From the NCBI GenBank assembly GCA_963752155.1, contig CAVVXH010000011.1, positions 64,001 through 128,000 on the forward strand: a DNA stretch of 64,000 nucleotides, written 5' to 3'. The notes beneath the pieces were generated by a model, which saw only the letters and a list, made by a program, of their open reading frames with translations, was not told the DNA's origin and did no database searches. Positions 1 to 64,000 of this stretch are shown here, piece by piece; positions within the stretch are counted from its first letter, which is position 1; each line of letters starts with the position of its first letter. The stretch is from an uncultured Parachlamydiaceae bacterium (GTDB taxonomy: Bacteria > Chlamydiota > Chlamydiia > Chlamydiales > Parachlamydiaceae). Position numbers and translations under genes: made by a program.

Positions 1-1118
1 CAACTTATGTGACTTCCGGAAAACTCGAAGAACTTATACTTCTAGCTGAAAAGCTCGAAGCTGATGTCGTGATCTTCGATGACGAGATCTCTCCTGCTCA
101 ACAACGCAATCTAGAAGCTGCTTTTAAGCGCCCCGTCATCGATCGCACCGAAGTCATCCTCGGAGTCTTTGCTCAACGAGCTCAAACTAAAGAGGCCCAA
201 TTACAAATTGGACTTGCACAAACAAAATACCAAGCTCCTCGACTTAAGCGACTCTGGACCCACTTATCTCGCCAAGCAGGAACGACCGGCGGAGGAAGTG
301 GTGGAGGAGGTTACCTAAAAGGTGAAGGAGAAAAACAAATTGAAATCGATCGACGGATCTTAAAACGAGAAATCGAGCACCTGCAAAAAGAACTTGAAGA
401 GGTGCGCGCCATCCGAGAAACTCAACGTTCTCTGCGAGTCAAAACCGGAGTCCCAGTCTTAGCGATTATTGGGTACACCAATGCAGGCAAATCCACACTT
501 TTAAATGCTTTAACAGATGCAAATGTCTTTGTCGAAGACAAATTATTTGCAACTCTTGACACGACGACTCGCAAATATATGCTGGAAAATAATCAAGAGG
601 TCTTGCTCATCGACACTGTCGGGTTTATTCGCAAATTGCCACATTTACTGGTTGCAGCCTTTAAAAGTACTCTTGAAGAAGCCCTTTACGCAGATATCCT
701 TCTTCATATCATTGATGTTAGCCATCCTATGGCTGAAGAGCAAGCTTCTGCTGCGCTTGAGGTTCTTAAAGAATTAAATGTTAAAGATAAGCCGATCCTC
801 ACACTCTTGAACAAGGTGGAGTGCTGCAATGATATCGTCAAATTAACCCGAATGAAACTTCTGTATCCAAAGTGCATACTGATTTCAGCCTTACACAAAA
901 CCGGCTTTGAAACCCTTCAAGAACAGATCATCACAGAACTCAACCAAAGAAGGCAAATTGTCTCTTTGTGTATCCCTCAAAGTGAATATGGGATTGTCAG
1001 TGAAATCATGCGTGTTGGACGAGTCCTCTCACAAGACTATGAAGAAAATGATATACTGATCAAAGTCGAACTTCCTACGGCTTTAGCGAATAAACTTAAA
1101 CAATATCTATTACCATGA
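1..1118 (+). CDS. hflX: GTPase HflX (5' end lies upstream of the window)
   Basis: Motifs DRTEVILGVFAQRA, GEGEKQIEIDRR, G1 GYTNAGKST, LFATLD and G3 DTVG; the frame is open to the window edge. Confidence 0.97.
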   Translation, partial: TYVTSGKLEELILLAEKLEADVVIFDDEISPAQQRNLEAAFKRPVIDRTEVILGVFAQRAQTKEAQLQIGLAQTKYQAPRLKRLWTHLSRQAGTTGGGSGGGGYLKGEGEKQIEIDRRILKREIEHLQKELEEVRAIRETQRSLRVKTGVPVLAIIGYTNAGKSTLLNALTDANVFVEDKLFATLDTTTRKYMLENNQEVLLIDTVGFIRKLPHLLVAAFKSTLEEALYADILLHIIDVSHPMAEEQASAALEVLKELNVKDKPILTLLNKVECCNDIVKLTRMKLLYPKCILISALHKTGFETLQEQIITELNQRRQIVSLCIPQSEYGIVSEIMRVGRVLSQDYEENDILIKVELPTALANKLKQYLLP

Positions 1119-1834
1119 CTTCCGACCCCAATTCTTCGACAGTTCCTTACTCCATTTGGGATTTACCTAAAGAAGAACGTCCACGTGAGAGGTTGTATCG
1201 TTTCGGAGCCGAGTCGATGTCGACAGCTGAGCTCATCGCTATTCTTTTGGGACATGGAATCAAGGGACGTCCTGTTTTACAGCTCGCGCATGAAATTATC
1301 TCTCACTTTGGCTCTTTACAAACTCTTTCCGATGCGACTGTAGCTGAACTCTGCCAAATTCGAGGACTCGGTCCTGCAAAAGCGATACAGCTCAAAGCGG
1401 CGTTTAATTTGGGAGCACGCCTTTCAAAACAAGTACTTTCCCCCAAATACCGAATAGAACATCCTATTCATGCGTACCATCTTGTCAAAGATGACCTATC
1501 TAAAGAAAAAAGAGAATTTTTTGTAGTGATTCTCCTCGACACGAAAGGATTTGTGATCGCCCAAGAAATTGTCTCCATTGGAACAGTTTCAGAAACTCTC
1601 ATCCATCCACGCGAAGTATTTTATCCGGCAATTCGACATAAAGCCTCAAGTCTCGTGCTCGTACACAATCATCCCAGTGGCGATCCTACTCCCTCAAAAG
1701 AGGACTATGAAATAACCGAACTTCTTGCAAAAGCAGGAAAGATGATGTCTATCCAGGTACAAGATCACTTAATTATCGGCAGTGAAAGCTACATCTCTTT
1801 AAGGCAAAAAGGTGGTTTTTCATTTAACTCTTGA
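1115..1834 (+). CDS. radC: RadC/UPF0758 JAB-domain protein
   Basis: N-terminal ERPRERL, HhH motif GLGPAKA, JAB motif HPREVF...HNHPSGD...DH; overlaps the hflX stop (ATGA). Confidence 0.95.
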   Translation: MTSDPNSSTVPYSIWDLPKEERPRERLYRFGAESMSTAELIAILLGHGIKGRPVLQLAHEIISHFGSLQTLSDATVAELCQIRGLGPAKAIQLKAAFNLGARLSKQVLSPKYRIEHPIHAYHLVKDDLSKEKREFFVVILLDTKGFVIAQEIVSIGTVSETLIHPREVFYPAIRHKASSLVLVHNHPSGDPTPSKEDYEITELLAKAGKMMSIQVQDHLIIGSESYISLRQKGGFSFNS

Positions 1835-1859
1835 AAAAAGATGACAATTCGAGTATAAT
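1831..1859 (+). promoter_or_regulatory. sigma66/sigma70-type promoter for the giant ORF
   Basis: TTGAAA(1831-1836)-17 bp-TATAAT(1854-1859); GAGG RBS precedes ATG 1926. Confidence 0.6.
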
Positions 1860-1925
1860 ATGTATAGCACAAATAAAAAAAAATCGTTATTTTTTAAATA
1901 TATAATCGTTAATAATTGAGGTCCC

Positions 1926-4900
1926 ATGAATGAAGTAAAAAGTGCACATCGCACAGACATCTCCAACACCGCTCAAATACCTGTTGCAACAGGGAATAAT
2001 TGGCTGAATGGAAGATTGTTCTCTTGGTTTAACGGTACAAAAACACCTGTAACCCCTCCCGAGCCGACTAAAAATGCCCCTGGACTTTTAACCAGATGGG
2101 GAATTAATGCTGCTGCGAAGTTATTTGGTCCATTAAAAAGGGCCCTCCAAGCTGCTCCGATTTCTTATCGTGACGAATCCGTATTAATAAGAATGCAATC
2201 TTTGGATAAAAATAACCAATTGCCTGCTCTCGTTGAATCGATGATTCAATTTTTGGAAAAATCTATCGAAGAAACCCCCTCAAAAGAATTAGGATTTGTA
2301 GAGAATATTAAACAAAATACTTCTAAAAATGCCTTGAAAGATCCTGAAATAAGAAGTGCCTTGAAAGAAATTCTTATAAAAGGTCTCGCAAATCTAGCGT
2401 GCAGTTCCCCTGTTTCTAAAAATGGTGAAGAAGGGCAATTCCTTACAAATCTTATAAAGAACTTATCCAACGTTCTGAATCCGAATGAAGGCATTTATTT
2501 AAAAATACGTTCGATGGCCGCCGAAGAAGATCACGTTATTTCAGTTCTACAGACTGAACTTGAACTCAAAAGGCAAACAACCCAACAGCAGATCTTAAAA
2601 AAAGAAAAGCAAATAAAAGACCTCGAAAATTTGATGAATGAAGACAATCTTTCAGAAATTGTCGATAAGTCTAATGGAATCGCTAAAGAAGTGACTGAAC
2701 TTCAAAAAAAGCTTGAAAGCCTAAGCAAAGAAATCGACCAGATTATTGCAATAAAACACAGCTACATGACTTACATTACAGAAAATCCAGGTCAACCTTC
2801 CACATTTGAAGAGGATGAATTCTATGATTCCCCTATGATTGAAAAGGACTGGTTTGAGAATGAATATTTTAAAAAATCACTTAATTTAGATTTTAACTTA
2901 ATTTTCCCACAGATTTTAGAGGCTATTGGAATTTCAAATGGATACGCAATAAAATTACTGACCGGAAAATTAGGCTCCTTGATTGAACCCCTTTGGAATA
3001 AATACATAGGTAAATTAAATACCTTATCGACTTTCTCTGCCGAAAAAGAAAAGAACCTAGAAACGATTTCTGGCCGTTCAGAGCTAAGCGAAGGGGTCTT
3101 GAAACTTATCCAACAGTTAATTCCTATCGTTGCAGTAGAAAAGAAAGAGAAAATCATTACTTTTATTTCTGAAGCTGCAAAACAAAACATTCATATTGAT
3201 CCACTATGGATCGAAAATCTAGTGGAAGCCTTAGGCAACTCTAAAGATCCAGGGCTTCAATCAATGCTATTGCTGGTTGCTCAAATCTCCTATCCTCGTG
3301 TGATTAGAGTCATAGAGCATCTTGCTTGCAGCCAACCTCAAAAAGGACTAAATATCTTAGAGGCCGCTCTACTTAATAGCGTCGAGCTTCTCAAACGCCA
3401 CCTAAAGGGCAAAGAAACCAAACTTCATCATGCAATTATCAGCTACGATAAGAATGGCATTCAAGCCAAGGCTTATCAAGCTTGTGCCCTTTATCTTCAG
3501 CAGACAAATACCCGTTCATTCAATTTAAAAGATGAAAATATTGATGAGATACTCAAAGAATGGAGCGATAAAGAAATAGAATCTTTATACTCTAGTTTTC
3601 CAAATGAAGCGTCTGAAAGAAGACATTTATTATCATTTTTTAAATATGAAAAAGGAAAGTCGGCTCAGGAAGAACAAAATGAAACTCTAAGGAGCACATT
3701 TGGTCCGTTAGCAAAGGAATTCCTAAAAGAAACTGGTTTAGATCAAGATCTTCAAAACGCATTTGATATCGAAGGTGATCCCGTTGGAAAAGAAAAATTT
3801 GAAGAATTTTGCAATGTCAACGTCCCTGAGTATTTTTTAAGCTTTTACCGTTTCTTTGATGAGCCTGAACATACACCCGGTAGGACTCAGAAACTCGAAC
3901 AAGTCCTTCAAGATTTTGTCGACAATTTTTCAAAAACAGCTCAAAACGATGGTATTGGTGAGAATCTCCAACAACATAAAGACCTATTGGCTGCAGTCAC
4001 TAAAGAGAGTCATTTGAGCCCAGGGGTGATTGAATTATTTGCAAAAACTATTCATCGAATCAATTCCAATTGGCTTTCTGCGATATTTAAAGCTTTAGAA
4101 GAGAAAAAATTTATTTCTGATGAAACACAAAAGAAGCTTGCAATTCTGGACCCTAATACTCTACTCCCAGCTTTTGTCGATGCTTTGTCAAAAGTGGGCT
4201 TTGAGCAAGTCAACGAATTGATCATCAAACATTTAAAATGTCTTCCACAAGCTTCTTTGATTGCAAATGCACATGCAGCAATTCCTTCTGAAACAATAGA
4301 ATTTCAACCGTTTGTGGAGCTCTTTATTTCGAAAACTGTTCATCGCATTTTGGCAAATTTAGCTGCTTCCTGCGAAGATGAACAAAAAAATGGGCTATTT
4401 TCGAACATTGTTAAAAGCATTGTCTCTACAATCACTCTAGAAAATCAAGAAGAGTTCACTCCTCAAGGAACTGGACTTGAGACGCTAGAAAAAATATTGG
4501 AAGATTGTCGCACGGCTAAAAATGCCAAAGAATTGCGTGCTAAAATTTCAGCAAGTATTTTGGCAAAAGCTGATTTCAAAACGGCTTCAGATCTACAGTT
4601 AATGTTGCTGCCCTTTGGCAACGCCAATTTAGAAAACATTGTTTGGGAACAAATAAATGCAAAGATCCCTGATTTTCTCATGCTATTGTGTGAAGGAATT
4701 AAGTACCATTCGATTCTGCCCGAAACAAAAAAAGCAACCCTCAATGGCATGGAAGGACGTGAGAAATTAAAACGCGATTCAAAACTACTCCTTAATAAAT
4801 ATTCACCAACTATATTTGAAACATTAGCAAAAGAACCATTCCTCACACAAATCAGTCATTGCACTAAAGATTTTCTTGATTCAATGAAAATCGAGGGCCT

Positions 4901-7900
4901 AGATCGTGTTTGGATCACAGAACTTTTGAAAAAAATGAGCCTTTCAGGAGATGCGACCATACGCAGTATGAGGGAAATCGTAGAGTCTATCATCTTTCCA
5001 CGATTGTTTGGAGCCCTAGATAATGCAGCAGTGCATGATGGCAAAATTCCTACAACCGGAAATTTCCTCGAACGGATCATCACCAATAGCGTCAATGTGG
5101 TTCAGAATGCCATCGATGGCAAGCAAGATATTCTCAATGTCGGGACTAAAAGATACGATAAACTTTGTTTACAGGTCGAACCTGCGAATGGAGAGATCGT
5201 TATTTAAAAGAGGTTAAAGGAATCAAAGCTGCAAACTGCCATAAAGCTGCCCAACATTTGGACGAGAAGGATATCGTGCGATCCTAAATCTTTATGCCGT
5301 TGGATATAGCTCTCATGATGTCGAAAAAGCAAAAGATTCAAATTATACAGATACAAAAAAACGGATGCTCGAAGAGGCTTTAGTAAATAGCAATAGGCCG
5401 AATGAGAACAAGTGCGGACACCCTTAACAAATTTCTTCAAAAAATCCAACTTAAAAGCGCTTAAAAAAGAAGAACAACAAGAATGTTTATCCGATGTTTT
5501 TGGTCCTGCTGCAGACGAAGTTTGTAAAATTGACCGGTTTTACGACGGACAAAGCATTCTCTCTTTTTGCTGCAGATTTCAAGATCGTGCGTGAAATGGT
5601 CGTTCCTCTTGCCATTTCGATCATTTATCGCGATCTTAGCGACTTCAATGGGATACGTGCTAATAATACAGAAAAATTGAAAACTTACTTTGGAACAACT
5701 GTTGAATTTGCCGATACAGGCAGCCAATATGACTCTCAAAGTGGCCGTGCAAACAATATCCAAAAGAATTAAAACTCTCCTGAATACTGAAGGAGCCAAA
5801 CTCGCCGCTATGATCGGAGCCCATTTGCCTGCCTCAAAGGATTCTATAGTAAATGCTATTCAAATGATTGCAGCAGCGAACGGAGAAAATCCTAATGGTC
5901 AAGCTGCTAACAGGATCTTTCAATTTACAGAAGATCTCATCCATGCAAATCTAATGCAAGTTCTAGCTGCAGCTTGCGACAATAGTCGAATTCCGCAAGA
6001 GGCTAATGAGGCTGTTTCTTCCCCAGCGCAAATTGTGAGTAACAGTAAAAAATTTCTCTCGCAAAAAGCGACTTCTATTGTGCATTACTTAAGACCTTCG
6101 GAAAATAACGCAGAACTACTTAAACGAAACGAGAGACTTACAAAAACAAGAAGAACTTGCAGACCTAGAATCTAAGAATGAAACCAAGAATTCCTTCCGT
6201 TTTACTAAGCAATTTTATCACCAATTTGGGTGGTATTTTTACTAATAGAAGGGAATATCTTAGAACCGAAATGGCTAAAATGCAGCCTGCACTTGCTAAA
6301 CAACGACAATTGGCAGCTCAAGAGAACTGGAGCCCTGAAACACTAGAAGAAGAACAAGCTAAGCTGCTAAGACCTCTATTTTTAGGGATCAGCCGTGACT
6401 TAATTGAACTCAGTGGTCTCACAGCCAAAAGTTTGTATTGTCCGGAAGCCCTGCAAGAAGAGGTGTGGAAAGCTATTACGGAAACATTAGTGCCTGATCT
6501 GATCAGCAAATGCTATACTGATCTCACTCCATGGGAAATCAATTTAGAAAAAGATAAAAAACAACTAGCCAGTATCATCCCAAACGGCCCCGGAGCTGTA
6601 AAAGCGATGACACATTTTGCCTTAAAAGTCGTCCAGAGTAAGCTTGCAGTGGAGGGAATCCAATCTTCTGAAGAACTTTTTGATGCTCTTATACAATTTT
6701 TTAAAGACGCAAAATCTGTAGAAGGTGACAAAATTGTTAAACTTTTATCTGCAGAAGCTACAAAAAGAGCTTTTATGGAAATGCTCGATAAAAATGTTTC
6801 AGACGCTGCTAGAGCTCCCGAAATGCAAGAAGTATTAGGAGCCATCGAAACATTTATTGAGCCGATTATCGACAAAGTGCTGCTGGCAGTTGCTGAAAAC
6901 CTCAGCGCTGTTGAAGACAATTATCCTGAATGTCTTAAGGAGATCACAACGAAATGTATTTTAGCTGTGACCGAACACTTTGAAAAGCTTCGAGCGACAG
7001 CTCTTAGCCACAATGTTGCCAATGCTCATGAGCTCTCCTACGCTCAGTTAATGCAAGGGATGACCTTAGATGGAAGCACTCGTGAATATATCTTTAAAGA
7101 AGCAAAAGTCTTAGAAGCAAAGGCTAAACTAGAAACAGCGCAAAAAAAATTGGGTCAATGGCGTATTCTAAGTTTGAGCAAACAAGAAAAAGACTCTTTG
7201 GGTAACCAATTATCTACAGCAGAGAAAGAATTAAACACTGCTATCGAGGAAATTGATGCTTTTGTAAAGAGCCATTGGTCAGACGAAGGCAAAGCTATTA
7301 AGGATTATTTGCAGAAAGAACGTGAACTCACCACCGTCAGAAAACGAGTTGCTTTAGCTAAAAGAAGTTTTGCAAGATGGCTCCCATGGAGCACAGAACT
7401 TCAGCGTGCAACGGCAAAATGCCGAGGAATAGAAGGGGAACTTTTTGAAGCAAGAAATGCTTTGAAAATGAGTAGAATACAGGAAAAAGAAGATCCCTTG
7501 AAATCTCCGGCAGAGGCTGAAAATCGAATATTCGATCTCTTTTCAGATGAAGCTTATATTAAACAATTAGAAAGTCTAGAAAACGGGGACTTATCAGATG
7601 AAGAGGAGGCTGAGGTAAAAAAAGCAATAGCTATCAATAGTATAGACACTTTTTTCAAACCTTTAGCGAATGAAATCTTCAGCTTAGTGAATGTCGAACA
7701 GTTCGATGAAATTCCTTTCCTAGGCCTTTTAGGAGACAAATTAAAGAAAGATTGTATCGAAAAAGCTAAAGAAAAGATGCCTGAAATATTGTATCAGGTT
7801 TTCGAAACTCTTGGTGAACCGACAATGTTCTTAAATATCTTTAATTCCATTTTAGAAAAGCAAGCTGCCTCCGGAGGACTTCCTGCACAACAAATAGAAA

Positions 7901-8724
7901 ACGCAAAAGACCTTACCGATGCAAACGATGATTTCGATAAGATCGGAGGGCAGATTGTCATGGCTGCTATAGAATTAATGCCCTCTCGTGTTGAAGAAGC
8001 TATTTTCATGCTGACTAGGGTTAAAGGAATGACGAAAGAGCTTGCAGGAAAGGCTGTTGGAGCCGAATTGCGCAAATTCCTCAAATCCGAGTCCATTATA
8101 GGTCTGATCAATCAAGCCCTAAAATCAGGTGTAGAGTCGATTCTACCCAATGCTAGATGGAGCTCTGATGAGTGGGATGAAGAGGGAGAAATCATCTTAG
8201 GCAAGGAAGAAAAAATGCCTCAAACTTTGGAAGATTTCCAAAAGGTTGAAGCAAAGAAGATGGATGAAAAGCAGCTCTATGAGAAGGTGAAAAATGGGAT
8301 TGCAAGCGTAACATCAGAGATTATTAAAAATACGATTCAGGAAAAAATCAATGCGGCTTGTGATAGCGTAAATAATCTAACATTTAAAGTCATTAGAAGT
8401 ATTTTGAGTGAAGATAAAGCTGTGAAAGTCGCTTCGGCCTTAAAGGTGTTCACGAGTTTTATCTACAAAATTTGTGCAGCTGTCATTGAATTTATTGTAA
8501 GTCCACTTTGGTTGCTTACGAGAGTATTGATTCTTAAGCCGAAATCGGAGCAGCTTGCCAGTACGATTCGTTGCAAGGCACATAAGCGTTTAATTCACCA
8601 ACTTCCAATGATTGTTTTGGAAATTCTCAAAAGAGAACGCCTGAAAATTGCAAAGATGAAAGCCGAAAAAGAGGCTGAGGAATTGGCCTTAGAAAAAGCC
8701 GGGGAGGCAATAATCGTAGGATAA
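1926..8724 (+). CDS. Giant (~2200 aa) helical repeat protein of unknown function, broken by several frameshifts between ~5160 and ~6200 (assembly error or pseudogene)
   Basis: ORFs 1926-5207, 5412-5594, 5494-5772, 5690-6175 and 6178-8724 are collinear on one strand and share an internal repeat motif (EEQ..L...F.P.A.E....G). Confidence 0.65.
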
Positions 8725-8738
8725 CTCTAGGAAAAATT

Positions 8739-8996
8739 GAGATCTTACATGTAAAGTATCGTAACAACTAAGAAATTGCGCAAATTGTAGCTCATCATTC
8801 CGTTGTTGAGTGTAGCCACGTAGCCTCCATGTGGTCTAAACCACTGCGTGAAATCGCAATAACCAAAAAATTGCGCAAATTTCTTAGCTGTTACGATTTC
8901 ACACAGTGGTTTAGACTATTTAGAGGCTACGTGGCTACACTCAACAATTGGAATGATGAGCTACAGTTTGCGCAAATTTCTTAGCTGTTACAATAC
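8739..8996. repeat. Palindromic element family A, copy 1
   Basis: GAGATCTTACATGTAAAGTAT leader followed by a ~240-bp imperfect hairpin (8756-8996); a near-identical copy lies at 31788-32046. Confidence 0.92.
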
Positions 8997-9001
8997 CATC
9001 T

Positions 9002-9063
9002 GACTATTCTGCAGTGAAATGGGGAAAAGTCAAGACTTTTCCCCATTTCACTGCAGAATAGTC
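9002..9063. promoter_or_regulatory. Perfect 30-bp inverted repeat upstream of the AAA/DUF4143 gene (operator-like)
   Basis: GACTATTCTGCAGTGAAATGGGGAAAAGTC-AA-GACTTTTCCCCATTTCACTGCAGAATAGTC, ending 13 bp before ATG 9077. The repeat is certain; the function is inferred. Confidence 0.6.
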
Positions 9064-9076
9064 GATAGAGGTAAAA

Positions 9077-10198
9077 ATGCAACGTTATCAAGAAAAATCG
9101 ATTATTAAAGATTTACATAAAAAAATGGTATTTCTAGCTGGCCCACGCCAAGTCGGCAAAACGACACTGGCAAAGCAAATAGCAGAAAAATTTAGTTCTT
9201 CTCTCTATTTAACCTATGATCGCTCAGAAGATCGCAGGATCATGTCAGATGAAGCATGGCTTTCTTCTGTTGAATTGCTCATCCTTGATGAGATCCATAA
9301 AATGCCTGGATGGAAGAATTATTTAAAAGGGGTTTATGATACAAAACCTATTCATCGGAAAATTTTAGTCACAGGAAGTGCTAGGCTTGAAATATTTAAT
9401 CAAGTTGGAGATTCCTTAGCAGGGAGATATTTGCTGCAAAGGCTGCTCCCTCTTTCTCCTGCCGAATGCTACAAAATTAATGCACCTTACAGTTTAGACC
9501 GTTTTTTAGAAAGAGGTGGTTTTCCTGAACCGTTCTTAGCTAAAGATGTTATTGATGCAAACCGCTGGAGATTGCAATACACAGAAAGCCTTTTGAGTAC
9601 AGACGTTTTAGATTTTGAAAATATACAACATTTAAGAACGATGCGTTTGATTTTTGAACTCTTAAGAGAAAGAGTGGGTTCTCCGATTTCATATACATCC
9701 ATCGCCGAAGACGTTAATGCATCCCCTACAACAGTAAAAAAGTATATCGAAGTTCTAGAAGCTCTTTATATTATTTTCAAGGTGACCCCCTATTCAAACA
9801 ACATTGCACGAAGTCTTCTCAAAGAGCCTAAAATCTATTTCTTTGATGGAGCTTTGGTTAAAGGAAATGAAGGAGTCCAATTTGAAAATCTTATCGCCAC
9901 ATGCTTACTTAAACATGTTTTTGCTAAAGTAGATTTGTTTGGAGAAGTGAATGCACTCCATTATTTGCAAACAAAAGAAAAGCATGAAGTCGACTTTACA
10001 ATTGCAAACGAAGAGGGCCCTCAGCTGATGATCGAAGCAAAAAATAGAGACTCCACAATTTCCCCAGGGTTGCGCTATTTTTATGATAAATACAAAATTC
10101 CTGCAATTCAATTGGTAAAAGACTTGAAACGGGAACGGGTCGATAATAGTATAGAAGTAAGATTAGCAAGCAATTTTTTACCCACTTTGGAACTATGA
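9077..10198 (+). CDS. AAA_14 ATPase with DUF4143 / C-terminal PD-(D/E)xK-like domain
   Basis: Walker A GPRQVGKT, Walker B LILDEIH, TGSA, GGFPE, KIYFFD, EVDF...IEAK. Confidence 0.92.
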   Translation: MQRYQEKSIIKDLHKKMVFLAGPRQVGKTTLAKQIAEKFSSSLYLTYDRSEDRRIMSDEAWLSSVELLILDEIHKMPGWKNYLKGVYDTKPIHRKILVTGSARLEIFNQVGDSLAGRYLLQRLLPLSPAECYKINAPYSLDRFLERGGFPEPFLAKDVIDANRWRLQYTESLLSTDVLDFENIQHLRTMRLIFELLRERVGSPISYTSIAEDVNASPTTVKKYIEVLEALYIIFKVTPYSNNIARSLLKEPKIYFFDGALVKGNEGVQFENLIATCLLKHVFAKVDLFGEVNALHYLQTKEKHEVDFTIANEEGPQLMIEAKNRDSTISPGLRYFYDKYKIPAIQLVKDLKRERVDNSIEVRLASNFLPTLEL

Positions 10199-10203
10199 TA
10201 ACA

Positions 10204-11246
10204 TTACCTCTTAAAGTTGTCTAAAAAATATAGGCCCACTCCAAAATCTATCGCTTCTCCACAAGTCTTGACTGTTGCCGCCGTAGAATTCAAACTGCGT
10301 AACCGAAAAGATTTGAGATCTTTCTGAAAATTAAACGAAAGTTTCTGCTCCCTTGCAGAATGAAAAATTAAACGCCTTGCCTGCTTCTTAGACCACTCAA
10401 GATCCAATTTACCAATAAGACCTAAGCGAACATTGCAATAACGTCCAGCATGTAATTCCGGTATTAAACAAGGCAATATATCTACTGTTCCTCCACGCAC
10501 ATCGACAAGCATTTGCTTAATTAACTGCGCTCCTCTTGTCAGAAGCAACAACGGGCTATGATGAAGCTCAATACCACTCATAGGTAACCCAAACCCTTGA
10601 TGCAGTCGATCCGCAAGAGTAGGACTAAATAGTCCTTCAAATCCCACAAGAAAAAGATTTTTTATCAATTTTGCCAAATGAAGAGAATCCTTTTGAACCA
10701 AAGCTTCTTGGATGTGATCCAAAAATAATGCGCTTCCAGAGCTATGCAAAGCCATCTCTGGTATCATCTGCCCTAACCGAAACCAAAAAGGCAAAATCTC
10801 TGCTAAAACCATACGTCGATTGACTAATGTCCAATCAGCTTTTTTAGTCACTCCAAATGAAAGAGCTTCACATTCTGGCTTTGTCTCATTTGGAAACTTC
10901 TGACGCACTTTTCTGGAAGTATCTCAGCCATTTTCTCAGAGACTAAGTAAAATTCATTTGAACTTTCGCGCTTAGATTCAATTCGATAACGAAAATACCC
11001 CTGAACTCCTTCTCCAAAAACTTTTAGGCAACCTCTTTCCATATCTTGCAGCACAGTAAACTTTTTTACTGGTCCTTGTATTTTTATCGGAAATTCAGCA
11101 ACTAAAGCCGGCACCGAAGAAGATAGATCGAAAACTTCTACATACGCTGGGTAGATCCGAAAAGTCAATGTTGTAAAGGGTAAGATACAAAAAGTCCCAG
11201 GAACATGCACAAAGGGACGAAAGCGTTCAGCTATTTCAATGAGCAT
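10204..11246 (-). CDS. Conserved hypothetical protein with a GH95-like C-terminal beta domain; split by one frameshift near 10910
   Basis: Two overlapping ORFs are joined by adding one A to the GAAAAG run (PEK|VRQKF). The C-terminus ILPCL..ELHAGR...DLEWSKK resembles the GH95/GH65 C-terminal motif. Confidence 0.65.
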
Positions 11247-11247
11247 T

Positions 11248-12525
11248 TCATACTATCCTTCCGCGAAGACCCATAGGAGTATTCATGATCAATTCGACAT
11301 CAATAAGAGTATTTGATTCAAGGCCTTGACTGGGAACCATGACCATTAAAAAATTTGCTGTATGACCAGAAATAGACTCTGGGTTAGAGGAATCCACTTT
11401 CTCCAACAAGACACGCATCTTACGACCTACATATTGATGATGAAGTTCATAGGATATTTGTTCTGAAAGGCGTAAAACTTCTTGTTTGCGTCTTTTAATT
11501 TCCTCTGCGGGAACCTTATTGGGCATCAAAGCGGCACGAGTACGAGCACGTTCACTGTAAGGAAACATATGAACTTTGGCAAACTTCACTTGTGACATAA
11601 CCTCCAGAGTGTCTGCAAAATCAGCTTCTGTTTCACCTGGGAACCCTACGATTACGTCGGTGGTAAAAGTAAAATCTGGATCTGCTTTTCGCAAACGATC
11701 GACAGTTTCCATAAAGATCTGGCGAGTGTACTTACGGTTCATTCGTTTAAGAATCACATTTGAACCTGATTGCAAAACGATATGCATCGAATGGCACGTG
11801 GTTTTGCCATGTAAAATCGCATCGGCTAAATCCTCTGTGACTTCGTCTGGATCTATTGAAGAAACGCGCAACCTCTCCAAACCATCTACTTGATCGACAG
11901 CGCGCACTAAATCTGCTAAAGTGTCGGGTTTTTCATTGTCTGGCTTATTTCCATCGAAGTCCCCTATGTTTATCCCAGTTAAAACAACTTCTTTATAACC
12001 GTTAGCAATTAAAGTTTTTACTTCAGAAATCACTTCTGCGATTGTTCTAGAACGAGAACGCCCTCGGACATAAGGGATGATGCAATAAGTACAGAATGAA
12101 TTACATCCATCCTGCACCTTAACAAACGCACGAGTATGGGAATCGAAATTTTTAATTTGGAATTCTGGAGTTGATTCGTCAGGAAAAAGCTCAGCGATCA
12201 AATTTTCTTTATTTTTATTGGAAACAACATGTGTGACTCCTGAAATATTGATGAGCTCTTCGGGTTTATTTTCCGCGGCACAACCGGTCACTACGAGCTT
12301 TGTATTGGGATGGCGACGTGCAAGTTGTCGAATTTCATATCTGCTCTGCACGTCAGCCGATTCCGTGACAGTACATGTATTGACAATACAAACATCTGCA
12401 ACTTCTTCATCTCGAGCAAGAGCATACCCCATCTCTTTGAGTTGGTCGCCATAAGCTTGCGATTCATATTGGTTTGTACGACACCCGAGTGTCACGATTT
12501 TATATTTTTTAGACTCTTGCTCCAA
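11248..12525 (-). CDS. mtaB: tRNA t6A37 methylthiotransferase MtaB (radical SAM)
   Basis: TLGCRTNQYES, NTCTVT, CxxxCxxC in DGCNSFCTYCIIP, HMFPYSER, C-terminal TRAM-like domain. Confidence 0.95.
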   Translation of the reverse strand: MEQESKKYKIVTLGCRTNQYESQAYGDQLKEMGYALARDEEVADVCIVNTCTVTESADVQSRYEIRQLARRHPNTKLVVTGCAAENKPEELINISGVTHVVSNKNKENLIAELFPDESTPEFQIKNFDSHTRAFVKVQDGCNSFCTYCIIPYVRGRSRSRTIAEVISEVKTLIANGYKEVVLTGINIGDFDGNKPDNEKPDTLADLVRAVDQVDGLERLRVSSIDPDEVTEDLADAILHGKTTCHSMHIVLQSGSNVILKRMNRKYTRQIFMETVDRLRKADPDFTFTTDVIVGFPGETEADFADTLEVMSQVKFAKVHMFPYSERARTRAALMPNKVPAEEIKRRKQEVLRLSEQISYELHHQYVGRKMRVLLEKVDSSNPESISGHTANFLMVMVPSQGLESNTLIDVELIMNTPMGLRGRIV

Positions 12526-12711
12526 ATATCCATCTCCCTGTGAGGGCTATTGATTACTGATTACGTAGCATCAGCATAGCACATCAGGAAGACAAATACC
12601 ACCTCTTTTATCCAGCAATTGCAGTAAAAACTACAGCAATTTCTGATAAACTTTCGTGCCCCCGTGTGTCGCGTGCGTGCCCGTGACCCTTACTTTCTTT
12701 CCAAACTATAA

Positions 12712-12891
12712 ACGATAAAAATGATAAGAACTATAAAAACGATAAAAACGATAAGAACGATAAGAACGATAAGAATGATATAAACGATAAGAACGATAAA
12801 AACGATAAAAACGATAAGAACGATAAAAACGATAAAAACGATAAAAACGATAAGAATGATAAGAATGATATAAATGATAAAAACGATAAAA
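12712..12891 (+). repeat. Tandem array of 20 x 9-bp units (ACGATAAAA/ACGATAAGA variants)
   Basis: Read directly from the sequence. Confidence 0.95.
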
Positions 12892-13067
12892 ATTTGGGAA
12901 GAGACGTCTCTTTAAATTATCTTGCAAAAGTCTGCCAATATTTTTTCTTTTCAGTTCCTAGTATTTTAAGTATGCTCAAAGGCAAATCAGATAGTTCATC
13001 ATGATAATGTTCATGATGTCAGTACCTTCTTCAATTATTATTGCTTTTATTATTATTATTTTCTTAT

Positions 13068-13187
13068 TTTTATCGTTCTTATCGTTCTTATCGTTTTTAT
13101 CGTCCTTATCGTTTTTTATCGTTTTTATCGTCCTTATCGTTTTTTATCGTTTTTATCGTCCTTATCGTTTTTTATCGTTTTTATCGT
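13068..13187 (-). repeat. Inverted counterpart 9-bp array (TTTTATCGT/CCTTATCGT, about 13 units)
   Basis: Reverse complement of the 12712-12891 unit, with a higher-order ~28-bp period. Confidence 0.93.
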
Positions 13188-13291
13188 TGCAACGTTGATT
13201 ACGTCTACATATCCAACTCACTGAACATTATCATGATGAACTATCTGACACGCACACAGGTACGCACACGGGCACGAAATAATTTTCAAAA

Positions 13292-14968
13292 CTATTTGTG
13301 CAATCTTTTTACAGGAGGCTCCCCTTCTAAGGCATAAGGATTTGCTCTTTTAGTTCCTCTTGAAATACAAGCCGATTCATCCTTTAAAGATATGGTGCTT
13401 ATAATTTCTTTTTTAACTAATTTTCTTACTTTATTTTTCTCATCATAATAATTCTCATTCGTGTACGATTTTAATTTTGGAAATTTATTCTCCTCGAATA
13501 GATCACACCCAATACAAAGATTTTCCAAATTTGTTAAAGGGGACAGAATATCCATATTTGTATTAAACCAACTTATTACTAAGTTTTTAAGAGTTGTTAA
13601 TCTAGATAAACTTTGGTAATTGTTAATTTCAATTTCCATAGAAAGTGTCTGCAAATTTGTCATTGGCAAAAAATACTCAAATATATCTATATCGCCGCGC
13701 ACCTCGAGCCATCCAATCTCTAAAAACTTAAGATTTGTCAATGTACTAAGATGCCTAATCCCTTCTGTGGTAATTTCACCGAATGTACAATCAATAAGCT
13801 CATCAAATTCCCTTAAAGCAAGAAAAACAAGATTTGTTAATCCAGCTAAATGTTGAAACTCCTTATCCTTAATATTATATTCTACAAAGACATCTAACAA
13901 AGTTAATGACGTAAATCCAGTAAAATGAAAAAACTCTGCTCGCAATAGAGGAGCTTCAATTTTAAGACTTTTCAAAGAAGGTAAATTAAAATATTCAAGA
14001 CCAACTTTATAACCTAGCCCACTATCGCTGATTTTATACATATATTCTGTCAATAAAGGAGCAATAATTTTTAAAGATTTAATATTACTGCAATTCTTAC
14101 TAATCAATTCAAAGTCTTCAATGACATCAACATAGTCTAATATTTCTGGCGGGTGTATTTCACCCGAAGAATAATGTTGAGCATTTTCATAAATATCATC
14201 AGGGAATTTATCAGAAGTTCTGAATACTATCTTTTCAAGTTCTTTAAAAGATTTTAACGGTGATTCGGTCCAGTCTAAAGCACTCAAGCCGTTATCAATT
14301 CTAATTTGGTTCACTTTACTTAAACACTGATAAGTCTGTTCAGATAATTCAACTCTATTTAAATTAGGAAGAATATTTATTAAACTATTTTTAGAAAAGT
14401 TTACAACTGGTCCAATCTGATTAAACACACCGATTTTTTTTAATTTAATATGTTCTTGTAAAAACAGTTCGAAAATGGAAATTTTCCTTAAATCAATCAA
14501 AATAGATAAACCAACTTTCCATGCGTCTGGCTCTTCAATGCTCTGAAATACAAGCATTACTTTTTGAAAATCTTCGCGATTATGTTCACAAAGAGAAAAA
14601 GAATAAATAATTTTCTTTCTAAGTTCCAAAGGAAGAGTGCAAAAAAGATAGTCTGTTTTTCGCTGCCGTTCTGATAAGATAAACTTACCAATATTATTAA
14701 TTAATAATGTAATATTACTAAAATGATGTCTATTAGCCTCAAAGATCAAATTTTTTAGTTCTATCTGAAGATGAGAAAATTTTGAATTGAGATGAGGATT
14801 GCAAATAATGTTTAAATCTTGATGCAGAGTGCTAATGACTATGTATGCTCTTTTCCTTAATTCCTTATGTAAATTGATTTTAAATTCTGGAGAAAAAAAT
14901 TCTTGCATTTGTGATTGATTCATATCATATTCAGGATAATTTCCTGAATTCATGCTGCTTGGCTCCAT
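13292..14968 (-). CDS. F-box-like / LRR putative effector, paralogue 4
   Basis: LFCTLPLELRKKIIYSF (F-box-like); LRRs such as LAGLTNLVFLAL and LSTLTNLKFLEI; C-terminal KR-x12-KRLHK. Confidence 0.8.
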   Translation of the reverse strand: MEPSSMNSGNYPEYDMNQSQMQEFFSPEFKINLHKELRKRAYIVISTLHQDLNIICNPHLNSKFSHLQIELKNLIFEANRHHFSNITLLINNIGKFILSERQRKTDYLFCTLPLELRKKIIYSFSLCEHNREDFQKVMLVFQSIEEPDAWKVGLSILIDLRKISIFELFLQEHIKLKKIGVFNQIGPVVNFSKNSLINILPNLNRVELSEQTYQCLSKVNQIRIDNGLSALDWTESPLKSFKELEKIVFRTSDKFPDDIYENAQHYSSGEIHPPEILDYVDVIEDFELISKNCSNIKSLKIIAPLLTEYMYKISDSGLGYKVGLEYFNLPSLKSLKIEAPLLRAEFFHFTGFTSLTLLDVFVEYNIKDKEFQHLAGLTNLVFLALREFDELIDCTFGEITTEGIRHLSTLTNLKFLEIGWLEVRGDIDIFEYFLPMTNLQTLSMEIEINNYQSLSRLTTLKNLVISWFNTNMDILSPLTNLENLCIGCDLFEENKFPKLKSYTNENYYDEKNKVRKLVKKEIISTISLKDESACISRGTKRANPYALEGEPPVKRLHK

Positions 14969-14998
14969 TAACTTAACTCCTATATTTATAAATAAAAA

Positions 14999-16663
14999 TT
15001 ATTTGCGCATTTTTTTTGCAGAAGGCTCCCCTTCTAAGGCATAAGGATTTGCTCTTTTAGTTCCTCTTGAAATACAAGCCGACTCATCTTCTGAGAATAT
15101 GCTGCTTAGAATTTCTTTTTTGGCTAATTTCCTTAGTTTGTCACTCAAATCACAAATATTCGTCGTGTATAATTGTAATTTGGGAAATTTGTTCTCGATT
15201 AAATCATCTTTATTAATATAAATATTTTCCAAATTTGTTAAAGGGTACAAAATATCCATATTTATATAACCTTCGCTGTATAAATATAAATTTTTAAGAG
15301 TTGTTAATTTAGATATATTATTGAAATTATCCATTTCAATTTCCATACACAATGTTTGCAAATTTGTCATTGGCAAAAAACACTCAAATATATCTTCAAC
15401 GGGGATGTAGAGGTATCCAATCTCTAAAAACTTAAGATTTGTCAATGCACTAAGATGCCTAATCCCTTCTTCGGTAATTTTATCGAATGTATATTCATTA
15501 AAATCCCTTAAAGCAAGAAAAGCAAGATTTGTTAATCCAGCTAAATGTTGAAATTCCCCATCTTCAATTTCATCTTCTACAAAGATATCTAACACAGTTA
15601 ATGACGTAAATCCAGTAAAATGAAAAAACTCTGCTCGTAATAGAGGAGCTTCAATCTTAAGACTTTTCAAAGAAGGTAAATTAAAATGTTCAAGACCTAC
15701 TTCATAGCCCTCCTTATTAGAATTGATTTTATAAATATATTCTGTCAATAATGGGGCAATAATTTTTAAGGATTTGATGTTACTGCAATTCTTACTAATC
15801 AGTTCAAAGTCTTTAATGATTTTAATATAGTCTAATATTTCTGGTGGATGTGTGTCATCCAAAGAATAATGTTGAACATTTTGATAAATATCTTTTGAGA
15901 ATTTTTTAGCTGTTCTGATTACTATCTTTTCAAGTTCTTTAAAAGATTTTAATGGTGAATCGGTCCATTCTAAAGCACTCAATAAGTTACCAATTCTAAT
16001 TTTGTTCACTTTGCTTAAAAATTTAAAATTTGATTCAGATAGTTCGATTCTCTTTAAATTAGGAAGAATATTTATTAAAAAATCTTTAGAAAAGCCAACA
16101 ACCGGTTTAATCATATTAAACTTACCGATTTTTTTTAATGCGATATGTTCTTGTAAAAATAGTTCGAAAATGGAAATTTTCCTTAAATCAATCAAAATAG
16201 ATAAACCAACTTTCCATGCGTCTGGCTCTTCAATGCTCTTAAATACAATCATTATTTTTTGAAAATCTTCGCGATTATGTTCACAAAGAGAAAAGGAATA
16301 AATAATTTTCTTTTTAATATCCAAAGGAAGAGTGCAAAAAAGACTGTCTGTTTTTCGCTGCCGTTCTAAGAGGATAAACTTACCAACATTATTAATTAAT
16401 AAGGTAATATCACCAAAATGATAAAAATTAGCCTCAAGGATCAATTTGTTTAATTCTACCTGAAGATAAGAAAATTTTGAATTGAGATGAGGGTTGCAAA
16501 TAATGTTTAAATCTTGACGCAGGGTGTCAATGACCATGTCTGCTCTATTTCTTAATTCCTTATGTAAATTGATTTTATATCCTGGAGAAAAAATTTCTTC
16601 CATTTGCGATTGATTCATATCATATTCAGGATAATTTCCTGAATTAATGCTGCTTGGCTCCAT
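14999..16663 (-). CDS. F-box-like / LRR putative effector, paralogue 3
   Basis: High similarity to its neighbours; C-terminal KR-x12-KKMRK. Confidence 0.8.
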   Translation of the reverse strand: MEPSSINSGNYPEYDMNQSQMEEIFSPGYKINLHKELRNRADMVIDTLRQDLNIICNPHLNSKFSYLQVELNKLILEANFYHFGDITLLINNVGKFILLERQRKTDSLFCTLPLDIKKKIIYSFSLCEHNREDFQKIMIVFKSIEEPDAWKVGLSILIDLRKISIFELFLQEHIALKKIGKFNMIKPVVGFSKDFLINILPNLKRIELSESNFKFLSKVNKIRIGNLLSALEWTDSPLKSFKELEKIVIRTAKKFSKDIYQNVQHYSLDDTHPPEILDYIKIIKDFELISKNCSNIKSLKIIAPLLTEYIYKINSNKEGYEVGLEHFNLPSLKSLKIEAPLLRAEFFHFTGFTSLTVLDIFVEDEIEDGEFQHLAGLTNLAFLALRDFNEYTFDKITEEGIRHLSALTNLKFLEIGYLYIPVEDIFECFLPMTNLQTLCMEIEMDNFNNISKLTTLKNLYLYSEGYINMDILYPLTNLENIYINKDDLIENKFPKLQLYTTNICDLSDKLRKLAKKEILSSIFSEDESACISRGTKRANPYALEGEPSAKKMRK

Positions 16664-16701
16664 TCAATTAACTCCTATATTATAAATAAAAACTATTTGT
16701 G

Positions 16702-18351
16702 CTATCTTTTTACAGTAGGCTCATCTTCTAAGGCATAAGGATTTACTCTTTTAGTTCCTCTTGAAATACAAGCAGATTCATTTTTTAAACATATACTGCT
16801 TAGAATTTCTTTTTTGGCTAACTTCATCACTTCTCCGAAAACATACATATTACTCGTGCAGAATTTTAATTTTGGAAATTTGTTTATTTCAATTAGATCA
16901 CTCTTATTAATACAAAGATTTTCTAAATTTGTTAAAGGATACAAAATATCCATATTTATAGAATGTCTGCTGTATAAAGATAAATTTTTAAGATTTGTTA
17001 ATTTAGATAAATTATTGAAATTTTTCATTTGAATATCCATACGCAGTGTTTGCAAATTTGTCATTGGCAAAAAATACTCAAATACATCTTCAGGTATGAG
17101 GAGCTGTCCAATCTCTAAAAACTTAAGGTTTGTCAATGTACTAAGATGCCTAATCCCTTCTTCGGTAATGTAACCGAATGTAAACTGAGTATACACACCA
17201 AACTCTCTTAAAGCAAGAAAAACAAGATTTGTTAATCCAGCTAAAGATTGAAATTGCTCATCTTGAATATTAGCTTGTACAAAGATATCTAACGAAGTTA
17301 ATGACGTAAATCCAGTAAAAGAAAAAAATTCTTCTCCCATTACAGGAGCTTCAATTTTAAGACTTTTCAATGAAGGTAAATTAAAATATGTAAGACCTAC
17401 TTCATAGCCTTGCATATTAGAGTTGATCTTAAAAACATATTCTGTCAATAATGGGGCAATAATTTTTAAATATTTAATATCACTGCAATTCTCACTAATC
17501 AATTTAAAGTCTTTAATGACATTCCAATAGTTTAATATTTCTGGTGGACATATTTCACCAGAAGAATAATATTGAACATTTTCATAAATAATATCAGAGA
17601 ATTCTTTATTGGTTTTAATTACTATTTTTTCAAGTTCTTTAAAAGATTTTAACGGTGAATCGGTCCATTCTAAGGCACTTAAGCCGTGACCAATTCTAAT
17701 TTGGTTTACATTATTTAAAAATTGAAAATTCGGCTCAGATAGTTCGATTCTCTTTAATTTAGGAAGAATATCTATTAAATCTTCTTTAGGAAAACCAACA
17801 ACTGGTCTAACCTGATTAAACTCACCGAATTTTATTAACTTAATATGTTCGTTTAAAAATAGTTCGAAAATTGAAACTTTCTTTAAATCAAACAACATAG
17901 ATGCACCAACTTTCCACGCATCTTTCTCATTAACCCTATTAAACACAAACATTACTTTTGTTAAAGCTAAATGATTGGATTCAAGAAAAGAAAATGGGTG
18001 AATAATTTTCATTTTAAGTTCAAAAGGAAGAGTGCAAAATAGATTTTCTGTTTTTAGATGTCGTTGTAATAATATAAACTTGAAAACATTATTAACTAAC
18101 AAGCTAATATCAATAAAATGATGTCTCTTAGCCTCGAAGATCAATTTTTTTAGTTCTATCTGAAGATGAGAAAATTTTAAATTGAGATGTGAATTGCAAA
18201 TAATGTTTAAACCTTGACGTAGAGTGTCGATTACTATGCCGGCTCTATTTCTTAGTTCCTCATGTAAATCAGGAGAAAAAATTTCTTCCATTTGCGATTG
18301 ATTCATATCGTATCCAGGATAATTTCCTGAATGAATGCTGCTTGGCTCCAT
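16702..18351 (-). CDS. F-box-like / LRR putative effector, paralogue 2
   Basis: Same architecture; ends EPTVKR* because a TAG replaces the Leu codon. Confidence 0.8.
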   Translation of the reverse strand: MEPSSIHSGNYPGYDMNQSQMEEIFSPDLHEELRNRAGIVIDTLRQGLNIICNSHLNLKFSHLQIELKKLIFEAKRHHFIDISLLVNNVFKFILLQRHLKTENLFCTLPFELKMKIIHPFSFLESNHLALTKVMFVFNRVNEKDAWKVGASMLFDLKKVSIFELFLNEHIKLIKFGEFNQVRPVVGFPKEDLIDILPKLKRIELSEPNFQFLNNVNQIRIGHGLSALEWTDSPLKSFKELEKIVIKTNKEFSDIIYENVQYYSSGEICPPEILNYWNVIKDFKLISENCSDIKYLKIIAPLLTEYVFKINSNMQGYEVGLTYFNLPSLKSLKIEAPVMGEEFFSFTGFTSLTSLDIFVQANIQDEQFQSLAGLTNLVFLALREFGVYTQFTFGYITEEGIRHLSTLTNLKFLEIGQLLIPEDVFEYFLPMTNLQTLRMDIQMKNFNNLSKLTNLKNLSLYSRHSINMDILYPLTNLENLCINKSDLIEINKFPKLKFCTSNMYVFGEVMKLAKKEILSSICLKNESACISRGTKRVNPYALEDEPTVKR

Positions 18352-18355
18352 TAAA

Positions 18356-20104
18356 TTAACCCCTATATTTATAAATAAAAACTATTTGTGCAATCTTTTT
18401 ACAGGAGGCTCCCCTTTCTAAGGCATAAGGATTTGCTCTTTTAATTCCTCTTGAAATACAAGCAGATTCATCTTTTATAGATATATTGCTTAGAATTTCT
18501 TTTTTGGCTAATTTTCTTATTTCCTTTTGCTGACGAGAATAATTATTAGATTTATTCATACATGTTTTTAATTTAGGAAATTTGTTCGTCTCGATTGGAT
18601 CACACCCAATACAAAGATATTCCAAATTTGTTAAAGGAGACAAAATATCCATCGTTGTATCATACCAGGTCATTACTAAGTTTTTAAGAGTTGTTAATTT
18701 AGATAATTTTTTCTGGGAATCTTCATCAATATCCATTTCCATAGAAAGCGTTAGCAAATTTGTCATTGGCAAAAAATACTCAAATATATCTATATCGCAC
18801 ATCTCGAGCCATCCAATCTCTAAATATTTAAGATTTGTCAATGCGCTAAGATGCCTAATCCCTTCTTCGGTAATGTCACCGAATGTAATATCAACATGTT
18901 CTTCAAAATCCCTTAAAGCAAGAAAAACAAGATTTGTTAATCCAGCTAAATGTTGAAATTCCTTATCTTGAATATTATTTTCTACAAAGATATCTAACAA
19001 TGTTAATGACGTAAATCCAGTAAAATGAAAAAACTCTGCTCGTAATAGAGGAGCTTCAATTTTAAGACTTTTCAAAGAAGGTAAATTAAAATGTTCAAGG
19101 CCTACTTTATAGCCTACCCTATTAGTGTTGATTTCATATATATATTCTGTCAATAGAGGAGCAATAATTTTTAAAGATTTAATATTACTGCAATTCTCAC
19201 TAATCAATTCAAAGTCTCTAATAAGCCTACCATAGTTTACTATTTCTGGTGGGCATATACTACCAGAGGAATAATTTTCATCTTTATAAATATCATCAGA
19301 GAATTTTTTAGCTGTTTTGATTACAATCTTTTCTAGTTCTTTAAAAGATTTTAACGGTGATTCGGTCCATTCTAAAGCATTCAAGCCGTTATTAATTCTA
19401 ATTTGATTCACTTTACTTAAACAGTGAAAATTCGGCTCAGATAGTTCGATTCTCTTTAAATTAGGAAGAATATTTATTAAATAATCTTTAGAAAAGCCAA
19501 CAACTGGTCTAATCTCATTAAACACATCGAATTTTATTAAATTAATATGTTCTTTTAAAAATAGTTCAAAAATGGAAATTTTCCTTAAATCAAGTAACAT
19601 AGTGGCACCAACTTTCCATGCATCTGGCTCTTCAATATCCTGAAATACAATCATTATTTTTTGAAAATCTTCGCGATTATGTTCACAAAGAGAAAAAGAA
19701 TAAATAATTTTCTTTTTAATTTCAAAAAGAAGAGAGCAAAAAAGATTGTCTGTTTTTCGCTGCCGTTCTGAGAAGATAAAATTACACACATTATTAATTA
19801 ATAAGGTAATATCACTAAAATGATGACTATTAGCTTCAAAGAGCAATTTTTCTAGTTCTATCTGAAGATCAAAAAATTTTGAATTGAGATGAGGGTTGCA
19901 AATAATGTTTAAATCTTTACGCAGAGTGTCAATGACCATGTCTGCTCTATTTCTTAATTCCTTATATGAATCAGAATTGATTTCATATCCTGGCGAAAAA
20001 ATTTCTTCGATTTGCGATTGATTATCTGGCTCTTCATCTATTTTATCCGGTGTTTTCATTTCATATTCTGGATAATTTCTTAAGTCAAAATTGCTTGGCT
20101 CCAT
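18356..20104 (-). CDS. F-box-like / LRR putative effector, paralogue 1
   Basis: Same architecture; an extra base near 18416 shifts the last codons relative to paralogue 4. Confidence 0.8.
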   Translation of the reverse strand: MEPSNFDLRNYPEYEMKTPDKIDEEPDNQSQIEEIFSPGYEINSDSYKELRNRADMVIDTLRKDLNIICNPHLNSKFFDLQIELEKLLFEANSHHFSDITLLINNVCNFIFSERQRKTDNLFCSLLFEIKKKIIYSFSLCEHNREDFQKIMIVFQDIEEPDAWKVGATMLLDLRKISIFELFLKEHINLIKFDVFNEIRPVVGFSKDYLINILPNLKRIELSEPNFHCLSKVNQIRINNGLNALEWTESPLKSFKELEKIVIKTAKKFSDDIYKDENYSSGSICPPEIVNYGRLIRDFELISENCSNIKSLKIIAPLLTEYIYEINTNRVGYKVGLEHFNLPSLKSLKIEAPLLRAEFFHFTGFTSLTLLDIFVENNIQDKEFQHLAGLTNLVFLALRDFEEHVDITFGDITEEGIRHLSALTNLKYLEIGWLEMCDIDIFEYFLPMTNLLTLSMEMDIDEDSQKKLSKLTTLKNLVMTWYDTTMDILSPLTNLEYLCIGCDPIETNKFPKLKTCMNKSNNYSRQQKEIRKLAKKEILSNISIKDESACISRGIKRANPYALERGASCKKIAQIVFIYKYRG

Positions 20105-20253
20105 TAAGTTTACTCCTACATTTCTTCAAGATATTTTTAAATAAATTTTCAATCATCAAACCATTAGCTACTAGTTTTTAAGTGGATTATAACAGATGTA
20201 ATAAAATAATAAAATGAAAAAATGAAATAAATAAAAAATGAAGAAATAATTTT

Positions 20254-20469
20254 AGGACAAAAAGGACAAAAAGGACGACAAGGACGGCAAGGACGACAAG
20301 GACGGCAAGGACGACAGGACAAGGACAATAATGGTAGGTCCCGTCCCTTATTGCTTTGCCTTGTCGTCCTTGCCGTCCTTGCTGTCCTTGCCGTCCTTGC
20401 TGTCCTTGCTGTCCTTGCTGTCCTTGCTGTCCTTGCTGTCCTTGCTGTCCTTGCTATCCTTGCTATCCT
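20254..20469. repeat. Inverted pair of 9-bp tandem arrays: (AGGAC[AG][AG][AC]A)n and (CCTTGCTGT)n
   Basis: About 8 units at 20254-20330 and about 12 reverse-complement units at 20359-20469, abutting the stop codon of the 20468-21937 gene. Confidence 0.93.
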
Positions 20470-21937
20470 AGCTTGGCTCCAGAATCACTTTAAATAAATA
20501 AGGGGATGGCGATGAATCTGCCCGTGTCTTTGTATTACGTAAAGTGCTTTGAATTCCCCCCACCACATACCCTATAAAAGTTGGTTTCTTGATTTCGTCT
20601 AACTTAATAACATAATTTTGATACTTTGGAACACTTTTAAACAAAATAACTTCAGCCTCTGTACCAAATAAAAGTTGGTTACCTGCGTTAACAACTTTAG
20701 ATGGAATAAATGGAAAACTTCCATCTTTAATGAAATGTTGTGTATAGTTTCCATGTCTATCAATCTTAATCGCCGTTGTCTGATTAATAAACGGAAAATC
20801 TGAATCCGTTTCAAAGGAGAAATGACCATCTATCTCCTTAAAGAAGCCATAGCTGATCCCCCCTAATAAAAGAACAAACATCTCACCTGTCTTTTCAGAA
20901 AACATTCCAAATGTGGCACAATCATAATTATTCATTCCTTGTTTAAATGTTGAAGGAAGAAGAGGATCTGCCATTGAAGGCTTTCCTTTTGCAGTAATTT
21001 CCACAGGTACAGTCCAAATTCCAACTGAAGGTGTAAATACACCCGAAAAAACTGAAAAGCTTTGTTTAAGTTTTTTACCTTCTTTTTTGACTATTGGCAC
21101 CACATTTAAATCTCGCCGACGATAATTCGGATCAGGGATCGCTGGTAAGGAACTTTCAGAAGTAAATGATAAATTCACTCCATCATCATGTATACGAAAA
21201 CGGCGAACTTGCTCTGTATACTGCTGAAAAACTGGTGGCTGTTGCGAAGAATTATTATAAAATCCATTAAATTCATTACCCATAATCAGTAGAGTAGAAT
21301 GATCTCCTATTTTATTCATATATCCACCCGTGACTTTGAAAACATCGTCAAAAATATGCCGGATATGCTCGGCTGCGGTTTCACCTCGATGAGGATTAAT
21401 GACCCAATGCATCAATCCAGGTATATTAATGGCAGTCAAGGAGTTTTTTGTATTAAATTGCCCTGTACTGGTATCCACTCCATACCCACCTGTTATATAT
21501 AACGTGTTATCCAATTGATAAGCTTGTGCGGCGGTTACGGAAAGCAAATCGATTTGTTCCTGAGTCAACCCTGAATTTGAATCTAACAAAGATCGAGTAA
21601 AGCTTTTTTTACTCATGGGATCGATGACCACGACTGTTGTATTTTGCAAATTAGGAGGGAAATTATTAGAGCTATTTGATACAAATCCATGCAAGCCATC
21701 AACTCTACCTGCAATGAGGAGCCATTTGTCATCATGTACACCATGCACATACGATTGTAAACCTACTGGGAGTTTAAATTTTGTTTTTTTAAGCTTTATG
21801 CGAAAGGGTAGAGAACGATCAGAATGAATCTTGCTGACATCTGGCGTCTGATTTTCCGCACAAAGAGAAGTCCACAGCCCCATCCAAAGCATTGAAAATG
21901 TGCATAAAGTTTTTTGAACAGCTATCCATTTCATCAT
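20468..21937 (-). CDS. Secreted hypothetical protein, Kelch/beta-propeller-like
   Basis: N-terminal signal peptide; repeated hydrophobic-GG motifs (LYITGGYG, KVTGGYM, LLLGGIS, YVVGGIQ). Confidence 0.65.
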   Translation of the reverse strand: MMKWIAVQKTLCTFSMLWMGLWTSLCAENQTPDVSKIHSDRSLPFRIKLKKTKFKLPVGLQSYVHGVHDDKWLLIAGRVDGLHGFVSNSSNNFPPNLQNTTVVVIDPMSKKSFTRSLLDSNSGLTQEQIDLLSVTAAQAYQLDNTLYITGGYGVDTSTGQFNTKNSLTAINIPGLMHWVINPHRGETAAEHIRHIFDDVFKVTGGYMNKIGDHSTLLIMGNEFNGFYNNSSQQPPVFQQYTEQVRRFRIHDDGVNLSFTSESSLPAIPDPNYRRRDLNVVPIVKKEGKKLKQSFSVFSGVFTPSVGIWTVPVEITAKGKPSMADPLLPSTFKQGMNNYDCATFGMFSEKTGEMFVLLLGGISYGFFKEIDGHFSFETDSDFPFINQTTAIKIDRHGNYTQHFIKDGSFPFIPSKVVNAGNQLLFGTEAEVILFKSVPKYQNYVIKLDEIKKPTFIGYVVGGIQSTLRNTKTRADSSPSPYLFKVILEPS

Positions 21938-22051
21938 AGTTCCTTATTGTTTTTAAGTTATAGAGCGTAGGAGACACTCAAAAAATGTTTTGAACATTTT
22001 TTTCGCATCTTACTTCATCGCTTAGCCTCTAGCAACAATAAAGAACAGCTT

Positions 22052-22556
22052 TCATCTAGATTCGAGGGATTTTTTATGAAGGATGGCGACTTTAAAAATA
22101 GATCCAAAGAGTTTTGGATGTTTATTTTGCAACGTCTTTAATTCTTCCACACTAAACTGCAGTGAAATTAATCCTATCACATATTTTTTTAAATTATAGA
22201 TCTCTTCTTTCAACTGTACAAGATTTTTTGATTTTTCAAGAATATTGTTTTGAAGATTATCTATGGAAAATCTAATGTAAAAACTATCATAACAGATAGA
22301 TTTTATTTTTTCTAATCCTTCAAGACATTGTGTTCTCATTTCATTAATGATTTGTTCTTCTGTAAAAACATTCATTTATAATGCGTTTGAAGTAAGTGTG
22401 TTTAAAGACATATATCTTAAAACATTTCCAAATAGATCTGCTGGAATAATACCAAAATCTGCAGGAGTTTCTGGATTCTTTGTAGATTTATGAACTAAAC
22501 TCTCATCAATTTTAGTCCCATTTAAACCTTCCTCAATTATCGTTCATATTGTTCAT
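22052..22556 (-). pseudogene. Degraded F-box-like protein gene
   Basis: In frame upstream of the 107-aa ORF, across a single TAA (22376-22378), the sequence reads IEEGLNG...DFGIIPADLFGNVLRYMSLNTL (F-box-like). The upstream ATGs are out of frame. Confidence 0.5.
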
Positions 22557-22659
22557 AATTAACTATGTTAAATTAAAAAATAATATCTGCTATAATAAAA
22601 GTAGAGCGTCAATTATATTTTGTAATACAAACATTGCAAATACAAAAAAAGGTAATATT

Positions 22660-23161
22660 ATGGAACCCGTAAATACATCAGCTGAACCCACTAAACCAGA
22701 CCCTTCTCAATTGTTTAGTCGCAAAGACACAACCATTATAGGACATGTTTTTAAAACTTTAAATTTAAATAATAACAGTTTAAAGTCATTAGCTAAAAAA
22801 ATAGGTATCTATATTAACAATTGTTCCAGGTTTGATTTTCGGAGTAGACTGTTTAGGAGAATTGAAAAGTAGAGATGGACAAATTTCTGAATTTAAAAAA
22901 GAACTTCAAGGTGAAGAAAAAGAGGTTAGCGAAGGAAACAAAATAATTATAGATGAATTCGAAAAACATCTTAATAAAGATGGAAAATTAGATAAAGAAC
23001 AATTTAAAAAAAATGTGTACGCGAAGCTTATTATGGGTGCGGAGGAACCTGATGATGAGAAGTATAATCTCATCTTAAATTTCGTTGAAAATCTTTACCC
23101 TGATCCTCCAAAAATAACTAAAAAAATTCCAGTTCATTATCCAATGTATCCGATGCCTTAA
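22660..23161 (+). CDS. Hypothetical protein, probably one gene split by a frameshift near 22810-22830
   Basis: MEPVNTS... follows an AAGG RBS; the overlapping downstream frame (..VPGLIFGVDCLGELK) continues to 23161. Confidence 0.45.
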
Positions 23162-23189
23162 ATAAGCGTTCACGGGGTACTTATGGGTA

Positions 23190-23374
23190 GACGTTTTTCG
23201 ACCAAAACCTTGCCATTTCTTCCCCCCATTTCCGGACCCAAAATACGTGACTTCATAAAGTATGCATCCCTGATTATAACATCCAAAAACTTTTTGGATG
23301 TTATAATCAGGGATGCATACTTAATTAGAAGTCACGTATTTTGGATCCGGAAATGGGTGGAAGAAATGGCAAGG
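23190..23374. repeat. Palindromic element family B
   Basis: 167-bp near-perfect hairpin 23208-23374 centred on ATCCAAAAACTTTTTGGAT; the 32-bp leader is identical to 48358-48389. Confidence 0.92.
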
Positions 23375-23411
23375 CTATTTTCAAGATGAGATCCTCTGGT
23401 TCAAAGAATCT

Positions 23412-23455
23412 AAAAAACAAAAAAAAAGAGCGGACTTTTGACGGTCCGCCCTTTC
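23412..23455 (-). terminator. Putative intrinsic terminator of omcB
   Basis: GCGGAC/GTCCGC stem followed on the minus strand by a long T run, just past the omcB stop. Confidence 0.6.
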
Positions 23456-23476
23456 AGTTTAAATGTAAACTAATGC

Positions 23477-25300
23477 TTAGTTCACAATTGTGCTTTCTTG
23501 CTCTACAAGTGGTGTCTTCATCGATTCTGAAGAAACTTGCACTTGAATACGAGCATCACCTGACTCTTTAGCACGAGCATCAACTCTGTAACGTAGAGTT
23601 TGTCTCGGTCCTAAGTTATCATAAGGAGCAAAAGTCACGGTTTGACCTTGAACATTCGCTTCAGAATCCCCTGTGGCAGCCATAGGAGCAATTTCTGAAG
23701 GGAAGTTTAGAGCCACTTGAACGTTTTGATCAGATTCTGATCCTTGGTTGACAACAGTGACACAATAACTTGTGGATTCACCGATGCAAATTGGATTCTC
23801 AGTCACTGTCGTGCATACGTTCAAAGCTGGACGTCCTTTCCAACGTGTTGTGAACTCTGCATTAGCACAGCAGCCTTGGCAGTTCGTTACATTCACACGG
23901 TTAGTAAAGCAACCAGGAGTACATGTTGTTAGAGTGAGGTTAAAGGTAACTTTTTCATTTGGCTTTAACTCTCTTAATCTCCATACAGCTTGATTGCCAT
24001 TGATCGTTGCGCCATTCGCTGAAACAATACTTGTTGAGCTTGGAGCTAAATCTGTGACGATGACTTCTGTCAAAGGTTTATCGCCTGGGTTGACAACAGT
24101 AATTTCGTAATCAGCATTTTTGCCAATTGTTTGCTCTTTAGTGCCAACTTTGTAAAGTTCAATACATTCCTTACAAATGTTTGTGCACCATTGGCAAGAA
24201 ACAGAATCTGCATTGCAAGCAGTCACAACTGCAGTGTTGCAAACTTTACCACGCTTAACAGCTGTTAGGCATACGTTGACCTTTTTAGATTCGCAAGGCT
24301 CTAAAGATCCAAGCTTAAATGAAAGAGTACGTAAACCACTTGTGTGCTCTAGGCCTGGAGGTATATTATCTGTAATACGTACATCTTCAGCTGCGCAGCT
24401 TCCTCTGTTCGATACTGTGATCGTGTAGTGGATTGGGTCGCCAGGGCAAACTTCTTCCGGACCACATTTTTCGCAAGTCAGAACAGGATGTGCACAGAGT
24501 AGTGAGCAGAAACGTACAGGAGTAGCTGTTGCACAGAAGCATACACACATTTCTCCTTCACAGTTACACTTTAGCCAAATTTGGGCAGGACGAACCTCAC
24601 CTTCACTCATTGGCCCAATTAACCAACTCACTTCTCTACCCTCAACGCGAGCTTCAGGTTGGCTGCGCACGTAAGTCACACCTTCAGGAAGATGGGCCTT
24701 AACGGTAGCATCGCAAATATCTTTGCAAGCTTTGATTTCAAACTTCAAAGGATATTGGTCTCCAAGCATACACATAGAAGGATTAGCAGCAGTGACTGAG
24801 ATCCCATCCGCGCAGCAGAGTTCATTGTGAGATGGGTGGCGGCACTTAACTAGCACTTTGCAAGGCTCTTCACATGGAGGAGGACATGCAGGAGCACATC
24901 TAGGCGGGCATGCAGGAGCGCACTTTGGCGGACATGCTGGTGCACACTTAGGTTGGCAGGAAGGTGCTGGCGGGCAAACCGGAGCACACTTAGGTGCGCA
25001 TGGCTGCGAGCATGATTGTGGTTGTGGACATACCGGCGCACATCTAGGTGGTGGGCATTCTGGAGGACAATCCACTGGGCCGACCGGAGCACACTGTGGT
25101 GGGCATGAAGGAGGGCAATTATCCTCATAGGATCTATCAAAAGCAGGTTCGTAAACCTGATTGTATGCCGTTTCACACGGATCATCATAGCAACATTTGT
25201 CGGCGCAGCCTGCAAATAACAAAGCAGACACAGCGACAAAAAGCAACGAGGCTAATAACCCTAGTTGTTTTTTCATTAAACGACTCCTTTGTGTTGTCAT
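23477..25300 (-). CDS. omcB: Large cysteine-rich periplasmic/outer-envelope protein OmcB
   Basis: Very Cys-rich; DUF11-like repeats (YTITVSNRGS, YEITVVNPGD, YCVTVVNQGS); C-terminal ESTIVN; N-terminal CPPxCAP repeats. Confidence 0.93.
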   Translation of the reverse strand: MTTQRSRLMKKQLGLLASLLFVAVSALLFAGCADKCCYDDPCETAYNQVYEPAFDRSYEDNCPPSCPPQCAPVGPVDCPPECPPPRCAPVCPQPQSCSQPCAPKCAPVCPPAPSCQPKCAPACPPKCAPACPPRCAPACPPPCEEPCKVLVKCRHPSHNELCCADGISVTAANPSMCMLGDQYPLKFEIKACKDICDATVKAHLPEGVTYVRSQPEARVEGREVSWLIGPMSEGEVRPAQIWLKCNCEGEMCVCFCATATPVRFCSLLCAHPVLTCEKCGPEEVCPGDPIHYTITVSNRGSCAAEDVRITDNIPPGLEHTSGLRTLSFKLGSLEPCESKKVNVCLTAVKRGKVCNTAVVTACNADSVSCQWCTNICKECIELYKVGTKEQTIGKNADYEITVVNPGDKPLTEVIVTDLAPSSTSIVSANGATINGNQAVWRLRELKPNEKVTFNLTLTTCTPGCFTNRVNVTNCQGCCANAEFTTRWKGRPALNVCTTVTENPICIGESTSYCVTVVNQGSESDQNVQVALNFPSEIAPMAATGDSEANVQGQTVTFAPYDNLGPRQTLRYRVDARAKESGDARIQVQVSSESMKTPLVEQESTIVN

Positions 25301-25401
25301 TTTGTTATACTTTGAACTTGATTTATTTTGCTACAGAGATCACTGAACAACCTGTTTTAGCTCAGAGACCCATGAAGTAAATAAAGCTTCCTTACTAAAG
25401 T

Positions 25402-25653
25402 TTATGGCGCATAAATGGGATGATACCCACCATCATTTGGCTCTAAGCAACAACGAGGCTTGCAACAACACCAGCGTCTAGGGCATTTAGGGCAATAGCA
25501 ATAAGGATCGCCACTCGTATAAACCCCACAATTTGATTGCGAACCGGCTCCGTTCGGTGGACATTCACAAAAATTTAAGTGACGCGTACAACAACAACCA
25601 GTGAGATTTAAGGCTGTTAATACTATGATTAATGAGGCTAGTAATCGCTTCAT
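25402..25653 (-). CDS. Small cysteine-rich lipoprotein, OmcA-like
   Basis: Lipobox LTGC followed by CC; Cys-rich; directly upstream of omcB. Confidence 0.75.
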   Translation of the reverse strand: MKRLLASLIIVLTALNLTGCCCTRHLNFCECPPNGAGSQSNCGVYTSGDPYCYCPKCPRRWCCCKPRCCLEPNDGGYHPIYAP

Positions 25654-25759
25654 GAGTTATCTTGAGCTTGCGTTGATGGATCATATTTACACATTTACTG
25701 CATTAAGGGGTTTTCCCCCTTATTGCAGGGTAAAAAGGCTTGACAGCCTCACACCAAAA

Positions 25760-25945
25760 TTAGTAGCAGCAATCCCTTGGAGCATTGCAAACTGGTGGTG
25801 GACAGCACTTTGGTGCTGGGCAGCAAATTGGCTTGCAAGGACGTGCACATGGCTCATCGCAACAATCACGATTACCACAACAACTTGCTAACATTCCTGC
25901 TGCCATCATGAGTGCACCCATTGAGGCTAATATTCGGCTTTTCAT
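25760..25945 (-). CDS. omcA: Small cysteine-rich lipoprotein OmcA
   Basis: Lipobox LASC, then CC...DCCDEPCARPCKP; AGGAG RBS; upstream of omcB. Confidence 0.8.
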   Translation of the reverse strand: MKSRILASMGALMMAAGMLASCCGNRDCCDEPCARPCKPICCPAPKCCPPPVCNAPRDCCY

Positions 25946-26154
25946 AACAACTCCTATTGTTATTGTTTTTAAGGAAACTTTTAACTTTCTTTGCTGTCTT
26001 TTGGCATATTTTTACCCTGCCAAGTAAGCAAACAAAGGATGTTTTATCTCTTTTACATACGCATCTGACAATAAAACCGCTACAAATTTTTTTTGCTTAC
26101 GGAATATTTTTTTAAAAAAGATGTAAAGCACTCAACAGGAGGGAGTTATAAAGA

Positions 26155-27027
26155 TCAATTTTTTTTGAGAACGGTAGTGTGACCTCGCCAACCTAATTTT
26201 TCCCTTAGAGTAAGAAAATAATTGTGCTGAGGCAAGGCAACGAGTGTGAAAAAGCGCTTAGATCGCACGATAGTATATCTTCCTGTGGGTTTCATTTGGA
26301 AACTTTGATGCCCATCACAGTGAATATCGACATTGTCTTGACGTTCAACGGTATCGTCCAACAAATAGTAAATTTCAATTTTTTCTTGAGGCATCAGAAT
26401 CACTGGCCTATTGGAGATCGTGTGGGGGCAAATAGGAGTGAGTACGAAGGCTTCAATTTCAGGAGTCACAATAGGACCTCCTGCAGCCAAAGAATAGGCT
26501 GTAGAACCACTTGGGGTGGAAATGATAATTCCATCTGCAGAAAATGTGTTGAGATAGATCCCATCAACATAAATAGCCAAATCGATCAAAGAAGGGTTGC
26601 TTGCACGATGAATAACAATCTCATTGACAGCAAGACATGGAGCATTGTTTTCCGAAAATCCCTCCATCATGATTCGATTTTTTGTCGAATAATTTCCCGA
26701 AAGCAACTGCTCTAAACTTGGAAAGATTTCATCGAAAGGGATATCTGCCATAAATCCCAACCCACCCAAATTAATGGCCATGAAAGGGGCATTAACTTCG
26801 GGATAGCTATACACTGCCCTGAGGATTGTTCCATCACCACCGAGTGTAATGACAAAATCAATTGATTTTGGATCGACTTGAGAAACAGGACGCGCTTGAA
26901 TTGAGGAGGCAATTGCATCTTTAGCATAAACCTCGACATCTCTTTGAGATAAAAATTCAGTGATCTCTGCAGCAATTTTCAGTGCATTTTCTTTGGATAA
27001 ATTTGGTTCAACAATGATTTTAAACAT
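26155..27027 (-). CDS. nadK: NAD(+) kinase
   Basis: GGDGT, NE and [15 protein letters not shown] motifs; likely start MFKII at 27027 overlaps the dxs stop. Confidence 0.95.
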
Positions 27028-28918
27028 CGCTTGTCCTCGCGCCTTGTAAAGACCTACCAACCAATTTTTCCACAATTTTTGGCGCAGTCAATCCAAGAGC
27101 ATTCATCAGTTCCTTATGACTTCCATGTTCGACGAAAGCTTCTGGAATACCAAAATTCATCACTTCGATGTTCGTATAACCAAAGCTCATGAGGAAATGA
27201 TTGATGATTGACCCCATCCCTCCACTGAGAGCATGCTCTTCAATCGTCACAATTTTGGTATGGGTGAGTAACAATTGGCAAAGTAAATCTGAATCAAGAG
27301 GTTTGACAAAAATCGGATCCAACAGGGTTGCATTGATGCCTTCCTCTTTTAATCGGTCACAAATTTCCAAACCTACTGTACACATATGCCCTAAGGCAAT
27401 AATCAAGAGTCCACTTCCTTCGCGTAGCACCTCTCCTTTACCAAGGGGTCGATGCATAACAGGTAACTCGGGCTCCTGAGTCGCTAAATTAGGGTATCGA
27501 ATCGCTGTGGGCTTTCCGTAGGTGAATGAAGATTCCAACAGCTCTTTGAGGAGATGTCCGTTCCGCGGTTGAGAAATGACCATATTAGGCATGGCATTAA
27601 GAAACGCAATGTCATAAATTCCGTGATGAGTAGAGCCGTCGGGTCCTGAGATTCCTCCGCGATCAATCGCAAAGACCACCGGTAGATGCTGTAAACAAAC
27701 ATCATGAAAAAGATTATCAAAAGCACGTTGTAAGAATGTCGCATAGATGGAACAAACAACTTTCATCCGCCCACCATAAGCTAACCCTCCGCAAAAAGTC
27801 ACTGCATGAGACTCAGCAATCCCTACATCGAAACATCGTTCAGGAAATTTTTTAATAAACGGGTCTAAGCATGAACCTGCAGTCATCGCGGGGGTAACGA
27901 CCACAAGACTTGGATCATTTTCTGCCATTTTCAAAATATGCGAGCCAAAAATTTTCGGATAGGTGGGATCATTAGAAAGGGTGGAAAGAAATTTACCTGT
28001 ATCGGGATCAAAGGGCTTTACTCCGTGATAACTGACTGGATTTTTAACAGCTTCTTCCATCCCCTGCCCTTTTTTAGTCAGCACGTGAATCACCACCGGC
28101 CACTGAGATTCTTTTACCCCCGCGAAGACATCGATGAGCTTCTTAATATCATGTCCATCAATGGGACCAATATAGCTTAATCCATACTGTTCAAAAAAAG
28201 CAGCAGGGCTCACGAGGTTTTTCAACGATTCAGTAATCTTATGCCCCTGCTTGGATAAAAGAGACCCGAAACCGGGAATCTTTGAAAGAAGGTTGTCAAC
28301 TTCCTGATAGATACGAGTGGTCGTTGGATTACTCAACATACGACTTAAAATATGGGTGATAGCTCCCACATTTTTCGAAATCGACATCTCATTGTCATTT
28401 AAAATGATAATAAAACGTTTTAGATCCCGTGAAATGTTATTCAGAGCCTCCTGAGACATCCCGCACGTTAAAGTAGCATCCCCAATGATGGGCAAGATAT
28501 ACTCTTTTCTGCCAGTAAGATCTCGATTTTTTGAAACACCTAAAGCTAGAGAAAGAGCTGTCCCTGCATGCCCAGCATGAAAATGATCGTGCTCTGATTC
28601 TTGCGGATGGCTAAATCCACAAAGCCCTTTGAATTGACGAATCGAATCAAACCGAGAATTCCGTCCCGTGAGAATTTTATGCGTATAAGTTTGATGGCTG
28701 ACATCCCATATGAGTTTATCCTCCGGAGAATTAAAAACGTAATGGAGTGCCATCGTGAGCTCGACTGAACCCAGATTGGACGCTAAATGCCCCCCGTTAA
28801 CGGAAAGAACTTCGATGATTCGTTGTCGAATTTCCGAAGCCAATTGGATCAGTTCGTTTAAGGAGAGCCCTTTTATTCCCTGCGGGGACTCGATTTTTGG
28901 AAGAATAGGTAACATCAT
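27020..28918 (-). CDS. dxs: 1-deoxy-D-xylulose-5-phosphate synthase
   Basis: [18 protein letters not shown]...NDN TPP motif, DVGIAE, DRGG..GPDGSTH. Confidence 0.98.
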
Positions 28919-28968
28919 AATTGCCGTGTGTTATGACCTTATTCAGACCTAAAGGTGAATGAGGCCTA

Positions 28969-29238
28969 TTATTGTGCTCGTTGCGTCATAGGTTTCTGAT
29001 CAGGCCCCAGGGCAAGATCGCCATTTCGCGTTTTAATGAGCATTTCAATTTTCCTTTCTGCATCATTTAAGCGTTGGTTGCAGAGAGTAATGAGCTTATC
29101 AGCTTCTTCAAAAAGCTTAAGGGATTCATCTAGGCTAACACTAGTTGAATTCATACGCTCCAGAATCGCTTCTAGCCGTGAAAAAGCAGCTTCAAAACTC
29201 TCTGGATCGATAGGGCTTGTAGAGGATGAATGATTCAC
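28969..29238 (-). CDS. xseB: Exodeoxyribonuclease VII small subunit
   Basis: [13 protein letters not shown]...[11 protein letters not shown]; located between xseA and dxs. Confidence 0.95.
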
Positions 29239-30578
29239 TTTTTTATAATTTCTTTAACGGTTGAAAAAATTTCCCCATCAGAGAGTAGCATACGTATCTC
29301 TTCTCCCTTTTCGATGGAACTTGCTGAAAGGATAACACAATTTGTCTTTTCACTAAAAGGGATTGCATAACCCTTTTGTAAGAGATTTTTTGGATCGATA
29401 GAATGCAAATTAGCGATTAAAAGCTGAAGTCTCTCTTTTCGACGATGCAAAAATCGTTCCCATTGTAGATCAAATTGTCTTTGGAGGCCCAAAAGATGCT
29501 TGCGAAACTGAATGATACGTACAGTGGGTTTGAGAGAATGAAGCTGTCTTTGCAATCCTTCAAGCTTAAACTTTCGCATTTGAACTTGGTGGTTCATTGT
29601 GTCTGTAAGTGTATCACGCAAACCATCGAGTCTTTGCATGGAAGAGGCCAATATGCCGTAAGGAGACGCTAGAAGTGGATGTTTAGCAATGGCTGAGAGT
29701 CTTTGCCTGTCATAACGAACCCGTTGAAGAAAAGTTTGTGTTAACCGATGACGCACCTGTCCAAGATGGTGTTCTACCTGTGCTTTGTCAGCTATCACCA
29801 TTGTTGCTGCAGCTGAGGGTGTTGGAGCTCTTACATCTGCCACAAAATCTGAGAGACAGACGTCTGTTTCATGACCCACAGCGGAAATAATAGGAATTTT
29901 ACTATTAAAAATGGCTTCAGCAACAATTTCCTCATTAAATGCCCAAAGATCCTCAATGCTGCCTCCCCCACGCCCTACAATCAGTACATCCGCAAGTGCA
30001 TAATCATTAAATTGATTGATCGCTCGAGCAATCTCAGCAGCAGCTCCTTCTCCTTGTACTCGCACAGGATTCAAAATCAAATGAAATCCTGGATAACGAC
30101 GACTCAACACATTGAGAATATCTTGGATAACTGCTCCGGTGGGACTAGTGACAACTCCTATCGTCTTGGGAAATTGAGGCAAAGCTTTTTTTAACTGAGG
30201 ATTAAACCATCCTTTGGCATGGAGCTTTGCTTTGAGCTCTTCGAGCTTAAGGAGGAGTTCCCCGAGGCCAAGATAACGGAGCTCACGCACAACGATTTGG
30301 TACTTGCCGCTTTGCGGGTAGACACTCAGCTCTCCGCGGATGATGACTTGAGCTCCATCTTTAGGAGGAATCTTTAATGCAGCAGCTTCGGAACGAAACA
30401 TGACGGCACCAATCTGCGCAGATGGATCTTTGAGAGAAAAATATAAATGACCTGATCCCTGAGCTTTAAAATTACTAATCTCTCCCTGAAGCCAAAGATG
30501 AGGAAAGGAGGATTCTAGGGATTGCTTGATTGCATGGGTAAGTTGAGTAACTGTTAAAACCTGAGGTTGTTGAAGCAT
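29235..30578 (-). CDS. xseA: Exodeoxyribonuclease VII large subunit
   Basis: [42 protein letters not shown]. Confidence 0.98.
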
Positions 30579-30638
30579 AGATGATTTTAATCTCTGTGGA
30601 TCGCATTTTTGAAGATCTTCAACATATCATTTTTTTGC

Positions 30639-30667
30639 TTGAGTTTCAACAGATTTATAATTACACT
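30639..30667 (+). promoter_or_regulatory. Putative sigma66 promoter of tpiA-secG
   Basis: TTGAGT-17 bp-TACACT, 25 bp upstream of the tpiA start. Confidence 0.35.
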
Positions 30668-30692
30668 AGAGTTTTATATCATAGAGGAATTG

Positions 30693-31475
30693 ATGCAAAA
30701 GGTTATTGTCGGCAATTGGAAAATGCATAAGACCATTGGTGAGACAGTATGCTACATTAAAGAGCTGATCCCATTAGTACAACAGAAAAGCCTTAAGCAA
30801 AATATGAACTGCAAAGTGATGTTAGCTGTTCCCTTCACCTCTTTAGGAACTGCAGCTATGCTCCTCGCTCAAACCGACATCATCGCCGGAGCGCAGAACA
30901 TCGATTTTCATGCTGAAGGAGCTTTTACGGGTGAGATTTCAGCTAAAATGATCAAAGAAGCTGGGGCTGAATTTGTCCTATTGGGGCATTCTGAAAGACG
31001 TCGATTGTTCCACGAGACATCTGAAACAGTGAATCACAAGGTGAGGGCAGCTTTAGCTTGTGAATTGCAACCCCTTCTCTGCATCGGTGAAACCTATGAT
31101 CAACGACAAGCTAATGACGTTGAAAGCGTGCTTCGAAAGCAACTTTTTACCTCATTAGGAAGTTTAGAAGCCCATGAAGCGACTTCCTTGATGATTGCTT
31201 ATGAACCTATTTGGGCTATCGGGACAGGTTTAACAGCTTCCTCGAAAGATGTTTCCTTTGTCCATGGGTTTCTTCGAAAGTTATTGACTGAACGATGGGG
31301 AAGTGCCTCTGCAAAGGCCATTCCCATTCTATATGGGGGCTCTGTCAAGGCTGAAAATGCCAAAGAGCTCCTAGAAATACATGATGTTGACGGAGTACTT
31401 GTGGGAGGGGCATCCCTTTCTACAGATTCGTTTAGCAAGATTATTTTTTCTCAACATGCATTAAATTTGAGTTAG
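30693..31475 (+). CDS. tpiA: Triosephosphate isomerase
   Basis: GNWKM, GAFTGEIS, GHSERR, AYEPIWAIGTG, YGGSV, VGGASL. Confidence 0.98.
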   Translation: MQKVIVGNWKMHKTIGETVCYIKELIPLVQQKSLKQNMNCKVMLAVPFTSLGTAAMLLAQTDIIAGAQNIDFHAEGAFTGEISAKMIKEAGAEFVLLGHSERRRLFHETSETVNHKVRAALACELQPLLCIGETYDQRQANDVESVLRKQLFTSLGSLEAHEATSLMIAYEPIWAIGTGLTASSKDVSFVHGFLRKLLTERWGSASAKAIPILYGGSVKAENAKELLEIHDVDGVLVGGASLSTDSFSKIIFSQHALNLS

Positions 31476-31483
31476 GTTTTCCT

Positions 31484-31777
31484 ATGATGACATTTATCTA
31501 TTTTACAGCAATTGTTCTGTTTCTTTTGCTGTGTGTATTGCTTTGCGCCACCATTTTAGTGCAAGAGAGTAAAAGCACCGGATTTGGGGCTTCATTTGGA
31601 GGGGATTCTTCGGATTCTCTTTTTGGGACCTCAACAGCTGACGTTTTGAAGAGGTTCACCGGATGGTTGGGGATTATTTTCCTTGTTTCATGTGTGATTC
31701 TTTCGATGTGGACGGCATCCATGGCGCATTCAAAGATTTCTAACCGGCCTGCCACGACTGAAATGATAGAGGGTTAG
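31484..31777 (+). CDS. secG: Preprotein translocase subunit SecG
   Basis: Two TM helices flanking ILVQESKSTGFGASFGG; follows tpiA. Confidence 0.92.
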   Translation: MMTFIYFTAIVLFLLLCVLLCATILVQESKSTGFGASFGGDSSDSLFGTSTADVLKRFTGWLGIIFLVSCVILSMWTASMAHSKISNRPATTEMIEG

Positions 31778-31787
31778 AAGGGAGGAA

Positions 31788-32046
31788 GAGATCTTACATG
31801 TAAAGTATCGTAACAGCTAAGAAAATGCGCGAATTGTAGCTCATCATTCCGATGTTGAGTGTAGCCACGTGGCCTCCAAATAGTCTAAACCACTGCGTGA
31901 AATCGTAATAACCAAAAAAAAAATGTGCTCAATTTGTTAGATGTTACGATCTTCACACAGTGGTTTAGACTATTTAGAGGGTTCGTGGCTACACTCAACA
32001 TCGGAATGATGAGCTACAATTTGCGCAATTTCTTAGCTATTTCGAT
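31788..32046. repeat. Palindromic element family A, copy 2
   Basis: Same 21-bp leader and hairpin as 8739-8996; lies between the convergent secG and def genes. Confidence 0.92.
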
Positions 32047-32047
32047 T

Positions 32048-32575
32048 TCACACAGATTTTGAATATTTCTTTTTAATCGCTTGAAGCCTAGGTTCAAGAG
32101 CTTTCCGTTCTCTCACTGGAAGACGATCAATAAAAAGAACTCCATGAAGATGATCGAGCTCATGATGTATAATACGCGCATCATAGCCATGAAATTCTTC
32201 AGTAAATGAACTTCCTTCCAAATCTAAAGCTGTCAATTGAATACTCAAAGGTCTTTTGACAGTACGATATAATTTAGGAATCGACAAACAGGCCTCAGAA
32301 TCGCTTTCCTCTTTGTTGCTATAGGCTAAAACTTTAGGATTAATAAAGACACGAGTCCTCTTAGGATCAATTTCCTCCTTTTCCCCAATAAAACACGCAA
32401 CAAAAACTGCCAAGGAATGATGAACTTGAGGAGCTGCTAGGCCGACACCTTCAGCAGCGACCATTGTTTCAATCATATCGGCAATAAGTTGTTTTAACTC
32501 CGGAGTTATCGACTCGACCAAAGCTCCTTTTTTCCGTAATACTGGATCTCCATAATAAGCAAGTGGTAATTTCAT
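32048..32575 (-). CDS. def: Peptide deformylase
   Basis: GVGLAAPQV, EACLS, HELDHLHG. Confidence 0.97.
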   Translation of the reverse strand: MKLPLAYYGDPVLRKKGALVESITPELKQLIADMIETMVAAEGVGLAAPQVHHSLAVFVACFIGEKEEIDPKRTRVFINPKVLAYSNKEESDSEACLSIPKLYRTVKRPLSIQLTALDLEGSSFTEEFHGYDARIIHHELDHLHGVLFIDRLPVRERKALEPRLQAIKKKYSKSV

Positions 32576-34587
32576 TTGCTATCCTTAGAGATAAGTTCCC
32601 GATAAATAAACGTAAGGATATCTGCTCTTTCATTAATCCACTCAACTGATTGGCTTGAATCATGACCCAGACCAGCACTTAGACGAAGAAATAGATTGCT
32701 GTCTTTATGGACATCTTGCAAAGCGGCTAAATACTTATAGCTATGAGAAGGCACGACGCGATCATCATGCTCAGAGGCTGTGACTAAAACAGAAGGAAAT
32801 TTTTCCGCTTTACTCACATTATGACAGGGTGAATACTTGCGTAAATAAGCGAAATCGTTGGGTTCATCGGGATCGCCATGTTCATTAATCCAAAAACGAC
32901 CGATTGTGAAAAGATGAAAACGAAGCAAATCCAATAAGCCCGCCTCGACAACAATCACTTTAAAAAGTTCCGGACACTGATTCGCTGAAGCTGCAACTAG
33001 CAAGCCACCGCTACTCATCCCAATTGCAGCTAAGAGATTATGCTTGGTATAGTTATTTTTTATCAGCCATTCAGCAGCGGCGATGAAGTCATCAAAAGAA
33101 TTTTGTTTATTTTCCCTTACAGCTCCCTTGTGCCAACTTTCTCCATATTCCCCTCCACCTCGAATACTTGCCAAAGCAAGGATGCCTCCTCTTTCTAACC
33201 AGAGCATATGCGCTGCGTTAAAAATAGGGTAATTGGTGATTCCATAAGCCCCATAACCTGTCAAAAGGGTTTGATTGTTTCCATCCAGTTTTATCCCTTT
33301 TTTATGGGCAATAAACATAGGAACTTTCATTCCATCTTTGCTTTTATAAAACACTTGCTGAATGGTAAAATGGCTCGAGTCAATATCAACCTTAGAATCT
33401 TTAAAGACAGTAGGAGCTATAGAACCTAATCGATAATGGTAAAGAGTTGGGGGTTGAAAAAAGTTGGTAAAGGAAAAGAATAGTTCGTTTTCTGCTGCAA
33501 CTGAATTTTGCGTAATTCTGTTAAAGCTAACTTTTCCTTGCGATGGCAAAGCAATATTGGTTACAAACTTTCCTTCTTTATCGAAAAGTGCTAGCTTATG
33601 AGCCACATTTTCTGAAATCACTAGACAAAAAGAATCTCCAATGGGAGCAACCCCATCGATTAGAAATTGGCCTTCAGAGATAAAATCATGCTTTTTATAG
33701 CTTTTATCAGCGATGTCAATATAAATTATTTTTCTAAAATCTGCATCTTTATTTGTCAAAAAATAGAGCTTTGTTTCTTTGCTACAAATATACCAATAAT
33801 TGGCTCCATCACAAGGTATTATTTTAACTGGATTGGAGTTAGCTGATTCAAGATCTACTACACTGATCGAATTTGGACCTGAAGAACCGTTAAATGCATC
33901 GATAATTAAATAACGATTATCTCTGGTTATAAAAGGGGTATATCCCACACTGCCATCGGATAAATCTTGATGAATCAATTGATCTTGACTTTGTTCCGAT
34001 CCCAAAGTGTGATAATGGATGCTATGAAAACTTTCATTATCATATCTCGAGTAGAAGAAGCCTTTGCTATCAGCTGACCAAACAATTGGAGAAAATTTGA
34101 TTTTTTCAACAGAATCTGTCAAATTCGACTCTGAATTCATATTCATAACTCTACATGTGAGCCAATCAGATCCATTTTCAGATATACTATAAGCCAAATA
34201 GTTCCCATTTGGGCTTAAAACAAAATTTTCAATACGTGTGCTTACCTCGAGTAAATTTGGATCGATAATGACGCGAGGGTTCTCATTGAGGGCATTTTGT
34301 ATGAATAACTTATGTTGCTTTTCAGAAGTATTTTTACTTGTGTAGAAATAGCGCCCATTTATTTTTTTTGGGATTGAATATTCGTCAGAAATTGTTAATT
34401 TTTTTAATGATTCTCTTATTTCATTAGGAAGTGACTGATCAGTCATGTAATCATTAAATGAGGATCGCTGCTGTTTTATCCAATTTTGAACTTGAATGGT
34501 TTCAACATTTTCAAGCCATTCAAAGTGATTTTGAGCTGATAACGAGGCCACAAAGCCCAAACACATACATAAGAATCTAAACTTCAT
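32572..34587 (-). CDS. Prolyl oligopeptidase (family S9A) with signal peptide
   Basis: WLE, NGSDW, IRGGGEYG..WH, nucleophile GMSSGG, DDRV and a C-terminal GH. Confidence 0.93.
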   Translation of the reverse strand: MKFRFLCMCLGFVASLSAQNHFEWLENVETIQVQNWIKQQRSSFNDYMTDQSLPNEIRESLKKLTISDEYSIPKKINGRYFYTSKNTSEKQHKLFIQNALNENPRVIIDPNLLEVSTRIENFVLSPNGNYLAYSISENGSDWLTCRVMNMNSESNLTDSVEKIKFSPIVWSADSKGFFYSRYDNESFHSIHYHTLGSEQSQDQLIHQDLSDGSVGYTPFITRDNRYLIIDAFNGSSGPNSISVVDLESANSNPVKIIPCDGANYWYICSKETKLYFLTNKDADFRKIIYIDIADKSYKKHDFISEGQFLIDGVAPIGDSFCLVISENVAHKLALFDKEGKFVTNIALPSQGKVSFNRITQNSVAAENELFFSFTNFFQPPTLYHYRLGSIAPTVFKDSKVDIDSSHFTIQQVFYKSKDGMKVPMFIAHKKGIKLDGNNQTLLTGYGAYGITNYPIFNAAHMLWLERGGILALASIRGGGEYGESWHKGAVRENKQNSFDDFIAAAEWLIKNNYTKHNLLAAIGMSSGGLLVAASANQCPELFKVIVVEAGLLDLLRFHLFTIGRFWINEHGDPDEPNDFAYLRKYSPCHNVSKAEKFPSVLVTASEHDDRVVPSHSYKYLAALQDVHKDSNLFLRLSAGLGHDSSQSVEWINERADILTFIYRELISKDSK

Positions 34588-34769
34588 TGGACACCTCTTC
34601 CTTGAATGGATGTTGAATTGCCACTATGATAAAGCTTCAAATGTTTAAATAAAATACATTTTTTCTAAAGCTCTCATGTGCAATTGACACCATTACAATT
34701 TAATTAAATAAAAACTTGTATCATCAACGTAAAGATTACTACTGGCGCCATTACAATTTATAAGAACTT

Positions 34770-35960
34770 TCACGTGGATCTTTTAAATGAGTAATCTAAC
34801 GGACGCTCTGGACTTAGGTCTCGCAAAAACTCTTCACAATTTAAACATAAGATCTTTTTTTTGTAAATGCGCTCTTTCCCTCGATATAGAAAAAGAGCGG
34901 TTGCTTCAGGATAATCCTCCATAAAAGAAACAAGCGGTTGAAGGTCTGAAATAGAAATGCTTTCCGAATTTTTAACCTCAATAGCCCAAAAACCTTTAGG
35001 ACCTAATACAATAAAATCAACCTCTACCCCTGAGCGTGTCCTCCAAAAATGTAAAGTATGCTTTTCAGAGGTATAGTCCGCCCATGCTCTCAAATGTTGT
35101 GCAACAAGTCCTTCTAACGCGAAACCATCCAACTCCGTAGAAATATCTCCAATAGAAAATGGACGTAGCGCCCTAAAAACACCTGGATCAAAGAAGTAAA
35201 ACTTTGGATGAACACTCAATTCTCTCTTGGCTCGATGCGTAAAGACTTGAATTTGATAGGTTAAAAGCATATCTTCCAAAATGGAGATCCAACTATCAAC
35301 AGTCGTTCTTTTAACCTTACATTCTCTCGAAATATTTGTCACATTAAGAATAGAACTATGCGAAAAACTCATTGTTTGCAAAAAACGATTGAAAGGTTCT
35401 ATATGACGTATCAATCCTTCTGCCTTAACTTCTTCCTCAATATACAACGAAATATAAGTTTGAAGAAAATCGCTTGGATTCTTATGATCGAATCTCAACG
35501 GAAGAAGTCCATTAAGCAAAGCATCTTCAAGACTAAATTTATCTTTAATTTCGATGGCCATATAAGGATGCATGACTCTTTTGAGTGCACGTCCTCCAAG
35601 TAAATCAATACCTTCTCGCTTTAATTTACGAGCACTTGAGCCTGTTAAAATAAATTTCCAACCACGCTTTTCTTCAATAAGAATATGAACAACCGGTAAT
35701 AAATTTGGTACTTTTTGAATTTCATCAATGATTATAACATTCTCATTAGAGCAAGCGTGTACTAGAGAGATCAATTGATCTGGATTAGCAGTGAAGCGTA
35801 ATCTCTCCTTATATAACCGTAAATCGATTAAAAGTGCACTGGGATGACTCATAGAGGCGAAAGTTGACTTTCCTGTTCCTCTTGGGCCAAAAAGAAAGTA
35901 GCTTGTTTCGGGCTCTTGGAAAATACGTTTAACATGATTGATCGTCATTTTAAGTCTCAT
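34770..35960 (-). CDS. AAA_14 ATPase with DUF4143 domain
   Basis: GPRGTGKS, IIIDEIQK, TGSSARKL, HPKFYFFDPG, EVDF...AIEVK. Confidence 0.92.
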   Translation of the reverse strand: MRLKMTINHVKRIFQEPETSYFLFGPRGTGKSTFASMSHPSALLIDLRLYKERLRFTANPDQLISLVHACSNENVIIIDEIQKVPNLLPVVHILIEEKRGWKFILTGSSARKLKREGIDLLGGRALKRVMHPYMAIEIKDKFSLEDALLNGLLPLRFDHKNPSDFLQTYISLYIEEEVKAEGLIRHIEPFNRFLQTMSFSHSSILNVTNISRECKVKRTTVDSWISILEDMLLTYQIQVFTHRAKRELSVHPKFYFFDPGVFRALRPFSIGDISTELDGFALEGLVAQHLRAWADYTSEKHTLHFWRTRSGVEVDFIVLGPKGFWAIEVKNSESISISDLQPLVSFMEDYPEATALFLYRGKERIYKKKILCLNCEEFLRDLSPERPLDYSFKRST

Positions 35961-36046
35961 TTTGACATTGCTAATGTCATTTTGAGTCTCAATTTGACAT
36001 TAGCAATGTCATTTTGAGTCTCATTTTGACATTTTTAATGTCATTT
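35944..36046. repeat. Three tandem 32-bp repeats over the start/upstream region of the AAA/DUF4143 gene
   Basis: GTCATTTT(A/G)AGTCTCA(T/A)TTTGACATTnnnAAT at 35944, 35976 and 36008. Confidence 0.9.
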
Positions 36047-36120
36047 AAGCATTTAATTCTTTTATTCGCAAGAACGTGAATGCTCACGGCTGCAATGACT
36101 GTTGCAGAATACTAAGAAAA

Positions 36121-36265
36121 ATTAAACACAAAGGCACGAAGGCACAAAGAGCACAAAGAGATCTTACATGTAAAGTATAAAATCTACCTTTTTTTTCTTT
36201 AAACTGAAAATTCTTCGCGTAAGATCTCTTTGTGCTCTTTGTGCCTTCGTGCCTTTGTGTTTAAT
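36121..36265. repeat. Perfect 47-bp inverted repeat with a 51-bp spacer, containing the family A leader
   Basis: 36121-36167 is the reverse complement of 36219-36265; GAGATCTTACATGTAAAGTAT starts at 36158. Confidence 0.92.
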
Positions 36266-36283
36266 CTTTCCTATACTTTAAAA

Positions 36284-36484
36284 TTAATTTTTTACCACAA
36301 AACTTAACTTCACATTCACGCGAAATTTTGTAATTTTATCGTCTTCGACCAAACCTTCTATATATTCCACATTGACCTGTTTAATAAATTTGACTGTTTT
36401 AGCAGCCTCTGCAACTGCAGATTTTATAGCCTCATCGATCGAAGAACCTTCACTGATGACTTCAATGATCTTAACAACTGACAT
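36284..36484 (-). CDS. Dodecin family flavin-binding protein
   Basis: 66 aa; KIIEVISE..SIDEAIKSAVAEAAKTV...FRVNVKLSF. Confidence 0.88.
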   Translation of the reverse strand: MSVVKIIEVISEGSSIDEAIKSAVAEAAKTVKFIKQVNVEYIEGLVEDDKITKFRVNVKLSFVVKN

Positions 36485-36604
36485 GGTGACCTCCTAATGA
36501 TTTTAAATTAATTCCTACTAAAATCTTCGATTTCACACAACATAAAAAACAGTAGACTTTCATCAAAAAATTATTATACTTAAATCATACAGAAGGAGGA
36601 ACAG

Positions 36605-38902
36605 ATGGTTAAGTCGCATCACTTAGGTTTTCCACGCATTGGTTTACATCGCGAAATGAAAAAAGCTGTCGAAGCCTATTGGTCAGGAAAAATAGATGCT
36701 AAAACCCTCGAAGCTGAAGGAGTAAAAATCCGAGCAGCTAACTGGGCTTTGCAAGCTCAGGCGCCTCTCGATTGGTTCTCTGTCGGGGACTTCTCTTGGT
36801 ATGACCATGTGCTGGACATGTCAGCACTATTAGGGGCTATCCCTTCTCGTTTTGGCCAGATCAAAGACGAGGTCGATCTCGATACCTACTTTTGTATGGC
36901 ACGAGGGGGAATCTTGAATGGAAAAGATGTCCAAGCCTGCGAAATGACCAAATGGTTTGACACGAATTACCATTACATCGTCCCCGAACTCACTGAGCAG
37001 CAAATTTTCAAACTATCAAGTCACAAGTTATTTAGAGAAATTGACGAAGCTCAACAACTCGATCATGCGGTTAAACCTATGCTCATAGGCCCACTCACGT
37101 ACCTATGGCTAGGGAAAGTCAAAGGATCAGAATTCGATCGCTTGAAATTGCTTCCTAAGTTGATCCCTATTTACCAAGAAATATTTGCTCTATTAAAAAA
37201 ACAAAAAATCTCATGGGTGCAGCTAGATGAACCTATTTTAGCTTTAGAACTCTCTAAAGACTGGCAAGAGGCTTTTGCAAAAACTTACCAAGCTCTCGGT
37301 GAAAATTCAGAGTTGTCATTGATGGTCACGACCTATTTTGCAGGACTGCAAAACAACTTATCTTTAGCTTGTAATCTACCTGTGGAAGGTCTTCACATCG
37401 ACATTGTACGAGCTCCTGAGCAACTTCAACCTGTCGTCGATCAACTCCCCAAAAACAAAATTCTATCTGTAGGAATCATTGATGGCCGCAATGTCTGGCG
37501 AGCTAATTTGATGAAAGCCTTAGACATTTTAGATCCTTTAAAAGCTTCATTAGGAGATCGCTTATGGATAGGGAGCTCTTGCTCATTTTTACACTGTCCT
37601 GTCGATTTAAGAACCGAAATTCTTCTAGACGACTTAACCTTTGAACTTAAAGATCAGCTGGCATTTTCTGTTCAAAAGATCGAAGAAATTGTGCTATTGG
37701 CAAATATCCTGAATTTAGGTCGATCAAGTTTTATAGATACTTTAAAGATCAATAAAGCCATTGCTGATGCTAGGCTTTTAAGCCAAGTCATCCACGACAC
37801 AGAGGTTAAGCACTGCTGTGCCAATATTACTTCCGAAATGTTAAATCGAAAAAGTCCTTATGCCGTGCGTCAAAAAAAACAAAAAGCTGCTTTGAATCTG
37901 CCTCTCTTCCCTACAACAACCATAGGGTCCTTCCCACAAACCAAGGAAATACGCGCTTTACATCACAATTTTAAATCAAAACAGATCACACCGGAAGAGT
38001 ATAAGCAAAACATCGAACGTTACATCGGTGATCTAATCTATTGGCAAGAAAAAATGGATCTCGATGTGTTGGTCCACGGCGAAGTAGAACGTAATGATAT
38101 GGTAGAGTATTTCGCTTCAATGCTTAAAGGATTTGCTATCACAGAAAATGGTTGGGTACAGAGCTACGGTTCACGTTGCGTGAAGCCTCCGATTATTTTT
38201 GGAGATGTCAGTCGTCCAACACCTATGACTATCGATTGGATCAGCTTTGCACAATCTCTCACAAAAAAGCCTGTCAAAGGAATGCTCACAGGCCCAATCA
38301 CTCTCATTCGATGGTCTTTTATTCGCGATGATCAAAGCCCCTACGAAACAGCTAAACAAATCGCTCTGGCTCTTCGCGATGAAGTGCTCGATCTTGAAAA
38401 AGCAGGGATTAAAGTCATACAAATTGACGAACCTGCATTCCGTGAAGGTCTGCCCTTAAGAGAAAGCGAAAGGGAACAATACCTAGAAGAAGCAATCACT
38501 TGCTTTCATTTGGCTTCATCAGGAGTTCAAGATGAAACCCAAATTCACACCCACATGTGTTATTCAGAATTTAATCAAATTATCGAAGCGATCGCACAAT
38601 TAGATGCTGATGTGATTTCTATCGAAGCTTCTCGTTCCGATATGGAATTATTACAGGCATTTAAAACATTTTCTTATCCTAATGGAATTGGTCCAGGGAT
38701 CTATGACGTTCACTCACTTCGTATTCCTACAGTCGAAGAAATATATAGTAAAATCGAAAAAGCTGCTTCCATTATTCCTGTTGATCAGTTGTGGGTCAAT
38801 CCGGACTGTGGTTTAAAAACACGCTCTTGGGCAGAAACTGAAGCATCTCTTGGACACCTCGTGACCGCAGCAAAACTTGCAAGAGAGAGGTTTAGTCATT
38901 AA
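36605..38902 (+). CDS. metE: Cobalamin-independent methionine synthase
   Basis: LGFPRIG, KWFDTNYHY, PTTTIGSFPQT, VHGEVERNDMV, HTHMC, WVNPDCGLKTR. Confidence 0.98.
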   Translation: MVKSHHLGFPRIGLHREMKKAVEAYWSGKIDAKTLEAEGVKIRAANWALQAQAPLDWFSVGDFSWYDHVLDMSALLGAIPSRFGQIKDEVDLDTYFCMARGGILNGKDVQACEMTKWFDTNYHYIVPELTEQQIFKLSSHKLFREIDEAQQLDHAVKPMLIGPLTYLWLGKVKGSEFDRLKLLPKLIPIYQEIFALLKKQKISWVQLDEPILALELSKDWQEAFAKTYQALGENSELSLMVTTYFAGLQNNLSLACNLPVEGLHIDIVRAPEQLQPVVDQLPKNKILSVGIIDGRNVWRANLMKALDILDPLKASLGDRLWIGSSCSFLHCPVDLRTEILLDDLTFELKDQLAFSVQKIEEIVLLANILNLGRSSFIDTLKINKAIADARLLSQVIHDTEVKHCCANITSEMLNRKSPYAVRQKKQKAALNLPLFPTTTIGSFPQTKEIRALHHNFKSKQITPEEYKQNIERYIGDLIYWQEKMDLDVLVHGEVERNDMVEYFASMLKGFAITENGWVQSYGSRCVKPPIIFGDVSRPTPMTIDWISFAQSLTKKPVKGMLTGPITLIRWSFIRDDQSPYETAKQIALALRDEVLDLEKAGIKVIQIDEPAFREGLPLRESEREQYLEEAITCFHLASSGVQDETQIHTHMCYSEFNQIIEAIAQLDADVISIEASRSDMELLQAFKTFSYPNGIGPGIYDVHSLRIPTVEEIYSKIEKAASIIPVDQLWVNPDCGLKTRSWAETEASLGHLVTAAKLARERFSH

Positions 38903-39773
38903 AAATTCGATCATTTTTGAGATCATTCCTCCTCCTTCAACGTGGGACGCTCAGCATGTAATGAATTGGGTGCACCAGGTTTGTGAAATCATGCAGCGAG
39001 AAGAGATCTACACTTTAAATTTGCCTGAGGTTCTGAATGAAAGCAGAGAAGGGAAACGCAACTTTCCTTATGCTAAGAAAATCGATAATTTACGGTTCGC
39101 CGATATCATCAAAAAAGAACTGCCTCTCTTGTTTCCTATCCCTTATAAAATTATTCCTATGCTTCCTCCTTCAAAATTTCATAACTGGATCGAATCTGTA
39201 CACCGTAAAGGGATACGAAAAGTCGTGCTTGTTGGTGGGGAAAGTCATCAAATTCAATATCCTGGATATAGTGTAGAGGATGGGACTGCTTACATTAAGC
39301 AATATTTTGATGACATCGAAATCGGAGGAATTACAATATTCACACGTCCTCATGAGGCGCAAAGGATCATCAAAAAAATAAAAAGCGGGATCACTTTTTT
39401 TTGCTCCCAGATTATTTTTGAAACAGCAAATCTCAAACAGGTGATCAGTGAATTGCAAACCCTTTGCACAGAAGAAAAGCTCCCTTTACCTAAAATTTAC
39501 ATCTCACTGTCACCTGCATCAGAGTTAAAAGATATTGATTTCATTAAATGGCTTGGGGTTGAATTTCCTTCTGCCATCTATGCTTATCTGACAGAACCTA
39601 ATGTTGACATTACAACTCGCTGTTTTTCGATTTTAGAACGGATCATCGACGAACTTTTCGATTTCATCGCTCATACGAATATTCACCTTGGATTTAATGT
39701 CGAACATGTACGATACACTAATTTACAACTAGCGGCGCAGCTGATAAAATATATCAAAAATCGTAATCCTTAA
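38877..39773 (+). CDS. Atypical methylenetetrahydrofolate reductase-like protein (MetF-like; start uncertain)
   Basis: N-terminal FEIIPP, VLVGG, FFCSQI and IKWLG motifs; directly downstream of metE. Confidence 0.7.
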   Translation: MQERGLVIKNSIIFEIIPPPSTWDAQHVMNWVHQVCEIMQREEIYTLNLPEVLNESREGKRNFPYAKKIDNLRFADIIKKELPLLFPIPYKIIPMLPPSKFHNWIESVHRKGIRKVVLVGGESHQIQYPGYSVEDGTAYIKQYFDDIEIGGITIFTRPHEAQRIIKKIKSGITFFCSQIIFETANLKQVISELQTLCTEEKLPLPKIYISLSPASELKDIDFIKWLGVEFPSAIYAYLTEPNVDITTRCFSILERIIDELFDFIAHTNIHLGFNVEHVRYTNLQLAAQLIKYIKNRNP

Positions 39774-40255
39774 ACTTGCCGAGTGCGTCGAGTATACAAG
39801 AATTGGAGAATCATCAAAAAGGCAGGGACTAATAAATCTGTCCACAAAGGGACTCCAATGTTCCCAGCTGAATCATTTCGTCTAATAAGATAATCATAAT
39901 AATGATGAACACCGTCGCTAAAGATCCAAATGGAAAACCCCAGAACCGTTGCCAACCAGAAATTTTCTCTATACCAAATGGAAAGTACCCCTAAACAACC
40001 AAAGGCTAGGTTAACGTTCGCTAACTGTTGCTCAAACGGTGAGGCCGGCCACCCAGTATAATCTGCAATATATTCATCCAAAAACGTGAGTCCAAAAAAT
40101 GCCACTAAACTTGTCAAACCAATACTAAAAACAATTTGATAGAGCAAAAGGAGTTCTAATACTCTCGATTTGGTTCTTGATGCCTTTGGAAGAGTTAAGA
40201 CATGAATGAAAAATCCTAAAAATCCTAAAGCATAAATAGAAAGAAAAAAGATCAC
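39770..40255 (-). CDS. Membrane protein, DUF6790-like
   Basis: About five TM segments; GWPASPFEQQLANVNL; probable GTG start at 40255 after GAGG. Confidence 0.6.
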   Translation of the reverse strand: MIFFLSIYALGFLGFFIHVLTLPKASRTKSRVLELLLLYQIVFSIGLTSLVAFFGLTFLDEYIADYTGWPASPFEQQLANVNLAFGCLGVLSIWYRENFWLATVLGFSIWIFSDGVHHYYDYLIRRNDSAGNIGVPLWTDLLVPAFLMILQFLYTRRTRQV

Positions 40256-40257
40256 GA

Positions 40258-41403
40258 TTAAAACCTCTTCATATAATGCACACCGAGAGTGCTCATGCAG
40301 TGCTTTATTGTAGACCAAGCCATTTTTTGTCTTGCTGGTAAGTGTTTGGCATAGACTGCCAAATATTCGATAACCCCCTCTGCACGACGCACAGACTTAA
40401 AAAAAGAAGCCCCGGCACTTTGATTAAAAAAATGAGCATTTTTTTGTGCTTCAAGCAATAATATCGTATTTAAAAGACGATATATCACTGAATGATCCGC
40501 CTCGGTCTTATCAAAGCCAAAAAAAGGACAATACATCACTCCATCCACTTGGATATAGCCTACAACGCCTTTAATCTCATTTTCTTTCTTAAGAGCCTTA
40601 AAATGAATCAACTTTTGTTTGAATAATAAATCCATAAACTCTTTATTCATTTGTGGATGAAGTGTAGAATGCTGCAAGACGTATAGTAAATTTCTGAGTC
40701 TTAAAAATTGATCGCAATCTTCAATCGATAATTCTGTTTCATCAATAATTGAATAATCGGAACGGTTCAAAAGCCGTAAATCGCTTTTAAAAATGCGGGT
40801 TCGAAAAATTTCTTCCTTGGAACTATCCGTAATATAAACCACTCTGCTTGGAATAAGCTTAAAACCACTTTCCTTTAACGAACAGATGGTGGCTGAGTTG
40901 GTCATTTCATTTAAAGAACGAAAAAGGATTGCTTTCTCAGGAAACATTTCTGAAAGAAAATCAACAATGATTTTGAAATGTTCTGTCGTCAAACCAGGAG
41001 GATACAGATCTGTTGAAAAGGTCCAATTGTTCACATAAACGACAGAATCGATCCTTCCAATCTTAACCATTTTTCCTAGCAGGTCGACTAGGGGTTTGAC
41101 CATAGAAACGATAAAAGGATTAGGAATCAAGTTCACATTCTGCTTTCCAAATGTGATATAATGTTGATAAGGAGAACAGACATAGGAATTATCGTTATGC
41201 CTTTCTGTAGGTACGATCACAGGAAAAATAAAATCATCTATTTTAAGGATCGAAATTTCCGCCTGAATATTGTGTATATAATGTTGAATCCCATTCTTTA
41301 CCAATGGTTCCAAAAATCGTTTAGCATAGGATCCATGCTCTGTTTCAGGCCACTCAAGCGTATCAATCGTGTGTACATCATATAGGGAGGGAGTCGTTAT
41401 CAT
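40258..41403 (-). CDS. Hypothetical GNAT/FemAB-like protein
   Basis: SYVCSPY, VYVNNW.FSTDLYP, FRSLN, SRVVY, NQSAGASFFK..R; the C-terminal half resembles an acyltransferase fold. Confidence 0.6.
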   Translation of the reverse strand: MITTPSLYDVHTIDTLEWPETEHGSYAKRFLEPLVKNGIQHYIHNIQAEISILKIDDFIFPVIVPTERHNDNSYVCSPYQHYITFGKQNVNLIPNPFIVSMVKPLVDLLGKMVKIGRIDSVVYVNNWTFSTDLYPPGLTTEHFKIIVDFLSEMFPEKAILFRSLNEMTNSATICSLKESGFKLIPSRVVYITDSSKEEIFRTRIFKSDLRLLNRSDYSIIDETELSIEDCDQFLRLRNLLYVLQHSTLHPQMNKEFMDLLFKQKLIHFKALKKENEIKGVVGYIQVDGVMYCPFFGFDKTEADHSVIYRLLNTILLLEAQKNAHFFNQSAGASFFKSVRRAEGVIEYLAVYAKHLPARQKMAWSTIKHCMSTLGVHYMKRF

Positions 41404-41592
41404 TTACCTACCTTTAAAAACGTTGCCGAATATTAATTTTTCCATAATAATGGATTTTAATATAATTGCCATAAAAAACTTTCACATTCTGGTATATTTC
41501 GCACACGGATGGAGAGACTCAAAAATAAGGTGTTCTATTTGCAATTCAAATTTTCTCTTAAAAAACCCCATTTCTGGAATGACGTATACAAA

Positions 41593-41991
41593 ATGACTTC
41601 AAAGAAATGCTCTGAATGGAATTCCATCGCATTATTTATTACTGCAGGATTTCTAGGTTTTTGCCTGAACATGAGCATTCTGACCCTTGCTTTGTGGCAG
41701 GGTATTACCGTAAAAATAGCGATCGTTTTAGGGATTTCAACTTCAACGATGTTCCTATTTATCCTTAACCGACATTTTGTCTTTTCTCATGCTCGTGACA
41801 AAAACATCAAATTCCAATTTTTTGGATTTATCACAGTCTGCTTTTTTGGAGGCCTCATCAATTATTTTTCTGCTACCACGTTGCTAGAGACTTTTCCATG
41901 GCTGATGGCACAAGTTGCAGAGGTTGCAGGATTAATCATTGGAGCTATCTTCAACTTTTTTCTCCTGCGTTACTTCGTTTTTGCTAAATAA
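41593..41991 (+). CDS. GtrA family membrane protein
   Basis: Four TM helices; FILNRHFVF and NFFLLRYFVF. Confidence 0.85.
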   Translation: MTSKKCSEWNSIALFITAGFLGFCLNMSILTLALWQGITVKIAIVLGISTSTMFLFILNRHFVFSHARDKNIKFQFFGFITVCFFGGLINYFSATTLLETFPWLMAQVAEVAGLIIGAIFNFFLLRYFVFAK

Positions 41992-41996
41992 AAGAT

Positions 41997-43346
41997 CTAC
42001 AGTGGTTGCTGAAAATCAGAATATTTAACGAGAGTGAACATCCCTGCTTCCAAATGGTAAAGAATATGACAATGTAATGGCCATACTCCTGGATTATTAG
42101 CATCAAATTGTATAGCTACCGTCGAATTTGGTGTGACAAGGATCGTGTCTCTCACAGCCCCTTCAAAAGGTATTCCGTCAATGGCTTTTACTTGAAAAAC
42201 ATGCCCATGGAGATGCATCGGATGCGACATCGCAGTACTGTTCTTGAAGATCAGTTCTACTCTTTGCCCCTTTTCCACAACAAGAGGAGTCGATTCAGGC
42301 CAAGCTTGATTGTTAATAGTCCAACTATATGTCGACATGTCTCCACCCAACTCTGCCATCAGTTGCTTATCGACTTTTTTGGATGGCAACGGATCCAAGG
42401 CTTGCAATTGACGTTCTTGAGCATTTGTCAAACGACCTACCTTTTCAGAAGCCTTTTCAGATATTTGCGGTACCTTAGCCCCCTTTGTGATCAAGATGAG
42501 ACCTGTTTGCCTATCAGTCCCTTCAGCCTGTGCTAATACGGGAAATACACCCCCTTCGTTAGGGATTCTAACGACAATATCAATCCGTTGCGCATCGGCA
42601 AGCTCGAATTGCGATCCTTTTAGTGGCTTGATCCTGTTGCCATCCACAGCGATTGCTTCCCCCGCCATGGATCTAAGATTGATAAAAAAATTAGTGGCAC
42701 TTGCTCCATTGATGATACGCAATCGGATCGTAGATCCAGCCTTAACCTCTACGACTTCCGGATTCTGAAGAGTACGCGAATTCGTTAGATAGGCATCATA
42801 ATCCACATCGACAATATCAAGAGAATTCATTTTCATTGATTTGTTTATATTTTTGCATCGAAGATTTTGAAAAATTCTTGTGGGTGATTGAAATGTAAAA
42901 TCGGCGAGCAAAAGAACGACTTCTTGATCGGCGATTTTTGCATCTTCGGGATCATCGATAATGAGTGGTGCACTTAAAAGATTTTGTTCCTGGAGTCCTA
43001 AATGAGAATGCATCCAAAACGTACCTGATTGGACTAGGGGAAACTGATAATGGTAGGATTGGCTTGGGTAGATAGGGAACTGTGTAATAAAAGCAACCCC
43101 ATCCTGATCATTGGGAAGAATGAGTCCGTGCCAATGCACAGAGGTCGGAACGTTGAGTTTATTTTTAAGCTGAACATTAAATTTTTGATCTTTATTAATT
43201 CTAATGCCAACGGAGCCATCGGGTTGAGCAATCGCAAAGACAGTTGCTTCTTGACCATTCACAACGATTTTCTTTTCAATGACATTGAGCTCTACAGCAT
43301 GAATTGACAAGGCAGACAATAGAGTGAATAATTTAAATAATCGCAT
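41997..43346 (-). CDS. Multicopper oxidase
   Basis: Copper motifs HWHG, WMHSH, HPMHLHGH and HCHILYHLEAGM; signal peptide. Confidence 0.95.
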   Translation of the reverse strand: MRLFKLFTLLSALSIHAVELNVIEKKIVVNGQEATVFAIAQPDGSVGIRINKDQKFNVQLKNKLNVPTSVHWHGLILPNDQDGVAFITQFPIYPSQSYHYQFPLVQSGTFWMHSHLGLQEQNLLSAPLIIDDPEDAKIADQEVVLLLADFTFQSPTRIFQNLRCKNINKSMKMNSLDIVDVDYDAYLTNSRTLQNPEVVEVKAGSTIRLRIINGASATNFFINLRSMAGEAIAVDGNRIKPLKGSQFELADAQRIDIVVRIPNEGGVFPVLAQAEGTDRQTGLILITKGAKVPQISEKASEKVGRLTNAQERQLQALDPLPSKKVDKQLMAELGGDMSTYSWTINNQAWPESTPLVVEKGQRVELIFKNSTAMSHPMHLHGHVFQVKAIDGIPFEGAVRDTILVTPNSTVAIQFDANNPGVWPLHCHILYHLEAGMFTLVKYSDFQQPL

Positions 43347-43373
43347 AAATTCTCCTTTAAGAGATCTAGATAA

Positions 43374-43577
43374 CTAGACTGTTAGCCCATTTTTTATGAC
43401 ATAAAAAAAGTAGATCAAAGTGAGACTCAAAATCAGCAATCCGATTTTGGCAGCCATTAAGCTCGTTTTTGTGGGATGTTTGTCAAAGAAAATTGTCCAA
43501 ATCATTAGCGGAAAACCATACAAGTACATAGCTACATATATCCAAAATGTTGTTCTATCCATATTTAACCAAAGCAA
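43374..43577 (-). CDS. Small two-TM hypothetical protein
   Basis: Two hydrophobic segments; same strand as, and just upstream of, the oxidase. Likely start MDRTT. Confidence 0.45.
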   Translation of the reverse strand: MLWLNMDRTTFWIYVAMYLYGFPLMIWTIFFDKHPTKTSLMAAKIGLLILSLTLIYFFYVIKNGLTV

Positions 43578-43732
43578 AAATTTTTAAGATAATCTATACC
43601 TCTATATCTCTCTTGTACAATATTTTAGCTATAAAATCTATAAAATCTTCCTATTCTCTATCCGAAAAATCACAAATATTGTATAATGAAAATCATGGCA
43701 TAAATATAATAAAAAATTTATATTGGAATAAT

Positions 43733-45505
43733 ATGTATTCAATTAAAACTGACAAAAAATCAATAGATCCTAATTTACAAATTGATTCGACCTGTACATC
43801 AAAATCTAGAAATTTCTTCTTTCAAATTATTGAAAGAATTAATCAAAGTGTTTCCGAGTATTTTCACTCTATCTGCGATCCATACGTCTATATAAGATGC
43901 TACCTTAATATTAAAGAAAAAGATTTAATTGCGAAAATAAAACTACAAGAAAAAAGTTATAATTTAACTTTAGAAGAAAAAAAGGAACAACTTCTAAGCG
44001 CCCAAAAGACGGCCAATATTTTCACGCATTGGATGATACAACGTCAATTGAATTCAATTTCAAATTTAATAGATCAACGAGATAACGCTCTAAACTTTCA
44101 ACAACTGATTGTTGAGAAACGAAAGAAGATGACCGAAATTGGAGGAGAATCTCACCCCATCCATTCTAACGGTAAAGTGTTAGATGGAATGTATTTCAAT
44201 CCTAAAAATTTTAGGTCTACTATAAAAAAAGCAGGGGGGAAATTTATTGCCATAAATGATCCTGCAAATGATCAAAAAATACTAATCCAAGGAATTTCAT
44301 TTTCTAAGGAAGATTATAACAAATCAGGCAAAAAGATTTTGAAAACTTTTAATAGACTTCGTTTTAAATCAGTTGAGGATTGGAGAATCATTGAACACGA
44401 AAATAAAATAATAATCATTAGAGGAAAAGACAAATCAAATCTAAAAAATATTGAAGAGATAGAAATAGATGAAAACAAAGAATCATCCGGTACTGTTGTT
44501 TTTACTTCCGGGGCTATTGGTCTCTATGAGACCCAAGGAAGAGAAGCACTCTATTTTTTATTTAATAATATGAATGTCATGTTATTCAATTTTCAAGGCT
44601 ATGGAGAAAGTGAGGGAATCCCTTCAGAAGAAGGATTAAAAAATGACATGGAAGAAGCCTTCTTGGCTGCACGTAAGAAATCGGGCCATTCAGATAAACA
44701 AATACTATTAAAAGGTCTCTGCCTGAGCTGCGGCCCAGCAGCCTATGTCGCTTCAAAATATCCCGAAACTAACCTTTTACTAGAAAAATCCTTCTCAAAT
44801 TTTAGAGTTCTCGCTAGAGAATCTTTTAAAAAACAAGTAAAAAATAATTTAGGTTCGCCTTACTGCAATCGATTTAAAAAAACAGTAATCGATTTAATCG
44901 CTTATGTAGTCGATTTAGTTTTTATTCATATTTTAGTTAAATATATACCCGACTTTCAGGTGGCAAATCAATTAGAAAAAAACACCGGAAGGAAAGCTAT
45001 ATTTTATTCTCGTCAAGATGAATTAATTTCTCGTCAACATCAACTTGAAATTATTCAAGCAATCAAAAAAATTTCATCTCATTCCGAATTAACTCTATTT
45101 TCCGATGAAGGGGATCATCTGAGCTCTTGGCTATATGAAAAAACTTATTGTATTGATCTTTATATAGAAAATGGACTCATTGATGTTGACAACAAAGAAA
45201 AATTAGAATTTTTATTAAACAGACGAAATAAAAAAATTAAAAATATTATAGAATATGAAAAATCCGTGCTTGAAAATAATAAAATATTAGCGATTGCTGG
45301 AGTCACTATAGAGTCGGGACCTACGTACAAAAATGAATTAATTGAAATATATAAAAATGAAGTAAATGAAATTGAAAAAGAATTAAACGAGTTACTCCCT
45401 AAAAATGTTTCAATAGACGATATATCCGGAGAGAATTTATCCGGAAAGCTAAAAGCTCGTACTCAAATGGACCGTTTCTTACGAAGTGCAGGTCTGTCAC
45501 TTTAA
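43733..45505 (+). CDS. Alpha/beta hydrolase (ABHD-like), putative secreted effector
   Basis: VMLFNFQGYGESEGIPSEEGL, elbow GLCLS, QDELI, GDHLSSW; AT-rich. Likely start MYSIK. Confidence 0.75.
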   Translation: MYSIKTDKKSIDPNLQIDSTCTSKSRNFFFQIIERINQSVSEYFHSICDPYVYIRCYLNIKEKDLIAKIKLQEKSYNLTLEEKKEQLLSAQKTANIFTHWMIQRQLNSISNLIDQRDNALNFQQLIVEKRKKMTEIGGESHPIHSNGKVLDGMYFNPKNFRSTIKKAGGKFIAINDPANDQKILIQGISFSKEDYNKSGKKILKTFNRLRFKSVEDWRIIEHENKIIIIRGKDKSNLKNIEEIEIDENKESSGTVVFTSGAIGLYETQGREALYFLFNNMNVMLFNFQGYGESEGIPSEEGLKNDMEEAFLAARKKSGHSDKQILLKGLCLSCGPAAYVASKYPETNLLLEKSFSNFRVLARESFKKQVKNNLGSPYCNRFKKTVIDLIAYVVDLVFIHILVKYIPDFQVANQLEKNTGRKAIFYSRQDELISRQHQLEIIQAIKKISSHSELTLFSDEGDHLSSWLYEKTYCIDLYIENGLIDVDNKEKLEFLLNRRNKKIKNIIEYEKSVLENNKILAIAGVTIESGPTYKNELIEIYKNEVNEIEKELNELLPKNVSIDDISGENLSGKLKARTQMDRFLRSAGLSL

Positions 45506-47308
45506 GCGCCCAGATATGCCTGAAAGACGTTGAGTTTTGCGTTCAACAGTCGCCTTTATCGTTATATCGTCGCCCCATAAAGTCAATTGGCGCCGTGCAC
45601 GAGTAACAGCAGTGTAAAAAAGCTCTCTTCCAAAAGACTCTGACCCCAACGGCAGCAACAAAAGCAAATGATCAAATTCACTCCCCTGGCTTTTATGCAC
45701 TGAAAGACAGTAGGCATATTCAAAAGGAGGAAGCATTAACGCCGCTACCTTCTTTATCCCCCCATCCTTACTTATGAAAAGAGCGTAATCACCGCATCTA
45801 AAATCAAAATCCCCCTGAGTCCCATAAACAATTGATTTGACTAAAACTCCAACTTCTCCATTAAATAGCTCCAGACGATAATCATTCTTGAGTAACATAA
45901 TAGGAGCTATAAATTGATTTCTATTCCCAACAACCGATGCTGACTTAATTTTCCGATTGATCAAATAATTAATTTCTTCTACGCCAAAAACACCTTTTCG
46001 CATTGGTGAAAGCAATCTGAAACTATTAAAATGATTTAAAAGATCTTTGGGTTCAAGCCCTTCTAAATTCTCCATTCTAAAACGTTCACAAGCATAATGA
46101 CAAAGCTCTTTTGCAATGGCACTATTCGTCTTGAGATCGGGCTCAATGATAAGGCGTTCTATACCCGAGGCACCGCTACCAAACAATTGAATCACCTCTT
46201 CCGCATTTCCTTGATTAATCGCAGCTGCAACATCGAGAATCCCCTGTAATTCTGAGCGTAAACATTGATGAAGCTTACTGACTCGAGAAATCTCACCCTC
46301 CTCATTAACAAAATCGGCAAATAAGCTTCCTGCTTCCACTGCAGGAAGTTGATGACTATCGCCTAACAAAATCAAACGAGATCCAGGTTTCATGGCCGCA
46401 AAAAGAGCTGCCATCAGGCGCACATCAATCATCGAAGATTCATCCACGATGACTAAGTCAAATGGCAATAATTCCGGATCTGTTGTGATGCTCGTCCCTT
46501 TCATGCCAAGAAGTGCATGCAAGGTTTTGGATTGCAAATTCGAAAGTTGACCTATCCCTTCTGTTGCCCTAAGAAGACTCTTTTGTAGATTTGCAGCTGC
46601 TTTTCCTGTTGGAGCTGCCAGAGCGATCTCAAACTTCTCTTGTTGATTTTTCTCTAATGCGTTCCACAGAGTGCAGATGAGGGTACCTGCCGTATAAGTT
46701 TTTCCTGTTCCAGGTCCTCCGCAAATCATCGTGAAAGTATGATCACAAGCATTCAATATAGCTTTAGCTTGATCAGGGAGTAACTTCTTTGAATTTTCAA
46801 GAGATTTAACTTGCTCGAAAATTTTACTTTTATCAAAACCTATACGAGGCTGATTTGAAATAAATCTACGATAATGAAAAAGAAAAAAGGTTTCATAAAA
46901 CCAATAACGTTGAAAATAAATTCTATTTCCCATTCGACATAAGGGCGTTTGTAGAGCATCTATTTCATCCACATCATTTCGAAGAACCGTCAGCAATTTC
47001 AAAGGTAATTGTTCTATTCCACGTGCAATCATGTCAGTCACTTGATCTAAATACTCCGATGCGTCTTCTTTCTGTAAAGATCCTTCTTCGGAATAACGGT
47101 TTTCATTCCATGCAGAACGTGGATCAGGCCAAACTTTATCACCATCAATTTCGATACACAAATGACCACGGCGTGCGGATAAAGAAAGGTGGCAGATCAA
47201 TGCTGCAGCACAATTGAGATTTAGAGAATCATCTCCTAAAAGCTCTTTTGCAAGGTATAAATCAAGAGAAGAAATGTAGCCGCTATCAGCCAAGGTCTCA
47301 AGAATCAT
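45497..47308 (-). CDS. recD: Exodeoxyribonuclease V alpha subunit
   Basis: GGPGTGKT, APTGKAA, VDESSM, GDSHQL..VEAG, SVHKSQGSEF, YTAVTRAR. Confidence 0.97.
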   Translation of the reverse strand: MILETLADSGYISSLDLYLAKELLGDDSLNLNCAAALICHLSLSARRGHLCIEIDGDKVWPDPRSAWNENRYSEEGSLQKEDASEYLDQVTDMIARGIEQLPLKLLTVLRNDVDEIDALQTPLCRMGNRIYFQRYWFYETFFLFHYRRFISNQPRIGFDKSKIFEQVKSLENSKKLLPDQAKAILNACDHTFTMICGGPGTGKTYTAGTLICTLWNALEKNQQEKFEIALAAPTGKAAANLQKSLLRATEGIGQLSNLQSKTLHALLGMKGTSITTDPELLPFDLVIVDESSMIDVRLMAALFAAMKPGSRLILLGDSHQLPAVEAGSLFADFVNEEGEISRVSKLHQCLRSELQGILDVAAAINQGNAEEVIQLFGSGASGIERLIIEPDLKTNSAIAKELCHYACERFRMENLEGLEPKDLLNHFNSFRLLSPMRKGVFGVEEINYLINRKIKSASVVGNRNQFIAPIMLLKNDYRLELFNGEVGVLVKSIVYGTQGDFDFRCGDYALFISKDGGIKKVAALMLPPFEYAYCLSVHKSQGSEFDHLLLLLPLGSESFGRELFYTAVTRARRQLTLWGDDITIKATVERKTQRLSGISGRLK

Positions 47309-48242
47309 TGAATGCTTTCTCAGCCTCTTTCTGAGCATTTAGACGTAAACTGTAATAAACAGCCGACAACATCAAAATGACCCCTAGTATTTCAGTATAT
47401 GGAGGAATTCTTTGTTCAATTAAATAAAAAAATAAAAGACCGAACAATGTTTCAAAAATAGTCAGTTCTCCGGCAAGTGAAACCGGAAGCCGCAAACTTG
47501 CATTATTCCACAAGTAGACTCCAACCCATGAGCACAAAATCCCCAATGTCAAACTACCTAAGATGTAATAGTACAAAGATTGAGAAGGGGTTGTAAATTT
47601 TTGCCAATTCTCCATCCCCTGCCAACTTTCATAAAGCGTTCCCAACACAGCAACCCATACAAATGTTGCTACGCCAATCATTGTAGACCAATCATGAGGA
47701 ACAACTTCCGGATTGCGTTTTAAAAATCGTGAATTCATCACGACGAACCAGCTCCAAGCAAATAGGGCTCCAAATGCGGAGAGGATTCCAAACCAGTAAT
47801 CAATTCCGACCTGAACTTCTAACAATGCGGGGACATTTACTAAAAGTAAGCCTACCAAAATCAAAATGGAGGGAATCACAAGATCTTGATATTTGCATTC
47901 TTTTTCAAGCCAATTCCCAAAAAACGAGATGACAATAGGACTTACGCCTAAAATCAAGGCTGTAATTGCCGGAGAAGCACAACTAACGCCTTTCACAACA
48001 CAGGAATAGTAGAAGATATTAGTGATTAGAGCAAAAAACAAAGCTTTAAGCCAATATCTGAGGGGATATGTTCTGAATTTTTTGTAGGAAATCAGAAAAA
48101 ACAACACGGAGACGATTCCAAAAACAGAATGCCTGCCCAAAGCAACTTCTAGAGGATCGAATCCGTGCACGAACATGGGCACAACAAAGATGAGCCCCCA
48201 CAAAAAGCAAGCTCCTAGAGCAAAAAGTGTTCCTTGAATCAT
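47298..48242 (-). CDS. EamA/DMT family transporter
   Basis: Ten TM segments; LWGLIFVVP, LWNNASLRLPVSLAG. Confidence 0.9.
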   Translation of the reverse strand: MIQGTLFALGACFLWGLIFVVPMFVHGFDPLEVALGRHSVFGIVSVLFFLISYKKFRTYPLRYWLKALFFALITNIFYYSCVVKGVSCASPAITALILGVSPIVISFFGNWLEKECKYQDLVIPSILILVGLLLVNVPALLEVQVGIDYWFGILSAFGALFAWSWFVVMNSRFLKRNPEVVPHDWSTMIGVATFVWVAVLGTLYESWQGMENWQKFTTPSQSLYYYILGSLTLGILCSWVGVYLWNNASLRLPVSLAGELTIFETLFGLLFFYLIEQRIPPYTEILGVILMLSAVYYSLRLNAQKEAEKAFNDS

Positions 48243-48291
48243 TTTTTTTTATCATTTATATAATAATGCGTTACAACATTCATTATAGACT

Positions 48292-48535
48292 ATTTAAACC
48301 TCTCCCGTCAAGCAATCGACTGATGCCATTGGAGCCTGACCTGGGGAGAAACGAAACGACGTTTTTCGACCAAAACCTTGCCATTTCTTTGTTGTAGCGG
48401 TTTAGAAAACTTGCTTGAGTTCTATCGAGGCTACGTCTGCGGCATGACTCGTATAGAGGCTGCGTTCTGCGGTGGCAAAGCCACGCGCACTCCAAAAAAT
48501 TTTTATCAAGTCAACTTGAAATAGCGCCAGATTTA
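48292..48535. repeat. Composite remnant of palindromic elements (family B leader plus family C right arm)
   Basis: 48358-48389 is identical to 23190-23221; 48468-48535 matches the right arm of the 54171-54453 element. Confidence 0.85.
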
Positions 48536-51500
48536 AAAAATTTGTAATGATGAACCACATCCACGCAAAAAAACGTAGAAAACACCGCCAAAAATCTCCT
48601 CAAAAGGCCTTTCATCCACCAACTTCAAGTAACGCTTTAAGGCTTCCTTATAAATATTTGCCTGTAGATAGTAATCATGACTCTGCATAGCTTGATCAAT
48701 TTCTTGCAAACTATAATGGCTCTCATCCGGTCCAAGCCAATTACTTTTCCAGTCCACAATGCAAAATTTGCCATTACATTCAAAAACAAGATCAATAACC
48801 CCCTTAAGAAAGCCCGGTCGCATTTCAAATTCTGGATGCAACAAATGTGTCGTCGGGTAAAGAAATTCATGTTCTCTGTAACATTGATCCTCTGCAAGAT
48901 TCTGTAAATAAAAAGAACCATTCCCAACTAACAGCGGAGTCGTTAGCGCATGATAAAGAATATCACTAATTACTTCAAGCCAAGCTTTAAAGGGTGTTTT
49001 ATAAATATACCGATCTACAAACGTTAACAACGCGTTGTTTCTTTTCCCCTCAGAAACAAAATAAAAAGGGATTTTCTCTAAAAGAGTATGCAATAAAGTC
49101 CCTGTAGAGCTTCCAGCTGGCAATGTATGAGGATTTTTATTGCTGCAGTCAAAATCACTCGGTGGTCGTACTTCTTCAAATGAAGGAGATGTCGAAGAAC
49201 TCCCTTTTGTAAGCGCTGTAAATGAATGCATGTAAAGAGGTTCACCCGGTATTTCTATTTTAGGGGGATCTCTTAATTCGAGATCATCTTGTTGATTCTC
49301 TTCTAAAAAAGGACTTGAAATTTTATCACTTTCATGAACTTCATCAAATGCTGAAAAAGTCATCTCAGAAATGTGACACTTATTCGCTAGCTGACGTATC
49401 TCTTCTAACGAAGTCTCTACTTTCAAATGTTGAATACGTTCATGCAAATCTTCAAAAGGAATTTGAGGTTGACCCAAAAGAGCCAAATAGAGCTCCATCG
49501 CTGAAGCTGCTCCAGGCTGACAAAGCTTACCCGGCGCTTCCAAAAAAAGAGGTATATAAAGCCGCTGTTTTGCTCGCGTAAAAGCCACATAAAGTTGACG
49601 AATCTTCTCTGCATCGATTTCTAACAAATATTCTACATAACGAGGATCACTTTCATCCTCTAGGGGGGTCAAAAGTGGAGGTAAATGATCGCTAGTTATA
49701 GGAACAAAGGGTGAAGGTCTTTTAGGACGCTTGACGACTCCTAAAGCAAAAACAATTTCAAATTCTAGTCCTTTACTTGAATGAATCGTAAGAATACGAA
49801 CCCCTTCTTTCTCTGGATTGATGCGCTGTTTGAGATTCTGATCCCCTTCTTCTTCAACTTGGAGCAACTCATCTAATGTTCGGAGGAGTCTATAAGGTGG
49901 CAACTTTTCTGATATCTCTTTTTCTATCAAAAACTCGGCTATCTGTTGAATGCCATGAAAGAGATCTAGCCCCCCCTCACGCATAAGCAAATTCTCCCCT
50001 ACGGTTTTTTCTAAGCCTGACCAAGAGCTTGCTAAAAACGCCTGATAAAAAGCAGAAAATCCATTGTCACGCCAAATCCTGCGCAAAGCCATTCCTTGAC
50101 TAATCAATTCTTCCATTCTTGAAGTTTGAGAATCGGCCAAAGCCAAAACTTCTGCTTGGGACCAACCCAACAAAGGACCTGCTAAGGCAATTTTTAGAGA
50201 GCTTTCTTTTTGCGGAGTCAAAATGGCCTGAAGCAACTCCCTCATGGCTCCAAAGGCTAACGTTTCTACGAGACTTTCGGCTCTTTGTGTCACATAAGGA
50301 ATTCCAAGCCTTTTAGATGGCTCCCTAAACGGGAAGCTTGAAAGCGATCGGCAACTAAAACTGCACAACTGCTTAAAAGAACTCCTCGCCCATGGAGCTG
50401 CTGAAGTTCCTTCACAATGAAAGGAAGGAGATACAATTCTTCAGCTTCTGCGAGTTTTTTGCTTTTACTTTCTTGCGCTTCCTTGAAAGCAAAAAAATGG
50501 ACAGCTCCGCGATTATCATCGTAAGACTGAACGGCCACTTTTCCACCACTCTTGACCGGCCTGTAAGGCAAAGATTCTCTAAGATGCGGTAGGGCAATAA
50601 GCCCAGGAACCGTCTCAGAAGAAAAAAGAAAATTCAATGCTTGTACAAGCGGTTCCGTCGAGCGATAATTCGTATCTAAAGATGCACGGCAACCATCCCC
50701 TAAAGCATTTCCTGCTGAAAGATAAGTATAAATATCTGCTTGACGAAATCCATAGATCGATTGTTTTGGATCTCCAACTAGATATAATCTTCCCTCAGCA
50801 AGCTCTTCGCTTAAAAAGAGAGTCTTAAAAATCCTCCATTGAATCGGATCTGTATCTTGAAATTCATCGATGATGGCTGTCGTATAGCGTTTACGGACCT
50901 TTGCTACAAAAGCAGGCTGCTGCACAGCTTTATCCATATAGGTGAGAAGATCATCAAAGCCTACGATCTCTTTTCTACGGAGATACGCCGAGACCATTTC
51001 TCTGCATTTATACCCAAGAGCTGCCAATATAAAATGGGGATTTCTAGCCACTTTAACGCAAGGTAAAAGCAAACTTACAAGCTTAGGGATCAATTCAGGA
51101 ATGTGAAGCTGGTTAGCTTCAGGAGGTTGTTTTTTTTTACCGAGATTCGTTAGATCAAATGCCTCCACCAAATAGAGACCATCAGGAATCAGTACATCGA
51201 AGTCAGCAAGCTCCCACATATCCTTAGCAAATAAGTCAGCAAATCTTGTAACTTTAGCCACATTCTCTTCTTTAGGTTTTTTCTGTTGATTGCAGATGCC
51301 TGTATAGAAAGGCGCTTGCAAAAGAAAATCTTCGTGAATATGTTTAGGAGTAGGATTTAGTTCCTGCTTTAATGAGTTCATTCCATGACAAAACTCTGTA
51401 AAGAGCTCTTGAATGGTCTTGACAGGAGCTATACCAATCCCCTTTGTCATAAGTAAAAACAGTACTTTTTCAAGCCCCTCAACGCCTTTCGTATCATTTA

Positions 51501-52054
51501 AAAGAAGTTTCAACTGACCGTAACTGACTAGATTTTCAGAAAGCATTGTTCGAAAAAAATCTTTGATTAAACGAGCATAAAGAGAAGGAGGAATTCCCTC
51601 CTCGTTTTCACCTAAAGAAGCACATACATCAGCTTCAAAAAGATATTCCTTCAACATTCGATGACAAAAGCCATGGATCGTAAAAACAGAAGCTTGTTCA
51701 AAACTCGCTAAAGCATCCTCTAACTGTCTTTTAGCATAAAGCTGCTTGGATTCTTGATTTTCTAGCAAGGCGGCTGAGATAATCCGGAGCACCTTCAATT
51801 TGATGGGATTCGATGATGGACAAAGCCTTCTGTATACTTTGTCGAATACGAGATTTAAGATCCGCAGTGGCTGCTTTCGTAAAAGTAACCACTAAAATAT
51901 TTTCAAGAAGGCAGGAGTTCTCTTCGTCGATTAAGAGCCTAACAATAATGTTCTCAATGGAATATGTTTTTCCAGTTCCGGCAGAAGCTTCTAAAATACA
52001 ATTGGAATGGATATTTTGGGTTCGCTCTAAAACTTGAAAAGAGGGAATTGTCAT
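48533..52054 (-). CDS. recB: Exodeoxyribonuclease V beta subunit, split by two frameshifts (~51775 and ~50312)
   Basis: ASAGTGKT, VTFTKAAT, TIHGFC, DEFQDTD, GDPKQSIY.FR.AD, TIHSSKGLEF, YVAFTRA, nuclease motif GVIDLV...DWKS. Confidence 0.93.
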
Positions 52055-52226
52055 TTAAGCCCTCTTTCACCTTTTCGGTCAAAAATACGGTCAGTCGAGA
52101 AGTGCCGAATGTGGTGATTTGCGACGAGGCAATAGCCTAAGCTATTGCCGAGGAGCAAAGCAGCGCAGTCGGCGTTTCGCAGTCGACCGTATTTTTGACC
52201 CAAAAGGTGAATGAGGCCACTTTTAA
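52055..52226. mobile_element. TTAA-bounded 168-bp palindromic element (family D, MITE-like)
   Basis: Hairpin TTCACCTTTTCGGTCAAAAATACGGTC...GACCGTATTTTTGACCCAAAAGGTGAA; TTTAAGCCCT is repeated at 52054 and 52222. Confidence 0.75.
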
Positions 52227-54076
52227 GCCCTATTAAGAAAACCAAACAATAACTCACGTAACACACGATTTTCAGTTAAATCAGAAATACAATTTTTTTT
52301 GCTGTTTGATTTCACAATTGCATTTACATCGGCACCATTTTCCAAAAGAGCCTTTATCAACAAAGGAGAGCGCTCATTTGTAACAAACCAGAACAAAGGA
52401 GTCAATTTTTCAGCAGATCGTACGTTAATATTAAATCCGAATTGCACAAACAAACGAACCATCTCAGGTGTATTTACGTTCTGCCAACACTCAAATTGAA
52501 AAGCATCATCAAAATCACCTACTCGCATTTTACAGTCTTTTAAGACATACTCGATCATTAAATATTGATTACTTTTAAGAAGTTTTAAAAAATGGTTTTT
52601 TTTCTCTTCTTCTGACAAAAAGTGTTGTCCATATTCAACGAAATGTGCATTGGCCAGAGCTTTAAATATAGTGAACCTATTAGAACCAATGAGTTCACCT
52701 TCCTTGTCGCCATTATTTTTACAAATATAATCCCAAAGTGTTTTTCCTGTTTCATCGAGCTTAAATGCTGCTGTAGAAGAGGACGAAAGCAACTCTTTCA
52801 TCAGTTCTGAATCGCTAGCGATATGCTTTGCAATATTAGAAGAAGGAAATGGATTGCTAAATTCCTTTAAGGCGAGTGCATGCATCTCTCGTGTTACTCT
52901 CAAATACTCCCACCAATAATAAATTAAAACTATTGGAATAGCTATTGCAGTAAATGTTAAAGGTAAAATTCCGGACGTTGGTACCATTGACAACGCTTTC
53001 AACATTAACATAGCAGAAAGACTTATCGCAAAGACTCGCTTCATAATAGTATTATTATTGATTTGCAAAATATCTCCGGAGGCTCCAATTTTAATTGCAG
53101 GCTTCCAGAAATGATACGAAGAAGGATCATCATCCTTATACCTAAGCAAGTCTTGTCCTTGAAGCTCTTTAACCTGACCTAAAGCACGTCTAAATGTAGG
53201 TTTATTTCGAAGATAACTGCTCAGAGGCTTCTTAGAAGCGCTACTCTCTTCGATATCTTCAGGCAACTTAGCACCATATTTCAATAAGAAACACACTTCG
53301 CCTAAAGCATTTTTTTCGACAGCTTCATACAAAAGAGTGCGTCCATCTTTATTCTTTACATCAATTTCAAACCCTTTCTGGATAAGTAAAAAGGCAACAT
53401 CTGCATTTCTACACTCATTCACTTCAGACCACAATTTTCGAACCATTTGATCGGTAAAATCATTTCGAACAAGAGCATCGTTCTCTATTGCATGAACAAT
53501 TAATTCGCGGTATTCAAGTTCATTTTCTAATAGTATTGATAAGAGAACGTGGTTTACACCTCCTGTATGAAAAGTACCGGCGTCAATCAATGCTTTTAAT
53601 CCATTTGAAAATTTTTCTTTTTTCTCAAAATCATTACAGATTTTCAGATCTTTTAAAATAGTTTCTGTTAGATTGAGGCCAGTAGAGATATCAGGTTTCT
53701 TTAAAGTTTCAGGGAAATTCATCAACATTTGAATTGTTGTTAAAGACTTTGTTGCATAGTATACGGCATCAGAGGGAACAATATCGGAACTATTAAATAA
53801 TTCAACTGCCAATTGATCCAAAAGCTTAGTTGCTCGCCAATTTTCAAAATTCCAAAGCACAGCTGCAGCAAAGATGAACGAAGGAACCAATAATAACAAG
53901 GATGCTTTCAAGAGAACATAAGCTGCCAGGCCAGCCAATGCAGGGATAGCGATGGAACGGATCAGAAGGGCTTCTTTATCAATTTTAAATCTCGTGAGAT
54001 CTTTTTGTATTATCGCAGTGTCATTTACAGCTGGATGCCAAAAAACTAAAGTTTTTGTTAATAAAGATAGAGTCAT
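52223..54076 (-). CDS. Ankyrin-repeat protein with two hydrophobic hairpins (internally duplicated)
   Basis: Ankyrin motifs DGRTLLYEAV...FLLKYGA and TPLFW...ALLENGADVN; TM pairs near aa 40-75 and aa 348-388. Confidence 0.8.
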   Translation of the reverse strand: MTLSLLTKTLVFWHPAVNDTAIIQKDLTRFKIDKEALLIRSIAIPALAGLAAYVLLKASLLLLVPSFIFAAAVLWNFENWRATKLLDQLAVELFNSSDIVPSDAVYYATKSLTTIQMLMNFPETLKKPDISTGLNLTETILKDLKICNDFEKKEKFSNGLKALIDAGTFHTGGVNHVLLSILLENELEYRELIVHAIENDALVRNDFTDQMVRKLWSEVNECRNADVAFLLIQKGFEIDVKNKDGRTLLYEAVEKNALGEVCFLLKYGAKLPEDIEESSASKKPLSSYLRNKPTFRRALGQVKELQGQDLLRYKDDDPSSYHFWKPAIKIGASGDILQINNNTIMKRVFAISLSAMLMLKALSMVPTSGILPLTFTAIAIPIVLIYYWWEYLRVTREMHALALKEFSNPFPSSNIAKHIASDSELMKELLSSSSTAAFKLDETGKTLWDYICKNNGDKEGELIGSNRFTIFKALANAHFVEYGQHFLSEEEKKNHFLKLLKSNQYLMIEYVLKDCKMRVGDFDDAFQFECWQNVNTPEMVRLFVQFGFNINVRSAEKLTPLFWFVTNERSPLLIKALLENGADVNAIVKSNSKKNCISDLTENRVLRELLFGFLNRA

Positions 54077-54170
54077 TTTACACCTGAATCAGGATGAGGT
54101 AATATATATTACTAATACTAGTAAGAGGTTACCAAAAAATCGATTTATGTTCAATTAAAAAAAGTAGCAA

Positions 54171-54453
54171 GGCATATGAAATCAGAACATGTTAAATCTG
54201 GCGCTATTTCAAGTTGACTTGTTAAAAATTTTTTGAAGTGCGTGTGGCTCTGCCACCGCGCGAGAAGGTCCTTTAAAGATTACCAGCAGCAATACAATTT
54301 CAATTTATGCTGATGTAGAAACCTATTATCTATCCAAATGGACTTTTCGCAATAGACCTCTCGCGCGGTGGCAGAGCCACACGCACTCCAAAAAATTTTT
54401 AACAAGTCAACTTGAAATAGCGCCAGATTTAACATGTTCTGATTTCATATGCC
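54171..54453. repeat. Palindromic element family C (~100-bp arms, 84-bp spacer)
   Basis: 54171-54270 is the near-perfect reverse complement of 54355-54453. Confidence 0.93.
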
Positions 54454-54489
54454 CTGGCTGCAAGGACTGCAAGGACATAATTTTGTCCT

Positions 54490-54795
54490 TTATAACCCCA
54501 CTGGCTGCGGTTCTTCAAACTCTACAATAAATTTTGCTGGCCCCATACGTCCAGTCTCCCTATCCAAATATTTTAAATTAGCTTGAATCTGAAGCTTATT
54601 TCCAATAATCAAATAACCGCGTTCATTCTTTTGAATAGTCAAAATAGGCTCTCCACTTCCAAACTTCTCTGCTAATCGACGATCTCCTAATACCTCCTTG
54701 AGCTCTATCTGGCTTTCATAAAAAGGTGGCAATAACCCAAAAACTTGTTGATTTAACACTAAAAAAAATAAAGAAGAAAAAATCATCTTACGCAT
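54490..54795 (-). CDS. Small exported hypothetical protein
   Basis: Signal peptide followed by LLPPFYES; continues the yajC operon. Confidence 0.7.
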   Translation of the reverse strand: MRKMIFSSLFFLVLNQQVFGLLPPFYESQIELKEVLGDRRLAEKFGSGEPILTIQKNERGYLIIGNKLQIQANLKYLDRETGRMGPAKFIVEFEEPQPVGL

Positions 54796-54802
54796 ATATC
54801 CC

Positions 54803-55648
54803 TCAAATTAAAGCAGAATGATGAAAACTAAAACCGGTCTTTTTTAACTTCTCGCTTGAAACTTTTTTATTGCCCGAATGTCCCTCACTTCGAGTAGGAT
54901 CCCATTGCATAGGAGGAAGATGGAGTCTTGTTGTCAATTGATCGTACAGCTCCTTTCGCTTTGGATGATCTTCGCTGCAAACATTATAAACTCCAGAAAG
55001 ATGACGCTTTAACACCCAATCAATCGCGTGCACAGCATCTTCTTGATGAATCCAATTGGAATATTCTTCTCCATTACCTGAAAGCGGTTTACCAGACATC
55101 TGAAGGCATCGCTTTTCATGTTCCCTATTAGGACCATAGATCCCCCCTAAACGCAACACTGCCACCTGGATAGGATTCGGTGAGGAAACATTTAGATAGA
55201 GAGCTTCTGTCTCGCAAAGAACCTCTTGTTTTACTCCAATTGGCTTCAAAGAGGTTTCTTCTGTTACCCATTGACCAAAATGCTCTCCGTAAACAGAAAT
55301 CGAGCTCGTATAAACAATCTGTTCGACAGAAGTACCTTCTTTTAAAACATCACACAAAGTTTTTGCAGTATCAAGATAAACATTTGCAAAACCATCCGCT
55401 GTCTTAGGTGCCACACAGATCACGATCTGCTTCACTCCTGAAAGCAATTTACGAAGAGCTGTACGGTCATCGCCTTGCATCACAACAACTTGGCCTGCAA
55501 GCGGTTCTAGCTCTTCTAATCGCATTGCACGCGTTGTGGTGCCTACTAGATTCTTCTTGTTATGGTGCCAGTACTCGAGCAGAGCTTTACCAATATATCC
55601 ACAACCTAAAATGACTCGTTTATTTGAGGCACCGGAATCGATTTTCAT
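54803..55648 (-). CDS. NAD-dependent epimerase/dehydratase (atypical SDR, YeeZ-like)
   Basis: GCGYIG, YTSSISVYG, LRLGGIYGP, NWIHQED. Confidence 0.88.
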   Translation of the reverse strand: MKIDSGASNKRVILGCGYIGKALLEYWHHNKKNLVGTTTRAMRLEELEPLAGQVVVMQGDDRTALRKLLSGVKQIVICVAPKTADGFANVYLDTAKTLCDVLKEGTSVEQIVYTSSISVYGEHFGQWVTEETSLKPIGVKQEVLCETEALYLNVSSPNPIQVAVLRLGGIYGPNREHEKRCLQMSGKPLSGNGEEYSNWIHQEDAVHAIDWVLKRHLSGVYNVCSEDHPKRKELYDQLTTRLHLPPMQWDPTRSEGHSGNKKVSSEKLKKTGFSFHHSALI

Positions 55649-55656
55649 GTCGAATT

Positions 55657-56046
55657 CTATTCGTCTTTGTCAATTTTTTTCACATCTTCTTCAGAGCCTT
55701 CAATAACATCTGTGACGGCTCCTTTCAAAACTTCAATTTTAGAACCATCATACATTTTTAAGATAAATGTATTGTCTTGAACACGAACGACGGTGCCGAT
55801 AATTCCCATCGCCGTCACTCTGTCTCCTTTCTTAATAAGCTGTCGTTTAGCTTCAGCTTCTTTTCGGCGGTTTTGCTCCGGACGAAAAAGCATAAAATAA
55901 AAAAAAATTGCAAAAATACCGAGCATTGCGGCGGTCTGCCAAATCCCTCCATCACGAACAGGAGGTTCATCTTCTTGCCCAAATAAAGGCAATTGTACTA
56001 AGGATAAGACACTTGAAGAATAAATTAATTTTTTCATATCATTCAC
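55657..56046 (-). CDS. yajC: Preprotein translocase subunit YajC
   Basis: FYFMLFRPEQ...IKKGDRVTAMGIIGTV. Confidence 0.93.
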   Translation of the reverse strand: MNDMKKLIYSSSVLSLVQLPLFGQEDEPPVRDGGIWQTAAMLGIFAIFFYFMLFRPEQNRRKEAEAKRQLIKKGDRVTAMGIIGTVVRVQDNTFILKMYDGSKIEVLKGAVTDVIEGSEEDVKKIDKDE

Positions 56047-56094
56047 TAGGGTTAAAAAATACGACGCTTCTTGTAATGTATCCTCAATTAATTT

Positions 56095-57549
56095 TTAGAT
56101 CAATGGTTTTCTTCGCAAAATAGCTATGTTTTCAATATGCACGGTCTGGGGAAATTGATCCACAGGTTGTAAGGTCTCCAATATGTAACCACCTTGAATA
56201 AGCTCTGCAACATTACCGGCCTGCGTCACGGGGTTGCAGGATACATAAACTATGCTTTGTGGATTTAATGCCAACAGCAATTCAATCGATTTGGGATCAA
56301 GACCTGCCCTAGGTGGATCCACTATCACCGCATCCGGCGGAGGAATCTCTTTTTCAGTATAAATTTTATTGAGTACATCTCCCACCGCACCTGCTATCAC
56401 CCGCATATTTTTAATATGATTCAAGGAGAGATTGGTTTTAGCATCAAGAGCTGCCTCCGGAGAAAGCTCCACACCAATAACCTCCTTCACTTGCCCTGCA
56501 ATGGAAATTCCAAGAGTACCCGTTCCACAATAGAGATCATAGACAACAGCATCTTCCGGTATTTTTGCCAACTGTAAAACCAAAGAATAGAGCTTCTCAG
56601 CTTGCCGAGTATTCGGTTGAAAAAATGCTGTCGGACTAATAGCAAAAGTTAGATCCTCCGGTTTGCTGTCGGGGCTCCTCAAGATGTGTAGCTTTTCCTG
56701 GATTGATTCTGGCCCTCCCAGTTGCATTTCATAAAATTCTGTCGGTTTTCCTTTCAAAATTTGTTGAATTCTTAAAAAGAGACTCAACTTTTCACTTCCC
56801 CCTTCAGGCTCAATACTTGAACGCAATGCCTCAATAAAGCTCTTTAATTGATGCTGTTGCAAAGCATATTCAGGATTTCCGGAAACTGTCAACATCACCA
56901 TCCTTTCCCCTGTACGCAATCCTTCTCGAAGAATTAAGGTGCGCAGCGATCCCTGATTCCTTCCTGGATGATAAGCTAAAAGATCTGACCCTATCCACCA
57001 TTTTCTAACAGCTACCAAAGCATCGATAAACCATTGGTGCACTAAATGACACTCTGTGAGGTTAATGACTTTCCCTTTAGACGAATCTAAGATGAGCCCT
57101 AAAAACTTTTCTCCTGCACGATTCGATGAAAAGGAAAATTCCATTTTATTACGATATTCCCAAGGATCATCGCAAGGACAAATGGGATGAACCTTGACCG
57201 TGCTGTTCCTTAAACCAGAGAAGCACTCGGCAACAAAATCCTGTTTGATTTTTAATTGGTCAGCATAGGACGTATGCTGCCATCTACATCCCCCACAGCT
57301 TGCAAAATGGATACATTTAGGAGCTATGCGCTCGGAAGAAGACTCTATTATCTCTTCCAGATGGCACATGTAGACTCCACTACGCTTTTTTAAAAGCATC
57401 GCACGAACGGTATCACCTGGTCGAGAAAAAGGGATTTCAAGAGTCCATTGCATCCCTGCAGGATGATCATAAAAGGCTAGCCCATTTCCACGTTCAGAGA
57501 AGGCGTGGATTTTGACGTCGACAATACGCTTTTTTTTTTCTTTTTTCAT
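56095..57549 (-). CDS. rlmD: 23S rRNA m5U1939 methyltransferase RlmD
   Basis: CIHFASCGGC, YRNKMEF, AFFQPN, DLYCGTG, DPPRAG, YVSCNP, DQFPQTVHIE. Confidence 0.95.
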   Translation of the reverse strand: MKKEKKKRIVDVKIHAFSERGNGLAFYDHPAGMQWTLEIPFSRPGDTVRAMLLKKRSGVYMCHLEEIIESSSERIAPKCIHFASCGGCRWQHTSYADQLKIKQDFVAECFSGLRNSTVKVHPICPCDDPWEYRNKMEFSFSSNRAGEKFLGLILDSSKGKVINLTECHLVHQWFIDALVAVRKWWIGSDLLAYHPGRNQGSLRTLILREGLRTGERMVMLTVSGNPEYALQQHQLKSFIEALRSSIEPEGGSEKLSLFLRIQQILKGKPTEFYEMQLGGPESIQEKLHILRSPDSKPEDLTFAISPTAFFQPNTRQAEKLYSLVLQLAKIPEDAVVYDLYCGTGTLGISIAGQVKEVIGVELSPEAALDAKTNLSLNHIKNMRVIAGAVGDVLNKIYTEKEIPPPDAVIVDPPRAGLDPKSIELLLALNPQSIVYVSCNPVTQAGNVAELIQGGYILETLQPVDQFPQTVHIENIAILRRKPLI

Positions 57550-57620
57550 GAGTATTAAGTAAAAATGAAAAGACCATACCAGGGACAACGACATCCAAGG
57601 TATGGCATCTATCGGATGAA

Positions 57621-58067
57621 TTAGTGATGACGAACAGGAAGTTTAGCAGTTGGCTTTTTGACTCCGTATGCTTTTGACTTAACAGCAGCTTTTTGTGTCT
57701 TAACAGCAGGCTTTGCAGTAGGAGTTTTAGCTTTAACGCCTTTTGCTGGAGCTTTTGCGGCATGTGCTGGTTTAGCTGCAGGTTTTGCGTGTGAAACGAC
57801 TTTGCCTTTAGGAGCAGCAGTTTTACGGCTCTTTTTTGATTTAGCATGGAGAGCTTTTTCATGAAGAATTGATTCTTTACGGTAAGCTTTAGCCACTTTT
57901 TCTAGTTTCACAGTGCCAGTCCTGACTCTTTGTGAAGCAGCCTTGTTTCCTTTGTTTGACTTTTCTAGGTCTGTTGTGATCTCAGAAAGTAGATTTGTCA
58001 TATATTCTACAATTTTATCCAAGCCACCAAGTTCGTTGTGATGATGTTTTTTGAGCGACATATACAT
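57621..58067 (-). CDS. hctA: Histone H1-like nucleoprotein Hc1
   Basis: DLEKSNKGNKAASQRVRTGTVKLEKVAKAYRKESI plus a Lys/Ala-rich tail; adjacent to rlmD-yajC. Confidence 0.93.
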   Translation of the reverse strand: MYMSLKKHHHNELGGLDKIVEYMTNLLSEITTDLEKSNKGNKAASQRVRTGTVKLEKVAKAYRKESILHEKALHAKSKKSRKTAAPKGKVVSHAKPAAKPAHAAKAPAKGVKAKTPTAKPAVKTQKAAVKSKAYGVKKPTAKLPVRHH

Positions 58068-58242
58068 AGCCTCCTATATATTTAGACTGTTACTCTATAA
58101 ATACCCTCTTTAAGTATATTCTGCAATCACTATTCTTCTTTTTTTTAAAAAAAACAAAAAAGGCCATTTGTATCAGCAAACGACCTTTTTCAAATATGCA
58201 TCTAAAATCACTTCTAGAGCCCATTTTCTAAGAATACAGATA

Positions 58243-58782
58243 TTATTCAGAAGCCGTTTGGATAAGTTGCTCAATCCGACTTTTTAGTGAAACGAGCTCT
58301 TTTTTAGCCCCTTTTAGAACTTCACGGGACTTCTCCACTTTCTCCATTTCTTGTAAGCGGGAAGAAAAATGGTGAAGCAATTGAATAGTACTTTCGGCAT
58401 TCGTAATAAAATCAAACTCTTCTCCATCGACCCTGCGGATTCGATTTCCAAAAAGAGGCATTTCAGGATGATTGATAATGTCAGAAGTTACAATACTTAG
58501 AAATTCCCCTCTTTCAGAAACCTCTCTGGCAACTCCAATCTGTAAAGAAAAACGATCGATCAGCTTTTGAGTATTCGGATCTAACGTAGATTTAGCCCCG
58601 CTTGGATTTTCTTGAGCCCCTTTGAGAAGAGCCTCAAGCAAACGCGTTGCAGCCTCTCGATTTCCTTCAAGACAAAACAAGATAGCATTTTGCATTTGTC
58701 TAAATGAACTTTTAGAAAGAGGCAACGTTAAAATGCGCTGAAATGCCATACTTAGCTGTTGCAGTTTTTTTTCATCTATCAT
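58243..58782 (-). CDS. Conserved chlamydial hypothetical protein (possibly DUF5414)
   Basis: Intact 179-aa ORF with RRVDGEEFDFITNAES; the family name is from memory only. Confidence 0.6.
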   Translation of the reverse strand: MIDEKKLQQLSMAFQRILTLPLSKSSFRQMQNAILFCLEGNREAATRLLEALLKGAQENPSGAKSTLDPNTQKLIDRFSLQIGVAREVSERGEFLSIVTSDIINHPEMPLFGNRIRRVDGEEFDFITNAESTIQLLHHFSSRLQEMEKVEKSREVLKGAKKELVSLKSRIEQLIQTASE

Positions 58783-58839
58783 ACTAACCCTCTTTAAGGT
58801 AAAATGTTATAATCTGTCCATATTCATAGATAGGATCAA

Positions 58840-61260
58840 ATGAAGACTAACAGATTTTTTCTTTTTAGCATAGTACTACACATTATTGTAGGACTCTTGC
58901 AAGGTGACTTAATTCAACCTTTAGATACAGCTGAAAATCTTTTTAAGGCAACCTTATTCAACAAAGCAATTCCTGTCTATACCGAGATCTTAAAGGCCAC
59001 TGAAGAAAATCAAGCTCAGCAAGAATTCATCAAATACAGGCTAGGGCAATCCCATTACTATCTCAATGAGTTCGAAGAAGCTCACGCCTATTTTAACTCG
59101 ATCAATTATACTCTTTTGAAGAGCTCTCTAGAAGAACCGAATCTTCTTGCTGACCACCTGCCAGCCATTACCTGCCGCCAACTAAAAAAATATCAAAAAG
59201 CCATTGAAATTCTATCTGAACAAGAACCCCTTACTCACCAAGCGCATTTTGAGCTTGCACTCAATTACTTCTTATCAGAAAACCACTTTTCTGCCAAAAA
59301 TGCTCTCAAAGAATTAGAAAAAAAATGCAAAAATGAACCTCTTCATACTTTAGTGCAATTTTACCTAAGCCGCATCAGCATTATCCATGGTTGTTATTCT
59401 GAAGCTTCAGAACATCTTAATAACCTTAAAATTCCCACTAATGATCCTTTGCTACTCGAATTGGCCTATTTGCATGGAGAAATTGCCTTCCACACACATT
59501 GTTATGAATCAGCCATTCAACACTTTACTCAAGCACTTCCAAAACGTAACTTTGAACACGCTGCATGGACGTGTGATACTCTCTACTATCTTGGATGGAG
59601 CCATCTAAAAATAGCCGATGATCAATCTCAATCCTTAAACCTAGAAACGGCAGTTCAAGATGATAAAGTGATGCAAGATTTTGAGTTAGAATTGCTTCTG
59701 ATGGGGGGTGATCATTCCCAAAAGGTGAAGGCGCCCCCCTTCAGAAGCGATTATGGTTCAAAAGATTGCGTCAATTTATCGTCTTCAACTGCCATTTCTA
59801 GGTTAAATGACCAAAAGTTCCATTTTGACAAAGCAGTTGAAGCGTTTTCTCAACTTCGGCAAATCAAGCCCACAGAAAAAACTCATTTGGCTTTGGCCCA
59901 ATGCTATTTAGCCAAAGGGGTACGCTTTAATGAAAAACAGATGTTCTCCCTTGCTGAAGAGATCCTTTCCGATTCCCAGAATTTTACGACTCCAGAAGCC
60001 CAATCTCACGCACTTCTCTTGATTACAGAGATGTTGGTTGGCGACGCTCGGCTAAACCTCGAAGCGACCTATCACTTTAAAAAGAATAACTTTAAGAGAG
60101 CTGAAGAATTCTTCAACTGTCTTGTTGCCGAGTATCCACACTCTCAATGGTTGGACGAAGCTCTCTATTGGAGTGCCATTTGTGCAGAAAAGCTTAAAAG
60201 AGAGGATAGGGTTATCAAAGAGACTCGCAAAAAGCTGTTTGAAGAGTATTCAACGTCTCCACTTGCAGCTTCAGCCTACTTCCAATACTACAGCTACCGC
60301 GAGTACCTACAGAGCGATCGAAATGCTATCAAGCACTTAAAAGCTTTCAATACAAAATTTCCAGACTCCCCTTTACTCATCAATGCCCACCATTTGATCG
60401 GTCTAGATTACAAAAGAGATCGGAAAAGTTCTAATGAAAAGTTCTTAAGCAAAAAAAATCTAACAAAAGCGATTGCTACATTTTCCAAAACTGAGCAACT
60501 TTTTGACACATTCTACGATCGAAATCTTATTCCTCAGGATCAACTGGAACATTATATAACTATACGTTACAGGGCCATGCTGGAACGTGCGATGGCCAAT
60601 CAAGCTATAGCAGAGAGTTCTCAGGGTGCTAAACGTGAAATCTACTTTCAATACGCTCAGAAACTGTTCATACAAATCAATCAAGAATTTTCAAAGGGCT
60701 CCTCTCTTGCTATCTACCTAACTCACGCGCAGCCTTTTCCAAAAATCCAAGAAGAATGCCTCTACCGCCTTATCCAAAGCTATATTAAAGTGCAAAACGA
60801 TGCAGATGCTGAACGGTATATCGACTTCATGATTGCTAAATACACTGAACTGAATATTTCCAAAAGTTATTATCTTTCCCGCATTTACTATGAAAAGGGG
60901 ATGATCGCAATGGAGCAATCTCAGTATAATCGAGCATGGTCATCATTTATGTTAGCAGAAAAACATGGCGGAGAAAATCTACTGAGCACAGACCAAAAAC
61001 TAGATCTATGGATTCAAGAGAGTGAATGTTGCAAAGCCCAAAACCTTACAGATAAGGCCATGATGATTTTATCAAAAGTCATCAACGATAATACTATTTC
61101 CAGCCTACGTGTCAAAGCGATGTACCTGCGCGCATCCATCTATGCTATGCAAGGGCGACACGACCTCGCTCGCAAGCAGTTAGCTGCCACAGCAACAAAG
61201 GGAGGCGAATGGGCTCTCAAAGCAAAACTAAAATTAGAAGAGGATTATGGATTACAGTAA
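58840..61260 (+). CDS. Exported TPR-repeat protein, first gene of the tol/exb-like operon; carries a 56-aa palindromic insert
   Basis: Signal peptide; TPR-like helices (YRLGQSHYY, LYYLGWSH, YPHSQWLDEALYW). Confidence 0.85.
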   Translation: MKTNRFFLFSIVLHIIVGLLQGDLIQPLDTAENLFKATLFNKAIPVYTEILKATEENQAQQEFIKYRLGQSHYYLNEFEEAHAYFNSINYTLLKSSLEEPNLLADHLPAITCRQLKKYQKAIEILSEQEPLTHQAHFELALNYFLSENHFSAKNALKELEKKCKNEPLHTLVQFYLSRISIIHGCYSEASEHLNNLKIPTNDPLLLELAYLHGEIAFHTHCYESAIQHFTQALPKRNFEHAAWTCDTLYYLGWSHLKIADDQSQSLNLETAVQDDKVMQDFELELLLMGGDHSQKVKAPPFRSDYGSKDCVNLSSSTAISRLNDQKFHFDKAVEAFSQLRQIKPTEKTHLALAQCYLAKGVRFNEKQMFSLAEEILSDSQNFTTPEAQSHALLLITEMLVGDARLNLEATYHFKKNNFKRAEEFFNCLVAEYPHSQWLDEALYWSAICAEKLKREDRVIKETRKKLFEEYSTSPLAASAYFQYYSYREYLQSDRNAIKHLKAFNTKFPDSPLLINAHHLIGLDYKRDRKSSNEKFLSKKNLTKAIATFSKTEQLFDTFYDRNLIPQDQLEHYITIRYRAMLERAMANQAIAESSQGAKREIYFQYAQKLFIQINQEFSKGSSLAIYLTHAQPFPKIQEECLYRLIQSYIKVQNDADAERYIDFMIAKYTELNISKSYYLSRIYYEKGMIAMEQSQYNRAWSSFMLAEKHGGENLLSTDQKLDLWIQESECCKAQNLTDKAMMILSKVINDNTISSLRVKAMYLRASIYAMQGRHDLARKQLAATATKGGEWALKAKLKLEEDYGLQ
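59635..59806. mobile_element. In-frame palindromic element (family E), TTAA-bounded, 168 bp
   Basis: Arms AACCTAGAAACGGCAGTTCAAGATGATAAA... and ...TTTATCGTCTTCAACTGCCATTTCTAGGTT; TTAA at 59635 and 59803. Confidence 0.85.
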
Positions 61261-61906
61261 CTTTTTTTTAAGCACACTCTTTGAGTATGGTGCCAAATGG
61301 AATATTATTCTCATTCTCATTGGATTTTGTTCCATCTTAAGCTTTACCATTTTTTTAGAACGGCTCATCCACTTGCGTCGTGCAGAGATCGACACAAATG
61401 CGTTTATCATGAATCTACGTACACCGATCAAGGAGGGTCACATCGTCGCAGCAATTCAGCTTTGTGAACAAAATGAAGGCACTATTGCAAATATCGTGAA
61501 AGCGGGCCTCTTAAGACATAACCGCGGCAAAGAACAGATTGAAAATGCGATGGAAATTTCCGGCCTGATTGAAATCTCACATCTTGAAAAAAACGCCAAG
61601 ATTCTTTCGATTATCGCACATATTGCCCCCCTCATCGGCCTCCTAGGGACTGTTCTCGGTTTCATCCAAGCATTTTCAGAAATGCGCACAACAGGACTTG
61701 TAGATATCTCTGCTACGCGCATTGGAGAGGCCATGGAATATGCTCTTATCACCACAGCAGCCGGCCTAGTCGTAGCTATTCCTTCTGTGATTGGATACAA
61801 CTACATTGTCAGTAGAGTTGAAGGATTTGTATTAGAAATGCAAACGACCTCGCAAGAAATCATTGAACTACTCATTTATACCGATGAAGAGCAATACAGG
61901 ATGTAG
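61247..61906 (+). CDS. MotA/TolQ/ExbB proton channel family protein
   Basis: IAPLIGLLGTVLG...ALITTAAGLVVAIP. Confidence 0.93.
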   Translation: MDYSNFFLSTLFEYGAKWNIILILIGFCSILSFTIFLERLIHLRRAEIDTNAFIMNLRTPIKEGHIVAAIQLCEQNEGTIANIVKAGLLRHNRGKEQIENAMEISGLIEISHLEKNAKILSIIAHIAPLIGLLGTVLGFIQAFSEMRTTGLVDISATRIGEAMEYALITTAAGLVVAIPSVIGYNYIVSRVEGFVLEMQTTSQEIIELLIYTDEEQYRM

Positions 61907-61907
61907 C

Positions 61908-62351
61908 ATGCGTTTTAAAACGAACCTTAAAATGACTCCCAATTTAATTGATTTAACTCCTTTAGTCGATGTGATTTTCTTAATGCTCGTTTTCTTTATA
62001 GTGACTTCAGACATTTTACCTCTAAAATCACTCAATATTGAAAATCCCGTTCTAGAAGCTGATTCTACGCCTTTAACAACACAACTTCTAGTCGTTATGG
62101 ATGCACAAAATGTCATCTATGTGGGCTCTAAAAAAGAAATTTCAGATTTTGGATCTTTAAAATCACACTTGAAGGATAAAATTGCCAAGTTGCAAACAAA
62201 ACATCCAACCACGATTCCCACAGTAGTTCTTAGCGTCGATCGTAAAGTTGAATATGGTTTATTTTTGCAACTTTTTGCCATTGTCCAGGAATCCGCTCCA
62301 AGGTTAAGGCTTGTCTATCGTCCATCTGAGAATCAATCTTCCGAGTTGTAA
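61908..62351 (+). CDS. ExbD/TolR family protein
   Basis: IDLTPLVDVIFLMLVFF; D..V.YG. Confidence 0.93.
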   Translation: MRFKTNLKMTPNLIDLTPLVDVIFLMLVFFIVTSDILPLKSLNIENPVLEADSTPLTTQLLVVMDAQNVIYVGSKKEISDFGSLKSHLKDKIAKLQTKHPTTIPTVVLSVDRKVEYGLFLQLFAIVQESAPRLRLVYRPSENQSSEL

Positions 62352-62352
62352 A

Positions 62353-63135
62353 ATGCTAAAGCTTGAAAAAAACGGCAAGACGCATGAATTAAGAGTTCTC
62401 TTACGTACAAAACCCACTTTTTTTTCTGGTCCGTTTCTTTATGCGTTAGCTTACGCCCTTTTAATCCACTTAGGAGCACTCTTTATCTTTAAAATTTCTC
62501 CCTTTGTAGTGAATTACCAACAATCTGTATTTCCTCCGGTAAGAGTAGCTACTGAAATGCCCATTCAACATGGAATGTACCCTGCAACTCTCCAATCTGA
62601 GGAACAAGAACCTATACCATCCTATTTAATAGCCCCACTTCCTTCTACACCCCATTTTCCAAATTCCTATAAAATGTTATCTACTCTTGCGAATAGCGAA
62701 TCGATCGAGTTAACGGCTTCTTCTATTTTAAACAATCCCTTTCTTCAAGATAATGAAATGGATTCATCTCAGTATGATTCGATCGATGATACGTATCAAC
62801 TTTTAACGTATCATCTTTCCGGAACTCTTGCAGAGCTTTCATTAACTTTAGTTGATCATCAAACAACAGAATTACTTCCTCGTGATACATACTATGCTAT
62901 CTTTGCAGTTCACATTAACCAATCCGATGGCCACATTTTTTGGTGGGAAATGAAGGAAATGAGGACGATGAAGGAGAATTCTAATGAACAAAAGTTACAA
63001 AATGAGGCTATCGAAGCTCTAAAGAATTTAAAACTAGAATTTACTCAACAAGATACATCTGATATCTTATCGGGTGAAATTGAAATTGTTATGGTCCCTC
63101 AATATATACAAGAAAAGGAAGCCGTTCTAGAATGA
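62353..63135 (+). CDS. Single-TM Pro-rich periplasmic protein (possible TonB/TolA-like partner)
   Basis: One TM containing ALLIH, a Pro-rich linker, and a position after exbB/exbD-like genes. Confidence 0.5.
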   Translation: MLKLEKNGKTHELRVLLRTKPTFFSGPFLYALAYALLIHLGALFIFKISPFVVNYQQSVFPPVRVATEMPIQHGMYPATLQSEEQEPIPSYLIAPLPSTPHFPNSYKMLSTLANSESIELTASSILNNPFLQDNEMDSSQYDSIDDTYQLLTYHLSGTLAELSLTLVDHQTTELLPRDTYYAIFAVHINQSDGHIFWWEMKEMRTMKENSNEQKLQNEAIEALKNLKLEFTQQDTSDILSGEIEIVMVPQYIQEKEAVLE

Positions 63136-63362
63136 TTGAAATCTCTTCTACCACAGCCTTTATGATCTATCTGAGTATGACGCTTGGACCACTGTTGGGA
63201 CTTTGGTTTGCTCAACACTATTTCAAGCGTCATAAAAAGATCAATATAGATGATCAAAAGCTCTATATTTGTGAATATTGCCAATTTGGCTACCTTGACA
63301 ATCGAGAGCAAAAGATCACCCGGTGTCCGCAATGTTTGTCATATAATCAGACCACAAATTAA
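63132..63362 (+). CDS. Small membrane protein with a C4 zinc ribbon
   Basis: TM helix followed by CEYC-x13-CPQC. Confidence 0.7.
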   Translation: MIEISSTTAFMIYLSMTLGPLLGLWFAQHYFKRHKKINIDDQKLYICEYCQFGYLDNREQKITRCPQCLSYNQTTN

Positions 63363-63455
63363 GAACAACGTAGTACTAAAACAGAAAAGTTTAATTTTTT
63401 TTTAACGCAAAGCGAGACAGTTGCCTGCCCCCTTCGGGAAATAACAAATTTTTAA

Positions 63456-63563
63456 AGCGCCTTGCCATTGGTACCTGATATTCTGACATTTGCCGATGTG
63501 ATAACATTGCTTCCTAAAGGGCAAATGTCAGAATGTCAGTTCAGGCACCAATGGCAAGGCGCT
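63456..63563. repeat. Palindromic element overlapping the 3' end of the downstream-strand ORF
   Basis: AGCGCCTTGCCATTGGTACCTGA-TATTCTGACATTTGCC pairs with GGCAAATGTCAGAATG..TCAGGCACCAATGGCAAGGCGCT. Confidence 0.8.
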
Positions 63564-63977
63564 GACGACTTCCTTATTAGCTTTCAAATTCATCACTTGC
63601 CTTACCCATAGAGTTTCGGCTTTATCCATTTCAACTTTAATTCTCCAAGCCTCAATAACACCTGATTCTTGATGGATATGATGAGCTAGGCTCATTGTGA
63701 GATCCTTGAATTTGGTAAATGAATAGGTGGCAATATTAAAAGGAAGACGAGCTAATTTTATGGGGAGCCATGCTATTTCACTAATAATTCTGACAGGAAC
63801 CCTAATCACCGAATAAGTACCAAGAAATGTACTTCTTACTACATAACTAGTAATAATAATAGTCCACTTCCATTCGTATATCGTAATACCTAACTGGATA
63901 ATTACTAGGGGAGCATAATTGATAATTTTATTTACAAGAACAGGCAAATATTCAGCATTTGAAATTTCCATAGACAA
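63528..63977 (-). CDS. Hypothetical protein (may start beyond the window)
   Basis: 149-aa ORF with a hydrophobic N-terminal half. Confidence 0.45.
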   Translation of the reverse strand: MSMEISNAEYLPVLVNKIINYAPLVIIQLGITIYEWKWTIIITSYVVRSTFLGTYSVIRVPVRIISEIAWLPIKLARLPFNIATYSFTKFKDLTMSLAHHIHQESGVIEAWRIKVEMDKAETLWVRQVMNLKANKEVVSALPLVPELTF

Positions 63978-64000
63978 GGACGCAATTGTATAAATCTTAT

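Follow-up and report, generated by a model that had tools for sequence, protein, structure and literature searches.

A palindromic 163-bp MITE inserted in frame in a TPR gene of a Parachlamydiaceae bacterium, and its likely IS1380-like partner

Introduction

How does a palindromic repeat come to lie in frame inside a conserved gene, and is it translated there as part of the protein? This question is raised by a TPR gene in the window, by which we mean the whole stretch of 64,000 nucleotides analyzed here (assembly GCA_963752155.1, contig CAVVXH010000011.1, positions 64,001 to 128,000 of the forward strand) from an uncultured Parachlamydiaceae bacterium. A first-pass annotation, made from the letters alone, described the insert and took it for a sequence-distinct analogue of the Rickettsia palindromic elements (RPE). 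Statements on cited articles refer here to the accessible portions of their texts. Protein-coding palindromes have been known in Rickettsia since 2000 (Ogata et al. 2000, 2002; PMC10969869, PMC2229807, PMC1458961), and in the one tested case, gmk, the effect of the RPE insert was near neutral (PMC2229807). As far as these portions go, reviews give RPE no target duplication and no proven enzyme (PMC2229807, 2007), and a 2024 review considers a similar process in other prokaryotes as merely conceivable (PMC10969869). In-frame fusions of MITEs are also known in Coxiella (PMC5896051).

Results

The features of the locus, in window coordinates, are the following:

58840-61260, + strand: host gene, coding for a TPR protein of 806 aa and followed by ExbB- and ExbD-family genes
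59635-59639, + strand: left copy of the target site duplication, TTAAA, 5 bp (sequence)
59640-59802, + strand: palindromic MITE, 163 bp, CCTAG...CTAGG (copy comparison)
59640-59655, + strand: left terminal inverted repeat, CCTAGAAACGGCAGTT, 16 bp (same or nearly the same 16-mer at the ends of IS1380-like elements)
59714-59728, no strand assigned: putative central site, position 75 from both element ends
59787-59802, - strand: right terminal inverted repeat, 16 bp, with one mismatch to the left one
59803-59807, + strand: right copy of the target site duplication, TTAAA, 5 bp (sequence and copy comparison)

The imperfect inverted arms, first described as about 70 bp long, span 77 nt (59632-59708 and 59734-59810) and are 81% complementary. 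The predicted RNA fold of the element has -100.1 kcal/mol (z = -17), and none of 200 shuffled sequences was equally stable. The TTAA boundaries of the first-pass annotation had to be moved, as the target in fact comprises five bases, TTAAA; a duplication of TTAA alone (4 bp) was ruled out by the co-variation, to the left and to the right, of the base that flanks TAA/TTA/TGA. The net gain of 168 bp holds, being composed of 163 bp of element and 5 bp of duplication, that is, 56 codons. In a set of 88 copies drawn from five genomes, the 5-bp duplication is exact in 80 and the length is 163 bp in 80, and the commonest targets are ATTAT, TTTAA, TTAAA, ATAAT and ATGAT; in the copy-rich relative G023 the duplication is exact in 120 of 131 copies, a set that overlaps with the former. 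Each terminal repeat carries one TAG (element positions 3-5 and 160-162) and each TAG closes one phase, which leaves as readable only the phase in which the first base of the target is also the first base of a codon. In the window copy one of the six frames is open, namely the sense frame in phase with the duplication. The Rfam scan of the element gave three weak matches far below the gathering scores, which we regard as chance hairpins, and no promoter-like or terminator-like sites were found in 59560-59880. Terminal inverted repeats, a duplication of constant length, small size, no encoded transposase, dispersed copies, a stable hairpin and ends in common with an autonomous IS are all present; judged by these sequence features the element is a MITE, that is, a non-autonomous class II element, for which mobilization in trans is predicted.

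The insert occupies residues 266-321 of the TPR protein, between two predicted TPR helices, exactly as the in-frame translation had been written in the first-pass annotation. The clean gap of 56 residues that was expected in orthologues appeared in all 15 relatives aligned, out of 28 TPR relatives found (P0002-P0029), none of which has the segment. Both same-genus genomes have the TPR orthologue and neither has the element; in one of them, G002, the empty site reads DQSCSPEQQK. The protein is 61-62% identical to its three closest relatives in the alignment. An AlphaFold model based on an alignment of 16 sequences places most of the insert at pLDDT <50 and the flanking helices at about 90, with a good fold on both sides (mean pLDDT 85). 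At about 60030 (residue 398-399) the protein lacks about 85 residues compared with the three closest relatives and about 150 compared with distant ones, a gap that is in frame and unrelated to the MITE. Within 57621-63135, a Hc1 histone-like gene and a CT_584-like gene come first, and the TPR, ExbB and ExbD genes and an unassigned 274-aa ORF follow, in one run on the + strand. Two DNA sequencing runs gave only short contigs of other element copies, without the TPR gene.

The genome of the window (G000; 3.13 Mb in 22 contigs, 80% complete), whose proteins resemble those of Parachlamydiaceae records and chlamydial families, contains several fragments and nine full copies; the full copies have unrelated flanks and are 92-97% identical to the one in the window. 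The latter is the most diverged of the six 163-bp copies in this genome, yet it is still open. Six of the nine full copies are genic, all of them in sense and in phase 0. Those with an intact frame or at a start site lie in the TPR gene, near the start of an RND adaptor gene and on the ATG of a PHP/RNM-like gene. In the other three, in Hsp70-like, heptosyltransferase-like and ABC ATPase genes, a 1-bp indel breaks the frame, which we count against the main reading:

G000 contig positions C1:52815, C5:32797 and C9:13176: frame-broken genic copies in the readable phase, each with a 1-bp indel inside the element (decay or assembly error)

Several single copies deserve mention. In the one on the start codon of the PHP/RNM-like gene (C10:627809-627971), the duplicated ATGAT provides a new ATG that gives an N-terminal extension; the peptide is also N-terminal in the predicted proteins PriA (P0056) and RuvC (P0096). 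An internally deleted form of about 58 bp is present at two places whose flanks are alike but inverted (C7:11817 and C7:15423), and another of about 120 bp has decayed ends (C11:218641). In the copy at C1:52815, part of the left arm is the mirror of the right arm, a pattern that suggests arm-to-arm conversion in the hairpin.

Copies are found both in unrelated genes and between genes, as had been anticipated. Outside this genome, matches occur in 12 of 60 relatives, 10 of 36 within the family, with a patchy distribution, and G023 holds at least 165 copies (165 exact pattern matches). A scan of species genomes for the exact 16-base end, covering 3 of 64 parts, gave 122 loci, which extrapolates to about 2900 stretches in all; the records belong to Beta- and Gammaproteobacteria, Nitrospira, Verrucomicrobia, Acidobacteria and Chlamydiae, and some of the chlamydial loci may duplicate genomes of the relatives set. 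These loci contain 66 paired elements, most of which measure 163, 234 or 237 bp; in 41 the 5-bp duplication is exact. A larger family of 232-238-bp MITEs (loci L015-L133), common in Beta- and Gammaproteobacteria records, has the same ends, duplication and internal site, and most of its lengths do not preserve the frame. The genome G021 contains a second 163-bp family (L206, L209, L211, L213) with an intact central site and stops in both directions, which coexists there with the open family and a complete IS.

To evaluate the phase of insertion in a design that avoids the in-frame bias of protein searches, DNA copies were classified in 1.38 Mb of G023 (about half of the genome). The regions included 31 of 100 picked around known copies, copies less than 150 bases from a region end were dropped, and the genic class was assigned by a codon-score heuristic rather than by annotation. 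Coding sequence flanked 29 of the 131 copies on both sides; 27 of these were in phase 0 (19 sense, 8 antisense) and two out of phase, and a single one departed from the 163-bp length. Among 3000 random target sites, 2102 (70%) were genic and 800 of these (38%) were in phase 0 (27/29 vs 800/2102, Fisher p = 1e-9). Relative to non-genic sites, retention amounted to 0.30 in phase and 0.014 out of phase, and looser or stricter thresholds gave 29/35 and 24/25 copies in phase 0. The G023 variant is open in both directions; one of the eight antisense copies is a 162-bp form, which is closed. A bias towards the sense direction, 13:1 in the first sample, became 19:8 with more data and the claim was dropped.

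Another aspect to consider is the enzyme that would move the element. The ends of ISEcp1 are of the CCTA type, as in the element. At two loci, L085 and L011 (G021), the element ends flank a DDE transposase, which exceeds the PF13701 cut-off (76.9 and 80.4 bits vs 34.7). By far its best NCBIfam model is NF033539 (IS1380), with 143 and 151 bits; we name it "IS1380-like" because these scores are under the cut-off of 180. It is about 21% identical to transposases of the ISEcp1 family. Complete partner ISs measure 1.63-1.80 kb, and their terminal 16-mer equals that of the element with 0-5 mismatches. Checking 33 loci yielded 12 complete ISs with both flanks, of which five had an exact 5-bp duplication, one a 4-bp duplication and six none. 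At L151, a MITE 96% like the majority type of the window's genome lies about 30 bp from a complete IS. The partner transposase family is present in the copy-rich G023 and in G021. A search of the window's own genome, which is 80% complete, with PF13701 and the G021 protein as queries did not find a cognate transposase, and it was found in only 7 of 301 genomes of the phylum; these results fit a transient visitor. An IS1634-type transposase (L013) was also considered as partner and discarded, since its ends do not match.

The alignment of MITE and IS left ends revealed a second common signal, TCACC-N5-GGTGA. It is exact in 17 of 17 orientable IS left ends (0.7% in shuffles), at offsets of 77, 88 or 97-101, that is, in steps of about one helical turn. 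Within one mismatch it is found in 46 of 65 paired MITEs (0.4% in shuffles), as a rule at a distance of 74-77 bp from one end, and elements of the 163-bp class have it at their center (74 + 15 + 74 = 163). The main chlamydial family, window copy included, retains the GGTGA half only: in the window this half is intact (59724-59728) and the TCACC half has decayed to ATTCC, with three mismatches in total. In the ISs there is an overlap between this motif and the opening codons of the transposase gene (H-x-x-G-E in 11 of 14), and part of its conservation there could be at the protein level. The fixed position that it keeps in non-coding MITEs speaks for a signal in the DNA, and the central site is likely a binding site of the transposase or of a host factor.

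The 56-residue peptide was recognized in 96 predicted proteins (108 candidates), four of them from the window's own genome; all these hosts are predictions, and a search at the protein level is blind to insertions that are out of frame. Most of the 96 full-length inserts (70) are internal to their host protein; another 18 lie close to the N-terminus and 8 close to the C-terminus. Seventeen scanned hosts received NCBIfam names that include AtpG, Fmt, Def, MurG, LpxK, LpxB, TilS, RuvC, TsaC, EpmA, FolC, PriA, MenD, IspD and NadD; RecB, SucA and PFP are further named hosts. For AtpG and MurG, relatives of solved structure can be aligned to either side of the insert. Hosts in G023 include SMC, XerD, a LolE-like permease, AroD-AroE and PheT (after codon 13). 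The AroD-AroE gene (L172, on G023 C2) carries two separate in-frame copies, and two peptide copies are also present in six database proteins, in tandem in P0030. Searched against Pfam and NCBIfam, the peptide matched no family (in NCBIfam, 0 families at E <= 1), and an Atlas search was uninformative, with 0.80 as best match.

As to selection on the peptide, variable columns by codon position were 22/44, 27/44 and 19/43, with no excess of third-position changes between or within genomes, and four of the six changes of the window copy fall on codon position 1 or 2. The 163-bp elements in Nitrospira and Gammaproteobacteria records encode a different peptide. Seven of ten clusters of 163-bp elements are open in at least one direction, vs 8-19% in shuffles, and grouping at 65% identity leaves only four lineages, two large and open, two small and closed. 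Because closed 163-bp lineages and different peptides exist, the length of the element is independent of coding. Selection for an open frame in element lineages is suggested, and the peptide, showing no sign of selection on its sequence, looks like a tolerated passenger rather than a useful segment. The earlier statement that the palindrome creates new peptide segments in conserved proteins is thus kept as a description.

Discussion

We consider it likely that the TPR gene carries a 163-bp MITE, in frame between two copies of its 5-bp target. An IS1380-like DDE transposase acting in trans was probably responsible for its insertion, and translation is predicted to give a loop of 56 residues that has little order and is tolerated. 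The transposase would recognize the 16-bp ends, and probably the central TCACC-N5-GGTGA too, and would insert the element at 5-mers resembling W-T-N-A-W. As element and duplication add up to 168 bp, the downstream frame would be kept, with read-through expected only if the target starts on a codon boundary and the core is stop-free in that direction; most genic insertions of other kinds would be lost to selection. The length probably reflects the geometry of transposition (74 + 15 + 74 bp around the central site) and not the peptide, and stop-free variants may spread better in gene-dense genomes. Points that weigh against this reading are the cognate transposase, not found in the window's genome and seldom found in the phylum, its NF033539 scores under the cut-off, the complete ISs that lack a 5-bp duplication, the overlap of the central motif with transposase codons in the ISs and the half-lost motif of the window copy.

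Other explanations have to be weighed against this one. An insert that is removed after transcription or translation, in the manner of an intron, an intein or RNase processing, would leave the mature protein without it. The very stable hairpin would suit such removal, as would the copies in usually essential genes (AtpG, Fmt, LpxK, PheT), and G.T outnumber A.C mirror mismatches on one strand by 100 vs 36 (18 representatives of common ancestry), a weak hint of a selected single-stranded fold. However, removal at the RNA level would tolerate any phase, so the about 20-fold rarity of out-of-phase genic copies argues against it, and the phase bias argues for an insert that would be read through by ribosomes. 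With nothing in Rfam near the gathering score and no Pfam or NCBIfam match for the peptide, we give removal very little credence. The presence of the peptide in 96 predicted proteins and the open frames of most 163-bp clusters could alternatively reflect a selected functional module that spread because it helps its host proteins. Against such a module stand the pattern of changes over codon positions, in the window copy too, the other peptide of the Nitrospira and Gammaproteobacteria elements, the closed 163-bp lineages, Atlas matches of 0.80 at most and the depletion of genic copies in G023 (29/131 vs 70% of control sites), and it seems to us extremely improbable.

The element could also be mobile but moved by another enzyme, such as a RAYT/HUH tyrosine transposase or that of another IS family, its ends being relics of a common origin. 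The cognate transposase was not found in the window's genome or in two of four carrier genomes searched, and position 5 is G in the MITE end vs A in most chlamydial IS ends, which would agree with this idea. Nevertheless, MITE and IS have ends, type of target, duplication length and internal site in common, and the partner family occurs in G023 and G021; moreover, exact 5-bp duplications such as those of the MITE fit a DDE enzyme. Another enzyme is thus very unlikely in our opinion. Finally, the family may be real and the TPR gene decaying or inactivated by its insert, in which case this copy would say nothing on tolerance. The about 85 residues missing elsewhere, which we count against the main reading, indicate that the gene may be under relaxed selection, and the three sister insertions in the same genome are frameshifted. 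Yet the 806-codon frame is open, the protein shows 61-62% identity to its closest aligned relatives, the model is well folded to either side of the insert, and the copy, in spite of its divergence, is not closed; we can lend hardly any weight to a decaying gene.

The tolerated MITE with an IS1380-like partner resembles several known systems. Like RPE, it consists of stem-loop repeats of about 150 bp with an open frame, placed in frame inside unrelated conserved genes and also between genes, in a host that is likely an intracellular bacterium. It differs from them in its length (163 bp vs 105-146 bp), in its exact 5-bp duplication, for which Table 1 of PMC2229807 gives '?' in the case of RPE, in having a matching autonomous IS and in ends that occur in several phyla. 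The comparison with RPE models that had been proposed gave no match among the NCBIfam models, which include RPE1; a search with TIGR01045 (RPE1) matched none of three genomes, a result with no positive control in which the control genomes were silent too. Judged by sequence, then, the element works like RPE but matches no RPE model, the comparison being with models and not with RPE DNA. The view of a sequence-distinct RPE analogue is supported, with the refinement that the element is more than an analogue: a MITE with an IS1380-like partner whose ends are found in several phyla.

With the IS1380 family it has in common a partner above the PF13701 cut-off with NF033539 as best model, and, in the element itself, an AT-rich 5-bp duplication, as ISEcp1, a member of that family, makes 5-bp duplications (PMC2887853), although among the complete partner ISs only 5 of 12 show it exactly; unlike that family, the partner is under the NF033539 cut-off, as a divergent clade, and the element itself encodes no transposase. 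Coxiella QMITE2, the 107-bp form of Neisseria Correia/NEMIS, ERIC/RU-1 and RU-2 are likewise non-autonomous, with terminal inverted repeats, a long hairpin and occasional in-frame fusions (PMC5896051, PMC2229807, PMC3184786). Their ends are different, however, and their duplication is TA, or 7-11 bp in QMITE2; in the element described here, the constant length makes the sum of element and duplication divisible by three, and housekeeping genes often carry it in frame and away from their ends (70/96 internal).

In the literature covered by our search the family is not described; subscription journals, ISfinder and the supplements of PMC11602168 lay beyond its scope and may list it. The accessible portions of PMC10969869, PMC5896051 and PMC11602168 mention neither IS1380 nor chlamydiae, and those of the Delihas reviews (PMC2229807, PMC3184786) do not mention chlamydiae either. 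The concept is known from Rickettsia, and what is added here is a target rule, a partner enzyme, a central site and a measured phase filter. A family unrelated in sequence does the same in chlamydia-related bacteria, with a target rule, a candidate transposase and a putative internal site, so that the movement of the element and its tolerance by proteins become directly testable. For annotation, it matters that the peptide ties about a hundred unrelated proteins together in sequence searches.

More tentatively, and with doubts that outweigh our confidence, we may see here a cross-phylum "stealth" transposon, whose symmetric design around one central site happens to add 56 codons and whose stop-free lineages, such as that of G023 with its two open directions and at least 165 copies, would have been favored by selection as invaders of gene-dense genomes, essential genes included. 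If this were true, and given its IS1380-like transposase, it would be the first protein-coding palindrome with reconstitutable mobility, and a natural tool for in-frame loop insertion.
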